Shown one piece after another: positions 1 through 64,000 of a DNA stretch of 64,000 nt. The notes under the pieces are model-generated. The model saw nothing but the letters and a program-made list of their open reading frames with translations. It was not told the DNA's origin and searched no databases. Position 1 is the first letter of the stretch; each line of letters begins with the position of its first letter. This DNA is from Utricularia gibba. Its lineage: Eukaryota; Plantae; Magnoliophyta. Where the stretch lies: NCBI GenBank assembly GCA_002189035.1, contig NEEC01000007.1, forward strand, positions 992,001 through 1,056,000, written 5' to 3'. The translations under genes were made by a program, and so were the position numbers.

Positions 1-439
1 CTACGTTGCCGGAATGGGCCTTTATGCCGAATCAAAGAAGGTGGAAGCCTCCATCCCATCCATGAAACATGCCTTGATCAGCAGTAAATCTGATTTCCAT
101 TATGTTGTTCAGGCTGTGCAGAAACTCCTAGGAAGGGAGTTGGAGCCATGGGAGACCATTGCAGTTGGCGCTCTATCCGGCGGCCTGACCGCCGTGCTGA
201 CGACTCCCTTCGATGTGATGAAGACGAGAATGATGACCTCTCAGGGACGGCAGATAGCCATGTCTATGGTAGCATTCTCGATCCTTCGTCGTGAAGGACC
301 TCTGGGGCTATTCAAGGGAGCCGTGCCTAGATTCTTTTGGATTGCGCCACTGGGGGCAATGAATTTCGCCGGTTATGAGCTTGCAAGAAAGGCCATGGAC
401 GAGAAGGTGGAGAGCAGCGAGCTCCTGGTGCACAAATGA
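1..439 (+). CDS. Mitochondrial substrate carrier family protein (SAM-carrier-like, At2g35800 type), 3' part only; intron 41-112
   Basis: Carrier signature PxDxxKTR (TTPFDVMKTRMM) and third-repeat motif EGPLGLFKGAVPRFFWIAPLGAMNFAGYE. In-frame 72-nt GT..AG intron at 41-112. Stop at 437-439. Confidence 0.88.
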   Translation, partial: YVAGMGLYAESKKVEASIPSMKHALISSKSDFHYVVQAVQKLLGRELEPWETIAVGALSGGLTAVLTTPFDVMKTRMMTSQGRQIAMSMVAFSILRREGPLGLFKGAVPRFFWIAPLGAMNFAGYELARKAMDEKVESSELLVHK

Positions 440-717
440 GCCCCTGCTGCCACCAGGGGAAACGGTTTTGTTAAAAGTTTCCCTGCTCCTATGCATATGA
501 ACCACGACTATCTTTTCACCCAAATTTCCTTCATGAATTATGCCCATTGTTTCCTATACTCCACACAACGCTGTATTTGCTAATGCTTGGCAATGTAGAT
601 CAATATGCAGGCACAGTGTACTTGGGAGTTTGTCATGCAACAAGCGCCATTGAAGTGCACTCAGAGTTCATATATAAAATCGTTCTCAAATTTGAGAATG
701 TGGGGAAATGGCGTCCA

Positions 718-2290
718 TCACCTCTGGAACTTTGAACCAGGAGGGGGATCATAAGTGTCTTGATTGATCCAGCTGAACATGTGCATAAAGGGGTTGGCTT
801 TTTCTCCCTTCTTCTCATTTCCGATCACTTCTTCCCAAACATTGGCATCCTCCAGATCCTTCATCACTTCCCAAACGCAGCTGTTGCACTTGAAACCTGA
901 CCCAAACCCTATCATCCACAACTTGTCTCCCCTTTTCAGCCTCCTTTCTGCTTCCATGTACCCGAGCACGTACCACAAGCTACTCGCGGACGTGTTCCCG
1001 AATCGATGAAGGCTCATCTTCGAGGGCTCCACGTCCTCATGGCTCAATCCTAATCCCTTCCTGATTTCCTCTATCACCGCCGTGCCGCCGGGATGCATGC
1101 AGAAGTGATCTATTCCGGCCTTGAAGTTCAATGTTGCCTTTTTCCTTGCGTGTTTCATTGCGAAGTACCTGTGTAGAAAATACATGAAACAGCATGCATA
1201 GATAGTTAAGACCAGAAAACAAGAAGCGTAACAGTACCTTATAAGCTCGGTGTAAGGCAGACATGTTTTGGCTATTACAGCTATGTTTTGTGTGAAGGCA
1301 CGTTTAGCAGTTTTGGGAAGGCTTTTATCGAGATAGAAGCCTTGTTTCCCTTGGCTGTCTTCCTTCTGCATGCCGCAGGTGTACGCTTCATCGCTGGCGC
1401 CTAAATGGGTGCGAACCAGGCACTTCAGTTGCAGTTTCGAACGGTTCTTCATCGCGGGTTTGTTCGTTAGCAGGATCACGCATCCGCCGGAACGGAACAG
1501 ACAGTTCGTCAGCATCATCGACTTGTCGTTTCCCGAGTACCTGCGAGGGTAGAACCATCTCGATATGATCCGCACAGAAATCCACATATTCTGCAATTCA
1601 TCTGTAGCTGAACAACAGCTTGACTAACCAGTTGGGCGCTATGGACTCGGATGTCACCACCAGGGCCATGGAGTTCCTGTGCGATTTGAAGAAGCTGGTG
1701 ACGAGGTTGATCGAGATCAAGCTCGCACTGCATCCCATCCCCGAGAGGTTGTACGACTTCACATCGTCTCTCATTTTGTACATGTTGATGATCCGCGATG
1801 TCAGAGATGGAGCGCACGAGAGCAGGGAGACGTTCACTACCAGTAGATCTATTTCCTTGGGACCAACCTGATACGATAACAAGAATGCTAATAACAAACT
1901 TTCTGTACTAAACCCAGAATTCCTATCTGTCACCTTAGTTTTCTCGAAAAGCTTGCTCAGGGTCTCCTTGAAGAACTCATCCATCTCCAAGATCCCATCT
2001 TCGAGGCTATGAGAGTTCTCCCGTCCGCCGATGATGTTTCTCGGGCCGTAGGAATCCTCTCCGATTCCAGAATTCACGATAGCTCGTAACATGAACTTGT
2101 ACTCTTGATGGCCCAGGTTGAGATTGCGAGCCACGATGCTGCCGCTAAGCTCAGTGTCGAGCTTACGATCGTCCGACGGCTTGTGACATTCGTAATGCAC
2201 CAGGTAACAACGTTGATCTCTTTCCCTACGAATGAAATACAATGACAGAACGAGAGCCCAAATGCATATCCCCAGCGTGATGAGCTCCAT
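718..2290 (-). CDS. KCS: 3-ketoacyl-CoA synthase (FAE1/KCS), KCS3/KCS12/KCS19-like; 4 exons (introns 1868-1933, 1541-1628, 1169-1237)
   Basis: Motifs NLSGMGCSAS (catalytic Cys), HFCMHPGG (His), RFGNTSASS (Asn) and GFGSGFKCNSCVW. The short N-terminus with one TM segment fits the KCS3/12/19 clade. Removing three GT-AG introns gives a continuous frame. Confidence 0.92.
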
Positions 2291-3972
2291 TCTGGGTTCT
2301 TCTTCCGTGTACTGGTGACCAAGACGGGCAAAAGTTGCACACTTTAAATGAAGGATCCGTAGTTGGTCTAAACTTCGGACTAAAAATCTCCAAGGTATTC
2401 GTGTAAGAAAGATTGTCTAAAAGTAGTGAAAAAGTAGCGATCTTTAAACATCGAAAACCGAATTCATATTCCAAATTCGGTTCGCATCAAACCCTTTCAT
2501 TTATAAGAAAAGATGGTGCGAGTTTTATAGGTATTGGTCCGATCACACACACTGTCATGCAGCATGCCATTGGTGGCGACAATTGAAAATTGAAAACATG
2601 GGGAGCCCGCAATCAAGAGGGTTGATCGGTTTTAGCATTTACAGAGCAGTCGGGTGCAGGAAGGACAGGAGGTTCCTGGTATTAAATGCTAGAAAACGTG
2701 GGATCCGTAAGAAGACAGCGGTGTTCCATAAATGCGCGTAGGGACCTTCAACAGAAAGTACTCCGAGAAGAAAACGGTTGCGAAATAAGCTCTCTGCGTC
2801 GGGTTCTCAACTCACCGCATTCAAAGCTCTGCTATTTGGTGGGTTTCGATGCAGTTGCACAAATTTAGTTCCATGGTTTACGTAGGAAAACTCGCAGCCT
2901 GTGCGAGTGGCATTCGCTTCATACAAACTAAGCTTGTCTGTCTGCGGTCACCAAAGGGCGACCTGAGAATAGTTGGGGCGCGCCAAACATCATAATGGAT
3001 CATGTACTTCAGACCGGAAGCATTGAATATGCAAAAAAGCAGACCCACGGCTCCATTCAAACCTATGTTTTTTTCACCTGCAACACTAACTGAGACTGCA
3101 CGGGTTACCTATCCATGAAAGTAGTCATCTTCTTTGTGTGAGAAAATGGGTGTGTGTTAAATTTCAACAGTTGGGGAGGCTGGCTTTTCAAAATCAGGCG
3201 CCATTACCGGCTTCACTAAGAACTTGGTCGTCAAAAGCCATCGCTGAATGGAGATTTCACCTGAAACACAAGGCGCAGGGAAGAAGAGAACACCACCAGG
3301 CCCAGGGTATGGTCGACACTCCCACGGGACCCGCCAAGATCCGATCAACACCGCCCATGGCGTATCGGCCGCACCGGCAACTACATCACAGACCTGTGTT
3401 GCCCCGACCAGAAAAAGTCTACAGAAACAATGTATTCATGATCATGTCCTCTTGATAACGTTGAATGGGCTGTCGGTGTGCTGGAAAACTAAACGCATAA
3501 AAATCTAGAAAGGTTTTTCCTTTTTAATAATAAATCCTTTTAGAATCAATTTCGAAAAACACTTCACAAGTATTAGAAAAAATTCTAAAAATGAATATTA
3601 TCAATAACCAAAAAATAAAAAAATTATAATTAGGTCCGAATTGGGCCAGGATCCAATTGAGCATATTATTGGGCTGTTCCGGACAGTCAGTTATTTTAAG
3701 TGTTGGGCTTCTCGGACGACCCAGGCTCATTAAATAGATAATGTGCTATTTTTTATATAAAATAATATTAAAAATGCAACCAACCACTACTGTTCTTTCT
3801 TTCTGGTGCCTGATGGCTGATGCCATTGGGTTAAAATCCCCTTTTGATAGCTCAAAGGAACAGAACGAGGGAGCGCTTGTTCTTACAGAAACCTCACACA
3901 GGCACAGGAAAGAAGCAGAATTTTTCACACTGGTTATTCTGACATTCTGCACTGCAGCCAAATCCATCTGAA

Positions 3973-4201
3973 TCAGGCAACCAGGACATAGAGGGCGTAG
4001 ATGATCCCAGGCAGGTACCCCAGTATCGTCAGCAGCAAGCAGATCCAAAACTCCACCTGCACAGAAATTCCCATCATCCCATGCTGCGCCCGATGGAGAA
4101 TACAGGTATTTGCCACTTACCCCGCATCCATATCTCAGAAATACGCCGACGGGGGGAAGCAGAATCGCCAGGATTACTTCAACAAACGTCGCGGTGCCCA
4201 T
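3973..4201 (-). CDS. RCI2: PMP3/RCI2/LTI6 hydrophobic proteolipid, 54 aa; intron 4057-4120
   Basis: Spliced translation is MGTATFVEVILAILLPPVGVFLRYGCG|VEFWICLLLTILGYLPGIIYALYVLVA*, with typical UPF0057 motifs and the conserved intron position. Confidence 0.95.
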
Positions 4202-4315
4202 CGAAGGATCAGTTGTCTCCTGGGATTTCGGATCATCAGTGGGTTGATAGATAATGGGGGGGGGGATGAATGAAAGGTGTCATCCTGTGAAGTTTTCCAT
4301 GAAGTGAAATACAAG

Positions 4316-4361
4316 CACGTGGCCATAGGGGCTTCGTGGAAGAATACCCAGAGCCCACGTA
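4316..4361. promoter_or_regulatory. G-box/ABRE pair upstream of PMP3/RCI2
   Basis: CACGTGGC at 4316-4323 and CCACGTA at 4355-4361, 115-160 bp upstream of the ATG. This fits the known ABA/cold induction of RCI2 genes. Confidence 0.55.
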
Positions 4362-5084
4362 TCATCGATGCGATAATTACATACAGAAGGGAAAACAAAA
4401 AGGAAACGCCTTTCGAATCCATTCTGCTGATTTGATGGGATTTTAATAGCCGATGTGGTTGCAAACCGATAATGGAGCCGTCGAAAGTCTTCAACCTTTA
4501 CCACTGTTCTAAGCAACTTGTGCATCGGATTCAGGCTTGAATGTCGCTTTGGCGTGGCAAGAATCTTGATCAGTACGGGCATCGCATTCAAACAGGGGCA
4601 CAGGGGGTTTCGCTCAATGCATGCTCTGGTGGTAAAAGTTCGTGCTTTATCCTCTTAGCTGTTGGAAGCAGAGGGGAATTCCAGAAACCATTAGCCTGGT
4701 GCGAAGCGAATAGCCAGATTTTGAGGAGGATTTAAAACACAGGCGATGAGTTTTCAGATTGCAACGCAGTTGCCCAACTCAAAAACCCTAGACATGAAAA
4801 TGCATCTGCGACGAAGACGACGAGTGGGCACGAGACGGCCAAATTACTTATCACATCAATACTTGAAGATAGAATTTCAAGTTCTAACTAACTTTGTCTT
4901 TTAGTGGTACATTTCATTTACACATCATAATTTTTTATTTAATTTTTATACAAAATTCAATAATCATTTTGTATTTATATTTTACACGAAAATTCAAATA
5001 AATAATATATTATATTTATTTTTTTAATATTATATTATAATCAATTGTTCAACACAATAATACATACGTGACATTAACGTGTTT

Positions 5085-5400
5085 AGATTTTAGCATTAAA
5101 ATTCTGTAAAAAGTTTGGTGTAACATTATATTAATTTATTTTTTTTCCAATTCAAAATTAAAAAACGAATTAATAGTACACCTGTGATACTAACATGTTC
5201 AGAAATAACATTAAAATTCTGAAAAAAGTTTGGTGTAATATTAAATTCATTTGTCTTTTTTCCAATTCAAAATTCAAAAATGAATCAATAGTACACATGT
5301 GATATTGACATGTTCAAATTTTAAAATTAAAATTCTGAAAAAGTTTGGTGTAATATTAAATTCATTTGTCTTTTTTCCAATTCAAAATTCAAAAACGAAG
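5085..5400. repeat. Subterminal ~115-bp tandem repeat (about 2.7 copies) inside the MULE
   Basis: The core AAGTTTGGTGTAA...TTCCAATTCAAAATT recurs with TGGTG at 5116, 5231 and 5346, giving a period of 115. Confidence 0.85.
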
Positions 5401-5463
5401 TATATAATCAAATACACATCTCATATCATCATTCTTTCTCCTTTTCTTTCTCTTACAATTTCA

Positions 5464-7860
5464 ATGGCTTCCTCTCCAATTGAGATCCGGTTGTACTGGG
5501 GAGGTAACTTGTTTTATGAAAACAATGGTATGTGCTATGATTCACCACCACGATTTTCTGCTTGGGTTGCTCAGGATACCTCAATATCCATGCTGCTGTC
5601 GTTGATTTATGAAGTTATGCAACTATCTTCAACTGAGTATTTTATTACCATCATTGTGAATTATGTTGCTATGGATTCAACAATGGGTTTTCAGAGGTAC
5701 TGCCATCCTCTTGATCAAACGGATGATAATTTGTCTTTGATTTTTAATCAAAGTTGTATGGTTTCAAGTGTTGATATGTTTAGTGCAACTCTAAGCTTCA
5801 TGAATTTGATCATTCAACAACACACTGGTATGTAATTTTTTTTCCAAATAACATTTATTATTATTAGTTTTAAATTACATTTTGGATATTTTTTTTGAAT
5901 TTATATGATTAAATTGTGCTAATGATATATTTTATGTTTTATTTCTAGTTAATGTTGGAGAAGCATCAACCAGTCATAATAATCCATACACTTCACCAAC
6001 ATATCACAATTTTTCACCACCAGAATCACCTTGTGATGAAGACATATTATAGGATTCGAATAATTTATGTGAGGAAGATGCTACTGAGCAAGCTGAAAAC
6101 GATATGATACAAGAAGTAATTCCATCTCCACTTTCTTCAAGTGATGATGATGAACAAATATAAGGCAGGTTTTATGAAAGCGATGTGGCAATGGAAGTTC
6201 CAACAGCAGTTGAGTTTGAAAAGACTTTAAACTTCTATGATGGGACAAGCGGTGATCCATGCAAGAGGGTTTTCTTCAAAGATAAAACTTCAATGAAGGA
6301 AGCATTAAATTATTATTGTATCACGAAGCTGAAAAGGTATTTTCATGTTGAGAAGAGCAACAACAAGCAGTATGAAATAAACTGTATCAACCGAAATGCA
6401 ACACCTCCATGTGAATAGCGTGTTAGGGGAATAGCAGTGTCACTCAGTTTTGGACTGTGACACAATATGAGGGGCCTTATACTTGCTTTTCTAGCAGTTC
6501 TAGAACTGCTAGAAATGATAGCATTACTAGCAACTTTGTATCTCTTCATATTATGAACAAGGTTAAAACGAATCCAGGGATACGTGTTTCTAATGTCCTT
6601 GATGATATTGATGAAGTTTATCATTTCAAGATATCATATAAGTTTGGATGGACTGCTATTAGGCGTGCTATCATGCATATGTATGGTACTTGGGAGGAAT
6701 CGGTGACAAAGCTTCCTTCTTATTTGTTATCTATTAAGGAATCCAACCTAGGTAATTCATTTTTATTATTTTACAAATATTGATGTTTGTTTACTAACAT
6801 ATTTGTTTTATCACAGATACTATATTTGAATATGAGAATCTTCGTTCTCATGATGGCAAGCAAATGCTACACCATATATTTTGGGCTTTTGGATCATGCG
6901 TCCATGCTTTTAGGTATTATCGTCCAGTTATTACTGTTAATGGAACACATCTATATGCAGGATATAAATATCACCTTCTAATAGCATGCACACTTGATGG
7001 TGATCGCACTATAATTCCACTTGCATTTGCTATTGTTGAGGAAGAATCTTATGAATCCTGCTATTGGTTTTTTAACCTTTTGGTTAAGCATATCGTGAAA
7101 GGACGTCGTATTTGTCTAGTAACTGATCGTGGTGCATGATTATTATCTGCGATTAAGGATATACCTGCTTTCAATGAGTCTATGGGAGATTATAGATTTT
7201 GTATGCAACATCTACTTGCAAATTTCATATCTCATTTCAAGTCGAAACATTTGGTTAATTTATTTTGGGAAGCTGCCTTGACTTCAAAAAAAGAAAAGTT
7301 TCAGATAGCTATGCAGAAAATCAGAAATAAGAATGAGGCAGCATTTGAGTATCTCCATGAAAATCGATCCAAAGCGATGGACATTATCATATGATGATGG
7401 AATAATTTTATTCATATTATTACTATGTTAACTTTATATTTCTTATTTTTGCAGATGTGGTGTGCATACCACAAGTATCTCTGAATCATTAAATAGTGTT
7501 TTACGTGGGGCACGAAGAATACCTCCAAAAGCTCTTGTTGAGGCAATTTTCGAGAGATGTGTAAAGATTTTCACAAATAGTAAAGCGAAGATGGATTTAC
7601 TCATGGAAAGGGATCAATTGCTTACTCCATATTCACTATCTGTTTATAGGAAATGTGATGACAAATCAACCAACTACAGGATCAAGAAATACAATGCAGA
7701 GAAAATGAGTGCCACTGTGATGTCTCGGAGCAAAAATTCTAGAAAAAACAAATATTATTATATTATTTGTTTGACAGATTTGACATGTACTTGTGGAAAG
7801 TAGTAGCAAAAAGTTATTTCATGTTTACATGCTATTCAGGTAAGAATTATCTTTTGATGT
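5464..7860 (+). pseudogene. MuDRA-like transposase pseudogene (MuDR, MULE DDE and SWIM segments) with premature stops
   Basis: Fragments FKDKTSMKEALNYY and YEGPYTC (MuDR), IFWAFGSCVHAFRYYRPVITVNGTHL..PLAFAIVEEESYESCYWFF..VTDRGA*, RFCMQHLLANF, TTSISESLNSVL and CTCGK* (SWIM). Several in-frame TAG/TGA stops. Confidence 0.88.
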
Positions 7861-8457
7861 GTTATGTTATTTGTTATATTATAACAGTTGTTAATTTTAT
7901 TCTTATCTTAGGTATACAAGGAATTCAATGAAGATACAAGTTCTTATATTTCAAAATATTATCAAATGAAGATCCTTGCAAAAATATACAAAAGGTAATT
8001 TAATCCACCAATTCATGAGAGTGGATGGGGTGCATCTCCATTTAATCTTGTTCACAATCCAGCAATAAGAGTGAATACCAGAGGTCGTGCTAAATCAACA
8101 CCATTTTCAAGCAACTTAACTCATATACATTCGAAGAGAAGATCAAGAGTTGATTAATTTCAATTTTAGATATTTTCGAAAATGTGTTTTCGAGACTTGT
8201 GAATTTTAATTCGAATAATATTGTTTATGCATTTATTAAATATTTTATTACATAATTTTTTCATATATTTAATTGTTATGTTTTAATTTATTGATTAATA
8301 TAAATATTGTAATATATTATATTTAAATTTTTTTAATATAAAATATGATTAAATATATATTTTTTTAGAAAATTATGCATTTATATGAATTTTCGTGCAA
8401 AAATAAATAAGAAATAATGATGTGTAAATGAAACAAACCACAAAAGTACAAAGTTGG

Positions 8458-10539
8458 CTAGAACTTGGAATTATCTATCCAAATGTTGGTGTGATAAAGA
8501 ATTTCATCATGAGACGGCAGGTCCGTCGAAGACACGCACCGGGCAAGCTGCAGCTTCTCCCAGAGCGGCCCAGCCCGAACGCCCGTAACTCGTAGGCCCA
8601 TTACCTGCACGGCTGACCCATTACAAGGCCCTAAACTCTTAGAAACTGGAAACGAAACAGAAATACCAACATCATCGGGGAAAGTATCGCTCTCCACAAC
8701 CAGAGAGAATTCAAGGTCCATTAGATCAGACAAACTTCTCTCCCTTAGAGACTCTGCAGCATCAACTGGAGTATGTTTACTGTTTTTTTCCTGAGTAACT
8801 AAATCATTTTCAAGCATCTCCTCGGACAGGAAGAACTCGGGTGGCAAACGGTATCCTTTGAAATGACAAAAAGCAGATAGCTGGGCCCGTGCGAGCACGA
8901 GGTCAAGATGGTTACCCCCCAGGGATGAACGAGGTGCCAACTCTTTGATGAAGAGGAGAAGTTCCATAGGCTGAAAGTGCAGAGCTTTGCAAGATTTATC
9001 CACGCCAGATCTTTGGCTTGAGGCCTGGCGTATTCCAGAGTTCCTTACACACTGGCTTTCAATTTTGGAATAAGCATCTTGAGAGATGCAAGAACACGAC
9101 AAGCCTAGCTGCACACGTCTAGAAACCTCTTCCAAGGCACAAGTGGCAGCATCTCGAAATTCCTCAGAATTGCTTTGCTTCTCCATATGAGTGAAGTAAG
9201 ACCTGAAGGGCTTCAACAACGAGGAATCATTCCAAGCAAATGTCTGATCTCCGAAATATGCCACCAAATGAGAATCTTTACTGTAATACTTAACTGCCTC
9301 ATCAGAAGCATCAGCCTGGTCGAATATCTGTCCAGGCCACCAAGGGTGGCTACTAACTTTACCCCAAACAAGATCACCTACACTGAAAAGACCTTCCTTT
9401 TCTGGAGCTGAAAGATAACTAGACTGGCCCATGTTCAAGGGCCTCGAGGATATCCGCGTTTCCTCATCAAGCAAAGTATACTCGTTTACCTCAGGAGAAA
9501 ATTCTCCAGTTAATTTATCAGAATCTACTGCCTGGGGTGAAGAATCAATCACAAGTTCTCCCTCTAATTCATTGATACTTTTCCCTGGATCAGGATTCTC
9601 ACCAAGGAGAATGCCATTACTTTTAACATAATCAGCTTCATTTTTCCCAGATACACGTGCCTCAGTGTGATGCTGGTTCTCGAAAGGCGTTTCACATTCA
9701 CTAACTTCATCTGCGCCACTATCATTTGGTAATATATGAGCATGATGGACCTTATCAGCTATGAAATTTACATCAGAATCGAACCATTTCTCATTGCTCG
9801 TAGAACTCAACTCAGCACTCACATTTGACGATCCAATTCCAAAATCCAGCACATCATCAAATTCTATAATTTCACTTGCACCAGATGGTGCAGTTTGTAG
9901 ATCTTCCCCTGCACCTACTGCTTCACTAAGCAAAGGTGCATCTGCACCCGAAAAATCTACATTTTCAGTATCCGCACCTGTGGTAAATGATATCTCTTGG
10001 TCATTAACAAGATCCAGATTTTCATCGATACCAACTTCCATATGATCATTGGCTACAGCAGTGTTATCAGTTTCAGATAACAAGGACACAGCAACAGCTT
10101 CAGTGAGCTGATTACCATTTCCATTCAAAACACCATCTTCAGTTGATAACAGTACAGAGGCTTCACCACTCTCTGTAACACAAACCTTTTCATCTCTAGG
10201 CTCAGATAAATGAGTCACACAATCTAGAATCTGATTACCACTCTTTCCACCAGGGGCAGCTTTCTCCTCAGAAGATATTCTGTCCCTAGGCTCCTCCAAA
10301 CACTCAACTTCCCCAGATCCCAAATCACCTTCTTGGTGACTAATAACCCCATCAACAAACACATCCGATCCCACTACCTCCACCATTATTTCCCCTCCCT
10401 CGAAAGACTCCGCCGGATTCTCAATTTCCATATTGTCCACACGGTCTTTACTAGGGAGATCACCACTCAACCGCGGCGAAGCGGGAGAGGCACTGTCACT
10501 CTCTGGGACGCGTTCACTTTGCACACCTTCCATAGCCAA
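8458..10539 (-). CDS. PWWP (Tudor/PWWP/MBT superfamily) chromatin protein with long acidic N-terminus; C-terminus truncated or atypical
   Basis: 693-aa ORF with FSVGDLVWGKVSSHPWWPGQIFD..LVAYFGDQTFAWND, followed by the conserved ALEEVSRRVQLGLSCSC and ARAQLSAF segments. The ORF ends inside the MULE TIR. Confidence 0.88.
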   Translation of the reverse strand: MAMEGVQSERVPESDSASPASPRLSGDLPSKDRVDNMEIENPAESFEGGEIMVEVVGSDVFVDGVISHQEGDLGSGEVECLEEPRDRISSEEKAAPGGKSGNQILDCVTHLSEPRDEKVCVTESGEASVLLSTEDGVLNGNGNQLTEAVAVSLLSETDNTAVANDHMEVGIDENLDLVNDQEISFTTGADTENVDFSGADAPLLSEAVGAGEDLQTAPSGASEIIEFDDVLDFGIGSSNVSAELSSTSNEKWFDSDVNFIADKVHHAHILPNDSGADEVSECETPFENQHHTEARVSGKNEADYVKSNGILLGENPDPGKSINELEGELVIDSSPQAVDSDKLTGEFSPEVNEYTLLDEETRISSRPLNMGQSSYLSAPEKEGLFSVGDLVWGKVSSHPWWPGQIFDQADASDEAVKYYSKDSHLVAYFGDQTFAWNDSSLLKPFRSYFTHMEKQSNSEEFRDAATCALEEVSRRVQLGLSCSCISQDAYSKIESQCVRNSGIRQASSQRSGVDKSCKALHFQPMELLLFIKELAPRSSLGGNHLDLVLARAQLSAFCHFKGYRLPPEFFLSEEMLENDLVTQEKNSKHTPVDAAESLRERSLSDLMDLEFSLVVESDTFPDDVGISVSFPVSKSLGPCNGSAVQVMGLRVTGVRAGPLWEKLQLARCVSSTDLPSHDEILYHTNIWIDNSKF

Positions 10540-11175
10540 TAATTCTACACAATGACTCCAACAATTCTGGAAAAAGGGAGTTTAAGAACGACCCAGGCGC
10601 CGGAATTTTAACAGAAATGGGAGTTTAAGGATTTCACTATCTAATACAGCAGCAAGCAAACCCCTTTTGAGAGTCAAATAAGAGAAACGTCAAGCAGCCT
10701 AAAACTCTTAAAGTAGATTACATGAAACATCACGTCCCCCGGGAATCGGAAGCGGGAAAAACTTCAGCCTCCTCAGAGCAGCAGCAAGGTCACGACACCA
10801 GGTACAAAACCACAAACCTATTTTTCCAACGTAAGAACATGTGCTGTAATTCTTCTTCTTTTTTTACTTATGATGTTACCGAATCTGACAACAATCTTAA
10901 ATAGCTCCAAATTTCGATCGTTAACTAAAAATTTTGACATGCTTCGCTCTTTTAGCTTGAATCGGGTCGGGTTGGGTTTCTCGGGTCCATGCCCAATTCC
11001 ATGTAATCAGTAAGCATTCACTCGCATAGGACACAGATTTCCAGTTACAACACAACAGAAAGAATTTTTGGAATGTAGCAACGATTCCAAACCAAGTAAA
11101 GAGAGCATCTGGTAATAGCTCTGGCTGGAGTAAGTTTATTAGTCTGGGGAGTGACTGAGACTTTGGCACCTGGGA

Positions 11176-12011
11176 TCAGAGGGGGCATGCTTTCTCAAAC
11201 TCTTTCTGCTCCTTCCGGCAGAATTCGAACTCGTTGGTGTGATAATGCATGCAGCCAGCATAAGTATCCAGCTCTTTGCCGCAGCTTTGGTGCAACCCTC
11301 TTAGCCTACAAAAAGCATGTACTTCGGAGTTTCGCATCAGTTCATACAGGATTTCAAAGTATGATTTCTTTCAGTCCAATGATAATGATAGAGGAAGCCA
11401 AATGTCTTGATGAAAGGAACTATGGCGTAGATTCATCCAGCATGACCAAAATTCATCGCTAGTTGTGCATAATGTTGCTAGAAAGTTTAATTTCTTATCT
11501 TGTCTGGTTCAGAAGCAAGTACATGAAGCATGTGTGCAATGCAATGAAGCAAGACGAGGCATTTATATTTGCAATTACTTGCATCAAGTTAAACAACAAA
11601 GTCCAGCGGAGGAACTAATACCAGGTAACATTTAACCACGATCCCTCGGTCAAATTGATCAAAGGCCCAGAAAAACTTCAAGCATGCCGGGAATCAGATT
11701 TTAATAAACAACGTTGCAACCTTTACTAGCACCGATGCATATTCCAAGACACGCTTAGGTCGTCATGAACTCCGGAATGGATTAAATGCATTGATTCAAC
11801 AAGAACTGAAACTAACTTACAGGTGGAGGACGCATTTCGTCACTAGCCGGCCTTTATCAAGGCACGTCTCGGGGTTCGGATCATCTTTTTTGCACTTCAG
11901 AAACGCTATGTTCTCATCACGACATTTAGACCCAACATGCTTTGAAGCAGCCATCAACACAGACGAAGTGGGGACTGGTTCACCCAGTTCTGATGATACG
12001 GTGCCCGCCAT
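11176..12011 (-). CDS. NDUFA8: NADH dehydrogenase (complex I) 1 alpha subcomplex subunit 8 (twin CX9C); 2 coding exons
   Basis: MAGTVSSELGEPVPTSSVLMAASKHVGSKCRDENIAFLKCKKDDPNPETCLDKGRLVTKCV, then exon 2 LHQSCGKELDTYAGCMHYHTNEFEFCRKEQKEFEKACPL*. Confidence 0.93.
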
Positions 12012-12484
12012 CCTTAAACACAAGAACACCATACTTCAGTCAACGAATTTGGCACTTGCGGCAACCGAAATCGATACAAATCATCCAACCGCATTACTGA
12101 TAATACGCATAAAAATTATTAAACGAATCGGTAAACACAAAACTCACAAGAACAATGCACCACCCAGCCTCGAATTACCATCATTTTTCTGAGAAAAAAA
12201 CGCGCTAAAATTCGCGGATACAAACGGAGTCCTCGGAATCAGATCGCTCAGAAAGAAAATGGATGTAAACCTCAATCAAGATTACATACTTCAATTTGAT
12301 TAAAAAAATAAAAAGTGGCAACCATTCACAGATCTAAAGCAATAATTCACCTGCTTCCTCGGTAGCAGGATTTCACAGTAGCACCGAATTTGGGGCAAAA
12401 TCTTCCCTTATCGGAGGTGCCAAATTGAGCTCACAGAATTATGTGGACACCAAGCAAGCCCGTTAAACACGACGACCACAAGCG

Positions 12485-12570
12485 TAAGCCCGGCACAGGC
12501 CCAGGTTCTGGCCATTCACTAAGGGCCACGTTAGCTACAATTAGGCCCAATATCATACGGCCCGTGATCC
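12485..12570. promoter_or_regulatory. Cluster of site II (TGGGCY/GGCCCA-type, TCP-binding) elements upstream of NDUFA8
   Basis: AAGCCCG, AGGCCCAG, AGGGCCA, AGGCCCAA and CGGCCCG occur within about 85 bp. This is typical of promoters of nuclear-encoded respiratory genes. Confidence 0.55.
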
Positions 12571-12877
12571 ATCTAAATAAATTATTATCTTTTATATTCT
12601 GAAATTCAAAGTCAGAGAGGAATGAAGGTAAAACAGCATGTTTGATGTATTAGCAACGCCTGGGTTTGATGGGGTACCCTCGTACCAATGAGGAGGAATG
12701 CCATCAGATCAGTAACAGCAAGAGCTCCCCTAGCATGGAGGCTGCATGCAGGCAGCCTCACATTTACAAATCACTACCAAAACCTGCTTGCTATATTATT
12801 GTTTTTCCGGTTGTTTTTTCAGATGTTCAACAGCGAAATCTTGGTGCTGCAATTTGTGGTGTAGTAGTAGTAGCCTG

Positions 12878-14903
12878 TCAAGGAAGGCTCTGGAAAGAAG
12901 GAAACTGAGGTCTCTGTTTACAAGTAAGAAGGGAGCTCAGGCATGGAGAGACTGCGTGGGCGAATCCTGATGATGCTGCAGAAGGCGAAATGGGTACTGC
13001 ATGAAGTGGAACTACGCCCTGGCTTTGCATTTTCCATGGCCACATCTGAGTTCCAGCCGAGTAACCGGCTTCAACGCTGGTTTTCACTGCTGCTGATTTA
13101 TCCTAAAGTGCATAAACCAGAGAGTGAACCCACAGAAATGGGGGAACTTCTTTGTAAGAGACATGAGGGTAACCACAGCACCTTGGTGTTTGTGGAGAAA
13201 CCAGGGAATATGGCACCCCATGAAGCAGCATGATACTTGGGCTCACCCTATCAATCAAATTTTCTAGTTATTATTCATTCGAGTCATGTGCAAAGAGTTC
13301 AGTGTGAATTTCCGTGTATGATTGTAGTACCTGAAGATTTTGGTTAGCAGGCATTGTAGAAGAGGGAAACTGCAATGTTTTCACAGCTGCAAAGCCATTT
13401 CCCTGGGAGCTATCTGAAGACACGGATATCCCAAGATTGAGATCAAGACTGCTGCCACTGCCTGCGTAGAAAATCAAAACCGCAAAAGGTTGTTAAACTC
13501 GCTTTCTCTTGAATGTGTGGCAGGAAAACAAAGCTGTGCCGTTTAGACTCCATTCCAACCTGCGTCTCTCCGACCGAAGTTCACTTCCCTGGTGTAGATG
13601 CTAGGCTCAAGGTTAGCTACTGGTATGGCTTCGTTTTCATTCCGCTGGGCGATTGATTTCTCATAAGCCCTGCAGTAAATCAAAGGTTCAAGAGAACTAC
13701 CAAGATAAGGACATTGATGAGCTGATTTTGGAAACAAATTACTCACTTCTTCTCAAGTAATTGCCACTGGTTACATTTAGGCAGAGAAGCTGATCCCCTG
13801 TACTTGGAATTTCCTCGAGGAAAACCAGTGCTTTGGCGGCGAAGAAGATGGACCAATTCTTCTTTTGTGAAGTTTTTCATCTGCAGAAAATCCCCAACTC
13901 TGCGTAAATTTGCATGATGGAGCTCAAAACTCTGCGCAACGATCAAGAAGTGCAAACCTGTTTCATATCTTCCTCATAGTCACTTGTGTTGAAATTGATG
14001 TCCGCATCAACCCCACGAAACATGATGGCTGCTCGATCATAAGCCCTGAATCATGGGAATATTTTAGATTCGCAAATAAACCTCAACACAAACATCCAGT
14101 ATGCAGGAATAGTTAGTTACCTTGCAGCAGCATGGGCAGTGTCGAATCCCCCTGAAATTTAGAAACCAAAGACGAAGAACAAGAGTTAAGCAGATGCAAA
14201 AATATACCATCGCCGTTGATGGACTTGTTTTCCAGGGAGAAGAGAACAAGTTCTTACCCAGATACACTTGTTTTCCACAATCCCTGAAAACAAAGCAAAA
14301 ACACAAGTTCAAAACCCCGACGCGCAAAAACGGTGGTAAAAATTGGATCAGACACAATCACAAACACCATACATTCATGCGGCGGGAGTGTGAAAATTTT
14401 CATAGATAACGACGAACCAGATATGGGATTCCCATCTTCCAGTTCTCCGGTAGAAAGTAACCCCGCGGTACTGAGAGCTCCGTGAGCGGGGACCGCGTCT
14501 GCTCTTCTTAACCTGGGGTTGCGGTACTTGATTACTACTCATCGGCAAATGGGTCTTGTAAATTCCTAATTCGACGCCTCCGCCGCTCGAAAATTCCGGG
14601 GCCGCCGACAAATTCAACCAGTATTGAGCCGTCGCCGACGCAGACGAAGGGCCGTCGGGAACAGCTGAAGCTCCTCGCTCACGTTATCGTCAACGTTTTC
14701 TTCATTATTAACATCGTCGTCAATGTGTATGGCATCCTTGCCAAGGATTGAGAAATTTAGAGTGAACAAAGAGGTGTTGCAGTCGAGTTCATCCACCGCG
14801 GCGGATGTCGTCGTCGAACCCACAGAATCGGTTGCCGTGGGGTCTTCCCCCCCTGAAAAGCAAAGTCAACTTCTCCGGCAGCGTCAACATTCAGATCCAA
14901 CAT
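12878..14903 (-). CDS. euAP2/TOE (RAP2-7-like) transcription factor; first AP2 domain intact, second degenerate; two apparent 1-bp frameshifts in exon 1
   Basis: N-terminal MLDLN (EAR-like), [36 protein letters not shown]|DCGKQVYLG|[10 protein letters not shown]|[18 protein letters not shown], linker [17 protein letters not shown] and LDLNLGIS. miR172 site near the 3' end. Confidence 0.9.
12961..12981 (-). promoter_or_regulatory. miR172 target site in the AP2/TOE gene
   Basis: The minus strand reads CTGCAGCATCATCAGGATTCG, the canonical euAP2 miR172 site (encodes SAASSGF). Confidence 0.93.
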
Positions 14904-16388
14904 CTCCGATCTCCAGTACACCCAACCGCAGTTCCCCGCTTGTACTTCAACCGAAAAAAAAAAGGGAGACTGAAGAAGATCAATCAATATCTTTCTTGTT
15001 TTAGCATAGACAAAAGTTCGAAAATGGAAAAAGGGATAACACCCCCAACACACAAAAAAAGAAAAAAAAAAAGGACCGGAGAAGTCACGGCAGAAAAACG
15101 GAACTCTGACCAGGAAGATTTCAGAAATCCCAATAACCGGTCACCGGAAAAAACACAAGAAAGAAGAAGGAAGAAAAAGCAACAGAGTAACCACCACCAA
15201 GGTTGCCCTTCTGCGAACAACTCATTGGTTGTGAGGTTTGTTTGTTCCTTCACTCGATAATTAACTACGCCTTTGCCGCATTTTCCCTGCCCCTCAACCG
15301 TCCAAATTTTTTTTCAACCGTACCGCCGTATCCTCCCGGGTTACGTCATCTCCCCCTCAATCCATCCATCCCAATTGTACCTCCCCAAATTATGTACCGA
15401 ATTCAACATCATTAGGACGTGCCCCTGCACCCAAAAATCTCAATTCCCTTCCTCTCAATTCTTTTGGTTTCGTAACCGAAACCCGATTTCGATTCTCTTT
15501 GTATTCGCGATAGTGATATTTCAATATGTGATCCATCACACACTAGTCTCCATAACCCACACCACACAAGACCTCGTCATCCTGGTTTCCGTTTTAGGTA
15601 TTGGAAAATGCGTGGTGGGGCAGACCATTCCATAATTAGGTGGACTGCACGCCCCCCTCTTCTTCTTCTTTTTTCCCCCCTAATCATCGTCGGGCATGCC
15701 TTCACCTTTTCTTAATATTATTTTATTATTAAATATCTGTACATCCACCCACTGCATGTTACATGGTAATAACATTGCATTAAAAGATCATTAAACACGG
15801 GGCACGGATTCTAACGCGGTCGTCGCTTATCAAAGTGGACTAGTGGAGTACGCGTACGACGTCGCTTCGGTCCGCATTTTCGCCCTTTTTGGAAATTCGA
15901 TTTCCCTTTTTTTTATATTTTTTCTTGTCGCTGTCTGGAGGTGGTCACTTCTGTCTCCACACATCATATTGCATTCGAGTATCGCCCCCAAACCGGGTCA
16001 AAACCCGACCAAATAACACATTTTCGGACCCAAAAGTGTTCATTATTATTTCACCCTTCGATGTGTTACATCATCCGGCATCGTGTTTCATGCATTTCAA
16101 TTCTTTTTTATTTCAAGTGCTGGGGTTCTTGTCGCTATTATATTAAATACGCATCTGTTTTCCTACAAGCGTCCATGACTTGAGTGAATATGCCTGATTT
16201 TCATGGAATGTTCAGGATGTTGTCCTCCTGCTCATATTTCAGTCAAATAAAATTTACACGAAATTAAATATATTTTTAATTTGAATAGTATTTATTAAAT
16301 AAAATGAGCAATAAAAGGTGATGGATGGAACGTTGTAGGTCGTTTGGGATGGGGATGAGCAGGTGTCGGTCGGTCGGTTGGGTGTGGG

Positions 16389-16418
16389 TTAGGGTTAGGG
16401 TTAGGGTTAGGGCTAGGG
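16389..16418. repeat. (TTAGGG)4 CTAGGG array
   Basis: Four perfect TTAGGG units at 16389-16412 plus one variant, about 1.5 kb upstream of the AP2 start codon. Confidence 0.9.
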
Positions 16419-18645
16419 CACATGGGATGTAAGGATGGGGTAGTTGTAACATTTGATTCCCATAAAAAGGAACAATGCCACGTCAGCAGAGGCAGCAATC
16501 GTACCTGTTTCAGTGCCATAAATGGTGAACCAGTACTGCTGCGACTCTATCCTGGTTATTATTTATTATTAATGAATTAAATAATTAATTAGATGCACAT
16601 TTTTTTTTATTCCAGAAAGGCAGCAGCAGCAGCATACTGTTAAATTATTTCTTTATAATATGCATGAGAGGCATCCCGGCCGCCACGCATTTATTGGACT
16701 GTTGTAGCTTGTATTTATTCCCTCACTAGCTCATCCCAACATGACAATAATTTAATGATAATACTTGCAATAAGCACGACAAGGTGGATTTTTCCCCCCT
16801 TTTTTTTAAATCACGTCTCCCCACCTACACATAGATGATAGATTCCTTCCCAATAATGGATCCCCCATTCCCTTCACCGGAGAAGGTAGAGATCAAGACA
16901 CGCGCCGCCCCGTGGAGGCGGAGCAGCAGCGTGCTGAGATGTGTGAGGCGCCGGCACTGATCGGAGTGTCGACGCACTAGGCCACACGTACGGACCGGAC
17001 GGTAACGGGATGGATGAACTTAGGGTAGCCTGCAGCAATAAATTTGGTTAGAAGCTACTTTAGTATCCGGTGGGTTGTTGACTAAACACAATCATTCAAG
17101 TGTTGGGTTGTCGTGGGTCAACGCGGTTCGGGTCCGGGTTAGCGTGCCGGTTCGGTGCTAGGGGAGAGGATCCAGCAGAGGAGAGACCGGATCTTTACAA
17201 AAAAGTAATGTTATTTAATTTTGTCGTGGTGGGCTATCCCTGAAGAGGGTACGCGCCCCATCCTGGCCGTCCAAAGCCGCAAGTTGCCGTTTTTTAACGC
17301 ACGTGATTCGATGGGGGACCCCACCCTGACAAATTTTTACTTGATTTGATTTGAATGGGATTCGATTCGATTTGATCTCTCCACCAAAAATTCACGTTTT
17401 CCGATCGAGACCGACGGCGGTGCTACTTCCCGGTCGATTGACCTAAACAATCTCCTCTCCTCGCTGTCTTGACCACCCACCCATGTTTAATTATTGGGGC
17501 CCAAAACACACTGTAATTGCATCGCGATCCAATTTATAGACAAATTAGTTATCATAAAAGCGGCTGAACCGAATCCCTTTTGGTTGGAACAGTTGAACCG
17601 GGAGGGGAGGAAGAAGGGCATGATTGGATTGGATTGGATTGAATTGGCTCTGGGATTCTTGTTGCTCACATGGCGGGGCGCCCACTCGGGTTTCCTTCCC
17701 GAGACAGGTGTGCCTGCCTGCACAGTGCGTAGTGCGTCGTAGATGGGTATGAATGTTTCCTTGTTTGTCTGCGTGCGTCGACGCGAATGATAGCGTGAAG
17801 CCGAGAGAAACAACATTGGAATGACGATGGTGACAGTGCAGACCGCAGGAAAAGGAAGGAAGCACTCGCGTGCCCATCTATCTATCTGTGTTGGCCCCGA
17901 CCGACCGCGACACCAACCGAGAATCCTCCCCCTCCAATGGGAAACGGCCGCGTCTCCCCACTCCATCGGATAAGCCAAGCCACACACCGAGATACGATGT
18001 TTTTATTTAAATTGGTAATAATCTTGATTGTACATATTTTAAAATGTCCACGTGGCTGTATTGAATATCTTAGAAAATTCCAAAATAGCCCCCGAATTAC
18101 AAACTTCGGGGACCGAAGAGAAGGGTCATGGATTATTAAATTCATGAATTTTTTAAATGGGGGAAAGAAAGAAATAAAGACAGAAATGTGGTTGGTTGGA
18201 GTCATGGATCACGGAGAATAATTCCTTCTCGTTCCAGAGGAAAAAAGAAAAGAGGAGCCTAAATGCCACGTGGGTCCCAGGAAACTGTGGCGATGTCGGC
18301 AAGCACATACGAGGTTTTAATATTTTTTGTATTGCCCAGAGCGACGTGGCTGCCTCTCCTCCCCAACTTTTCACATCTGGCCCGGGCTGGGCTGGGCTGG
18401 GCATCTCAGTTCCGACATGGGCTGCAAACAAGACGCAGCACTCATGGACCAAGGAACGCAAACAAGAGCGGGATGTGGAACTGGAATTGGATTAGATGAT
18501 AGTTTTGCCGGCACCTTGGAAGCCCCAATAAACTGAAACTAGTACATGAGATACATCATAGAAACTGAACAACGGAATTGTTTCTTCCCATCTTCACAGG
18601 CTGGATCTCAGATCGCCCTGGGGTTGAACGTTTTCCTCTGCAGTT

Positions 18646-19745
18646 TCAGGTCTTGCTTCCCGGGAAGAAGTAGTCGACGCTGGTCTCCTTGATCCTGAAG
18701 TGGAGATTGTGCACCCTGTTCCTGGATCCCATGGAGTCATCTTCAACTCCCTTTCTGGTTACAGTCATCTGCTCAAAAACCAAGCAGAAGATGGATGACC
18801 CCACGTCGATCAGAGAGGTTATGATCTTCTAGGGGATGGTTTTACCTGTCCATGGACATCAGCTGCTAGTCCAGTAGCTAAAGGCTCGATGTTTATCACA
18901 ACATCAGCAAGGTACTCCAGTTGCAGAAGCAGGGAGGGGTGATCCTCTTTCGAGTACACATCACTGTGAACCAGAGCAACAACCGAGCACCCCTATTCAA
19001 CACAACACCTCCCAGCGTTTCTTTTTGCATTCCGGTGAGAAAAGAATAGGGAATGGTAGTGACATACAAATTGGGCAGTTAAACTGCGGCAGTATTTGAG
19101 AAAATCGAAAACTAGAGACGATGAAGATCTGGCATGAATTTCCATGAGAGAAGCATCATCAATTATCACCATTGCATGGGAACCACAATTCTCGACTGCG
19201 CTATGAACCTTTCCATACAATTGAACAATCATTTCGTGCTGTGCTCCCCGTCCCCCTTGTCTGATAACAAAACCGTACCCAATGGAGTTACCCGCAAACA
19301 AGCTAGTCAAAAACAGACAAAAGAAATAGAGAACCAGACTACAAATTCTAACCGAGAGTGCCATCCGAGAAAATGTCAATGAAGAGCAACCTTCTCTTGT
19401 CCCTCTGAGCACTCAAGTTGCAACCCTGACAAAACCCCAAGAACGGTATTTGCGACTTTTTTTTTTTTCAAATCCATGGTCTGCCATAGGGAACGAAAAA
19501 GTTACCATTTTGCGAAGAATCCGATCGTAGTGGGTGAAGGGCTGGGCGAATGCTAGGAAAACGACGACGTCGGAGGACTGCGGGGAGAGGGCGCGCTTGA
19601 GTAACTGGTGGATGATGAATCTGCCGCTGTTCTCGACGCAGTCTTTCAGTAGTATCATCCCTCCACCCCCATGGCCGCAGTCGATGACTTCCTCCAAAGG
19701 ATTGGAGTACTGGAAACTCCCCATGGCCGCAGTCAATAAATCCAC
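18646..19745 (-). CDS. ELP6: Elongator complex protein 6; multi-exon; start codon ambiguous (GTG 19745 or ATG 19724)
   Basis: [43 protein letters not shown]|[48 protein letters not shown] and [14 protein letters not shown] all match plant ELP6. Confidence 0.88.
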
Positions 19746-21606
19746 CCTACGGAATGTTTCAACCGCCGGAAGATCGAACTTTTACCCCCTAAAAACCGTT
19801 ATTCCATACAAGAAAACAATACCCTAATGTTCAAAACCCGTACGTTCCCCGGCGAAGGCTCGCTCTTCCCCGCCCTCCCTTCCCTTCCTCTGGACACCAA
19901 AAACGGCTTCGCCTCCACCCACCGGACCGGCGTTTGGATAATTGGGCCAATAACTATGAACGATTATTTCTTCTCTACGAAAAGCCTAAGAGACCGCCCA
20001 ACTCCATTTAGGCCGTACATGGGTTCAGCCCACGAATTATTACACATAAATAAATAAGTAAAAAGGTACTCACTCTCCATCATCATTCCCATCGTACGGT
20101 TAGTTCTTCTTTCAAACTTTGACGTGTTGACAACCCGGGTTCAAAGCAATAGAGAAAAGTTGTGTGTGAAGGGGATCCAGGAGGCCCATTCGCGATTCTT
20201 GGAGTTGATTTTGCCCCCCCGCAAAGGAAAAACCCATCATTTTGTTGGGGAACCCCACCCCACCCCACCCCGCCATTCGTGGGCGCTTCGTTCAAGAAAG
20301 GCGAGCGTGATTTGATGCAAAGGAGGGAGGACAACTCGCCAAAGCGTCTTCCTCCTCGTCGGCCATCATCCCATGCCACGACATACTTGTACGCTGTCTG
20401 TTTTGGCGATTGCTTACAAGGAAGAGGGAATGTCGCCTGTCGGAGCTTGCCAAGGTTTATACCAGTTTGTCCCAACACATCCTCCTCCCACAATCATTGC
20501 TTGGGTCGTTTGATACGAAATAACAAAAAAAAGTAATCATTTTATTATTTGCTAATCTCATAACTCAAAATACAATCTTTATTTTAATCTCAGTCATTTT
20601 TGTATATGATTTTATAATATTTTTAATCATAAATATTTGATATAATTTTAATTATAATATTATCTATAGGATATATTACTTTTTAAATAGCAATAGGATG
20701 GATTAGGAGTCCGCAAGTAGTGATTTGACCCTAACCTGGCGTGCCTTATCCCATCCCCTCTACTTCCTCTTCCTCTTCCACTTGGTATGCGGGAGGAGAG
20801 TATGCCTTTACCTAGTACCTAGTGTTGAAATTTAAGATATGATGTATCCAATAAACATACGTAAAATTTAAATATATAAGAAAATTACATTAAAAAAATT
20901 AAATAATTATTAATGATTCATAATTTTTTATATATATGACTATTTTACTTTTAAATTTTAATATGTTATCATTTGTTCAAATACCTCTGCCTGCACTTCC
21001 CTTCCCCGCCACACAAACTCCATTTTCACACCACCCAAACGCCATTTTCATTTATATTCCTTCCTTTCTCTTTCCCAATTGCAGCGCAGCATATGAGAAG
21101 AAGAAGACAGAGTAGATTTTGAAAAGTACCCACTGTCCATTTTTCTATCACACACCACACACAAAAAATTGCACATATGGTGGGTATATTTCTAACACAC
21201 ACAAAACACAGTGGTTATTTTTCAAAAAAACGAGTGAGTAATCCCAGCCCAGGTTGGCGCACTGCGGAGCCCTAAATCCTAGTGGGATTGCAATGGTGTT
21301 TGGGTGACGTGTGGAAGACAAAGAGTTTGACCGGACAGGGCACCGTCCTAGGGGAAGCCGAATTGGCCTTGTAGGAGTAGGACAAGGCATGTAATGGCTT
21401 CTTGCCCCCCCCCCCCCCGCCCCCTTGCCGACGAAAACACGGCCACTCGCTCAAGTGTCACCCACTTTGTCCTCATTTCAACACTCATTAATGCATCCCC
21501 ACCCCCAACCCAATAAACAATACACAACAATATGTATTTTTAAAAGTATACTTCTTATCTGGGGGCCGCCATGGAATGGAATTCTTCGCATTCACTTCAC
21601 CATGCT

Positions 21607-21673
21607 GAGGTAAACATCTAATCTCATGTGAGTTACCCACGGGGTAAAGATCTAATCCCATGTGAGTCACCAT
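21607..21673. repeat. 34-bp imperfect tandem duplication (2 copies)
   Basis: GAGGTAAACATCTAATCTCATGTGAGTTACCCAC followed by GGGGTAAAGATCTAATCCCATGTGAGTCACCAT. Confidence 0.8.
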
Positions 21674-22634
21674 GCCAACCAAGAAAAAAAGTCAAAAAGG
21701 TAAATTCGTGTAATTATAAGGGTATTGGTATCAAGATACTATCTTCAACTTGTATGATATTATCAATTTTGGATATTCAATTCTTATGTTTTTAAGTATT
21801 TCTCTTTTGAGAAATGTATTTATACAAGATTAACAAATCACTCTATTTAATCATATTCACTATCTCGTCCGTGATCAATATGGGATACATAAGTGTTACA
21901 ATACATTGGACTTACATTGGGTGTCACGACTTGGATGTAATAACAAAACCTAGTTATTACATCCATTACATGCACGCTTTTAATATTTTTATTTTCACAC
22001 TGAAAAAGAAAATAGAATCATATCGAATTATCAGAAATTTGAATTTATTTATATTTTTGTATATTAAAAATGTCACATCTTCCTGGTATGTGATTGATTT
22101 GTTGACATTCTTTAATAATGTGATAAATCATTTTCATGTTATTTTTGTTATCCCTCTTCATGATATAAAGATATTATTTTCGAATATTGATATTATTTAC
22201 CATAATAATTGGAAAAGCAACGTGGCGTATGGGTGCACTGCACCGCACCGTAGCTGCACCCACACCTGAGTCGGGTTGGCGCCACGACGAAACGAGTATC
22301 AGATTGTGTCGGGGGCTCCTTTTCGTCTTTTTGACTTGTTTCTTTTTCTTTAATTTTTTTGCTCTTTTTTTTTAATTTTGGAATTTTATATCAATAAAAT
22401 AAACAAATAAAATGTATTTTTCTCGTGACTGATGTAACGCAAGCTCCCACTTATCATCAGAAGTATAACCGCAGCGTTTTACACCCCACAGGGGGAAAAC
22501 GTACCAAAGGAAAAAAAAAAAAAAAAACTCTCATTTCTCTTCTTCTTCTCCGGCCGATTGACTTGTTTTGTTGGTGTTGTGATCTTTCGTCTCGTGGGAA
22601 CTCCAGTCCGTCTTCTGCGGTATGCGAAGGGGGA

Positions 22635-24220
22635 ATGGCGTGTGTTGAGTCGGGGATCAGTGCGTTGGCAGAATTTGGATTGGGAATGGGGTTGGGGTTG
22701 GGAGAGCCCGCCATTGATGCAAATAAACTCAGCTACGAGATTTTCTCCATTTTGGAGACCAAGTTTCTGTTCGGTTATGATGGGGAAGGGGGTTCCAGAA
22801 GCCCAAGGATGTGGACCCACCAACGGTGCTGCAGATGGAGGAGGACGCTGCCGCCGCCGTGAAGAACCAGAGGGGGAAGGTTTGTATTCTCAGTCTTGAC
22901 GCTGTAGGGATGCGGGGGATTATTCCGGGGAAGGCGCTTGGTTATTTGGAAGAAGCGTTGAAGAGGAAATCGGGGAACCCGGAAGCGAGAATCGCTGATT
23001 ATTTTGACGTCGTCGCCGGGACTGGAGTAGGGGGGATCTTCGCGGCGATGTTGGTCGCCGGAAAGGCTGAAAAGGGTTTTCACGCAGATGATACGTGGAG
23101 ATTTCTAGCGGCGGAAGGGGACAAATTGTATGGTTCCGCCAAGAAACGGGGCGGATTTTTCAAACGGGCGTTCAAAAGATCAGGCAGAGGAGGCGGCGCC
23201 TCGCCGACCCCGATTTAGAGAACGTGTTGAAGTCGGCGTTCACCGATGAGAAAACCGGGCGTTTCTTGACGTTGAAAGATACCCTGAAGCCGGTGTTGAT
23301 CCCCTGCTACGACCTCTCCAGCGCAGCGCCCTTTCTGTTCTCACGCGCCGACGCGCTGGAAAACGACGGTTACGATTTCAACCTATGGGAAATCTGTCTT
23401 GCCACGGCTGCGGAGCCCGGAATATTCGATCCCATCACGATGAAATCAATCGACGGCCAGACACGGTGCGTCGGCATTGCCGGCGCGGTTGCGATGAGCA
23501 ATCCCACCGCGGCGGCCATCACCCATGTCCTCCACAACAAAGAGGAGTTCCCTTTCGTCCGCGGCGTCGAAGACATTTTAGTCCTCTCCCTCGGCGCCGG
23601 CGGACAACTCCTCGAAGGCAGCTTCGATTACGAGCAGGTCAAGAAATGGAAATCCAAAGACTGGGCACGACCGTTATCCCGAATCTCGAGCGACGGCGCC
23701 GGCGACCTCGTTGACCACGCCGTAGCCATGGCCTTCGGCCATAGCCGCAGCAGCAACTACGTCAGAGTCCAGGTAAACAAAAAGAACACATTCATTGCTG
23801 ATTGTTGTTATATCAAAAAGGAAACCTTTTCAGTTTCCTTCTTCTTCTCCGTTACAGAAATCCTCCTCTCGTTATACCCAGTAATTATTGCACTCTCTCC
23901 ATTATTCTGCCGCCCTGTCATCATCATCACCTTCTTCATGATTATTGCAGGCAAACGGGTCGGGTTTAGGCAGATGCGGGGTGGAATCAGACACCGACCC
24001 GAGCCAAAACAATGTGAAGATGTTAGTGGAAATGGGAGACAAAATGCTGAAGCAGAAGAATGTGGAATCAGTGCTTCTGGGAGGCAAGAGGATTGGAGAA
24101 GAGAGCAATGGGGAGAAGCTGGAGTGGTTCGCTGAGAAGCTGGTGCAGGAGCATCACAAGAGGGGTTCAAGAATCGCACCCACGGTTGCATTCAAGCAGC
24201 CTGTGAAACGAAACAATTGA
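22635..24220 (+). CDS. Patatin-like phospholipase, pPLAIII (PLP6/PLP7) group; intron 23773-23950; two apparent 1-bp frameshifts
   Basis: NKLSYEIFSILETKFLFGYD, RGKVCILSLD, ARIADYFDVVAGTGVGG (pPLAIII GxGxG), LTLKDTLKPVLIPCYDL, AMSNPTAAAITHVLHNKEEFPFVRGVEDILVLSLG and SNYVRVQ|ANGS. Confidence 0.9.
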
Positions 24221-24599
24221 TGATCCATATCAGATTCTGCTACCAGAAGTAAATATGGCTTGCACCCACCTAATCTTACAGATGATGGGAAGAAGCACTA
24301 CAAAATGAAAACAACTTTATGTTAATCAGGGAGTCCTTTTCAGGGACGATTCATCATTTCTGTTGATTAAGAATGGGGAAACAGAAAATCACTATCGGCA
24401 TAAATGTCTGTGAAGTCTATGAATGAATGGTTTCCAACTCTAGAGGATGTGTTGTCAGTTTTCTAGACGGCCTGGGCCTCCTGATTCTCTTGTCTTCACG
24501 AGTGAAGTCATTAATACCACAACTACCAAAGCATGTGGAGCCTGCAATTTCATTAGATCTTCCTTTTTTCCACAGACTCTAACACAGTCCTATCCTCAA

Positions 24600-27500
24600 A
24601 CTACAGAGTTCATGAGAAGTGTCATGAACTTACCGCTTGGTAATCCAGAGGGAGAAAGTGAGGTTACATCCTAAGACAAGGAGGGGCGTTGACGCTGACT
24701 ATACTTGCTGCCAACCCATGAAAACTGTAAAAATGCTGCCCACCAACGCCACGCTGGTGCTGGCAGAAGGCAATGGATGATAAGGGCAAGGGAACAGGTA
24801 ATCATGCGTTTCAGGACATTTAAAGCTCGGTTTTTTAATGTTTTTCTTTAAACAGAATATTTCCTGTATTCTTTTTGTTAAGGAATCTAAGTCCTGCTAC
24901 ACTGCTGTAAAAACTGTAGAGTAAGAGACAAAATGTTACCTGGTATAGGAATTAGGCATCGCTGAACTGAGGAGACTACAGTGAACAGCACAGCACACTG
25001 TTCCTCAGGTAAGTTGTTGAATGTTCAACTCTTTATTTGCTTGCCAAATGCCAATAATTTTGTTGAGAGTGGGGACTGCGCTCCTTTCCCTGGTACTGTA
25101 CATTGCAGCAAAAAGGATACCCCCCATTAGGTAACAGACAAAAATCTCCAGCTTCTCTGCTTGGCTGGAAGGATGCTCAACAAACGTTGAACTCAAAGCT
25201 TTGTATGTCTCTTTGTCAAATTTACAGCAGTTTTAACATACGGTAACCATGATATGGAACCTGTAGTGCGATTGATGCAGCAAGAGTTGCATATAAAACA
25301 AAGTTAGAGATCAAGAGATAAAAAACAGACAAGCATAGACATCCATGACACGAATACGGAATGCGACCCGCAGTATTTCTAGAGGATTTTATAGACAAGA
25401 CCAACAGGAAACATGGTCATGCATTGAACATACTGCAGCATCATTTGGTGGAAAACAATGGGGCCTGCCGCGCCTTGATAACGTGAGCCATCTAAGTTTT
25501 CTTGCACCATTCTCAAGTATTGCAAAAAAAAAATTGTCTTTCAGGTGAAGAAAGAATATCTCATGCTTGTCTCAAGTTGCACCGTCCTATTTCGTCTGTG
25601 CATGTGTGAAAGAAGATGCAGTTATGCTCAGTGTGGCTAATAAAAGGGCACTGGAATTGGTCCCCCCCTCCTCCCTGTCCCAGTGAAATTCACGAGCACA
25701 CTTGCAGGTTCTAGGCCTGTGTGAATTGTGATGCAGTTCCAAGAAAAAATACATTCTTCTTTGGCACACTGCTGATACTGGCAAAGACTTGACTGCATGG
25801 TAACGAAGAAGTAGAGCGCACACAAAAGAGCAAACAACAAGCTGCAGAATACAGAGTGTTATTCTATGTGATTCGTGGATGCTCCTGCATATGGAAACAC
25901 TAGTCTAACTACCAATCATGTGTGTGTGCCTGCATGATTCGGAATACAAGAAAACCAGGGCATTAAATGATTAATGACATTGGATAGTGTCTTGGAGTGC
26001 CCCCTCACCTGCATATCCTCAGCAAACTCGAGTACTTTTGATCCAAATACCATCATGGCTTGGGACGACACTGCTTCGAGTGTGTCAAATACTGGAGAAC
26101 CAAAGAAGCTGAGAAGTTGAGAGAGAAGAAGGGATGGAGAGAAGAAAAAACAAAGGAGAATGGAAAGTGAGGGAGCTCCATAGAAAAGGCATTTCAACAA
26201 GGCGGATGACAACTCCTCCAACTGCACTGCACCTTTAACTGCCTGACAGAGTCAATAGGAGCAATCATTTTTTCAGTATATTCAGGATTTTGGGAACCTT
26301 ACTATATCATGGACTAAAGTTTTTCTGGCAAAAGGATATCATAAAAGTGAGTGATGCGCCAAATGAAAATCATGTCCATGTATAACAATCATGGTTGTCT
26401 CTGGACATCATAATCCTGTAACAGCTCAACAAAGAGTAGGAAGGGGCCCATGTATTCATTTTCATAGACTTCGATGACAAAACATTTTAATGCATTGTAG
26501 CATAAGCGATGATATGCACATAAAGCATGTATAAACAATAAAGAAGACAGCAATGAACAAGATTATTAACTGCAGCTCTGGATACATGCAATTGCAACGT
26601 CAGAATCCCTCTTCCCTCAATAGCTTCTTTATCAGATGATCGACCACCATCATGGAACTCATGAGATCCCGAAATGCAATCTAATGTTTCAAAAGCTCCA
26701 AGGTAACAGCCCAAAATTCAATATGTAAAGAAGTGTTCTAGCAGAGCTGGTTTCACACCTGATAGAAAATCAACCTTCGCATGTATGTGAAATGACCTAT
26801 AACCGATTGCCACAAAGTTACTTTACATAATGTAAACAGTGCATGGATTCTTACTTTGTAATTAGATCTATGATTTTTGCCATCTGTACAGGAAGAGTTT
26901 TCCAATTCAAATATTTGAGTTGGAGTGCATGAGTTACATACACCACACAATTTCCAATTTCTACCAGGACGCGGAGTTTCAGGAGACGCAAACTTTAAAG
27001 TTTAAACAGCAAAAACAGCAGGTGAAATAAGATGATGAAGGTGCATACAGCATCAAACTTGTTAAGTCATCACCTTGAGCCAAGTAACTTCAGGCTCCAT
27101 CCCCATAACCAGTGACACTATTTTGGACGTGTCCGTCTCTTCCTAGAGGTAGCAATCCTGCTCTCACCTGAAATCCTGACAGCCAGGGAAACACGAAGCC
27201 CAAACCAATATAAGGCAAACGATTAGAGAACAAATATTAATATTGCAGAAAGATGACGCAAAAAACAAAAGAGCATCACCATCCTATGCTGCATCTTATC
27301 ATTCGTTTTCACAGCTATGAACTACGCAAACTCGTCTAAATCTCAAGTTAGCAGGCAACGCCCAAACGGAAAAATCTGCATTTCGACTGCTGTATCAAGA
27401 TCACCACTTGCACTTGTGATGAAAAGATAACTTTCTAATGAAGATTCCTAACATTCATCACGACGGCAATCTGTCATCGTTTGCAATTAAAAATAAATCT

Positions 27501-27900
27501 CCCTATTCAATAAAACTCAAACACAACGGCGATCGGTGTGTGTGAAACGTTCTGAGCTTAAACCCCGGGACGACAGACGCCATCTGCGCCGCCGACAAAC
27601 ACATTTCCTCAGAATCAAAACACATTAATTTCCAGATTTCTTTTTTCACTCCTCAAAGTTGATCTGGAAAAAAAAAATCACCTTCTACCTCGCCCCCACC
27701 AATTTCACCACCCGGACCACCACCGCCACGCCTCTTCTTCTCTCCAGGACGGAAAATGAACTCCCCATTCAAAAACAAATTTACCGTTGAAAAGGTACAC
27801 AAATCTACGGCGGAGTGGGCACACCCCCAATGGGTAAGAAAAAACAACCTCAAGTCTCAACAGCCATCAAAACTCCATCTCCTACCTCACGCCTCACAAA
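24600..27900 (-). other. Unidentified multi-exon minus-strand locus (lncRNA, pri-miRNA tail, small-ORF gene or pseudogene)
   Basis: A series of pyrimidine-tract/AG acceptors and GT donors bounds short exon-like blocks, e.g. ~27165-27075, 26883-26853, ~26100-26005 and ~25845-25590. I recognise no long ORF or protein family. Confidence 0.35.
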
Positions 27901-28979
27901 AACACACCCTGCATTTCATACAAACACTCATTTATTCCAAACCATTATTATAATTATAAATTTTCAAAATAATTTTCTAATAACCTTTCCATTTATTTAT
28001 ATTGATCATGTGAACCATACCTTACACGTGTTAATTATAAAAATGGGCCACATGTTTTATTTCAGAATTTTATTTATTTATTTATTTACTTTTCTCACGT
28101 AATTTTGTAACTAAACCATGTAACGTAGCTTTGTAGGTATACAACCTAGTTTAGTAAATTTATTTTTTATTTATTTTTGAAAAATACTTATATAAATAAT
28201 TTTAATAAAATATAATTTAATTCCTTAAAAATAAAAAAATTCTAAATTCTATTTTTGTTTTAAATGAAAATAACTGGTGTGAATCGTTTCAATCATACCC
28301 TAAATAATCCACATCACGCACATCCTCTTATGCCCTACCACTTATCAACGGCTAATATAGCATCAACATACGAAGCTTTTCAATCTGGGACGTCCACGTG
28401 GAACCTCCTTTATTGCCCTGTCCAACACATACATACACACATACGCCTGCTCAGTGTACGGACCCCATTTATTTGTCGACAATTTTTTAATTCCTGAGAT
28501 ATTAAATGTATCTTCTGATTTCCAAACTCTTTTTTATTATTTTTCACCCAAAAGCCATTAGAAATAAATATTTTTTGTTACTTTTCGATTGTTAAAGTGA
28601 GAAAAAAAAACACTGTACGGGAAAATATTTACCCCATTCGGTCCTTTTCAGGCGAGGTAAAAAAAAATGAACACATTTACTTACCGCAAGTGCAGTAGTG
28701 GTATAGAAAACAAAGCAAGGGTATGATGATGTTGATTGCAGAATGCAAGGAAAGGAAATGGAACCGAAGCCTTGGCGGAAGCCAAGCAGCCTGCGGCATG
28801 TGCTGCAGCAGCACATCGGGACTTGGGCGCCGGTTGTGTGAATTTCATGTTGTCTGCTGCTGGCTTCAGAGCCCTCCATTGGATTTGAACTCACTGTTTC
28901 ATGGCACCCACTCTTGCTGCTTCTGCTGGTAACAAGCACAGAGAAGTGTAATCAAAGGAAATTTGAAGTGGGAGGGATA

Positions 28980-29085
28980 GGGTGGGTTATGCTTGGCTCC
29001 TCATACGCCATCCATAGGAAACCATCGAAGTTCATCCATGGATTCTGCGTATGGCATACAGGGAGCCAGGCATATTCGTATTCAT
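28980..29085 (-). ncRNA. MIR160: MIR160 precursor hairpin
   Basis: Exact mature miR160 TGCCTGGCTCCCTGTATGCCA at 29072-29052 and the star strand GCGTATGAGGAGCCAAGCATA at 29008-28988 form a fold-back. A CT-rich leader and TATA-like CTATATTA (~29423-29430) lie upstream. Confidence 0.97.
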
Positions 29086-30364
29086 ACCCTCCAGGTGCAT
29101 ATGTAGCTTGATGGTGAGAAAACTGCAGTTGCTTAAGATAAGGAAAAAGGGGGGGTATTCAATCATGTTTCTTCAATCTTTGCTGCTGCTGCTGCGTTGA
29201 TGAATAAGTTGAGGGCTAGAATTAGGGTTTAGGGCAACAAAGAAAGCTAAACAGATGAAGAACTCAGCAACCCTTATGGTTTCGCCAGAACTACAGAAGA
29301 AGAACATGGGAAGATGAGACAGAAGAAAAAGGAAGGGGGTGTGGGGGTGTGATGAGGAGGAGGAGAAGGTGAGGAAGAAGAAGAAGAATGAGTTTGTGGG
29401 ATGTTGAAAATCGATTGCCCACTAATATAGACAGCAGTCACAGCACAGAGGCCACCCTATTTTTCGTGTAATATTAATAATACTTATTGTCTGGATTTCA
29501 AAAGCAAAGTTTTTGAAATCATCTTTTTCTGGGTCGCAAAGAGAAGGCTGTTTTTTCCCTTCTCTTTGTCTTGGAGTGCTTGGATTCACACTGATTCCTC
29601 TCTTCTCGCAACACTCACTCTCATTTCTAACCTCTGATGAACACTGATCTCAGCACACTTTGGATGAACAACAGCAGGCTTTATTTAACCTTCAAAACAC
29701 TCATTTTCAACACAGTATGTAAAATCACGATCAAAAAGTATGTGAGCCATCATCTCAGATTCCAAGGTTCAAGGTGAATTCAACTCATAACAAACTGTAA
29801 AGTTCTATGATCACAAATGCTTGATACATTTAGGGTTATATGCAATTTCTAAATTTAGTTTTCAGAATCGAAACTACAAACCCTAAAAAATTTATATCAA
29901 ATGGGAGGACTTGTTGTCAAAAGGAAAGAGCTTGGAAGTGGTGTCTTTTGGGTAATGTAACTGTAAGTGCATCAGGTTTTCTCTCCACAGGGGCGGTGGG
30001 TGCTACTCTCCCAAGTTGCTCGAGATGTTATTACATGTACATTTTCCTCTGAATCGCTCCTGTCGCTTGTACTGTCCCTTCCCTCATGCTGCAGAAACTG
30101 GGTAATAACCCAACCAGATAGAAAAGCAATTGAGAAAACGATGGGATGGGGTTTGTGGGCGGCTCTTTGGGAGTGCTGTGGGGACTGCAAAGTAACTGCA
30201 TACCAGAAACCTAAACCACAATGCACGTCGGATCCAGCTGCACCGTTTGATTGATGCTCGAAGTGGGTAAAAAAACCCTAATAGGCATGGGAAGAAATCT
30301 GGAGCAGAATCTTGGGGTGTCAATATTTACAGCAACCGGTTGCCCATCAATGACAACTCTTCCT

Positions 30365-30602
30365 TTCCGATGAGGACTTGCTTGTCTCTGGATTCAGATA
30401 TTTTTCCTTTTACCCCCACTTTACTAGTGACCAGAATACAAGAAGGGTGGTCTATATTACGCATTACCGGGTCATGATTGAGTTTATGGGTCGACCCGAC
30501 GCCATTGCTGACGCCTATTGGCGTCAAAGAAAAAGGATAGTACGTCCACTATTGCTTGTCTTTGACTCAATGGACTTCCGATGAGGACTTGCTTGTCTCT
30601 GG
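30365..30602. repeat. Exact 27-bp direct repeat, two copies 211 bp apart
   Basis: TTCCGATGAGGACTTGCTTGTCTCTGG at 30365-30391 and 30576-30602. Confidence 0.9.
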
Positions 30603-31868
30603 TCAAAAGCTAAGTCTGCGCATCAGAGATCCACTCAGCAATCAGCTTTGTTTGCTTCTCCTTTCTCTGCTTTTTAATGGCTGGACTGCGATGACTCAAT
30701 GGCAAAAGTGCGCCCAAGATTTGCACTGGATGTGGACTTTGTAGTTCAAATTCGATCCGACCCGGCTTCCGATCGGGAGGGAAGCTGGAACCATCATCGA
30801 TTACAGACTGCAATCCTCACTTTCCAATACAACGAATGCTTAGCCTGGTGTTTTGCTCTTTACAAAAGTAACCGACACCCCGTGACTTGGCGATGCTGGT
30901 GCCGTTTCTGGGCTGTTTGCACCGCCTTCGTTGCTTTGTCGGGAGGGTTTACACAGAGAGTACGCTCTTTTCTTTTCTCCTGCAACATTTATCTTCGTGA
31001 ACTAAAGTAAACAAAAAAAATCAAAAAATCAATCGGAGACAAATTATTTTTTATTAATTTCTAAATAATATGTACTTGGTATTTAAAGTATTACAAAATT
31101 AAAATTTTTCAAGATAGTTGAGTGCAATAATTTCGTCGAATTATCAAAATGATTCGAACAAACTTCATTTAATTGCACGTACATTTATTTTGTACACATT
31201 AAAACAGCCATAATTAAACTATTTTAATTAATTTTATAGAAGTCTTATGAAAATTTTATTGTTAAAAAACTTTATTTCATTTGGTATTCTAAATATATCA
31301 GTACAACATTAACAGGTGTGACATTCTAAATTTGTTTCACAAACAAAATGTGTTAATATTACGTAAAGATTTGTTATTAATAAATCCGATTCCAATGAAA
31401 TAATTATAACACTTTCCCATAAAGAGTTCAATTTTGCCCACAATATTGTTCAAAATTCTAGGTGTCTCATTACAACCCGGTCCGAAATCCGAATTAGTCA
31501 GAATGTTCGATAAAAAAAAATTATAGTGGGCCGGGTCCTTTTGAGCATTGGGTCGGGTCATATTTTAGCCCGTACAATAGGAATCCTAGAGGCCCCACAG
31601 CCCAGTCTAGTTGGGTGCACGAGCGTAGTCTTGATCACAAGCCAGCGCAAGTCTAGTGATAAGTCAAATTCGATAAGTTGAGATTAAAAATAAAATTGGA
31701 CATAGTCATAAGTTAACGAGTTGATTCGATTTGCATATTGGAGATGCAAGCAGCGCAGTCAGATGTTGAGATATGGATGCGGTCACAATTCGGTTGGTGT
31801 TTCTTTACAAATGAACAGCAAAACCAGGCAAGTGCAAGGAAGAAACATATGTTCAGAATCAAGTATTT

Positions 31869-32818
31869 TCAAGGCAAAATCGATCTGGGGATGATTATGT
31901 CCCCAATATTGTTGTGCCAGGGATCACTCAAATGCGATGCCAAGTTCTCCAGCGGCCCTGTTCCTGGATATGCCGACTGCTGCACGCAGAATCCCACAAA
32001 TGCTAACAGAGCAAGACGACCTGAAGATGTACAACAATGGGGTTGGTTGGTTCTTGGAAACAGATACATGGAAAGAGGTATGAAATGATGTTAGTACCAT
32101 TCTTGATCTCCTTCACTTTGAACTCTTGGAGCTTTTGTCGGTCTTTGGAGAAGCCTAATGGGTCAAAAGCTCCGCCAGGGTACTTCTTCTTTTCGGCATC
32201 TGTCTCTATGCTTCTCTGATGCTCAACGAAGGCAATGGCTAAGAACTCGATGACTAAAATGATGGGAAGAGTGCCCCATGGAACAGGGTTGCCCAGATAT
32301 GTGGCCTGCCCCCGGGAATGGCTGCCCACTCCTGGGCCTTAACCCAGTTGCCTAATCCCAAGGCTTCAGGCAACAGGATTCCAGGCTGGGAAAGGGAAAT
32401 TTAGCCCTAAATTCGAAATTGCAATTGTTGAAATTAAGGATGTTGAAGATGCTTACAACAGCAAGCATTGCCCATCGGCAGTGAATTAGCTCCGATTCCT
32501 TGTATCTTTCCAGGTTTGCTGGGACTTCTCCTAATCCAAGTGGATCGAAGCCGAAATCTCTGGATCAACCCAACCCTCGTCACGATCAGTGCGTTAATAA
32601 CATTAACATTAACGAAAAGAAGAGACCTACCCCGGAGCGGAGCCGTCGAGGTAGGGAGGGCGTGCAGATCCAGGCATCCACTCCGCGGACATGACGAATC
32701 GCGAGGAGTTGCATGCGACGCGGAAGGATTTTCCCGCGGCAGCGTATCTGGACTTGGAGGAGAGGAAGGAGGAGCACACGGCGCCGACGCCAGAACTTAC
32801 CAATGCATTGGTGGCCAT
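31869..32818 (-). CDS. LHCA1: Photosystem I light-harvesting chlorophyll a/b protein Lhca1; 4 exons; one apparent 1-bp frameshift at 32309-32313
   Basis: [20 protein letters not shown]|[64 protein letters not shown]|[39 protein letters not shown]. Confidence 0.97.
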
Positions 32819-32997
32819 CTTCCCCTTCAGGTCGATCGGAACAAAAAAAACAGGAGATCAAGAACAGCGCCCGGGCTTGACGAAGCACCGAAGCCGAGTG
32901 ACGGCATTTGTAGGCAAGAGTTGAACTTCAAACATCTGCAAATCCAAATCCTCAACGCTATCGGTTTTGCGATTTTTGTCCCTTACGTCTTATTGGG

Positions 32998-33005
32998 CCA
33001 CGTGT
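32998..33005. promoter_or_regulatory. G-box in the Lhca1 promoter
   Basis: CCACGTGT about 180 bp upstream of the Lhca1 ATG, a typical light-responsive element. Confidence 0.6.
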
Positions 33006-33157
33006 CCACGCCGCTATCACTTCCCAATTTCCTTTTCATTTTATTTAACATATTATTAAAATAGATTTATTCCAAAATCAAATAAAAAAATGAAATTCTA
33101 TATATTACAATGTAACCAGTCAGGCTTCTATGAGGATGAGCAGCATCCAGACGGAGG

Positions 33158-35930
33158 CTATGGCCGCCGATCTTGGTTTGCCGCGTCCCCGTGTCCGTTC
33201 CCTTGGACTCGAGGGGTTTTAAACGACAGGCTGTGGATGCTGATCTCGGTCTGGTGGGGGCTCGACCCCTCCTGCACCGGCGGCTGTTCAACATCCATTC
33301 GAACTTCTCTCCCGGCCATGTCGTTCCAGTGGAAGCCGCGGTGGTGGTGGCTGGGGGAGGCCGATGTCCCCTCGTCATACGCCGTGTATTTGCTGTTCAC
33401 ACTGCTCTCATCGTAGACTCTGTTGTGGCCTTGCAGCAGATACACCGGCGACATCCTCGCGTCGAGCGGCGAGGCCGGCCGGCTCGAGAAGGGCGTGGCG
33501 CCGGGCGATGCAGTCCCTTGCTTTATCTGTTTCTTGGCTGCTTTGTGCCAGTTCTTGAGTGCACTTGTCACGCTTTCACCGAATATCGTCGGCTTGAACT
33601 TCGATCCCATCTGATGATCATTCACAGTTAAAGAGTGTTGCAGAGAGCTTGTTGTGTAACAGTTTTTTCGAAGTGATTTGAGGGTACCTGAGTGACCAAT
33701 GCGTAGAGAGGAAGAGTGACATAGCTGCACAGAACCTGAATCAAGACACTGCAAGATGAACACAAACAGGCACTCTTTAGTTTCGGGAACGCGATCACTC
33801 TGCAGGATCAAGTCTGAATGCAGCATTCTTACCCCATTGTGCTCCGAATGACTATATCCGCAACGTTTTCGTGGTAGCAAGAGGGAAAATGGTATTCATA
33901 CTGCAACCAACAAGTTGGATCCATCACTGAGAAAGAAGCAGGATCTGTATTTGGTTATGCAGAAAGGTTATAACTTATACTCACCACACTCCAAGCCATG
34001 AAAGCAAGTTGGAAGGCGTTCTGGAAGAGGACCAAGTGAATCAGGAAGAGCATAAACTTGGGGCTGTTAAACCAGAAAAGATCATCTCCAGGTTGAACAA
34101 CTGGGGTACCCTTGATCACGACACCGTTCTCAAGGATCCTTGTTCCCATCTTCGTAATGTTGTACTGCAACTTTGTTCCCACCAACAGAATTATCTGTAC
34201 ATGGATTGGAAACCAGGTTCAGCATTTTATTCTTGCAGATTTGATGAAGAAAGCAGGGGATTCTATACTGTACTTACAATCAGTGGAATAAAGGGTAACC
34301 AGTACTCTGAATACCACCCTGTTTCCAGAAACAAAAACAACTCAATCAGATGGAAATCCTTGGAAATTGCAGCAGATGTTGAGTGAGTAATTTCCCATAA
34401 CGTACTCACCATGGGTGTTGGTGAGGAGGAACAACAGAGCAGAAGCCCATAACGCAGGGCTGAGAAACAATCACGAACTGAGTCAAAAAACCATATGGTT
34501 ACAGGAACAAAAAACACAACCGCGAGAAGGGAAGCGAATATTATACCTTATTCCGACGATAGTTTTGAAATCTTCTTCTAATGATTTCTTGATATACTTG
34601 TTAAAATCGAAGGAAGCTTGACTACTGGGAGGCAAATGGGCCTGAAGAAGATTAGGTCATAATCATAAGCTAATAATACATAATCATAATCATAAGCAAA
34701 TGGGATAATTTTCAAAGCGGAATCCCAAGTTCTCTCTTACAGTGATGAACCCATGTCTGAGTGTAAGGTAATCTACTTTCGCAACCGATGCGAAGAATTG
34801 CCTGAAGAAGGAAACCTGTTGGAACAGACGTTCAATGTTCTGAGAATCCGAAAGTGGGATTGATTATCCATTTTTGTCACCTTTAAAAAAAAAAACTTAC
34901 AATCCAGAGAAACACCGGGTTTTTGCTCCACGACTGTAAATGCCTCCGCCCAAATGAAGTATCCCTCGCGAATCTGAATCTCTCCGGGTCTGTTCCATAT
35001 GCAGAAGAATTAGGAGGCGGGTATGACGAAATTGCAGAAGAAAAGTTGCTACCTTTGCAAAAAATACTACTTACCATTGAGGAACAGGTACTCAATAGTC
35101 TTTGTTTCCTCTTCCCAAGATTGCCATCTTCTCATCTGAATACAGAGAGATGTTTGTCAAGTCTTCTCGTTCTCAGAGACAAAACAGAACAAGGTGATGA
35201 AATGGAGATAAGACAATTGTTAGCATACCTTCATACTTCCCAAGGCGTAAGTAAGAACACAATAAGCTATGTGAGCAACAGCCAACATGAAAATGAAGAT
35301 ATGGAACTGATGGATCCCGTAAGCAGAAACCAGCTGAACTAATCCCTGGAAAACATGAAAACAAGAACCCAGTTAGTATCAAGCACGAAAAATGAAGTCT
35401 TTGATGTCCATCATATACACACCCTTCGAAGGCAAGGGTCGTTGTACTCGCTATCGCTTTCTCCTTCTTCTTCGACTCTACATGGATGCCAAGAGTGGGC
35501 AACGTGTCTTGGAACACAAATTCTAGATAGAGGCCCTTGCCCCACAGTCAATAGAAACGAGATACATCCCATAAGCATAAGCTCTGCATGCATGAACAGT
35601 GAGTAAAAACCGATCAGCGACTCAGATTAGAGATGTATTCAGATTGACCCCTCAAAAACTCACCCATCGTGATCTTCTGCAGAGCTTCATACAGCGATAC
35701 TTTCCGCTTCTTCCTCAACCACTGCAAGCACGGAGTAACCAAGCTAGCTTCTAAGTGATCCACGACGCAGAAACAGGGGATTTCACATACAGAAAGTGTG
35801 GAGAAATCACAAGTACCGATCCCAGATGATGAAAGAGCTGTTCGATGGCAATAGATATGACGACCAAAACAAGGCAAACGGAGGCGACGGCCCACGTGGG
35901 CGTTCTCTCCAGCGATCTCTCCGACGGCAT
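33158..35930 (-). CDS. MLO: MLO family seven-transmembrane protein (clade V-like), multi-exon
   Basis: [104 protein letters not shown] (CaM-binding) and [10 protein letters not shown]. Confidence 0.95.
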
Positions 35931-36334
35931 CTCCCTTTCGTTTGTGCCTTCTCCGATGTGCAGAAAAATGATTTGCCAACAGAATGTGCCGTGTGCTACA
36001 GCTTGACTACAAAGACATGGGAACGTGTCCCCTGTATATAGAGAGAAAGAGTCAGTAGAAGACAAGAAACAGCTCAAAGGTTCACCCCTTGTGGAGTCAG
36101 TCAAGAGATTGGACTTTTCATGGTGGACCGGGTCAGCTCAGACTTACGCGCCCATCTGACCCATGGCCGAGAAATTATATTATTTTATTCCAAAAAATAC
36201 GTTATTAATTTAATAATCATTTTCTATTGACCGATTTTTTTTTAATAATTTTGATGATGAACATCAACGTTATTTAAAAGTTTGCCATTCATTCGAGGCT
36301 CCCTCGACGTTTTACCTTTGTCAGATTCATTGCA

Positions 36335-36890
36335 TTTGCTTTTTATCCTACTTTCAAGTTTTCTTTGAAAATTACCTTATGTTCGTCAACCATTTGTAAA
36401 ATACCTTAGATTAAGGTTTAATTTATAAATTAAATCATAAAAAATATAAATACACAAAACTTAATCTTTATTCAACTCATAATACTAAATCTGAAATTTA
36501 AAAATTTTATAATCTAAACCCAAAAATTTAAACTTAAAATCCAAAACTTAAATTTGAAATCTTAAACCCTTAAGTCTTAAATCACAAAACTAAATATCAA
36601 GTTCGAAAATTTAAACCTTCAACTCTAAAATTTAAATCTGAAACCAAAAAAATTAAATCCCAATTAAAATCTTAAACCCTAAATCAGTAATCTTAAAAAA
36701 TTGTGAAATCTTAAACCCTAAACTCTAAATCAGTAATCATAAAAATTACTGATAAAATTATTAAAACTTAATATATAATATTCCTAAGTTATAAATACCA
36801 AATATTAAACTTTAAAATTGAATCCCTAAATTATAAATCCAAAAAAAACATACAAAAACGAAAAAAGCATAAAGTAGGGGAAAACGCAAA
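36335..36890. mobile_element. Possible non-autonomous (MITE/MULE-like) AT-rich element with degenerate AAACCCTAAA repeats
   Basis: A 17/20 inverted repeat (36335-36354 vs 36871-36890) encloses very AT-rich DNA with recurrent CTTAAACCCTAAA-like units. No clear TSD. Confidence 0.35.
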
Positions 36891-37595
36891 GAACAACTTA
36901 TTTTTTTGGTAATTTACAAATCTTTGCCATAAATAGGGTAAATGACAAATAAAATAAAAAAGTCCAGGTATTTAGCTCATTTCCCCATTCATGGCGATTC
37001 TAAATGTTGCTTTCTTTTTAATTCCCACAGCTTTCTTTTCAGCGCAGAACTCCTACTCCATAACCAAATCATGAAAATCATATGTTATTGTTGTTGTTGA
37101 CCGTGTAACGGCCTCACACGTGTGCGGTCCTAATCCAACTCCATGCGCAGTAGGAAAACGGCGAGTGTTAGAATCCGACTTCGATGGTGCCCTCGGACAA
37201 CGGCAACTCCTCCAGTCTCACAATCCGCGTCGTTTGCTTCTTCTTCTTTTTACACTGCACCCACATTACCCACGCCTTTTGCTTCTTTGGAGGTTATAAC
37301 CGTACGGCAAGTAATGTTAGAAATTTCGTCGAAATTCGTCGGATTTCTAACAAAATTTGAACATTGGCTGCAAGGAACCATATAGTGATTGTTGTGCACG
37401 TTGGGTGTCGTGTTCAAAATTGAAGTCATATGATTTAAATTAAGCTTTTGGGGTTTGATTTAGTATTTTGTATAAAAATAATTGTTTTTGTGTTGAACTT
37501 GATTTTAAAATACTCCCATTAGCCAGCCATTCATTACAGCAAAAAAAAAAAAGTACGGACGGTCGGATGGTATTCCTCGCTGTCTGATTCTGTGT

Positions 37596-38653
37596 CTAGT
37601 AGAGCCAGTGCCTCGTATCCTCCAGCCATCTCCTCCTGCCAACCAACAGTAACCCCATCAACAGAAGCATAATTTGAGATAACAGTACATGGGTGGCTTC
37701 CGCTTGTTTCATCCAAAGAGAGAATGTGATTACAGGCTCTAAAGAATGAATGCAAGAGGCTTTTGAATGAGTTGGGGTTTATTTTACCATTGACGGTCCC
37801 ATCTGGGGTGGATTTTGGACATGGGGCCGAAGGCGGCGGCGTGCGTCGTGGACCTCTGAGCATTCCTGAAAGCGCAGCAGCCGATGGTGTAGATGACGAT
37901 GAGGACGAGGACCATGACGATGTTGAGCACGGCCAGCTTGTGCCAGTCTCTGCGGACGTTCTCCAGCAGCCCCGCCTTGCACGAGTCGCAGTTGTAGCAG
38001 AGCACTGCCGCCGCGTTGTTCCACAGGTAGCAGTCCGGCTCCTGCGTCCCTGATCCGGCGGCGTAGTTGCACGACGTTGGTGGCTTGCAGCACCCCGACT
38101 GACACAAGAAGCCCAGTTATATTTCTTTGTTAAATGGAAAAAGGGGGATCTTGGGGAAAACCTGAAGAGGGGACATGTTCCTTGTCAGATAGTCATAAGG
38201 TGTCCACCTCACAATCTGATCACACATCTTGGAGCTTTGAACACAAGTTTTGAAGGCGGCCCAGTTTCTGGGATCAGAGATCCTCCTCCTCAGCCATAAA
38301 GAGTAGTCCCCCAGATGATACTCCCTGTAAGCTCTGCCTTGCACATCAACTCCTCCGCCAGGGCTCGTGATCACGAACCCGAAAACGACGAATCCCATCA
38401 GGGAAAAGATCACCAGAAGCATGATCACCAAGTAAATCCATAGCGCGCAAGCTATGTGGAAGCATGCTCCGATGAAGCCGGCGAGTGAAATTATCAAAAT
38501 CAGGAATCCTAGAACCAACAGAGGCGTTTGGAGGAAGCTTTGGCAGCTACCGCTGCTTCGCATCATCCATAGCCCGGCGCCGATGATCGGAATCGAGGAT
38601 ACGAGGGTGAAGAGATTGAGGAAGCCGATCAGGGTGTTGCTTAGACCATACAT
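37596..38653 (-). CDS. TET6: Tetraspanin, TET6-like; 3 exons
   Basis: MYGLSNTLIGFLNL..FLQTPLLVLG..LAGFIGACF, GGGVDVQGRAYREYHLGDY, Q|SGCCKPPTSC, CYNCDSCKAG and GCCAFRN. The C-tail PRWDRQW|RRWLEDTRHWLY* matches the TET6-type tail. Confidence 0.88.
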
Positions 38654-39130
38654 CTATAGCAGTTTTCTCTTCTTGTTCAATGGGAATTGCTTGATTCTGA
38701 GGATTGGTGTGTAGCTTTTGGTTAGTGGGTGTCTAAAGAGCTTTATACAAAACCGGTTTCCATACGGATGCTTTATGCTTTTCATATTTTCTCCAGCGGT
38801 TTCCTTTGGAAAAGTTTAGGGAAATTGATCTGTATCACTGCTAAGGCACTTCTTAGGGACTAAGGAACTGCTTTTGGTTTTTCGGGAGTAGTGCATGGGA
38901 AAAGCTTCAGACAAATTTCTTAGCTTCAGAAACCTGGTAGAAGGGAGATCTTTCTCTGTATTGCAAAAACACATTGGCTTTTTCAATATCTCAAAATGGA
39001 AATTATTATCATAAGCATACTTCAATAAAGTAACTGTCGCATACAGATCATTGGAAGAAAAGACTGGGGAATCAAATAACATGTGATAAGATTGGGGAAT
39101 CAAATAACCTTGAGAACTTCATCTCCGGTG

Positions 39131-40332
39131 TCACATCCCCCCTGCCACTGCCACCAGCTTTGAATCGACTGTCAACGAGTTGGGGATGAGGGTTGCAGAT
39201 TCAGTAAATCCGAGCTTCTTTTCTGCAAGAGCTTTCAGCCGATACCGTTCAGCCCTTGAACCGATGACCTGACCAAGAATTGATGCTCCAATTGTTAGTG
39301 CCATGGCTGTCTTAGGCATCAACACTGATTTCCTAAGCATGGCAATGAATGGAACCGCAGCATGAACTGCTGCAAACCATGAAGGTGAAAATTTTTCTGT
39401 GTGTTCCCTCCATATTCCGAGAGGTATATTAGCTGCCATCCCGAGAAGACCAATAACAAGAATTTTCGCAGGAAGAGGTTGGGGTCTCAGGTTTTTAGCA
39501 AAAGCAGTTTTAGCCAGAGCACTACGGGCAGCGACAATTGCTGGAGGGCATCTGAACTTCACTCCGGGTGGGGGCTGAAGAGCCTTGGCCACAAGAGGTA
39601 CGACATGGCTAACAGCCCGATAAGACTTAGCAATGGGACAGTTTCCACTCTGCAACCACTCATTGCTCATTGCTTCATGATCCGATTTCAATCCCTAAAG
39701 AAAGCAAGAATGTCTCATGAGATTCTGAAAACAAAATTCATAGTACACTTACGAAACAAGTACACCACTCAACTCGAAAAACACTTTCTTTGCCTGAATT
39801 TCAAAGACAGATACCTCAGAATGAGATTCCTTCTTTGAGGAATTTGATTTGTTATTAACTTTCTTCCATTTCTCGTGAAATGCATCAAATCCAAAAGGTC
39901 CACCAGGTCCAAAAGCAGAAAGACTGATAGTGGCAGCTTTTGCTGCTAAGGGATTGAAATGAACCGCTAATGGCTCTGGGGGAGCTTTTTCATCATGAGA
40001 AAATGAGGACCCAGAGAGAGGAACCACGCCATTTTGTCCATGGAATAGTCTGAAAGCTGTACCAAAATTGTATTCATCCTCGAAAATAGGACCTTTTCCA
40101 TCAGGAAACTACAAGGAACAGATAACAGAAGGCAGTGAGTATTGTGAAGAAAACGAAAAAATAATGGGATAAAATTTAGCCAAAGATCTTTTTAATGGAA
40201 AATAAGCTATGCAGTTACCGGAACTCGGGAAGCCACGGATGAAGAGAAGGATAAGTTAGTGGGTTCGTTGATGTTCCTCAAAAAAGGACATCTAATGATA
40301 TCCTGGTTGAATTGTTGGGAGCCCCTATCCAT
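39131..40332 (-). CDS. NHR2: NHR2A/NHR2B-like (At5g45410/At4g25030 type) protein; 3 coding exons
   Basis: IIRCPFLRNINEPTNLSFS, GKGPIFED, FRLFHGQNGVVPLS, FNPLAAKAATISLSAFGPGGPFGFD, HEAMSNEWLQSGNCPIAKSYRAV and WREHTEKFSPSWF. Confidence 0.82.
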
Positions 40333-41414
40333 GTCTCTAAGAATAAAATCCATTCCAGATGATGAACCTACTACACAAGATTCAAATCAACCTGCAAAGC
40401 CCAAATCATCAGCATTAGTATCTCAAGCGCTCAACCTCAAGAGCCATACCAAATGATCTTTCAACGAAATCATCCAATCCAACGAAAAGTCAAACCCACG
40501 AATCTACACAGCTCTGCTCGCTTTTACAATGCATTTCAAACAAGATTGAAACAACAACAACAACAACAGGGTTTTACCAATTAAATGATCATCCATCCAC
40601 AATCTAAAGCCATTCCCTTTTAAGCTTAACATAAAGGCAGCACAAAACAAGCAAATCACCAATTAAAATACAAAAATAATTCACACAGTATTGAGAAACA
40701 AATATCAGATCGCGCACCCTCAAAATCAACGAATAAAATCACGGTAGGTGCCTCGATCCTTCACACAAAATTGATCATTTTGACGAAAAGAAAAACGAAG
40801 GAAAGAAACAAAAGTCAAACCCACAATCCACGAACGAAATGAGACCTTACAAATGGCAAACCTCTCCAGCAGAGAAAAATGGAGATCGGTGCAGTAGGAA
40901 CAAAGGTTTTGAAAAGTGCGAGGTTGTCAAAGCAAAGCAGTTGTTGGTTTGGTTTGGTGCTGAAACGACGACGTTTCAGTGAAAAACCACGACTAGTCCA
41001 CGCGTTCATGTCCTCGGCATGTGGACGCCCAATGTGTTCGTCAAACCCTTCTAGAGACAATAAGAAAACTATTACTTTATTCAATTGTGACGTAAATATA
41101 TTAAAATATAATTTAATATTACATTTTATTATTTTAAAAGATTTATTTTCCTTCTTCACATTGCCAAAAGCTCTATCTACACGCAATCCAGTGATGTTGG
41201 CTTGGGCCGAAACTTGAGGCTGGCCCAAAAGTGAGCCTGCAAATGTTTTGTATTTGAATTGCGGGAAGGGGGGTTTTCTTTCTCGGCGGGATGCGCAATT
41301 TTCCGATGGCGCCATTATTTCCCGCCTCTGAGCGTATCTATAAAACAACCACGGCGCGCGCTTTGCTTTGTCAACTGCATTCTGTAATTCACCCGCAGAT
41401 TGTCGATTCCAGAA

Positions 41415-42176
41415 ATGGTTTTGTCTTTGGGTCCTGGGAAGTTCTATGGTGGCAGCCTTCCACGGCCACGGTTCTACGGTGATGTTCGGTTTAACGATCA
41501 GAGAGTAGATCCGCCGCTGCCGGCGATGGATCCGCTCATGGCTTGGGCACGCGAGGCTCATTGGTCCATGGGCGGTCTCGGGTCGGAGCGACACCGTCTC
41601 CAGGGCAAGATCGAGGGTAAAATAGGGAATTTGGTGAAGCGCAAGGAGAGGGAGAAGAGTTCCGAGAAGAAACCGTCCAAAATCTCCACTGCGTCTCCCT
41701 GGGAAGAAGATGAGGGGGTTTTACATTCTCCGTCGCCGCCTCTCTCTCCGGTTTCGATTAAGAGGCGTAGAGTCGTCGGTTTGGTGGATGAGGCGGAGGT
41801 GCCTAGGGTAAAGCGTGAAGCGAGGAAATTGGGGAATGAATTCGATCGATCTGCCAAGGATAGTGGCATGAGATCCGAAAGTCGCAGTACTACGAATAAA
41901 AACTCCGATCCGAATACGATGCAGGCAAAGAGGAAAAGGGGGAAACTGATAAAGGGAGGGAAGGTAGTGGGAGGTGCCTTAGTCGAGGCGGCCCGAGCGT
42001 CAGAAGTTCGCCGAGGTTGGCAAGACGTCGTTCTGCAACGTAGAGTATTTTCTCTGGCAAAGCATCCACCGACTGAAGCTTCTTCTTCGCCAGCCTTCTC
42101 CCGGAGCCTCGCCATCCGAAACAACGAAAGCTCGGCGATCTGTGCTCGTTCCTCAAAGAATCTAGGGTTTAACTAG
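41415..42176 (+). CDS. Conserved plant protein of unknown function (N-terminal MVLSLGPGKFYG..PRPR family), single exon
   Basis: MVLSLGPGKFYGGSLPRPRFYGDVRFNDQRVDPP..AWAREAHWSMGGL..RLQGKIEG is a motif I recognise from conserved uncharacterised plant proteins. A basic low-complexity tail follows. Confidence 0.75.
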   Translation: MVLSLGPGKFYGGSLPRPRFYGDVRFNDQRVDPPLPAMDPLMAWAREAHWSMGGLGSERHRLQGKIEGKIGNLVKRKEREKSSEKKPSKISTASPWEEDEGVLHSPSPPLSPVSIKRRRVVGLVDEAEVPRVKREARKLGNEFDRSAKDSGMRSESRSTTNKNSDPNTMQAKRKRGKLIKGGKVVGGALVEAARASEVRRGWQDVVLQRRVFSLAKHPPTEASSSPAFSRSLAIRNNESSAICARSSKNLGFN

Positions 42177-42930
42177 GGTTCCGGTTCCATCCCAGAATGA
42201 ATTGGAAAATCATTACCCCGAAGTGCTCGGGCCTTCCTGCAATTCTCAAGGCCCAAACGTGGTTCCAGGCCCGTACAAGCCCAATCCATAGAAACTTCGA
42301 AGCCACCTCCCACGTATCGGACGCGGCAGCCAGCGAGACAACAGTAGTGCACGCGTGCTGTAATCTTCCTGTTGGCAAGGGACTGCACTCTACCGCCAGT
42401 CGGCTCTTTCAAAAAATTGCTAGCGCCACTCTCCTTGATCCCTGGCAGTAATGTTTCTGCTTGTAGCCACAACCACCCAACAACCCCTTGAATCTGGGAC
42501 CATCCATATTCAATTACCCGAAAACAAGCACAAAAACTGCTTTACCTTCCATTCTAATAAATGTAATTGAATTCACCCCACTCGCGGGTCCCACATCGCC
42601 GCATGCTTTTTCCAGGGTGAATCCAATTAACCACCCGATAAAACTCAAGGCCCGGAATTTACCCAACGGTAAAAGAAGTCCGTCTTTTGTTGGTTAATTT
42701 GAAATTTGTATAGGTTTTTAAACAAATTCATTTTGATTTCGATAATTTTGCTTTACAACCAAATGGTAGGCTTTTGCAACTATAGGGCATTAGGGATTAA
42801 TTAAACATACTTTGTTTTAATTTGGATTTAATCATATAAACATTGGAATATGCACATTTCCTGAAGCAATTCATTCAGCGATTTTCTGCATGGAAAACTA
42901 AACTCAAAATCTACGAACTAATTACTGGGG

Positions 42931-44522
42931 TTAGCAATCTTCCAGAGGCTTGTCTGATATCCCATCGGAGGAACTCGGCGCCGCGGCGGCGGTTGCTGGA
43001 GAACTGGTGTTGGTGGTTGCTTTCTCTTTGCAGCTCATTTGCTGGGCTGTGAGAATCGGTTGACCAAACAAGACAAAAGCAGGGGCTCCGGGATCAGCTT
43101 CTTTCTTCCTGCAGATTTCTTCAACTTCCTCCGCCTCCGCCGCTGCCGGGGAATCATTGCATTTTATGGGAACCTGGGGTGGAAGCCCGAGGTGCGGATT
43201 CCTGTGTCGCTGTACGCCGGCTGCGGGAATGTTATCAGGGAAGCTACACAGAGGGCTGCTGGGACTCAGGGGATTGCCGATAAGCATCGGAAGATGAAGA
43301 GGAAACTCCAGTGAGTGATCCAGCAGTCGCGGACGCTTTACCACCGGAGGACGATGACCAATTTCAGGGATAACTGGATCTATTACAAGTTCAACTGCCC
43401 ATGGATTCACATGGTTTAGGTTTTGTAAGAAATCTGGCTCATCCCATGTTACCTACAAGTGAATTCAGTATCAATAACAGAGAAAAAGCTTCACTTGGGA
43501 GATGAATATACATTACAGATAGGGCACCTGAAGAAGTCTCCAGGGGGAATCAGGCCAATGGATTGGATCATGAATCCGAGGCGATGAAACAGTACCCATA
43601 AACCAACTTGTCCTCAGTGAATCCTCTGTTTCAAAAGCCATCTTAATTCTCATCCCAGAGCACCATTGGACAAACAGAGAAGCTCGTACAGTTGCAGCAG
43701 AGACCACGAACTCCGGTGTGCCGGCACGGGGATAATACACGATCTCGAAGGGTTGTCGATCCGTAGCCAGACGAACTGATTCCAGGACAGACTCAGCGCT
43801 TCTTCTTACGTGACCCCTTTTAACGGTGGTTCCAATATCACGAAGGAAATCAGGGAGCGCTGCTTTGTAAGAGGCCGGGTTAAGAAACGGAATCTCCTTC
43901 TTGGATCGTTTGATTCCTATATACAATTCCCCATTCTCCAATTTCACAAATACCACTGAATCGCCTGCAACAAGACGCTTCTTGTTCACGAAGGTGTTCC
44001 AACCGGTGGTTAATAGATGCCGCCGTGGGGTTCCTCTGTAAATGTGCCGGAATTTCCAAGTCACACTGTGGATATCCTTAGCCACAATGGTCTGAACTGG
44101 AGGTTCCACGGCGGTCCCCAACTTGGGAAAAATGGATTCAGCGCAGCATCTGGGAACAGATAAACCTCCCCATTGTTGGCATCCGATTGCGTTAACGTCT
44201 TCGAGAATGACTCCGTCTTCTTGTTTTCCCCATTTCCATCAAATGCAAGAACCCCATTACGGTCAACTGCGAAATCTAATTCACTCCCTCCAAAGGGGAT
44301 CAACCCAATTTCCGCATAAACCTCATCGTTCTCAGTATCTGCCAAATACCTAATGGAGGACACTGTACAAGGAACCAGCGGCCGAACCCTCGGAAAACCA
44401 CTGAAATCAACCTTCCCAAGAGCGTGCTCCGCGTGCCCTTGTGGGAAATAATACACCTTGGAGTTTTCCGGTGGAATCTGAGACACCCCACCGGCGCAGG
44501 CCGCCCACACCTCGGGATTCAT
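42931..44522 (-). CDS. ARF: Auxin response factor, ARF10/16/17 clade; lacks PB1 domain; intron 43453-43528; one apparent 1-bp frameshift at 44168-44171
   Basis: VWAACAGG..VYYFPQGHAEH, SFSKTLTQSDANNG, B3 domain KFRHIYRGTPRRHLLTTGW, YYPRAGTPEFVV, GMRIKMAFETEDSLRTSWFMGTV, LLQ|VTWDEPDLL and VLFGQPILT. The ORF stops at EDC*. Confidence 0.92.
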
Positions 44523-45319
44523 GTGTTCCCCCCGGCGAAGATAAAACTCTGCAGAAAACACCCCTCAAATCTCTAACAAAAAATCCAGAACCTGACCCAA
44601 TTGCTTTTCAAAATCCAACCCGAAAGTCAAATCAAAATAAATCTAAACTAGAAAGCCGGAAACAGAAGTGACACAAGAAAAAGAAACGAAAGGGCGGTCG
44701 TATTTATAGGGATACAATGCGCAAGAAAAACTGGTGACTGACATGGAAAGAGAACAGAAAAATGGGGACACGAGGGCAGGGAGAGTTTGAAAGTTACACG
44801 CATCGCTTTGGGGGAGGGAAACAGAGAGTTCACAGTTCAGAGTACCCCCAAGTCTACAGTACACACACAGTATCCAACCAGGTACGAAAACGAAGAACAG
44901 AAGCGACACCTGAAAGTTTCAGTCCTGCCGACCACAGGGTGGCACAGAGACTTACCCTGCCTTTGCCCGGTCCCCTATTTTATATACGGAAACATATTAT
45001 TCGTACATGAATAAAAATAAAAAATCGAATATTTGCTTCTTTTTTTATTACTAGAAAAATATTTGAAATACAAATAGAGATCTCTAATTTATTAAAATAT
45101 TATTTATTAATTTTTAATTATTGGAAAAATGCAAAGTCGTCATTGAGAATAAATACTACGTCGTTTTCATGACGGACCATTGGCACGCAAGAGTCACAAC
45201 CATTGTCCAGGTTCAAGATCATTAAGGTGGCCTTTTAGATGATTTTTATTAAAATAATATAATTATGGTTTAATAATCATTAATAGACTTCTAAGTTATT
45301 TAGTTGAATAATCGTTTTC

Positions 45320-45425
45320 AGAACTGGGCTTGATGGGCCATTAGGATAAAAATAATTAATTTATTTGGATTTAGATAAAAATAATAGAAAAGTAATTTAT
45401 GGGCTTAGGGGATCGGCCCAAGGTC
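45320..45425. promoter_or_regulatory. Site II elements in the divergent ARF/COX16 intergenic region
   Basis: TGGGCT, TGGGCC, TGGGCT and GGCCCA lie just upstream of the COX16 5' UTR. Confidence 0.5.
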
Positions 45426-46257
45426 AAATTCCCCTTGTACCGGTTTTTGGGACAAAAACTCTTCGGATCCGGGAGTGAGTTTTCCGGTGGAGAGTTCGAT
45501 GTTCGTACCGTTGCCGTGATTCCGGCAAGATCGGGACCTGAATTTCTCCAAAGGTAACATCGGCTTTTTACTCTTTTCGGTTTAAAATTTCGAAGGCCGG
45601 TGATAGAATTTAGTGCGCAGAAGGTGGGGTTTGTGTTCCATGTGTATTGTGTCGTTTACATGTGAACGCCAAACCCTGAACTTATCGAACTCGTGTGAAA
45701 GTTTCGGTGTTCTGCTTTGTAAGACATGGTTTGGAAGGTTTTCGTTCGTCTGGCTTGCACTATTTGGTTAGGAACTGGAATTCGGGAATAAGATTCCCGA
45801 GCACTCAACCCCATCAGCACTTTTTGAAAGACAAATTAGAGTATGAATGAGGAAAATCTTGGTTGTAATGAAAAAGTGAACGAGGATTGGTTTCTTTTTT
45901 TTCGCAGTCTCGACCCTCTACTAGAAAAACTTGGGTTCTTGAATTTGAAGGGATGTTTGGAATCGTTGTCTCTTATCTTGAATTAAACTTCCACTTCTGT
46001 TGCATCTTGTCATGCATGTTGAGATCCAGAGAAATTGTTTTCGCAGTCTAGACCCTCTACTGCATTCTGAAGCTGGCACTCTACTAAAAAACAAACCTTT
46101 TAATGGATCTGAAGGGCTTCGTTATTCTTCGGATTTTCTGGTCGTTGGTGTTTACAAATCTAGCACTCCTGTCCACATTTAGAATTTCATTCATTCATTC
46201 TTTTTTTTTCCCGTGGTTTGAGGTTAGGTTACTGTACGCGGACATGGTCTTCGTGCC

Positions 46258-46844
46258 ATGGCGGCAGAATCATCAAAAGACGTAGGCAATCAACAAAGGT
46301 TTTCCATTGTTAGATTTCAACCATCAGCGTTGCAGTATAAACGATGGGGCAGGAAGTCGCCTTTTGTTAGATACGGTCTTCCCATGATCTCGCTCACTGT
46401 TCTTGGAGCTCTTGGGCTTGGCCATCTATTGCAAGGAAGGTTAGCTTTTTTTTTTTTCTATTAGCTGTTGTAAGTCCCTGTGTTCATTGTTCATCCTCCA
46501 CAAATTACGTGAAGATGTTCCTTCGGTTTGATTGTGTGAATATTAATTCAGCAAGGACATTGCAAAAGCTAAGGATGACATCGAGTGGGAAATTATTGAA
46601 TCACAAGAAGCTCTGTCAAGAACTGGGCCTGTTGGTGCATACAAACCAAAGAAGCTATCATTGGAGGAAGAGCTGACGGTAACTTCGTCGCTTTTTCGTA
46701 CTCCGCATGTAGTTTGAAGACACCTCATGTGCAAGAAAATTGCATTTTACCACCACCTTATCTCTTTCACAGGCCCTGCAACAAAAGGTTGACATAGATA
46801 ACTATGAATTCAAGAAAATACCGAAGCCAGGGTTAGGAAAATGA
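46258..46844 (+). CDS. COX16: Cytochrome c oxidase assembly protein COX16; 3 coding exons
   Basis: [33 protein letters not shown]|[37 protein letters not shown]|[19 protein letters not shown]. Confidence 0.9.
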
Positions 46845-47438
46845 AGGCTTGCAGTTGAGCTTCGGCAGGCTGAAATTGCACCAGAAACAATGAGATGTTG
46901 TCCACGATCAGCGAACCACAAATATTACCAATTCGTTGGTCTACTCAACGAACTCAATCCACTTTTCGGTGAGAACTAACATTTTTGTTCTGGTTTTAAC
47001 AATTGTAAACTCTCGATTTGCAAGGTTGAATAAGTTAATAGTATAGTTACAAGCCATTGCCATCAAGAAAGCCTTTTTCCCCTTGTAGCCTGTTTTGATG
47101 CTCAGTTGCAAATAAGAACATCAGTTAGCTGAAAAGTTTTTTTTTTGCTTTATGATGAAACCATCCGAGACAATAGTGTTGATATTTACTATAAATAAAC
47201 TTATGCAGGATACTACTAACATCCACTAGGAAATCAGAGAAAAGATACAAGTCCATATACCCTCCTCTCCACAGCACCACCAACAATTACATTACTACTC
47301 TTTCCCCCTTCTCCAGCAGTATACCTCCATTACCATTTATTCCATGGAAAGACAACCCAACGACGCGTGTGGAAAAGGTAGGTTGGGTGGTCATTGGATA
47401 ACTGCTACAAATGATGCACGCTTTTTTCTGCATAGTTT

Positions 47439-49722
47439 CTAACCTGGCTTTGATCTTGACCCAAATGACCAGTGAGGTAGCAGAAGTCTTTGAGACGAAG
47501 AGCCGCCCAGTGAGGCGGCTTGAGAACGAGTAACCATCTCGACCATGGACGGGGTTTGATAGGACTGAACAAGGCTTGAAAAATCAGTAGAATCGCCTCT
47601 AGCTGTTGCCCTCTGCCAAGAATGTGAACTTAGTCCGGATAAAATGTATGCTCTTCCGGATGCTTCATAAACATTTCTGCTCGCCATTCTCTCCTGCATT
47701 TCCTTGAGCTCAGCATCAAGGGAAATGCAGAGCCTGTCATGTGATTTAGCTGAAACAGAGCTACCTATAACCCTTCGAATGTTTTCCAGTATGGAGACTG
47801 CACCAGCCATGTCTCCACTTTCAGCAGCAGCATTGGCTTGTGTCATAGCCTCTGCAGCTTGGATCCTGTTCCTTTGTCTATCCACTTCAATTGACACGCC
47901 CTGTTCCAAACGGACGTCGGTTCTCCCAATTCGAATGTCTCCACTTTCCACAGTCACCGGCAGCATTGTCAGCGGATCAGCATACACACATCTGACTCTC
48001 AGAAGGTATGTCTCATTATCCAGTGTTTCTTTAGGAATGTTTATGGAGATCAAGAAGTCCCTTTCTTCATCTGCATATAGATTTCCAACATCAATAATTC
48101 CTATACGTTGATTGGATAGGATACGGTTTGGGTAACTTCCCACTTTCATAGAAATAATATGGATTGCAGGGTGGCCACACTCAACTGTGACGGTCAAATC
48201 CTTCACCACAACACTCAGCAACCCTCCAATGCACTGAGCAAATGCATCCTGGATTACTGCTTCAGTCTCGATGAAGGAAAAGGTTCCTCCAGATATCTCA
48301 GATATTGTGTGCATCGCTGTTGGATCATGATCAGCTCCAAAGCCAAATGTATGAACGGGGATCTTGAAGCCCAATCTCTCACCTGATCGAACAGATAAGG
48401 GAAGAAGCAGCTCATAATTTGGTGAGTTGGTGCTCACAGGATTGTTGACAGTGTAAGTGTCTTGGCCGTCAGACAACAAGATTATGCTAGCAATTGGATT
48501 TTTTTCTTTCCTCTCTTCTATAATCTTGGCCCCCTTTCTCAAGCCTTCAGCAATATTAGTTCCTCCACTGGCAACAAGTGAGTTAACTGCTTGCAGGGCT
48601 TGCTGCCTCCCAGTTTCTGACATTCGACGCAGGGGGAAGATGCGGCGAGCTGTTGAAGAGAATGAGATCACGGCCAGCCTATCATTGAGGCCAAGATTCT
48701 GTATCACAAATCCCATTGCACGCTTCAGCAGTGCAAGCTTTGTCCCGGCCATGCTTCCGCTGGTATCAAGAACAGTGACAAGATCAACAGGAGCACGAGA
48801 CTTCTGAGACATGTTAGGAAACTGCAAATTGTTGCTGCTGGTGCTGAGCCACGAATTGGAACTCGGAGCCTTCAAATTAAGCAACACACTAAAGCTGTCA
48901 ACTTGGCTTGTTTTAGGAACAGTTGCAACTTCAGTGAATGTCCCAATACTGATCTTTCTCCGATCATGTAAGTCCTTCAGACCAGTTCCTGCAGAATCAG
49001 TTTTACGTTCTAGCGGCTCATCATCATCATATGTCACAGGCTCTGCGACTTGCAGTGCAGATGGCATATTCCTGCTTGAATTTGAACGAGGTGGCATTCG
49101 GCGGATAAACGTTATGACAGCATCGTCTTGAGCTCGATTCATGCCGGTGATCCTTCCCTCTTGCAATGGAGATCCATTACAAGGGCCTTGTAGGGGAACA
49201 TCCTTCCACTTTGCTCTGCAAACAGGGCATATTTTGTTTCCATGCTTCACGTTTGAAGTAATACATTGGAAATGAAAGGTGTGTGAGCATTCTGCCGTAA
49301 ATATGGCTTGCCCATTTCCAGGTCTCATTGATGTCAAGCATATAGAGCATATCTTCTGAAGAACACACGGAGAACATGTCAGAGAACAATCATCTTATGA
49401 AATGAAGAAACCCAAAATTGTTTCTTTTTTGCCTTCAAGCTACAAGTTCACATTCCAGAACAGAATCTCCGATACATCTCACATGTCAACAGAGGCAATA
49501 AGCAAGAAACCTAGATAAAGAGAGAGGAGAAAGGAAAACGACCTTTGAAGAGGATCTATCGGAGCTTTTGGAAGCTGACAGCGGCCCGTAGGATGAAAAG
49601 TCGGTCGCCTGAGACAACAAGGCGGCTTCCGACGGTGGCAAGGAGTGATACTCGTTATTGCTTCCGGTGAGACACCTATTCAACCCGAGTGCAGCCCTGA
49701 TTTTTCTCCATTTATCGCCCAT
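47439..49722 (-). CDS. RING-H2 + von Willebrand A domain E3 ligase (WAV3/WAVH/At5g60710 type); one intron (~49355-49542)
   Basis: CSICLTSMRPGNGQAIFTAECSHTFHFQCI..CPVCRAKW, RAPVDLVTVLDTSGSMAGTKL, IILLSDGQD and SGLSSHSWQRATARG. Confidence 0.92.
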
Positions 49723-51863
49723 TTCAATCCACCTTTAAGCAAGATTCATCCAAATAACAGCCTCCCTGAGAGAACCCCAGAATCAAAATTCCCAACTTTT
49801 CGAAAAGAAAACTTTTCAGCACAAAAGGCCGATTCCCCAAGAGATGTTCCTCTGGGTTCCCTTGATCGAAGCTGAAACAGGGGACGAAGAAGAGTTCGTT
49901 TCAAGCACGCATAACAAGAGTGGACGCAAACCCAGTTGAACCGCGGCTGCGTGAACTTTGAAGATTCCAATCGGGTAACCTCCAAACACAATAACTTTGC
50001 TTTTTCTACCAGAAAGAAAAAAAAAAAAAAACTTGTCTTCTCGTCACTCGGCAGCCAACGAAGAAAAAAGGTGAAATGGGGGAAAAGTAAACAGCGCACG
50101 GAAGGGAGGCCTGTTTCCACTACATAAAAATAAATGGCGTTAATGGGGAGACGTGAGCTGACCTTACGCTGCCCGCTTTCGAACTTTATGGCTTCGTACA
50201 TGTGCGTTTTGGCCCATCATTTTCCGACTGTGCTTCGGTGGATAACTCAAATTCAGCTCCAAGATTCTCCAATGGCTGACACCTACCCTCGGGTGAAGGA
50301 GAAGGTCGCATATTGTACTATTATTTATTCTCCCAATAATCAGCCATTTATCATTTTGGGAATACAAAGAAAAATTATATTTAAATTTCTTTTTAATGTT
50401 CACTTTCATAAACAGCCCATAACACGAATGCACGCCCACCGCAGCAAGATTCGATTTTTATTTCATTTCTCAATCATCATTTGCATATGTAATCATGGTA
50501 TTGGAGCATGCTGACAGCGTGGCAATCCTCTCATTTTCAGGACTTGTGGTTCTTTATCTGTATTCTGAATTCCCATGTCTGCTGTTGAGGCAGAGTCCTT
50601 GAACAAAATGGCATCATGCTTCAACTCCCTAGCAGATCTTTGGCCTATCTGTCATGCTGTCGATCCCAGCTGTTGTCCACACCCCCATCGCTCTCTGGGT
50701 CCAACTCGATCGAGTCTGTGAGCTACGTGGTCTAGATCGAGGTTGAGTCTGTGAGCAATCAACAGAAAGCTTCTTCCTTTTCTTTGTATACCCACCATGG
50801 GATTGATTCTATCACCAGTACAGGGTCTCCATGTGCTGCCTGCACCGGAGGAGATTGGTTGATCTGTTTGTTATTTGCTTGGAAACTATGGCAACTGCAT
50901 CAAAAGAGATTTGCAGTAAGGGGAGAGGAGAAGAGAAATGGCTCCCAAACAAGTGATGAAACTATGTTCCCAGATGTCAATGGTGGCCTCCCACAGTCAC
51001 CCCATTACAACAAACATTCATACCCCACTTGCTCCATCCCACTTCGTGCATATTTCTAGGAATTTCACAAAGTTGGGTAAAGAATCCCAGAACTTCGACC
51101 GTGAAGCCATTATACCAGACAGATCAGCTTGAAGTTTGTCAATATAACACAAACAAAATCGATGCAGTCATTCTATTGAAACTTAAACTGGAGCTGACGA
51201 AAAAATTTTGGAGCCTCAAAAGCAATTATTACACTTTAGACTACACGCCCTCACACGCAAAATGTTGAGTCACTACCCATGGAATGCACACCGATCTCCC
51301 TCATCTACGTTACCCTGAAATCCATGGAATCATCATCAAATCCCATCACACTATCATAAAAAATCCCATCCATGAACCTGCCAGACAACAGGTGAAGCTT
51401 GCCACACCACTAAAGTCATGAATACCAGTGTTTGTGATTGATGTAAGGGACGGTTCTGTATGTTTTCCAAAGAACACATTTCAGGCCTGAAGGAAACTAA
51501 ACTAGGCAAATAACATGGGCATTGATGATGCACAAGTTGTGGATAGTGGAGCTTCCCCCCTCAGCATTCACACTTTATCCCACTTTAACCCTCACAGCTT
51601 TTCAAAAGGAAAAGAAATACCCCAACATCAATATGAGGAAGAGGAACCGGCACCTTTTTATCTCGAATGACTCAAACCCCTAAAATCTAACGCACATTCA
51701 ACCCTTTACACATCAAATGCACACTCCTCAGTGCATTCCATCCTTCGATTTCACTTTTTCAATCCACAACATACATAAACTGCGGCCAAGACTCGTTTCG
51801 TACCGTCGCATAACAAGCCCACATGCAAGAAACTCACACAAAAGCTCCCAAGATAAACAGTAA

Positions 51864-51889
51864 TGTGTGTGTGTGTGTGTGTGTGTGTG
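51864..51889. repeat. (TG)13 microsatellite
   Basis: Uninterrupted TG run. Confidence 0.95.
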
Positions 51890-53204
51890 AGTGAGTGGGG
51901 TAAAAAAGGTAGAAGCGCGAAGGGATGATTCCCCCTTCAAAGTAAAAGGGGTGAGATTCCATGTGAACATTCTCCCCTGCCATAAATCCAACAGACTTTA
52001 GGTTATAAGTCAACCCACAAAGCAAAGTCTTTTGGTTCTGTCATTCCCTTCCTCTTTATTCTCATTCCTCGTGCTCATGAGGACGACTCACAAGTCTTGA
52101 TGAACCTTTTTTTTGTATTAATAATTAATTTTAAAAAGAAATAATGGCCAATATTATATAATTTTTTACTTTTTTAAAAAGACGCCAGAAAAATGTCGCA
52201 ATTTCAAATTAATTAACCGTTATCAAAGCGAATAAAAATAAATAAAAATTGCATATTTAATGTTCTGTTGGGCCTTACCTTTTCTTCATGAGCCTATTTA
52301 AGGTTCTGGCCCGTTTTATACGGGCCAGGGTCATCATGACTCGTGAGACACGTGGCATGTTAGTTGGGCCGGAGGTGGCAGTGTGCTTTTTTAGGAATAA
52401 TCAAAATTGGTAATAAAAATGATGACTAAATTTCCATAAATTCTGAATATAATTCCAATTTCCATAATTTTTAAATTATTTGAGGTTTAAAAGGCACGGC
52501 TACATTGAAAATCCTTTATTTACTCATATTTTTTAAAATTAATTAATTAATTATCGTAACAATTAATCTCTTAATTAATAAATAAACTAAATTAATTAGA
52601 AATAATTCCCCCTCAAATCCTCTGTCTGCCTCGTCGCGACAATTTCCAAGGACTAGGCCCTATTCTCCCCAGTCTCCACTTTCTTGTTGAATCAAGGGAG
52701 GAGTCCTTTTTATTCCCCCGAATCTGCCCCTACTCCTACGGCCCCATCAATGTCGTGCATTCCCAATGCGGAGGGGCATTGATGTCTTTTCTTGCATGGC
52801 TACGCCCTAGCGCAAGCCTGTGCTGCGCCACCCACCACTCTCCATGTTTTCAGAATTGCCTCCGCACCAAAAACTATACGCATGCTCTCCTTCATCATCA
52901 TGATGGTTTGTGTGTGGAACTGCGCAGAAGTGAATAGCGAGAATATCATTAATGGAGTCGAGGTGGGGTGGGGAATTCTTTTATGATAGGATCAGCTTGT
53001 TTGGGAATTTAGGATTCACTTGTGTTCATTGGACGATCCTGTGGTATCTTGGAAGAGATCGTCTCTTCTTTTTCTTATTTTGTGCACAGATATTGATGCT
53101 TCGTATGATTGGTTGGATTGGTGTATAAATATGGCACCAGATTCACTGCTTTTCCATCTCCCATGCGATCTATCCACACAGATCGTGTCTGTGTGAAGGG
53201 GAAG

Positions 53205-53909
53205 ATGGAGGGTGGAGATGGGAGTCATGGAAATGGGTCTGGGGGTCGAGATGGAATCCAACGAAGGAGCAAATAGCGATGCTGGAAGGGTTGTACAAGC
53301 AAGGATTGAGGACTCCGAGTGCTGAACAGATTCAGCAGATCAGTAACAGGTTGAAGGATTTTGGTCACATTGAAGGCAAAAATGTTTTCTACTGGTTTCA
53401 GAATCACAAAGCCCGGCAAAGACAGAAGCAGAAACAAGAGGATTTGGCGTATTTCAACACTTTTCTTCATCAGGCTCATCCCATTTTACCTCCACCCTAT
53501 CATCATCATCCTCAAGGTTGGATACATTCTGAAACACTGAGGAATCGAATGCAGTTGATTTGTATGTAATCTAATGTTACGGCTTTTTGGGTGTGTTGAA
53601 GTTATTTGCAGCAGCCCATGTTACAGCGTGGCTCCAAATCCAACGAGGAGTCATCATCAGTTTATGTATCATCAGCAACAACACTACGAGAAACAGCTGC
53701 AAATCGCAGGCGCCAGGGGAATGAAGAGGAGCAGGGGAAGTGTGGAGGAGCAGAACGGTAACATAAGCACCAATCACATTACGGAAACACTGGACTTGTT
53801 CCCAGTTCATCCAACGGGGCTTTTGGAGGAATCAACGGCTGAGAAAGAGCAGAATGAGGAAGGCGAAGAGGAAGGATGGTTTTCTATGGGAGTCGAGAAA
53901 AATCACTGA
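53205..53909 (+). CDS. WOX2: WUSCHEL-related homeobox WOX2-like; 2 exons; apparent 1-bp frameshift at G5 53241-53245
   Basis: [64 protein letters not shown] and WUS box [11 protein letters not shown]. The ATG at 53205 joins the homeodomain frame only if one G is added. Confidence 0.85.
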
Positions 53910-54348
53910 AATTAAGATCTTGAGAGATGGGTATCGATTAGTTTCACTCAAGATCATAATTTTTTGCTGTTTTGAGGGGTTGCTTCTCGAGCTAGGCTAT
54001 AGACAGAGTTTGAAAGGCAGCCAAGACTGCTGCGCTGCGCTGCGCGCTTGACTGTTGGATTCTGCTGCCTTTTCTTTTGCTTTGTGTTTGTTTCAAGGAG
54101 ATTGATTCCACATGACAGCCCACAGTTACTCCACGTTTTGCTACTTGATTGGCTTTTAGTACTTTCAAACCAGTAGTATTGACAACACTCTACAAAAGAA
54201 TATTTGCCATCCGCACAACCATGAAAGAATCGCTCTGTTTTGCATGAATGGTTCTTCTTCTACATTCTACACAATATACAACTCCCAAAACACTATACTG
54301 CAAATAAAGAATGATGGCCGATGGACCTGAGAAACATTGCATTTCAGC

Positions 54349-57300
54349 TCATTTCTTCTTGTGTAGAACCAGCATACCTACAAAGGCTGTGCCACGGAGA
54401 ACCACACCAACGATGATGAGGTAGAGCAGGCACAGACCCCAGTTGTGAACGTTGTATCCGAATCTTTGCAGCACGCCGCAGCGCGTTAGAAGCCAGACGC
54501 CATGGTATCTGAGCAAATGAGGTAGTGAATGTTAGCTCTCAGAACGCGAGATTTCAGGGGTGCAAAGAAGTGTGCTGCCTGCCCGCTAGTTTAGATGGTA
54601 AAACTATCTACCTGTTTGCGTTTGCGATGACGAATGCTTCAAGAGTCCACTTGGGATAACAGATATTCGACACAGCTGACACCACTCTGCTTGGTTCCGC
54701 CTGAGTGGAGATGAGCGTCAAGACCACTGGTAACAGTACTGATAACTGCATTAAGTTGGAGATTGAGACGTGATTTAGCAGAGCATGTGGGGATGTTACA
54801 TAATACAGTATGGATACAGGGGAGAGCAGTTACCAGTTGGGAAGGCCCGGGTTCGAGAAATATGGCAAGTGTGTAACCGATTCCAGTGACACAGTACACG
54901 AGGCAGAGCAGGACGATGTAGTTGTCAGCAAATGATGATCTGGGATTACTGAAGAAGTAAAACATTGAGAGATAGACCACAGGCTTGATCAACACATTGA
55001 AGATGTCGACGGTATCCTTTGCGACAAAGTGAGCCAGACTGCTGATCCCCGAAGCACTTTCCCTCCAATATTGCAACTTGTCCAGAGAAAATGTTCTTAG
55101 AGATGCAATCTTGCATAGAAGAGCTGAAACCAGTGAAATGCGCTAAAAAGTCAAGATCCATGATAGAAATATGTCACCTAAACGGCACTCTTAATACACT
55201 TGAAGTTGTATATGAATAATTTAAAGCTAATGTACTTCAGGGAAGGTGCAAGCAAGCAGAAGAAGAATTTGTATGTACTTACAAACAGCAATCACTGTAT
55301 ATGTGTATGCAGCAAATCCAAAAGTCCAGTTATTCGCTCTCTCCAATGTACCCAAGCATGCCCCTGCTATTAACAGGATAAGATAATCCACTGCCTGTGT
55401 TTTAGCATCACGGAGTCGCTGCTTAGTCATCCTGGATACATCATTCAGATTAGATAGCAGGTAATCAGACCATCAATACTACAACCAGTAGGAACGTTAA
55501 CACAAGTACCTGCCAAGGAAATATTTGTACTGAGTGAGTATGTTTGGCGTTCTTCTATTGGACAAGTCAGTTGACTTTAGGAATTTGTGTTTTACTATAT
55601 CCCTCCGAGTTTCCATGTTGAGCTTAAGATCTTGCAGGAACTCACCCAGAAATGATTTTTCCCCGTTGGAGGAGCCAACAGAGTCTTGACTATGATAGTG
55701 ACCATTGTCAAGAGTTGGCAGAGCATCATCAGGAACATCAGATCTCATATCTGGTGGGATAGGATAGCCATTGTGCAGCATCCATCTCACAGGGAGCTCT
55801 TTGTAACTAACAGCTGTTCCAGACTTTTCTTTTACCATGCCTTCCAAAATGTCGATGTAGTGATCTGGTGGATTCACACGCTCCGGAACTACAATACCAA
55901 GGTTCGAAAAATATTGTTCCATTCTTTTAGCTGATCCATGATATGCAGTAAGACCCCCTTTGCTAGAAGTACCAAATCATCGAACATCTGAAACAATGTA
56001 TAGCTGGAACAGAAAATACAGAATATTACATAAGTTGGATAGCATGAGCTCAGTTTCACTGAATTTACGAAATCTAGAAGTGATCATTACCTTGGTTGAT
56101 GGACCACCATGCAAACATTTACACCTTCTATGGCTTCTCGTCTAAGCGCTCTCAAAAGTAACAGCGATGAGGTGCTGTCCAAACCAGACGTAGGCTCGTC
56201 CAAGAACAACAGAGATGGCTCTATTACCATTTCAATGCCAACATTCACACGTTTTCGCTGACCTCCAGAAATGCCTCTGTTCTCCACTGTCCCAACAATG
56301 GAACCCCGTACAGCTTGCAAACCTAAGGAACTAATGACCCTTTCGACCACAAGTACCTTGTCCTTCTTAGGTAAATCTGCAGACAATCTTCAAAAACATT
56401 CAAGATGTTAAACGCAGTAGATAGAAAGAAAAATGGAAAAGGTCAACCAATCAAGATCACTCCATACAGAATTTTAAAGGTAAAGCACTGAATTTATATA
56501 AGGCAGGTATCTACAAGAACATACCTGCAATGTGCACTAAACCATAGGTTTTCCTCAACAGTCAAATTTCCATGCACAATATCATCTTGCGGCACAAAAC
56601 CGATGATCTTTGTGTATGAATGAATAGAAACTGATTCCCCGTTGATCAGAATGGTTCCATTGACCCTGCATCCAACTGTTTTACCAGTTAGAGCAGAAAG
56701 AAAAGTTGTTTTTCCTGCACCTGAGGGACCCATGATAGCAGTGATGCGGCCTGGCCTAATCTTTCCAGTGACAGACTTCAAAAGAATTTTATTTTTGCCC
56801 TTCAGAGTGACAGTTAGATCACTAAAAGAAATCTCAATAGGAGGTCGTCTCCTAGTTTCATGGTGTGTGGCCATTGCAAGCACTCCTGAGAAAGTAGCAT
56901 TCTTGTTCCCCTGCATCTGAGCGTTCTCCTTCTCAAGCTGTGAGTAGGCATACTTGAAAATCTGGCTTTCAGTGTTAATGTCCTTATCCTTGGTCAATCT
57001 CTTCCTTGCTTTTTTGTGATGCTCATCTTTCATGGCATTTGTCATGTCGATGTAATGATTGTCGTCAATTTCATCCCTTTCATTTTCAGAAAGTGGAAAA
57101 GACTCAGAAGTTGATGCCTGAGAGACCGCTGATGGAATAGGATACAAATCACGGCCTGTTTCTTTTTGTATCTCTTTTAATGGGACATCATCTGCTGTGC
57201 TTGGAGTCCTTCCAAGAAATCTTCCAGATAATTGAGAATGTAATTTGAGGGCATTCTTTTTAACAGAATCTTTTGCAGCTTTCCATCTGGCAACTGCTTG

Positions 57301-59151
57301 ATTCTTCCTCCTCACTGTTTTTATTGCTGCTTCCCTGGACTTGGATGCTCTTCTTTCCCGTGTAGCAATAATTTGGTCAGAACATGTGTATATGACGAGC
57401 AAAATAGCACTTAATGCAGCCTGAAAAAAAAAAGTCTCGTAAGGATCCATCTCCAGAACAATGAATAAAAGGAAGAAGATTATCTAGGCATAAAATGAAT
57501 CCATGGAAGCTCAACGTTTTAATGAACTTACAATGAGCATGGCTCCATAAATCCGCAGATTTTGATTAGCTGTGTTCTCACTGCATGATGTCAATCGTAT
57601 GCATCCTACAGAACCAGCACACAATTAGATAAGCTCAACACATTCTTCTCAAACCATAAAACCAATGTCATTCTAGTGAAGAAACTGCAGTAGAGAATTA
57701 TAGGCCTTGATCAACGACACCCTCTACATATATCCTTTTGGGTTCTGCACATATTCTACTACAAACGAACACACACAATTCAAGTACCAACAATGTGTCA
57801 AGCTACGAGCTTCAACACACATCCATCTAAAATAGATGCAACATATTTACACCAAAACTTACTTGTCTGTTCTGTTGAACCCATGGGGCAATAGTTCCTG
57901 TGAAATAAGCAGATAAGAAACATAAATACCAAGCCTTAAAAAACAAAAAAACACAAGGAACTTTCAAATTCCAGTATAAAATGCAATACCCAGATGTACA
58001 GGGTATTCTCTGTGTGGTCGTTGGACAATAAGAACCAGCGGGACAAAAAGTATCCCAGCTTCTTGAAGCATCTGACCATACATTTGCAGCACCACAGGTA
58101 TAATTTCGCATTGAGGGTGGTACCCGGTAATTGTATCTGAAGATAAACTAAAGTTATTTCCGCACAAACATAGAAAACATGGGGAAATTTTAAGGAACTT
58201 ACGGTGCACATCTTCCAGTGCCATCTGCCTCGGCTCGAGGGCAGTAGGCGCCCTGTGGACAAGCTACATGAAGCACAGCAACTCGGTATAAATCTTGAGA
58301 ATAAGCAGTTACCCAGTAAAAGAAGATTTTTAAATAACTTACGTAGCATACAAGTCAGCCCATTTGGGCAAAAGAAACCTTCGCAACAAGGAGAACATTG
58401 TGTTCCTCTTGCAGGCACAGTCGAAGATTCCTGAAGGTCTACAGGCTCCTCAGAATCAGCGCTGCAAGCCAATCCGGCTTCACAACCGAAGATCCAGTTA
58501 GAGGAATTGCAGTTCCGATTAGGCGGAGTAGACCCAGTTCGTATATAACCGAAATAGACTTCGACTTCCGCCGCTGTGCAAAGCCTCCGAGGAAGATCTG
58601 CCGTTGCAAACCAGAAAAGCGGCAGTTAGAATACTAAAATGGCTAGCCTGCTTAGCTTTCGCATAAAAAAATATTATTCTTCATTAAAAAACTCTATTTC
58701 CGGTGCGAATGCGTGTGACAGCCGTCGCCGGCGAGCGGGTTAACGGTCACCTGGAGTTGTGGCCAGACACTCAGTCAAAAAGCTCGAATCCTGATAATTG
58801 AAAGCTCTATTCCATTCATCATCCCTGATCGAGATAAGAGAGATTACTTCGTTAAATCATAGAACCCAGAAAGCAACAACAACCAACATTCATGCTTTCA
58901 ATGTCGAGAAAAATGGGAACAAGTGGATACGGGTTCCGAATGCAGAATCTGTACTCTCTCGCCAATCTACTCGATAAAATTTCACTTGTCAGGTTTCGAA
59001 GCCCGGTTTGCGCTAGTGGATCTGAAAACTGGGGTGGGCTCAAATTCTGCAACTGGCACTGAACAAGCCCCAGCAAGCTGAAAACGAGTAGCAGAGAAGC
59101 AGGGATGAAGGTGGACGGACATGCGGAGAAGCTTATTTTTTTTCTCCTCAT
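54349..59151 (-). CDS. ABC transporter G family, ABCG24/ABCG28 (WBC) type with Cys-rich N-terminal extracellular region; multi-exon
   Basis: Signal peptide, [13 protein letters not shown], Walker [30 protein letters not shown], signature [12 protein letters not shown], Walker [25 protein letters not shown] and last exon [15 protein letters not shown]. Confidence 0.93.
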
Positions 59152-59962
59152 TCTTCTCGACCCAAGAACTTCTTCAATCTGAGAGTTCTTCCGGAATGAA
59201 ATGTGTACTTAAACGAGAAGTTGTCAACCCAAGCAGAAAATCATTGAACATGTGGTGGTTTCGGTTTCCCATACGCATAGAAGCCTCGAACTGCTTTCCT
59301 TCAGACGGCTGCCAAATCTGACCGAAAGATCAACGGTCAACTCACAAAGCATTATATTTTCTCCGGGGGTTATTTAGAAAACTACCCTCGGAAAATGAGT
59401 TTAGAAACTCCGGTCACCGGTAGAAGTTGCCCATCTCAAAAAAAAAAAAAAAAAAGAAAAAAAGAAAAAGAAAACGATGTTACAGTTGATATTCCGTGTT
59501 TCATTTTCCAACACACAGAGAGAGCGCCGCAAAGTCGAACTCTGTGGGCTGCTTGATAAGATAATTCTGTCTATCCAAGGAAATGCGTGGACTAATGTCG
59601 TGTAAGAATGCAGACAAGAATATCGATATACAATGTCAACTTGCCATTAGTCCTTTTCTATCACAAGTTCTGGACTTGCGTAACAATTTTGATGTTTGGT
59701 ATACAATTTCACTGCATCCTATCCATTTCTGATGAGTTTCCTGTGTTATACGTGGTTCTTCGTATCATATTTCTGACTGTTGCCAGTTTCTTTTAGACTG
59801 GTAAACTGATAGAAGAAACAGAGATAAGTATGCTGCACAGCAGATGCTATTCCGCAGAGAGACTGATCATTAATGGACATGACCAAGGAGCTTGATGTGT
59901 ATGCAGCAAATGAGTAAGCATTTCAACACTTTACAGGGGGTTGCAGTTATGGGGACTGACCA

Positions 59963-62518
59963 TCAGCTCATTTTGTCAACAATTTTAGAGATGGCTGAAT
60001 AGGTCCCAAGTGCAGAAGACATTACGCCTATTCCAATGACCAGTTGGCACGCCAGTCTCTGGAAGCAAGAAATTGTAAGTGGGAGCATTTCTCTCCTTGA
60101 AAACAAGGGTGATTTGATCCATACATACCTGGAAGATGCTGATTTTTCCTCTTAAGATGCTTAAGTAGCATACACATGGAAGAATCAAGGTCTGTCGAAC
60201 GACCCAGAGAGTGAAAAGCAGAAACAAGGCAAAGTACTCGGGGATATTGACAAGGTTAGAAAGCTTACGACTAGCATTGTAAGTAAAGAACCAATGAGTG
60301 CCAAAACCAGACCTGCATATTTGTTTTGTCAGTAGACATGGATGGATGCAGTGGAGTTGAAATGCTTGAAACTTACCGAAGTATGGGATGGTAAGGCCAA
60401 CAAGCAGCGTAGAGATCACCAATGCTGTCCTTATGAGAATCGAATATGTTGAAAATTTGGTATTTGTTGGGGGTATCAGTTCCTCCAGGCTCATTGCCAC
60501 TGGAGACAGGGTCAATGCATATGTAATACATGTTAAGGAAACCTATCCAGAAGCATAGTCTAAAGGACGGGATTGTGAATAAAAGAAAAGGATATTTGGT
60601 GAATGGGTTGACGACCTGAAAAAGGGATGCAAGCAGTGGAGTTACTACCTCAGAACTTCTAGTTGTGTGGTTACCAACAAGATGAGAGAACTTACTGTAG
60701 TCCAAACAGCAATCTTGGACGCAAGGAATTCTTTTGGAAGGTTGAGAGTGAACTGGGATTGAGTCGACTGCCCGAACATTTGATATCCCATAACGGCCAC
60801 TGCTGCATACATCAGAGTGCAGATTCCGAAGCTTGTGCATCACCAAAGAGTAAGATTATCATAGTTAGTATGCTACAGCTGTCATCATAGTTTCCATCCT
60901 TAATGTTTACCTTGTTAGGAGAACAGCTGTGTACTGGCTTGGGTTTTGCATTGATGAATAGATATTGGGAAAGACAGCATGACCAGAGTAGCAAAAACCA
61001 TAGAGACCAATAGCCACGGGAAGCGTGGAAAGGTTCAGTGTTGCTCCCTTTGAGTGTTCGTTGACATGATCCACTAACCCAACCCAGAATAAACAAGCAA
61101 CGACCAAGATCGAGGCTAAGACACCCCCAGCTGAAGTGAGAATGTACATAAAGTTAGCTTTCAAGATGTTGCCATCTCTGCATTTAGTTTAGGAGAGACA
61201 TTGTACTATTTTCTGGTTTTGCTTACCGGATATGTAGCTAAGAACACTCATATCCCTTAGCCAAACTGTTGGAAGAACTGCAAAGGTGACTATCAGTGCA
61301 AAAAGAATGTGAGAGTTCAGCTCACATAGACCCAATTTAAGGTGGACATTTGGGAACAAAGATGACAAATTGTCACTCTCCAGGATAAGGTACTCGATAC
61401 TACATGCCTGGAGATATGAGAACAACTGGAAAATGAATCTGCTGTAGAAAGCCGGTAAACAATTGAGTTGCACTAGTACTTACATATAACTCCACATAGA
61501 GAACAATCTGCAGCAAAGGAAATACTTTTAGAAATTATAACATTGTTTTCCTAAGTGGGTAACAGGAATGAAAGACATAATAAAGCAGGAAAATGATTCA
61601 GCTGTAACTGTGGCGGGGAAGCAGCAGTCTGAATCATTCCAAGAATAGCTTGCAGAGTAGACTTACTGATACAAAAATACGGCCTGTAGTGCCGAAGGCA
61701 GCCTGGCCAATGTCGGGGTATGTTTGAAGCCCTGGTTGACTATCTAAGCAGCTTCTCAAGAGAATTCCAGTGTAAAAAGACAGCAATGCATAGACAAGAA
61801 GTATTGATATCCCAAGCCAACCTCCTTGTCTAACAGCATATGGTGTAGAAAGAATTCCAACACCACATAAAACATTCATTCCTGAAAATCAACTTAACAT
61901 CAGTTCACTGAGACCAAAAACTCCTATCATAATCTCCACAAGGATAATAGACAACCATTTATCACAGCCTGTCCATAAGAACTCTGTCGAAAAACCGGAG
62001 GTTCTTGTTCTTCCATAATAGATTGCTTCTTATCAGAGACGACCTTTTTAAAACTAGGCTGTCCCAGATTTGGGGTGGGCTGTAGAAAACTTGATGCTGG
62101 TTTTTCCTCATCTGCTGTCTGAATAAGAGGCTTGTTGAGGAAAGGCAATACGTCATCTGTTCTTTTCCTTAAAATGGAAGACGAAATAAATGAGCTGCCC
62201 AGCCGGGACATGGATATTGCCCCCTGATAGGATGAGGGGAGACTACCCAACAGATCCATCGATTGCCTGAAATACCCGATTCCAAAGATGTATCTCAGAG
62301 TGCACATCGTGCCGAAGATAACATTATATCAACCTGCTTCCATACCTGTAACTTTGAGGCCAAACAGGTTCCAGGATACTGCCTCTTCTTTGGTGGGAAC
62401 CAGCCTCCTCATTCTCACTGGTATCATTGAAAGATTCCGAATCACTTCCTTCTTCATAAGCCTTATCATCTTCATCAGTTTCTATTTTAAAACTCTGGTA
62501 AGAATCTGAATAATGCAT
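59963..62518 (-). CDS. AVT1: Amino acid transporter, AVT1 family (Aa_trans), multi-exon; 5' UTR intron likely (donor ~62966)
   Basis: WPQSYRQSMDL, SSYGQAVING|MNVLCGVGILSTPYAVRQGGW, TYPDIGQAAFG, EYLILESDNL, FCYSGHAVFPNIYSSM and LSILIRTALVIST. Confidence 0.93.
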
Positions 62519-63546
62519 CCTTCCAAACGAGTTGTTGTTGCTCAAACAAACAAAACAGAAACAGGAGTAAACTTTATTGCCAGAAACTGCGGCTACTTAC
62601 CAAAATAGGAGTGCACCTGGTTGGTTGACAGTTACAACCCCCATTTTTAGGACATTAGCCTTACAACATTTTCAGGCATTTATCCATTTTCACAACATCT
62701 GAAACTCTATCCAAAATCCTTTACTCCAAATCGTTCAAGATGACCTATGATTTGATCCCTTTAAATAAAAAGTATTGTTCTTTATCCTGTTCAAATTCAA
62801 ATACAGACAATTTATTTAATGTCTCAGTGGCATGCACAAAACTGACGTGATCATAGACAGCGTTAAGGTGACTTTGAGTACCCCCATTACAAATGTTAGT
62901 CAACTTCTGCACCCAAAACAATAGATTCCCAAAAATATCAGTTCATAAATTTCTGCAGGTTTCTAACCTGGAAGAAGATCAGCCCATCAAGATCTGCATT
63001 GTATCAAGGGCGAAGTTTTCTACGTCCGCTCTTCATCAATTAACGTAACTGACGCTGGAACGTTTACCTACCCTACGCAAAGCAAACCTAAAAAACTACC
63101 CATCTTGGGGTTCCTGTGTTCTGAGCGAATATAGAACTCCGATCTGTCCTTCATCGATCGGTTCAAAGATCAAGCCTTTGACTGATATAGATGAAAATTT
63201 TGATGGTGGTGATAGTATTTTAAATAGGTAGGAAATTGCTGTAAGGGAATTCCAAATTTGGATCTGTAGGGCACGGTTTCGAAATGGGGAGCAGATCTCT
63301 AAGTCAACTCTTTCCGAACAATGGTGCATCACAGAGCGTTGAATCAGAGTCCAGTCTCAAGAGAGGAGACTGGAATCCCCTGCCATTGCCGCATCACAGG
63401 GCGTTGAGTCATTTACACTTGTTTTAATGGGTGATTAGGCAACATCAGTTTTTTTTTTCTTTTTTGATCCAGCATCTTCTCCAGGGCCTCGCTTGAGGTG
63501 TTTCACAGTAACAAAAAGGAACCGCAATGGGGGCAAAGTAATTCCT

Positions 63547-64000
63547 TTAAGGTGAAAAACTCAAATGCCATAGATTCCTCTGCACCACAAATTTCTCAGT
63601 TTCTTCCTGTATTTGCCAGCCATTCTTCAAGTTTTGCCTCTTTATCGGCCTTAAACTCATCGTAATTCGCATACAAGGATACCAACTGTTGATGAGACAA
63701 GTTCTCATCGAGCTGCGATTCTTTGTCTGAAAGTTCCTCAGGAGCCTCACTTGACAGGGGCAACTCCTCAGACTCTGGCTTTGAAGCAGTGAAGGAACTT
63801 CCGAGCAAATGTGCTTCACTAGTGCTCTGGATAATTTCATCAGGTCTCTGTTTTGATAGCTTGAAGAACACAGACGAGAGATAACCGCCATCGCCTTCTT
63901 GTTGCACATCAGCTGCATTTCTTCCCCATGAAGCTGGAGAAAAGAAACTGCTACTTTTTCGAAGAAAACCAGAGCTGGGGCGTTTCTTTTGCTTCATTGA
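63547..64000 (-). CDS. 3' end of an unidentified gene running off the window edge; possible frameshift near 63610
   Basis: Open frame of at least 133 codons with protein-like composition (..LYANYDEFKADKEAKLEEWLA), overlapped by a second frame (..EETEKFVVQRNLWHLSFSP*). Family not recognised. Confidence 0.45.

What the first reader, a model, noticed from the sequence alone, without database searches (positions are those of the whole stretch)
43199..43219. ARF10/16/17-clade gene that has lost its miR160 site and PB1 domain, 14 kb from an intact MIR160
Seen: the expected site (complement TGGCATACAGGGAGCCAGGCA, normally encoding AGIQGAR) reads CGGCGTACAGCGACACAGGAA (AGVQRHR). That gives mismatches at miR160 positions 2, 7, 8, 11 and 21 plus a G:U at 17, so seed and cleavage positions are both hit. 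These are substitutions, not homopolymer artefacts. The ORF stops after the VLFGQPILT motif with no PB1 domain, and the DNA-binding region is divergent (GGGLSVPRCC). Knowledge: the miR160 site is deeply conserved in this clade, and engineered resistant ARF10/16/17 alleles cause strong developmental phenotypes. Inference: a natural miR160-immune, Aux/IAA-independent ARF paralogue that escapes both controls and is linked to a MIR160 locus. This is the best candidate here for novel regulatory wiring.
Basis: partly seen in the sequence, partly recalled or inferred. Interest (0 to 1): 0.75.

Follow-up and report, generated by a model that had tools for sequence, protein, structure and literature searches.

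The report
ARF16-like gene without microRNA160 site
A fast-evolving plant auxin-response-factor gene of the ARF10/16 group, in a bladderwort-family genome, has lost both its microRNA-160 target site and its C-terminal interaction domain; it still looks like a working gene, but expression is unproven and this is a variant of a known kind.

Summary
On the minus strand (44522..42931) lies a class-C ARF gene of the ARF10/16 clade, with B3 and ARF ancillary domains, one 75-nt intron and the VLFGQPILT motif. At the codons homologous to the miR160 site, 6 of 21 bases differ (miR160 positions 2, 7, 8, 11, 21, plus G:U at 17). The duplex energy is -24.8 against -45.4 kcal/mol for a perfect site. No PB1 remnant exists anywhere in the window. 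An intact MIR160 hairpin lies 14.1 kb away.

The frameshift at 44168-44171 is a one-base loss in a G run. A well-conserved patatin-like gene in this window carries two such losses, and earlier notes report the same pattern across this genome. It is therefore probably an assembly artefact.

The gene keeps 88% of near-invariant family columns against 31% of variable ones. It has no stop in 513 codons and evolves no faster than annotated relatives.

PB1-less class-C ARFs are already known. Complete erosion of the site is rare. Linkage to MIR160 has no shown meaning, and expression is untested.

The scan has unverified first-reader notes of similar eroded-site ARF10/16 genes elsewhere in this genome.

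Verdict: probably a functional, miR160-insensitive, PB1-less ARF16-like paralogue, and a new variant of a known kind.

The parts
44701..44708 (-). TATAAATA box-like motif about 180 nt upstream of the first ATG
   Evidence: Read directly from the sequence. Weak evidence only.
44169..44522 (-). Coding piece 1: start codon (44522-44520), N-terminal dimerisation region and the start of the B3 domain (MNPEVWAACAGG...FSKTLTQSDANNG)
   Evidence: ORF list and translation. Aligns with the N-termini of ARF10/16 homologues.
44168..44171 (-). G4 run holding a -1 frame break. A fifth G gives NNGGGLSVPR, which matches the family consensus NNGGGFSVPR. Probably an assembly artefact.
   Evidence: In-window control in the patatin-like gene. 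Earlier notes on the same genome.
43528..44166 (-). Coding piece 2: the rest of B3, the class-C insertion and the ARF ancillary domain, ending ...SPWRLLQ
   Evidence: Pfam B3 3.5e-17 and ARF_AD 7.3e-21. Best relatives are 55-67% identical. The TGTC-contacting motif RGTPRRH is kept (PMC12002309).
43453..43527 (-). 75-nt GT..AG intron at the conserved class-C position, between LLQ and VTWDEPD
   Evidence: Sequence. Homologue ORFs begin at the same point.
42931..43452 (-). Last exon: divergent middle region, fossil miR160 site, LFG motif, a 37-residue tail and the stop codon (42931-42933). No PB1.
43199..43219 (-). Degenerate miR160 target site (6 of 21 bases changed; encodes AGVQRHR instead of AGIQGAR)
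   Evidence: penalty 7.5, duplex -24.8 against -45.4 kcal/mol. Homologous position shown.
43033..43086 (-). Conserved FVLFGQPILT (LFG-type) motif region, the last conserved element before the stop
   Evidence: tblastn with homologue C-termini hits only this stretch.
28987..29075 (-). MIR160 precursor hairpin. The mature miR160 at 29052-29072 is identical to the canonical sequence.
   Evidence: Rfam RF00247, 71.4 bits, E = 5.9e-14. Exact match. Fold z = -6.1.

Best explanation
This is a lineage-specific, fast-evolving paralogue of the ARF10/16 (class C) auxin response factors in a Lentibulariaceae (bladderwort-family) genome. It has lost two things. One is the whole PB1 oligomerisation domain, by deletion at the point where PB1 would begin. 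The other is functional complementarity to miR160, through six substitutions in the 21-nt site.

The coding sequence is most likely intact in the living plant. The single frame break is a one-base loss in a G run, of the kind this assembly makes systematically.

The protein would keep a class-C DNA-binding domain (B3 with the R-P-R DNA contacts, dimerisation and ancillary parts) and the LFG-type motif of the middle region. I infer that it binds AuxRE-type sites and acts as a PB1-less class-C regulator, probably a repressor or competitor. Its mRNA would not be cleaved by miR160, so its dosage would be set by its own promoter.

Shown here: gene anatomy, clade, loss of the site, loss of PB1, long-term constraint, and the artefact signature. 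Inferred: transcription, DNA binding, repressor activity, and insensitivity to miR160 in vivo.
For: - Domains: B3 and ARF_AD.
- Clade: placed inside the angiosperm ARF10/16 clade (SH-aLRT 97), not the ARF17 clade, and weakly with Genlisea P0014.
- Site: mismatches at miR160 positions 2, 7, 8, 11 and 21, penalty 7.5, duplex -24.8 against -45.4 kcal/mol. There is no better site in the transcript or the window.
- PB1: no remnant.
- Constraint by column: 95 of 108 near-invariant columns are kept (88%), against 64% of intermediate and 31% of variable columns. Most changes at invariant columns are conservative.
- Constraint by codon: pN is 0.24-0.35 against pS 0.76-0.86. There is no stop in 513 codons, whereas neutral simulation leaves 5% of sequences stop-free at 12% amino-acid divergence and 0.75% at 20%.
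- Rate: not faster than the annotated Genlisea and Andrographis ARF16-like genes. The neighbouring WAV3-like gene shows the same lineage-wide acceleration and groups with Genlisea.
- Frameshift: a -1 loss in a G4 run. Patatin-like protein 6 in this window, 82% identical to Sesamum in its core, has two -1 shifts in G5 and C4 runs. Many earlier notes report the same signature in this genome.
- Literature: ARF16 is duplicated in Utricularia gibba and both copies are expressed in U. vulgaris (PMC4358910).
Against: - No transcript, small-RNA or degradome data for this species could be reached. The protein databases hold neither this genome nor any close relative.
- If the frameshift is real, it cuts the B3 domain in its DNA-binding loop and the gene is dead.
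- Retention of near-invariant columns (88%) is at the low end of the family, where 91-100% is typical. An invariant Phe is Leu (GGGLSVP) and LDY is LGT.
- The middle region is only about 30-39% identical to any relative.
- Selection was measured over the whole history of the gene, so a recent loss of function cannot be excluded.
Confidence: 0.55

Rival explanations
1. Decaying duplicate or pseudogene. After duplication this copy came under relaxed selection, lost PB1 and the miR160 site as part of general decay, and is now dead. Either the frameshift is real or the gene is no longer transcribed.
For: - A frame break lies inside the B3 DNA-binding loop.
- Its retention of invariant columns is the lowest in the set, tied with P0033.
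- There are radical changes at some conserved positions: D to G, G to S, V to P.
- The middle region is very divergent.
- Two conserved regulatory or interaction features are both gone.
Against: - It is the only lesion in 513 codons, and it is a -1 loss in a G run in an assembly that demonstrably makes such errors (leads).
- Retention falls steeply from conserved to variable columns (88%, 64%, 31%).
- pN is far below pS.
- The rate is not elevated against annotated relatives of the same family.
- The intron borders, start codon, TATA-like box and LFG motif are all intact.
Confidence: 0.3
2. The gene is still under miR160 control through the degenerate site, by translational repression or weak cleavage, or the site acts as a non-cleavable decoy for miR160.
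For: 15 of 21 bases still match, and the 3' half of the site (miR160 positions 12-20) pairs continuously apart from one G:U.
Against: - Mismatches at positions 2, 7 and 8 break the seed, and position 11 breaks the cleavage site.
- The penalty of 7.5 is above the usual cut-offs of 3-5.
- The duplex energy is 55% of the perfect duplex.
- Known decoys pair strongly on both sides of a central bulge, and this site does not.
Confidence: 0.05
3. The 14-kb linkage to MIR160 reflects a functional cis-relationship, such as co-regulation or a local feedback unit between this ARF and the miRNA gene.
For: - Proximity alone. For a compact genome with a few MIR160 loci and several class-C ARFs, my rough estimate is about a 1% chance that a pair falls within 14 kb.
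- In Marchantia, MpARF3 activity promotes MpMIR160 expression (PMC10721683).
Against: - At least three unrelated genes lie between them: MLO-like, tetraspanin and others.
- miRNAs act in trans.
- No MIR160 lies within 10 kb of the ARFs in Andrographis, Genlisea or Cuscuta.
- The scan looked at many features, so one such coincidence is expected.
Confidence: 0.04

Closest known systems
Arabidopsis ARF17 (class C, naturally PB1-less)
   Same: A class-C DNA-binding domain, no PB1 domain, and a short C-terminus after the LFG-type motif.
   Different: ARF17 keeps a functional miR160 site, and resistant versions cause strong phenotypes (PMC10721683). The gene here falls in the ARF10/16 clade, not the ARF17 clade, and its site is eroded.
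ARF10/ARF16/ARF18-type class-C ARFs (e.g. Genlisea aurea EPS66575 = P0014, Vitis CBI16322 = P0018)
   Same: Same clade, same intron position, and the same DBD motifs (YFPQGHAEH, TLTQSDANNGGG, RGTPRRHLLTTGW, KMAFETEDS, SPWRLLQVTWDEPD, LFGQPILT).
   Different: Those proteins keep the QGAR-coding miR160 site and a PB1 domain. Genlisea has a single G:U in the site. The gene here has lost both.
PB1-less ARF10/16-type proteins of other asterids and rosids (Rutidosis XP_071732388 = P0009, Prosopis XP_054803276 = P0157)
   Same: They end 38-50 residues after the LFG motif without PB1.
   Different: They keep the IQGAR/MQGAR peptide that marks the miR160 site.
Andrographis paniculata ARF16-like (XP_051152960 = P0161) and Cuscuta epithymum ARF (P0012)
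   Same: Divergent ARF10/16 paralogues with naturally weakened miR160 sites. Andrographis has 3 mismatches (positions 9, 11, 21) and Cuscuta has 2 (positions 10, 21).
   Different: Their erosion is partial and the seed is intact. Andrographis P0161 keeps PB1 by motif. For the 694-aa Cuscuta P0012 my PB1 motif search found no match, although it has a long C-terminus.
Engineered miR160-resistant mARF10/mARF16/mARF17 alleles
   Same: The mRNA is no longer complementary to miR160.
   Different: Those alleles carry silent changes in otherwise unchanged proteins, and they are expressed in plants that still need the regulation. Here the protein itself has changed (GA to RH) and the whole gene has diverged.

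Membership tests
Auxin response factor (ARF) family | B3 DNA-binding domain of the ARF type | tested here: met
   Pfam PF02362, E = 3.5e-17, on piece 2 (profile positions 16-100). Profile positions 1-15 lie in piece 1 (FSKTLTQSDANNG).
Auxin response factor (ARF) family | ARF ancillary/dimerisation domain flanking B3 | tested here: met
   Pfam PF06507, E = 7.3e-21. The N-terminal dimerisation-domain motifs WAACAGG and YYFPQGHAEH align with the family.
Auxin response factor (ARF) family | TGTC-contacting residues (AtARF1 R181, P184, R186; PMC12002309) | tested here: met
   The motif FRHIYRGTPRRHLLTTGW is unchanged.
Class C ARF, ARF10/16 subclade | Phylogenetic placement with ARF10/16/18-type proteins rather than the ARF17 type | tested here: met
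   Quick ML tree on piece 2. It falls inside a 20-row ARF10/16 clade (SH-aLRT 97), and the ARF17-like clade is separate (99). The terminal branch is long (1.1).
Class C ARF, ARF10/16 subclade | Glycine at the AtARF1-H136 position (NNGGG loop) | tested here: inconclusive
   The loop is present, but the -1 frame break lies inside its codons. With one added G it reads NNGGG like the family.
Class C ARF, ARF10/16 subclade | miR160 target site in the middle region (encoding xQGARx) | tested here: not met
   6 of 21 bases are changed and the penalty is 7.5. Of 31 class-C relatives with a middle region, 26 keep xQGARx exactly and the other five show single-residue variants.
Class C ARF, ARF10/16 subclade | C-terminal PB1 domain | tested here: not met
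   The stop comes 37 codons after ILT. tblastn finds no PB1 at E up to 50 anywhere in the window. Pfam is not sensitive to class-C PB1, so tblastn was used.
Class C ARF, ARF10/16 subclade | LFG-type motif (xLFGQPILT) before the C-terminus | tested here: met
   FVLFGQPILT lies within 43033-43086.
MIR160 (Rfam RF00247) | Hairpin with canonical mature miR160 on the 5' arm | tested here: met
   71.4 bits against a gathering score of 48. Exact 21-mer. MFE -43.2 kcal/mol, z = -6.1.
Pseudogene | Disabling lesions that are real, with a neutral substitution pattern | tested here: inconclusive
   There is one -1 lesion, of the artefact type proven in this window. There are no stops, and the substitution pattern is far from neutral. 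Recent inactivation cannot be excluded without reads or transcripts.

The most novel reading that the evidence does not exclude
The ancient miR160-ARF10/16 module is being taken apart in this bladderwort-family lineage. Several ARF10/16 paralogues, this one and others flagged elsewhere in the genome, would have shed their miR160 sites and PB1 domains independently or in series, while MIR160 itself is kept for a reduced target set. This might be linked to the loss of roots and the root cap, the tissue where ARF10/16 and miR160 act in Arabidopsis. This copy would then be a naturally deregulated class-C ARF that selection tolerates or uses.
Probability: 0.15. Interest if true: 0.7.

Novelty: new variant of a known kind. 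Interest (0 to 1): 0.45.

Why it matters
The miR160-class C ARF pair is one of the oldest known plant miRNA-target modules, conserved from liverworts to angiosperms (PMC10721683). Breaking it artificially gives strong developmental defects.

A natural ARF10/16 paralogue that is kept by selection yet has fully lost the site would show how such a module can be escaped after duplication. It would do so in a lineage with a highly reduced body plan and genome.

It would also give a ready-made natural 'resistant allele' to compare with site-bearing paralogues. The value is limited until expression and the true state of the G run are known. PB1 loss by itself is not new.

Tried and rejected
1. Close relatives. 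The word search with the last exon gave only 33-36% identical hits. The full HMMER search with the DBD piece gave at most 67% identity. The neighbouring WAV3-like gene gave at most 72%. So neither this genome nor a close relative is in the protein collections. Orthologue-based dN/dS and transcript evidence were out of reach.

2. Synteny. The Sesamum WAV3-like locus shares only that gene, with no ARF beside it.

3. Pairwise dN/dS. Against Genlisea, Andrographis and Cuscuta the synonymous sites are saturated (pS 0.76-0.86). Only the contrast between pN and pS is usable.

4. Pfam for PB1. It misses PB1 even in class-C proteins that have it, so tblastn was used instead.

5. Other apparent frame breaks. 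They turned out to be introns or non-coding: the KCS gene near 1533-1625, an RCI2-like gene near 4256, and others with no family hit.

6. Literature. I found no description of a natural class-C ARF with a lost miR160 site. That is an absence in the searched library only.

7. ARF17 membership. Rejected by the tree.

8. Target-mimic reading. Rejected because the seed is mismatched.

9. Joined model. I did not search the joined spliced model. In one search the codons of the three pieces were pooled inside a script, only to count stop-creating mutations.

Full report
**What is there**

The window is plant nuclear DNA. On the minus strand between 44522 and 42931 lies an auxin response factor gene. 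It consists of these parts:
- The first ATG is at 44522-44520, with a TATAAATA-like box about 180 nt upstream.
- An N-terminal piece runs to 44169 (MNPEVWAACAGG ... FSKTLTQSDANNG).
- A one-base frame break sits in the G4 run at 44168-44171.
- A second piece runs from 44166 to 43528. It carries most of the B3 domain (Pfam PF02362, 3.5e-17) and the ARF ancillary domain (PF06507, 7.3e-21).
- A 75-nt GT..AG intron (43527-43453) sits at the position conserved in class-C ARFs.
- The last exon (43452-42934) ends in a stop at 42931-42933.

Adding one G to the run gives NNGGGLSVPR, which matches the family consensus NNGGGFSVPR with the right number of glycines.

**The observation**

The reverse complement of 43199-43219 is CGGCGTACAGCGACACAGGAA. 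Against the perfect miR160 target it has six changes.

A 15/21 match alone is not significant. Shuffled windows give about one such match. The stretch, however, sits at the codons that align with the AGIQGAR/AGMQGAR peptide of every relative, so it is the fossil of the site.

Under a psRNATarget-type scheme the penalty is 7.5, where usual cut-offs are 3-5. The duplex energy is -24.8 kcal/mol against -45.4 for a perfect site. No better site exists in the transcript or in the window.

The ORF stops 37 codons after VLFGQPILT, just where PB1 would begin. tblastn with the PB1-bearing C-termini of ten relatives finds only the LFG motif (43033-43086) and nothing PB1-like anywhere in the 64 kb. A convergent gene ends about 700 bp further on. 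PB1 was therefore deleted, not merely cut off by a stop.

MIR160 is real. Rfam RF00247 scores 71.4 bits at 28987-29075 (-), the mature sequence is canonical, and the hairpin has z = -6.1.

**Whose genome, and how fast it evolves**

The neighbouring WAV3-like RING/vWA gene (47439-49337, minus) is at best 72% identical to Lamiales proteins. In a tree it groups with Genlisea aurea (SH-aLRT 99). Both have terminal branches four to five times the median. They also share derived C-terminal residues.

The window therefore comes from a Lentibulariaceae genome other than G. aurea. The family is known for elevated substitution rates (PMC4358910). Neither this genome nor a close relative is in the protein collections.

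**Is the frameshift real?**

Earlier notes of this scan report systematic one-base losses in G/C homopolymers all over this genome. I tested that idea in my own window.

The patatin-like protein 6 gene (22635-24211, plus strand) is collinear over its full length with the Sesamum, Handroanthus and Genlisea proteins, at 82% identity in the core. It switches frame 3 to 2 to 1 at a G5 run (22788-22792) and a C4 run (23208-23211), with no room for introns. It then has one genuine 175-nt intron.

So all three frame breaks seen in conserved genes of this window are -1 losses in G/C runs. I put the chance that the ARF break is an assembly artefact at about 85%.

**Is the gene under selection?**

Aligned piece by piece to 19 ARF10/16-type proteins, the gene keeps:
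- 95 of 108 near-invariant columns (88%);
- 64% of intermediate columns;
- 31% of variable columns.

The changes at invariant columns are mostly conservative: L to V, F to L, V to I, R to K, S to N, A to S. The TGTC-contacting R-P-R of RGTPRRH is unchanged (PMC12002309).

Non-synonymous differences (pN 0.24-0.35 in the DBD) are far from the saturated synonymous ones (pS 0.76-0.86).

There is no stop in 513 codons. Under simulated neutral drift, only 5% of sequences stay stop-free at 12% amino-acid divergence, and 0.75% at 20%. For that count the codons of the three pieces were pooled in a script.

Relative-rate tests show the gene is no faster than the annotated ARF16-like genes of Genlisea and Andrographis. 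It is faster than those of Cuscuta, Rutidosis and Trapa.

The gene has therefore been under purifying selection for most of its history, and its long branch fits the lineage. A very recent death cannot be excluded.

**Where it belongs**

A tree on the DBD piece places it inside the angiosperm ARF10/16 clade (SH-aLRT 97), apart from the ARF17-like clade. It sits weakly next to Genlisea P0014. That Genlisea gene keeps both a near-perfect site (one G:U) and PB1. On this placement the two losses are younger than the split from Genlisea, or they belong to a lineage-specific duplicate.

ARF16 is reported as duplicated in Utricularia gibba, with both copies expressed in U. vulgaris (PMC4358910).

**How unusual is it?**

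PB1-less class-C ARFs are well known:
- Arabidopsis ARF17 (bioRxiv 10.1101/129122);
- the whole ARF17-like clade in my sample;
- ARF10/16-type proteins of Rutidosis and Prosopis.

Loss of the site is rarer. Of 31 class-C relatives with a middle region, 26 keep xQGARx exactly. The other five show single-residue variants: QSAR in the two Andrographis isoforms, QEAR in Cuscuta epithymum, and QGAK, EGAR and RGAK in three unnamed representatives. At the DNA level Andrographis has 3 mismatches (positions 9, 11, 21) and Cuscuta epithymum 2 (positions 10, 21).

Partial erosion therefore occurs in divergent paralogues elsewhere. The six-change, seed-broken state here is the most extreme I saw. I found no paper describing a natural class-C ARF with a lost site.

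**Mechanism proposed**

Shown: a class-C DBD with intact DNA contacts, the LFG-type motif, no PB1, and no usable miR160 site.

Inferred: the protein binds AuxRE-type sites as a PB1-less class-C regulator, probably a repressor or competitor. Its mRNA escapes miR160, so its level depends on transcription alone.

C-class ARFs are thought to work largely outside Aux/IAA signalling (PMC12002309). The PB1 loss therefore changes oligomerisation more than it changes 'auxin control'.

The 14-kb linkage to MIR160 has no support as a functional feature. Several genes lie between the two loci, miRNAs act in trans, and no MIR160 lies within 10 kb of three relatives' ARFs.

**What I could not do**

- No reads, transcripts or small-RNA data were reachable.
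- The joined spliced protein was not searched.
- Other ARF10/16-like loci with eroded sites in this genome (earlier first-reader notes) could not be inspected.

**Verdict**

- Most likely (0.55): a functional, miR160-insensitive, PB1-less ARF16-like paralogue.
- Main rival (0.30): a dying duplicate.
- Class: a new variant of a known kind, of moderate interest.

Noticed in passing
window 22635-24211 (+): The patatin-like protein 6 (pPLAIII-type) gene is collinear with its homologues. It is broken by two -1 frame shifts, at a G5 run (22788-22792) and a C4 run (23208-23211), and then has a real 175-nt intron (23779-23953). This is a clear case of the assembly's loss of bases in G/C homopolymers.
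   Followed up: yes
window 47439-49726 (-): A WAV3-like RING/vWA E3 ligase gene groups with Genlisea aurea (SH-aLRT 99) and shares derived C-terminal residues with it. Both have very long branches, which places the genome in Lentibulariaceae.
   Followed up: yes
L002:11992-12012 and L004:12037-12057: Annotated ARF16-like genes of Andrographis paniculata and Cuscuta epithymum carry naturally weakened miR160 sites. Andrographis has 3 mismatches (positions 9, 11, 21) and Cuscuta has 2 (positions 10, 21). In both, positions at or next to the cleavage site (10/11) are hit.
   Followed up: partly
window 718-2290 (-): A KCS (FAE1-type condensing enzyme) gene is split into two ORFs by a short GT..AG intron near 1533-1625, not by a frameshift. 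KCS genes are usually intron-poor.
   Followed up: partly
window about 3750-4300 (-): A small RCI2/PMP3-like membrane protein gene with one intron lies next to a 10-base G/C homopolymer at 4256-4265.
   Followed up: no
window 41400-42176 (+) and 40815-41594 (-): Long overlapping ORFs on both strands have no Pfam match. The plus-strand one converges on the ARF 3' end and leaves only about 700 bp between the two genes.
   Followed up: no
window 16669-16689 (+): A second 15/21 match to the canonical miR160 target sequence. It is at chance level and not in a recognisable ARF context.
   Followed up: no
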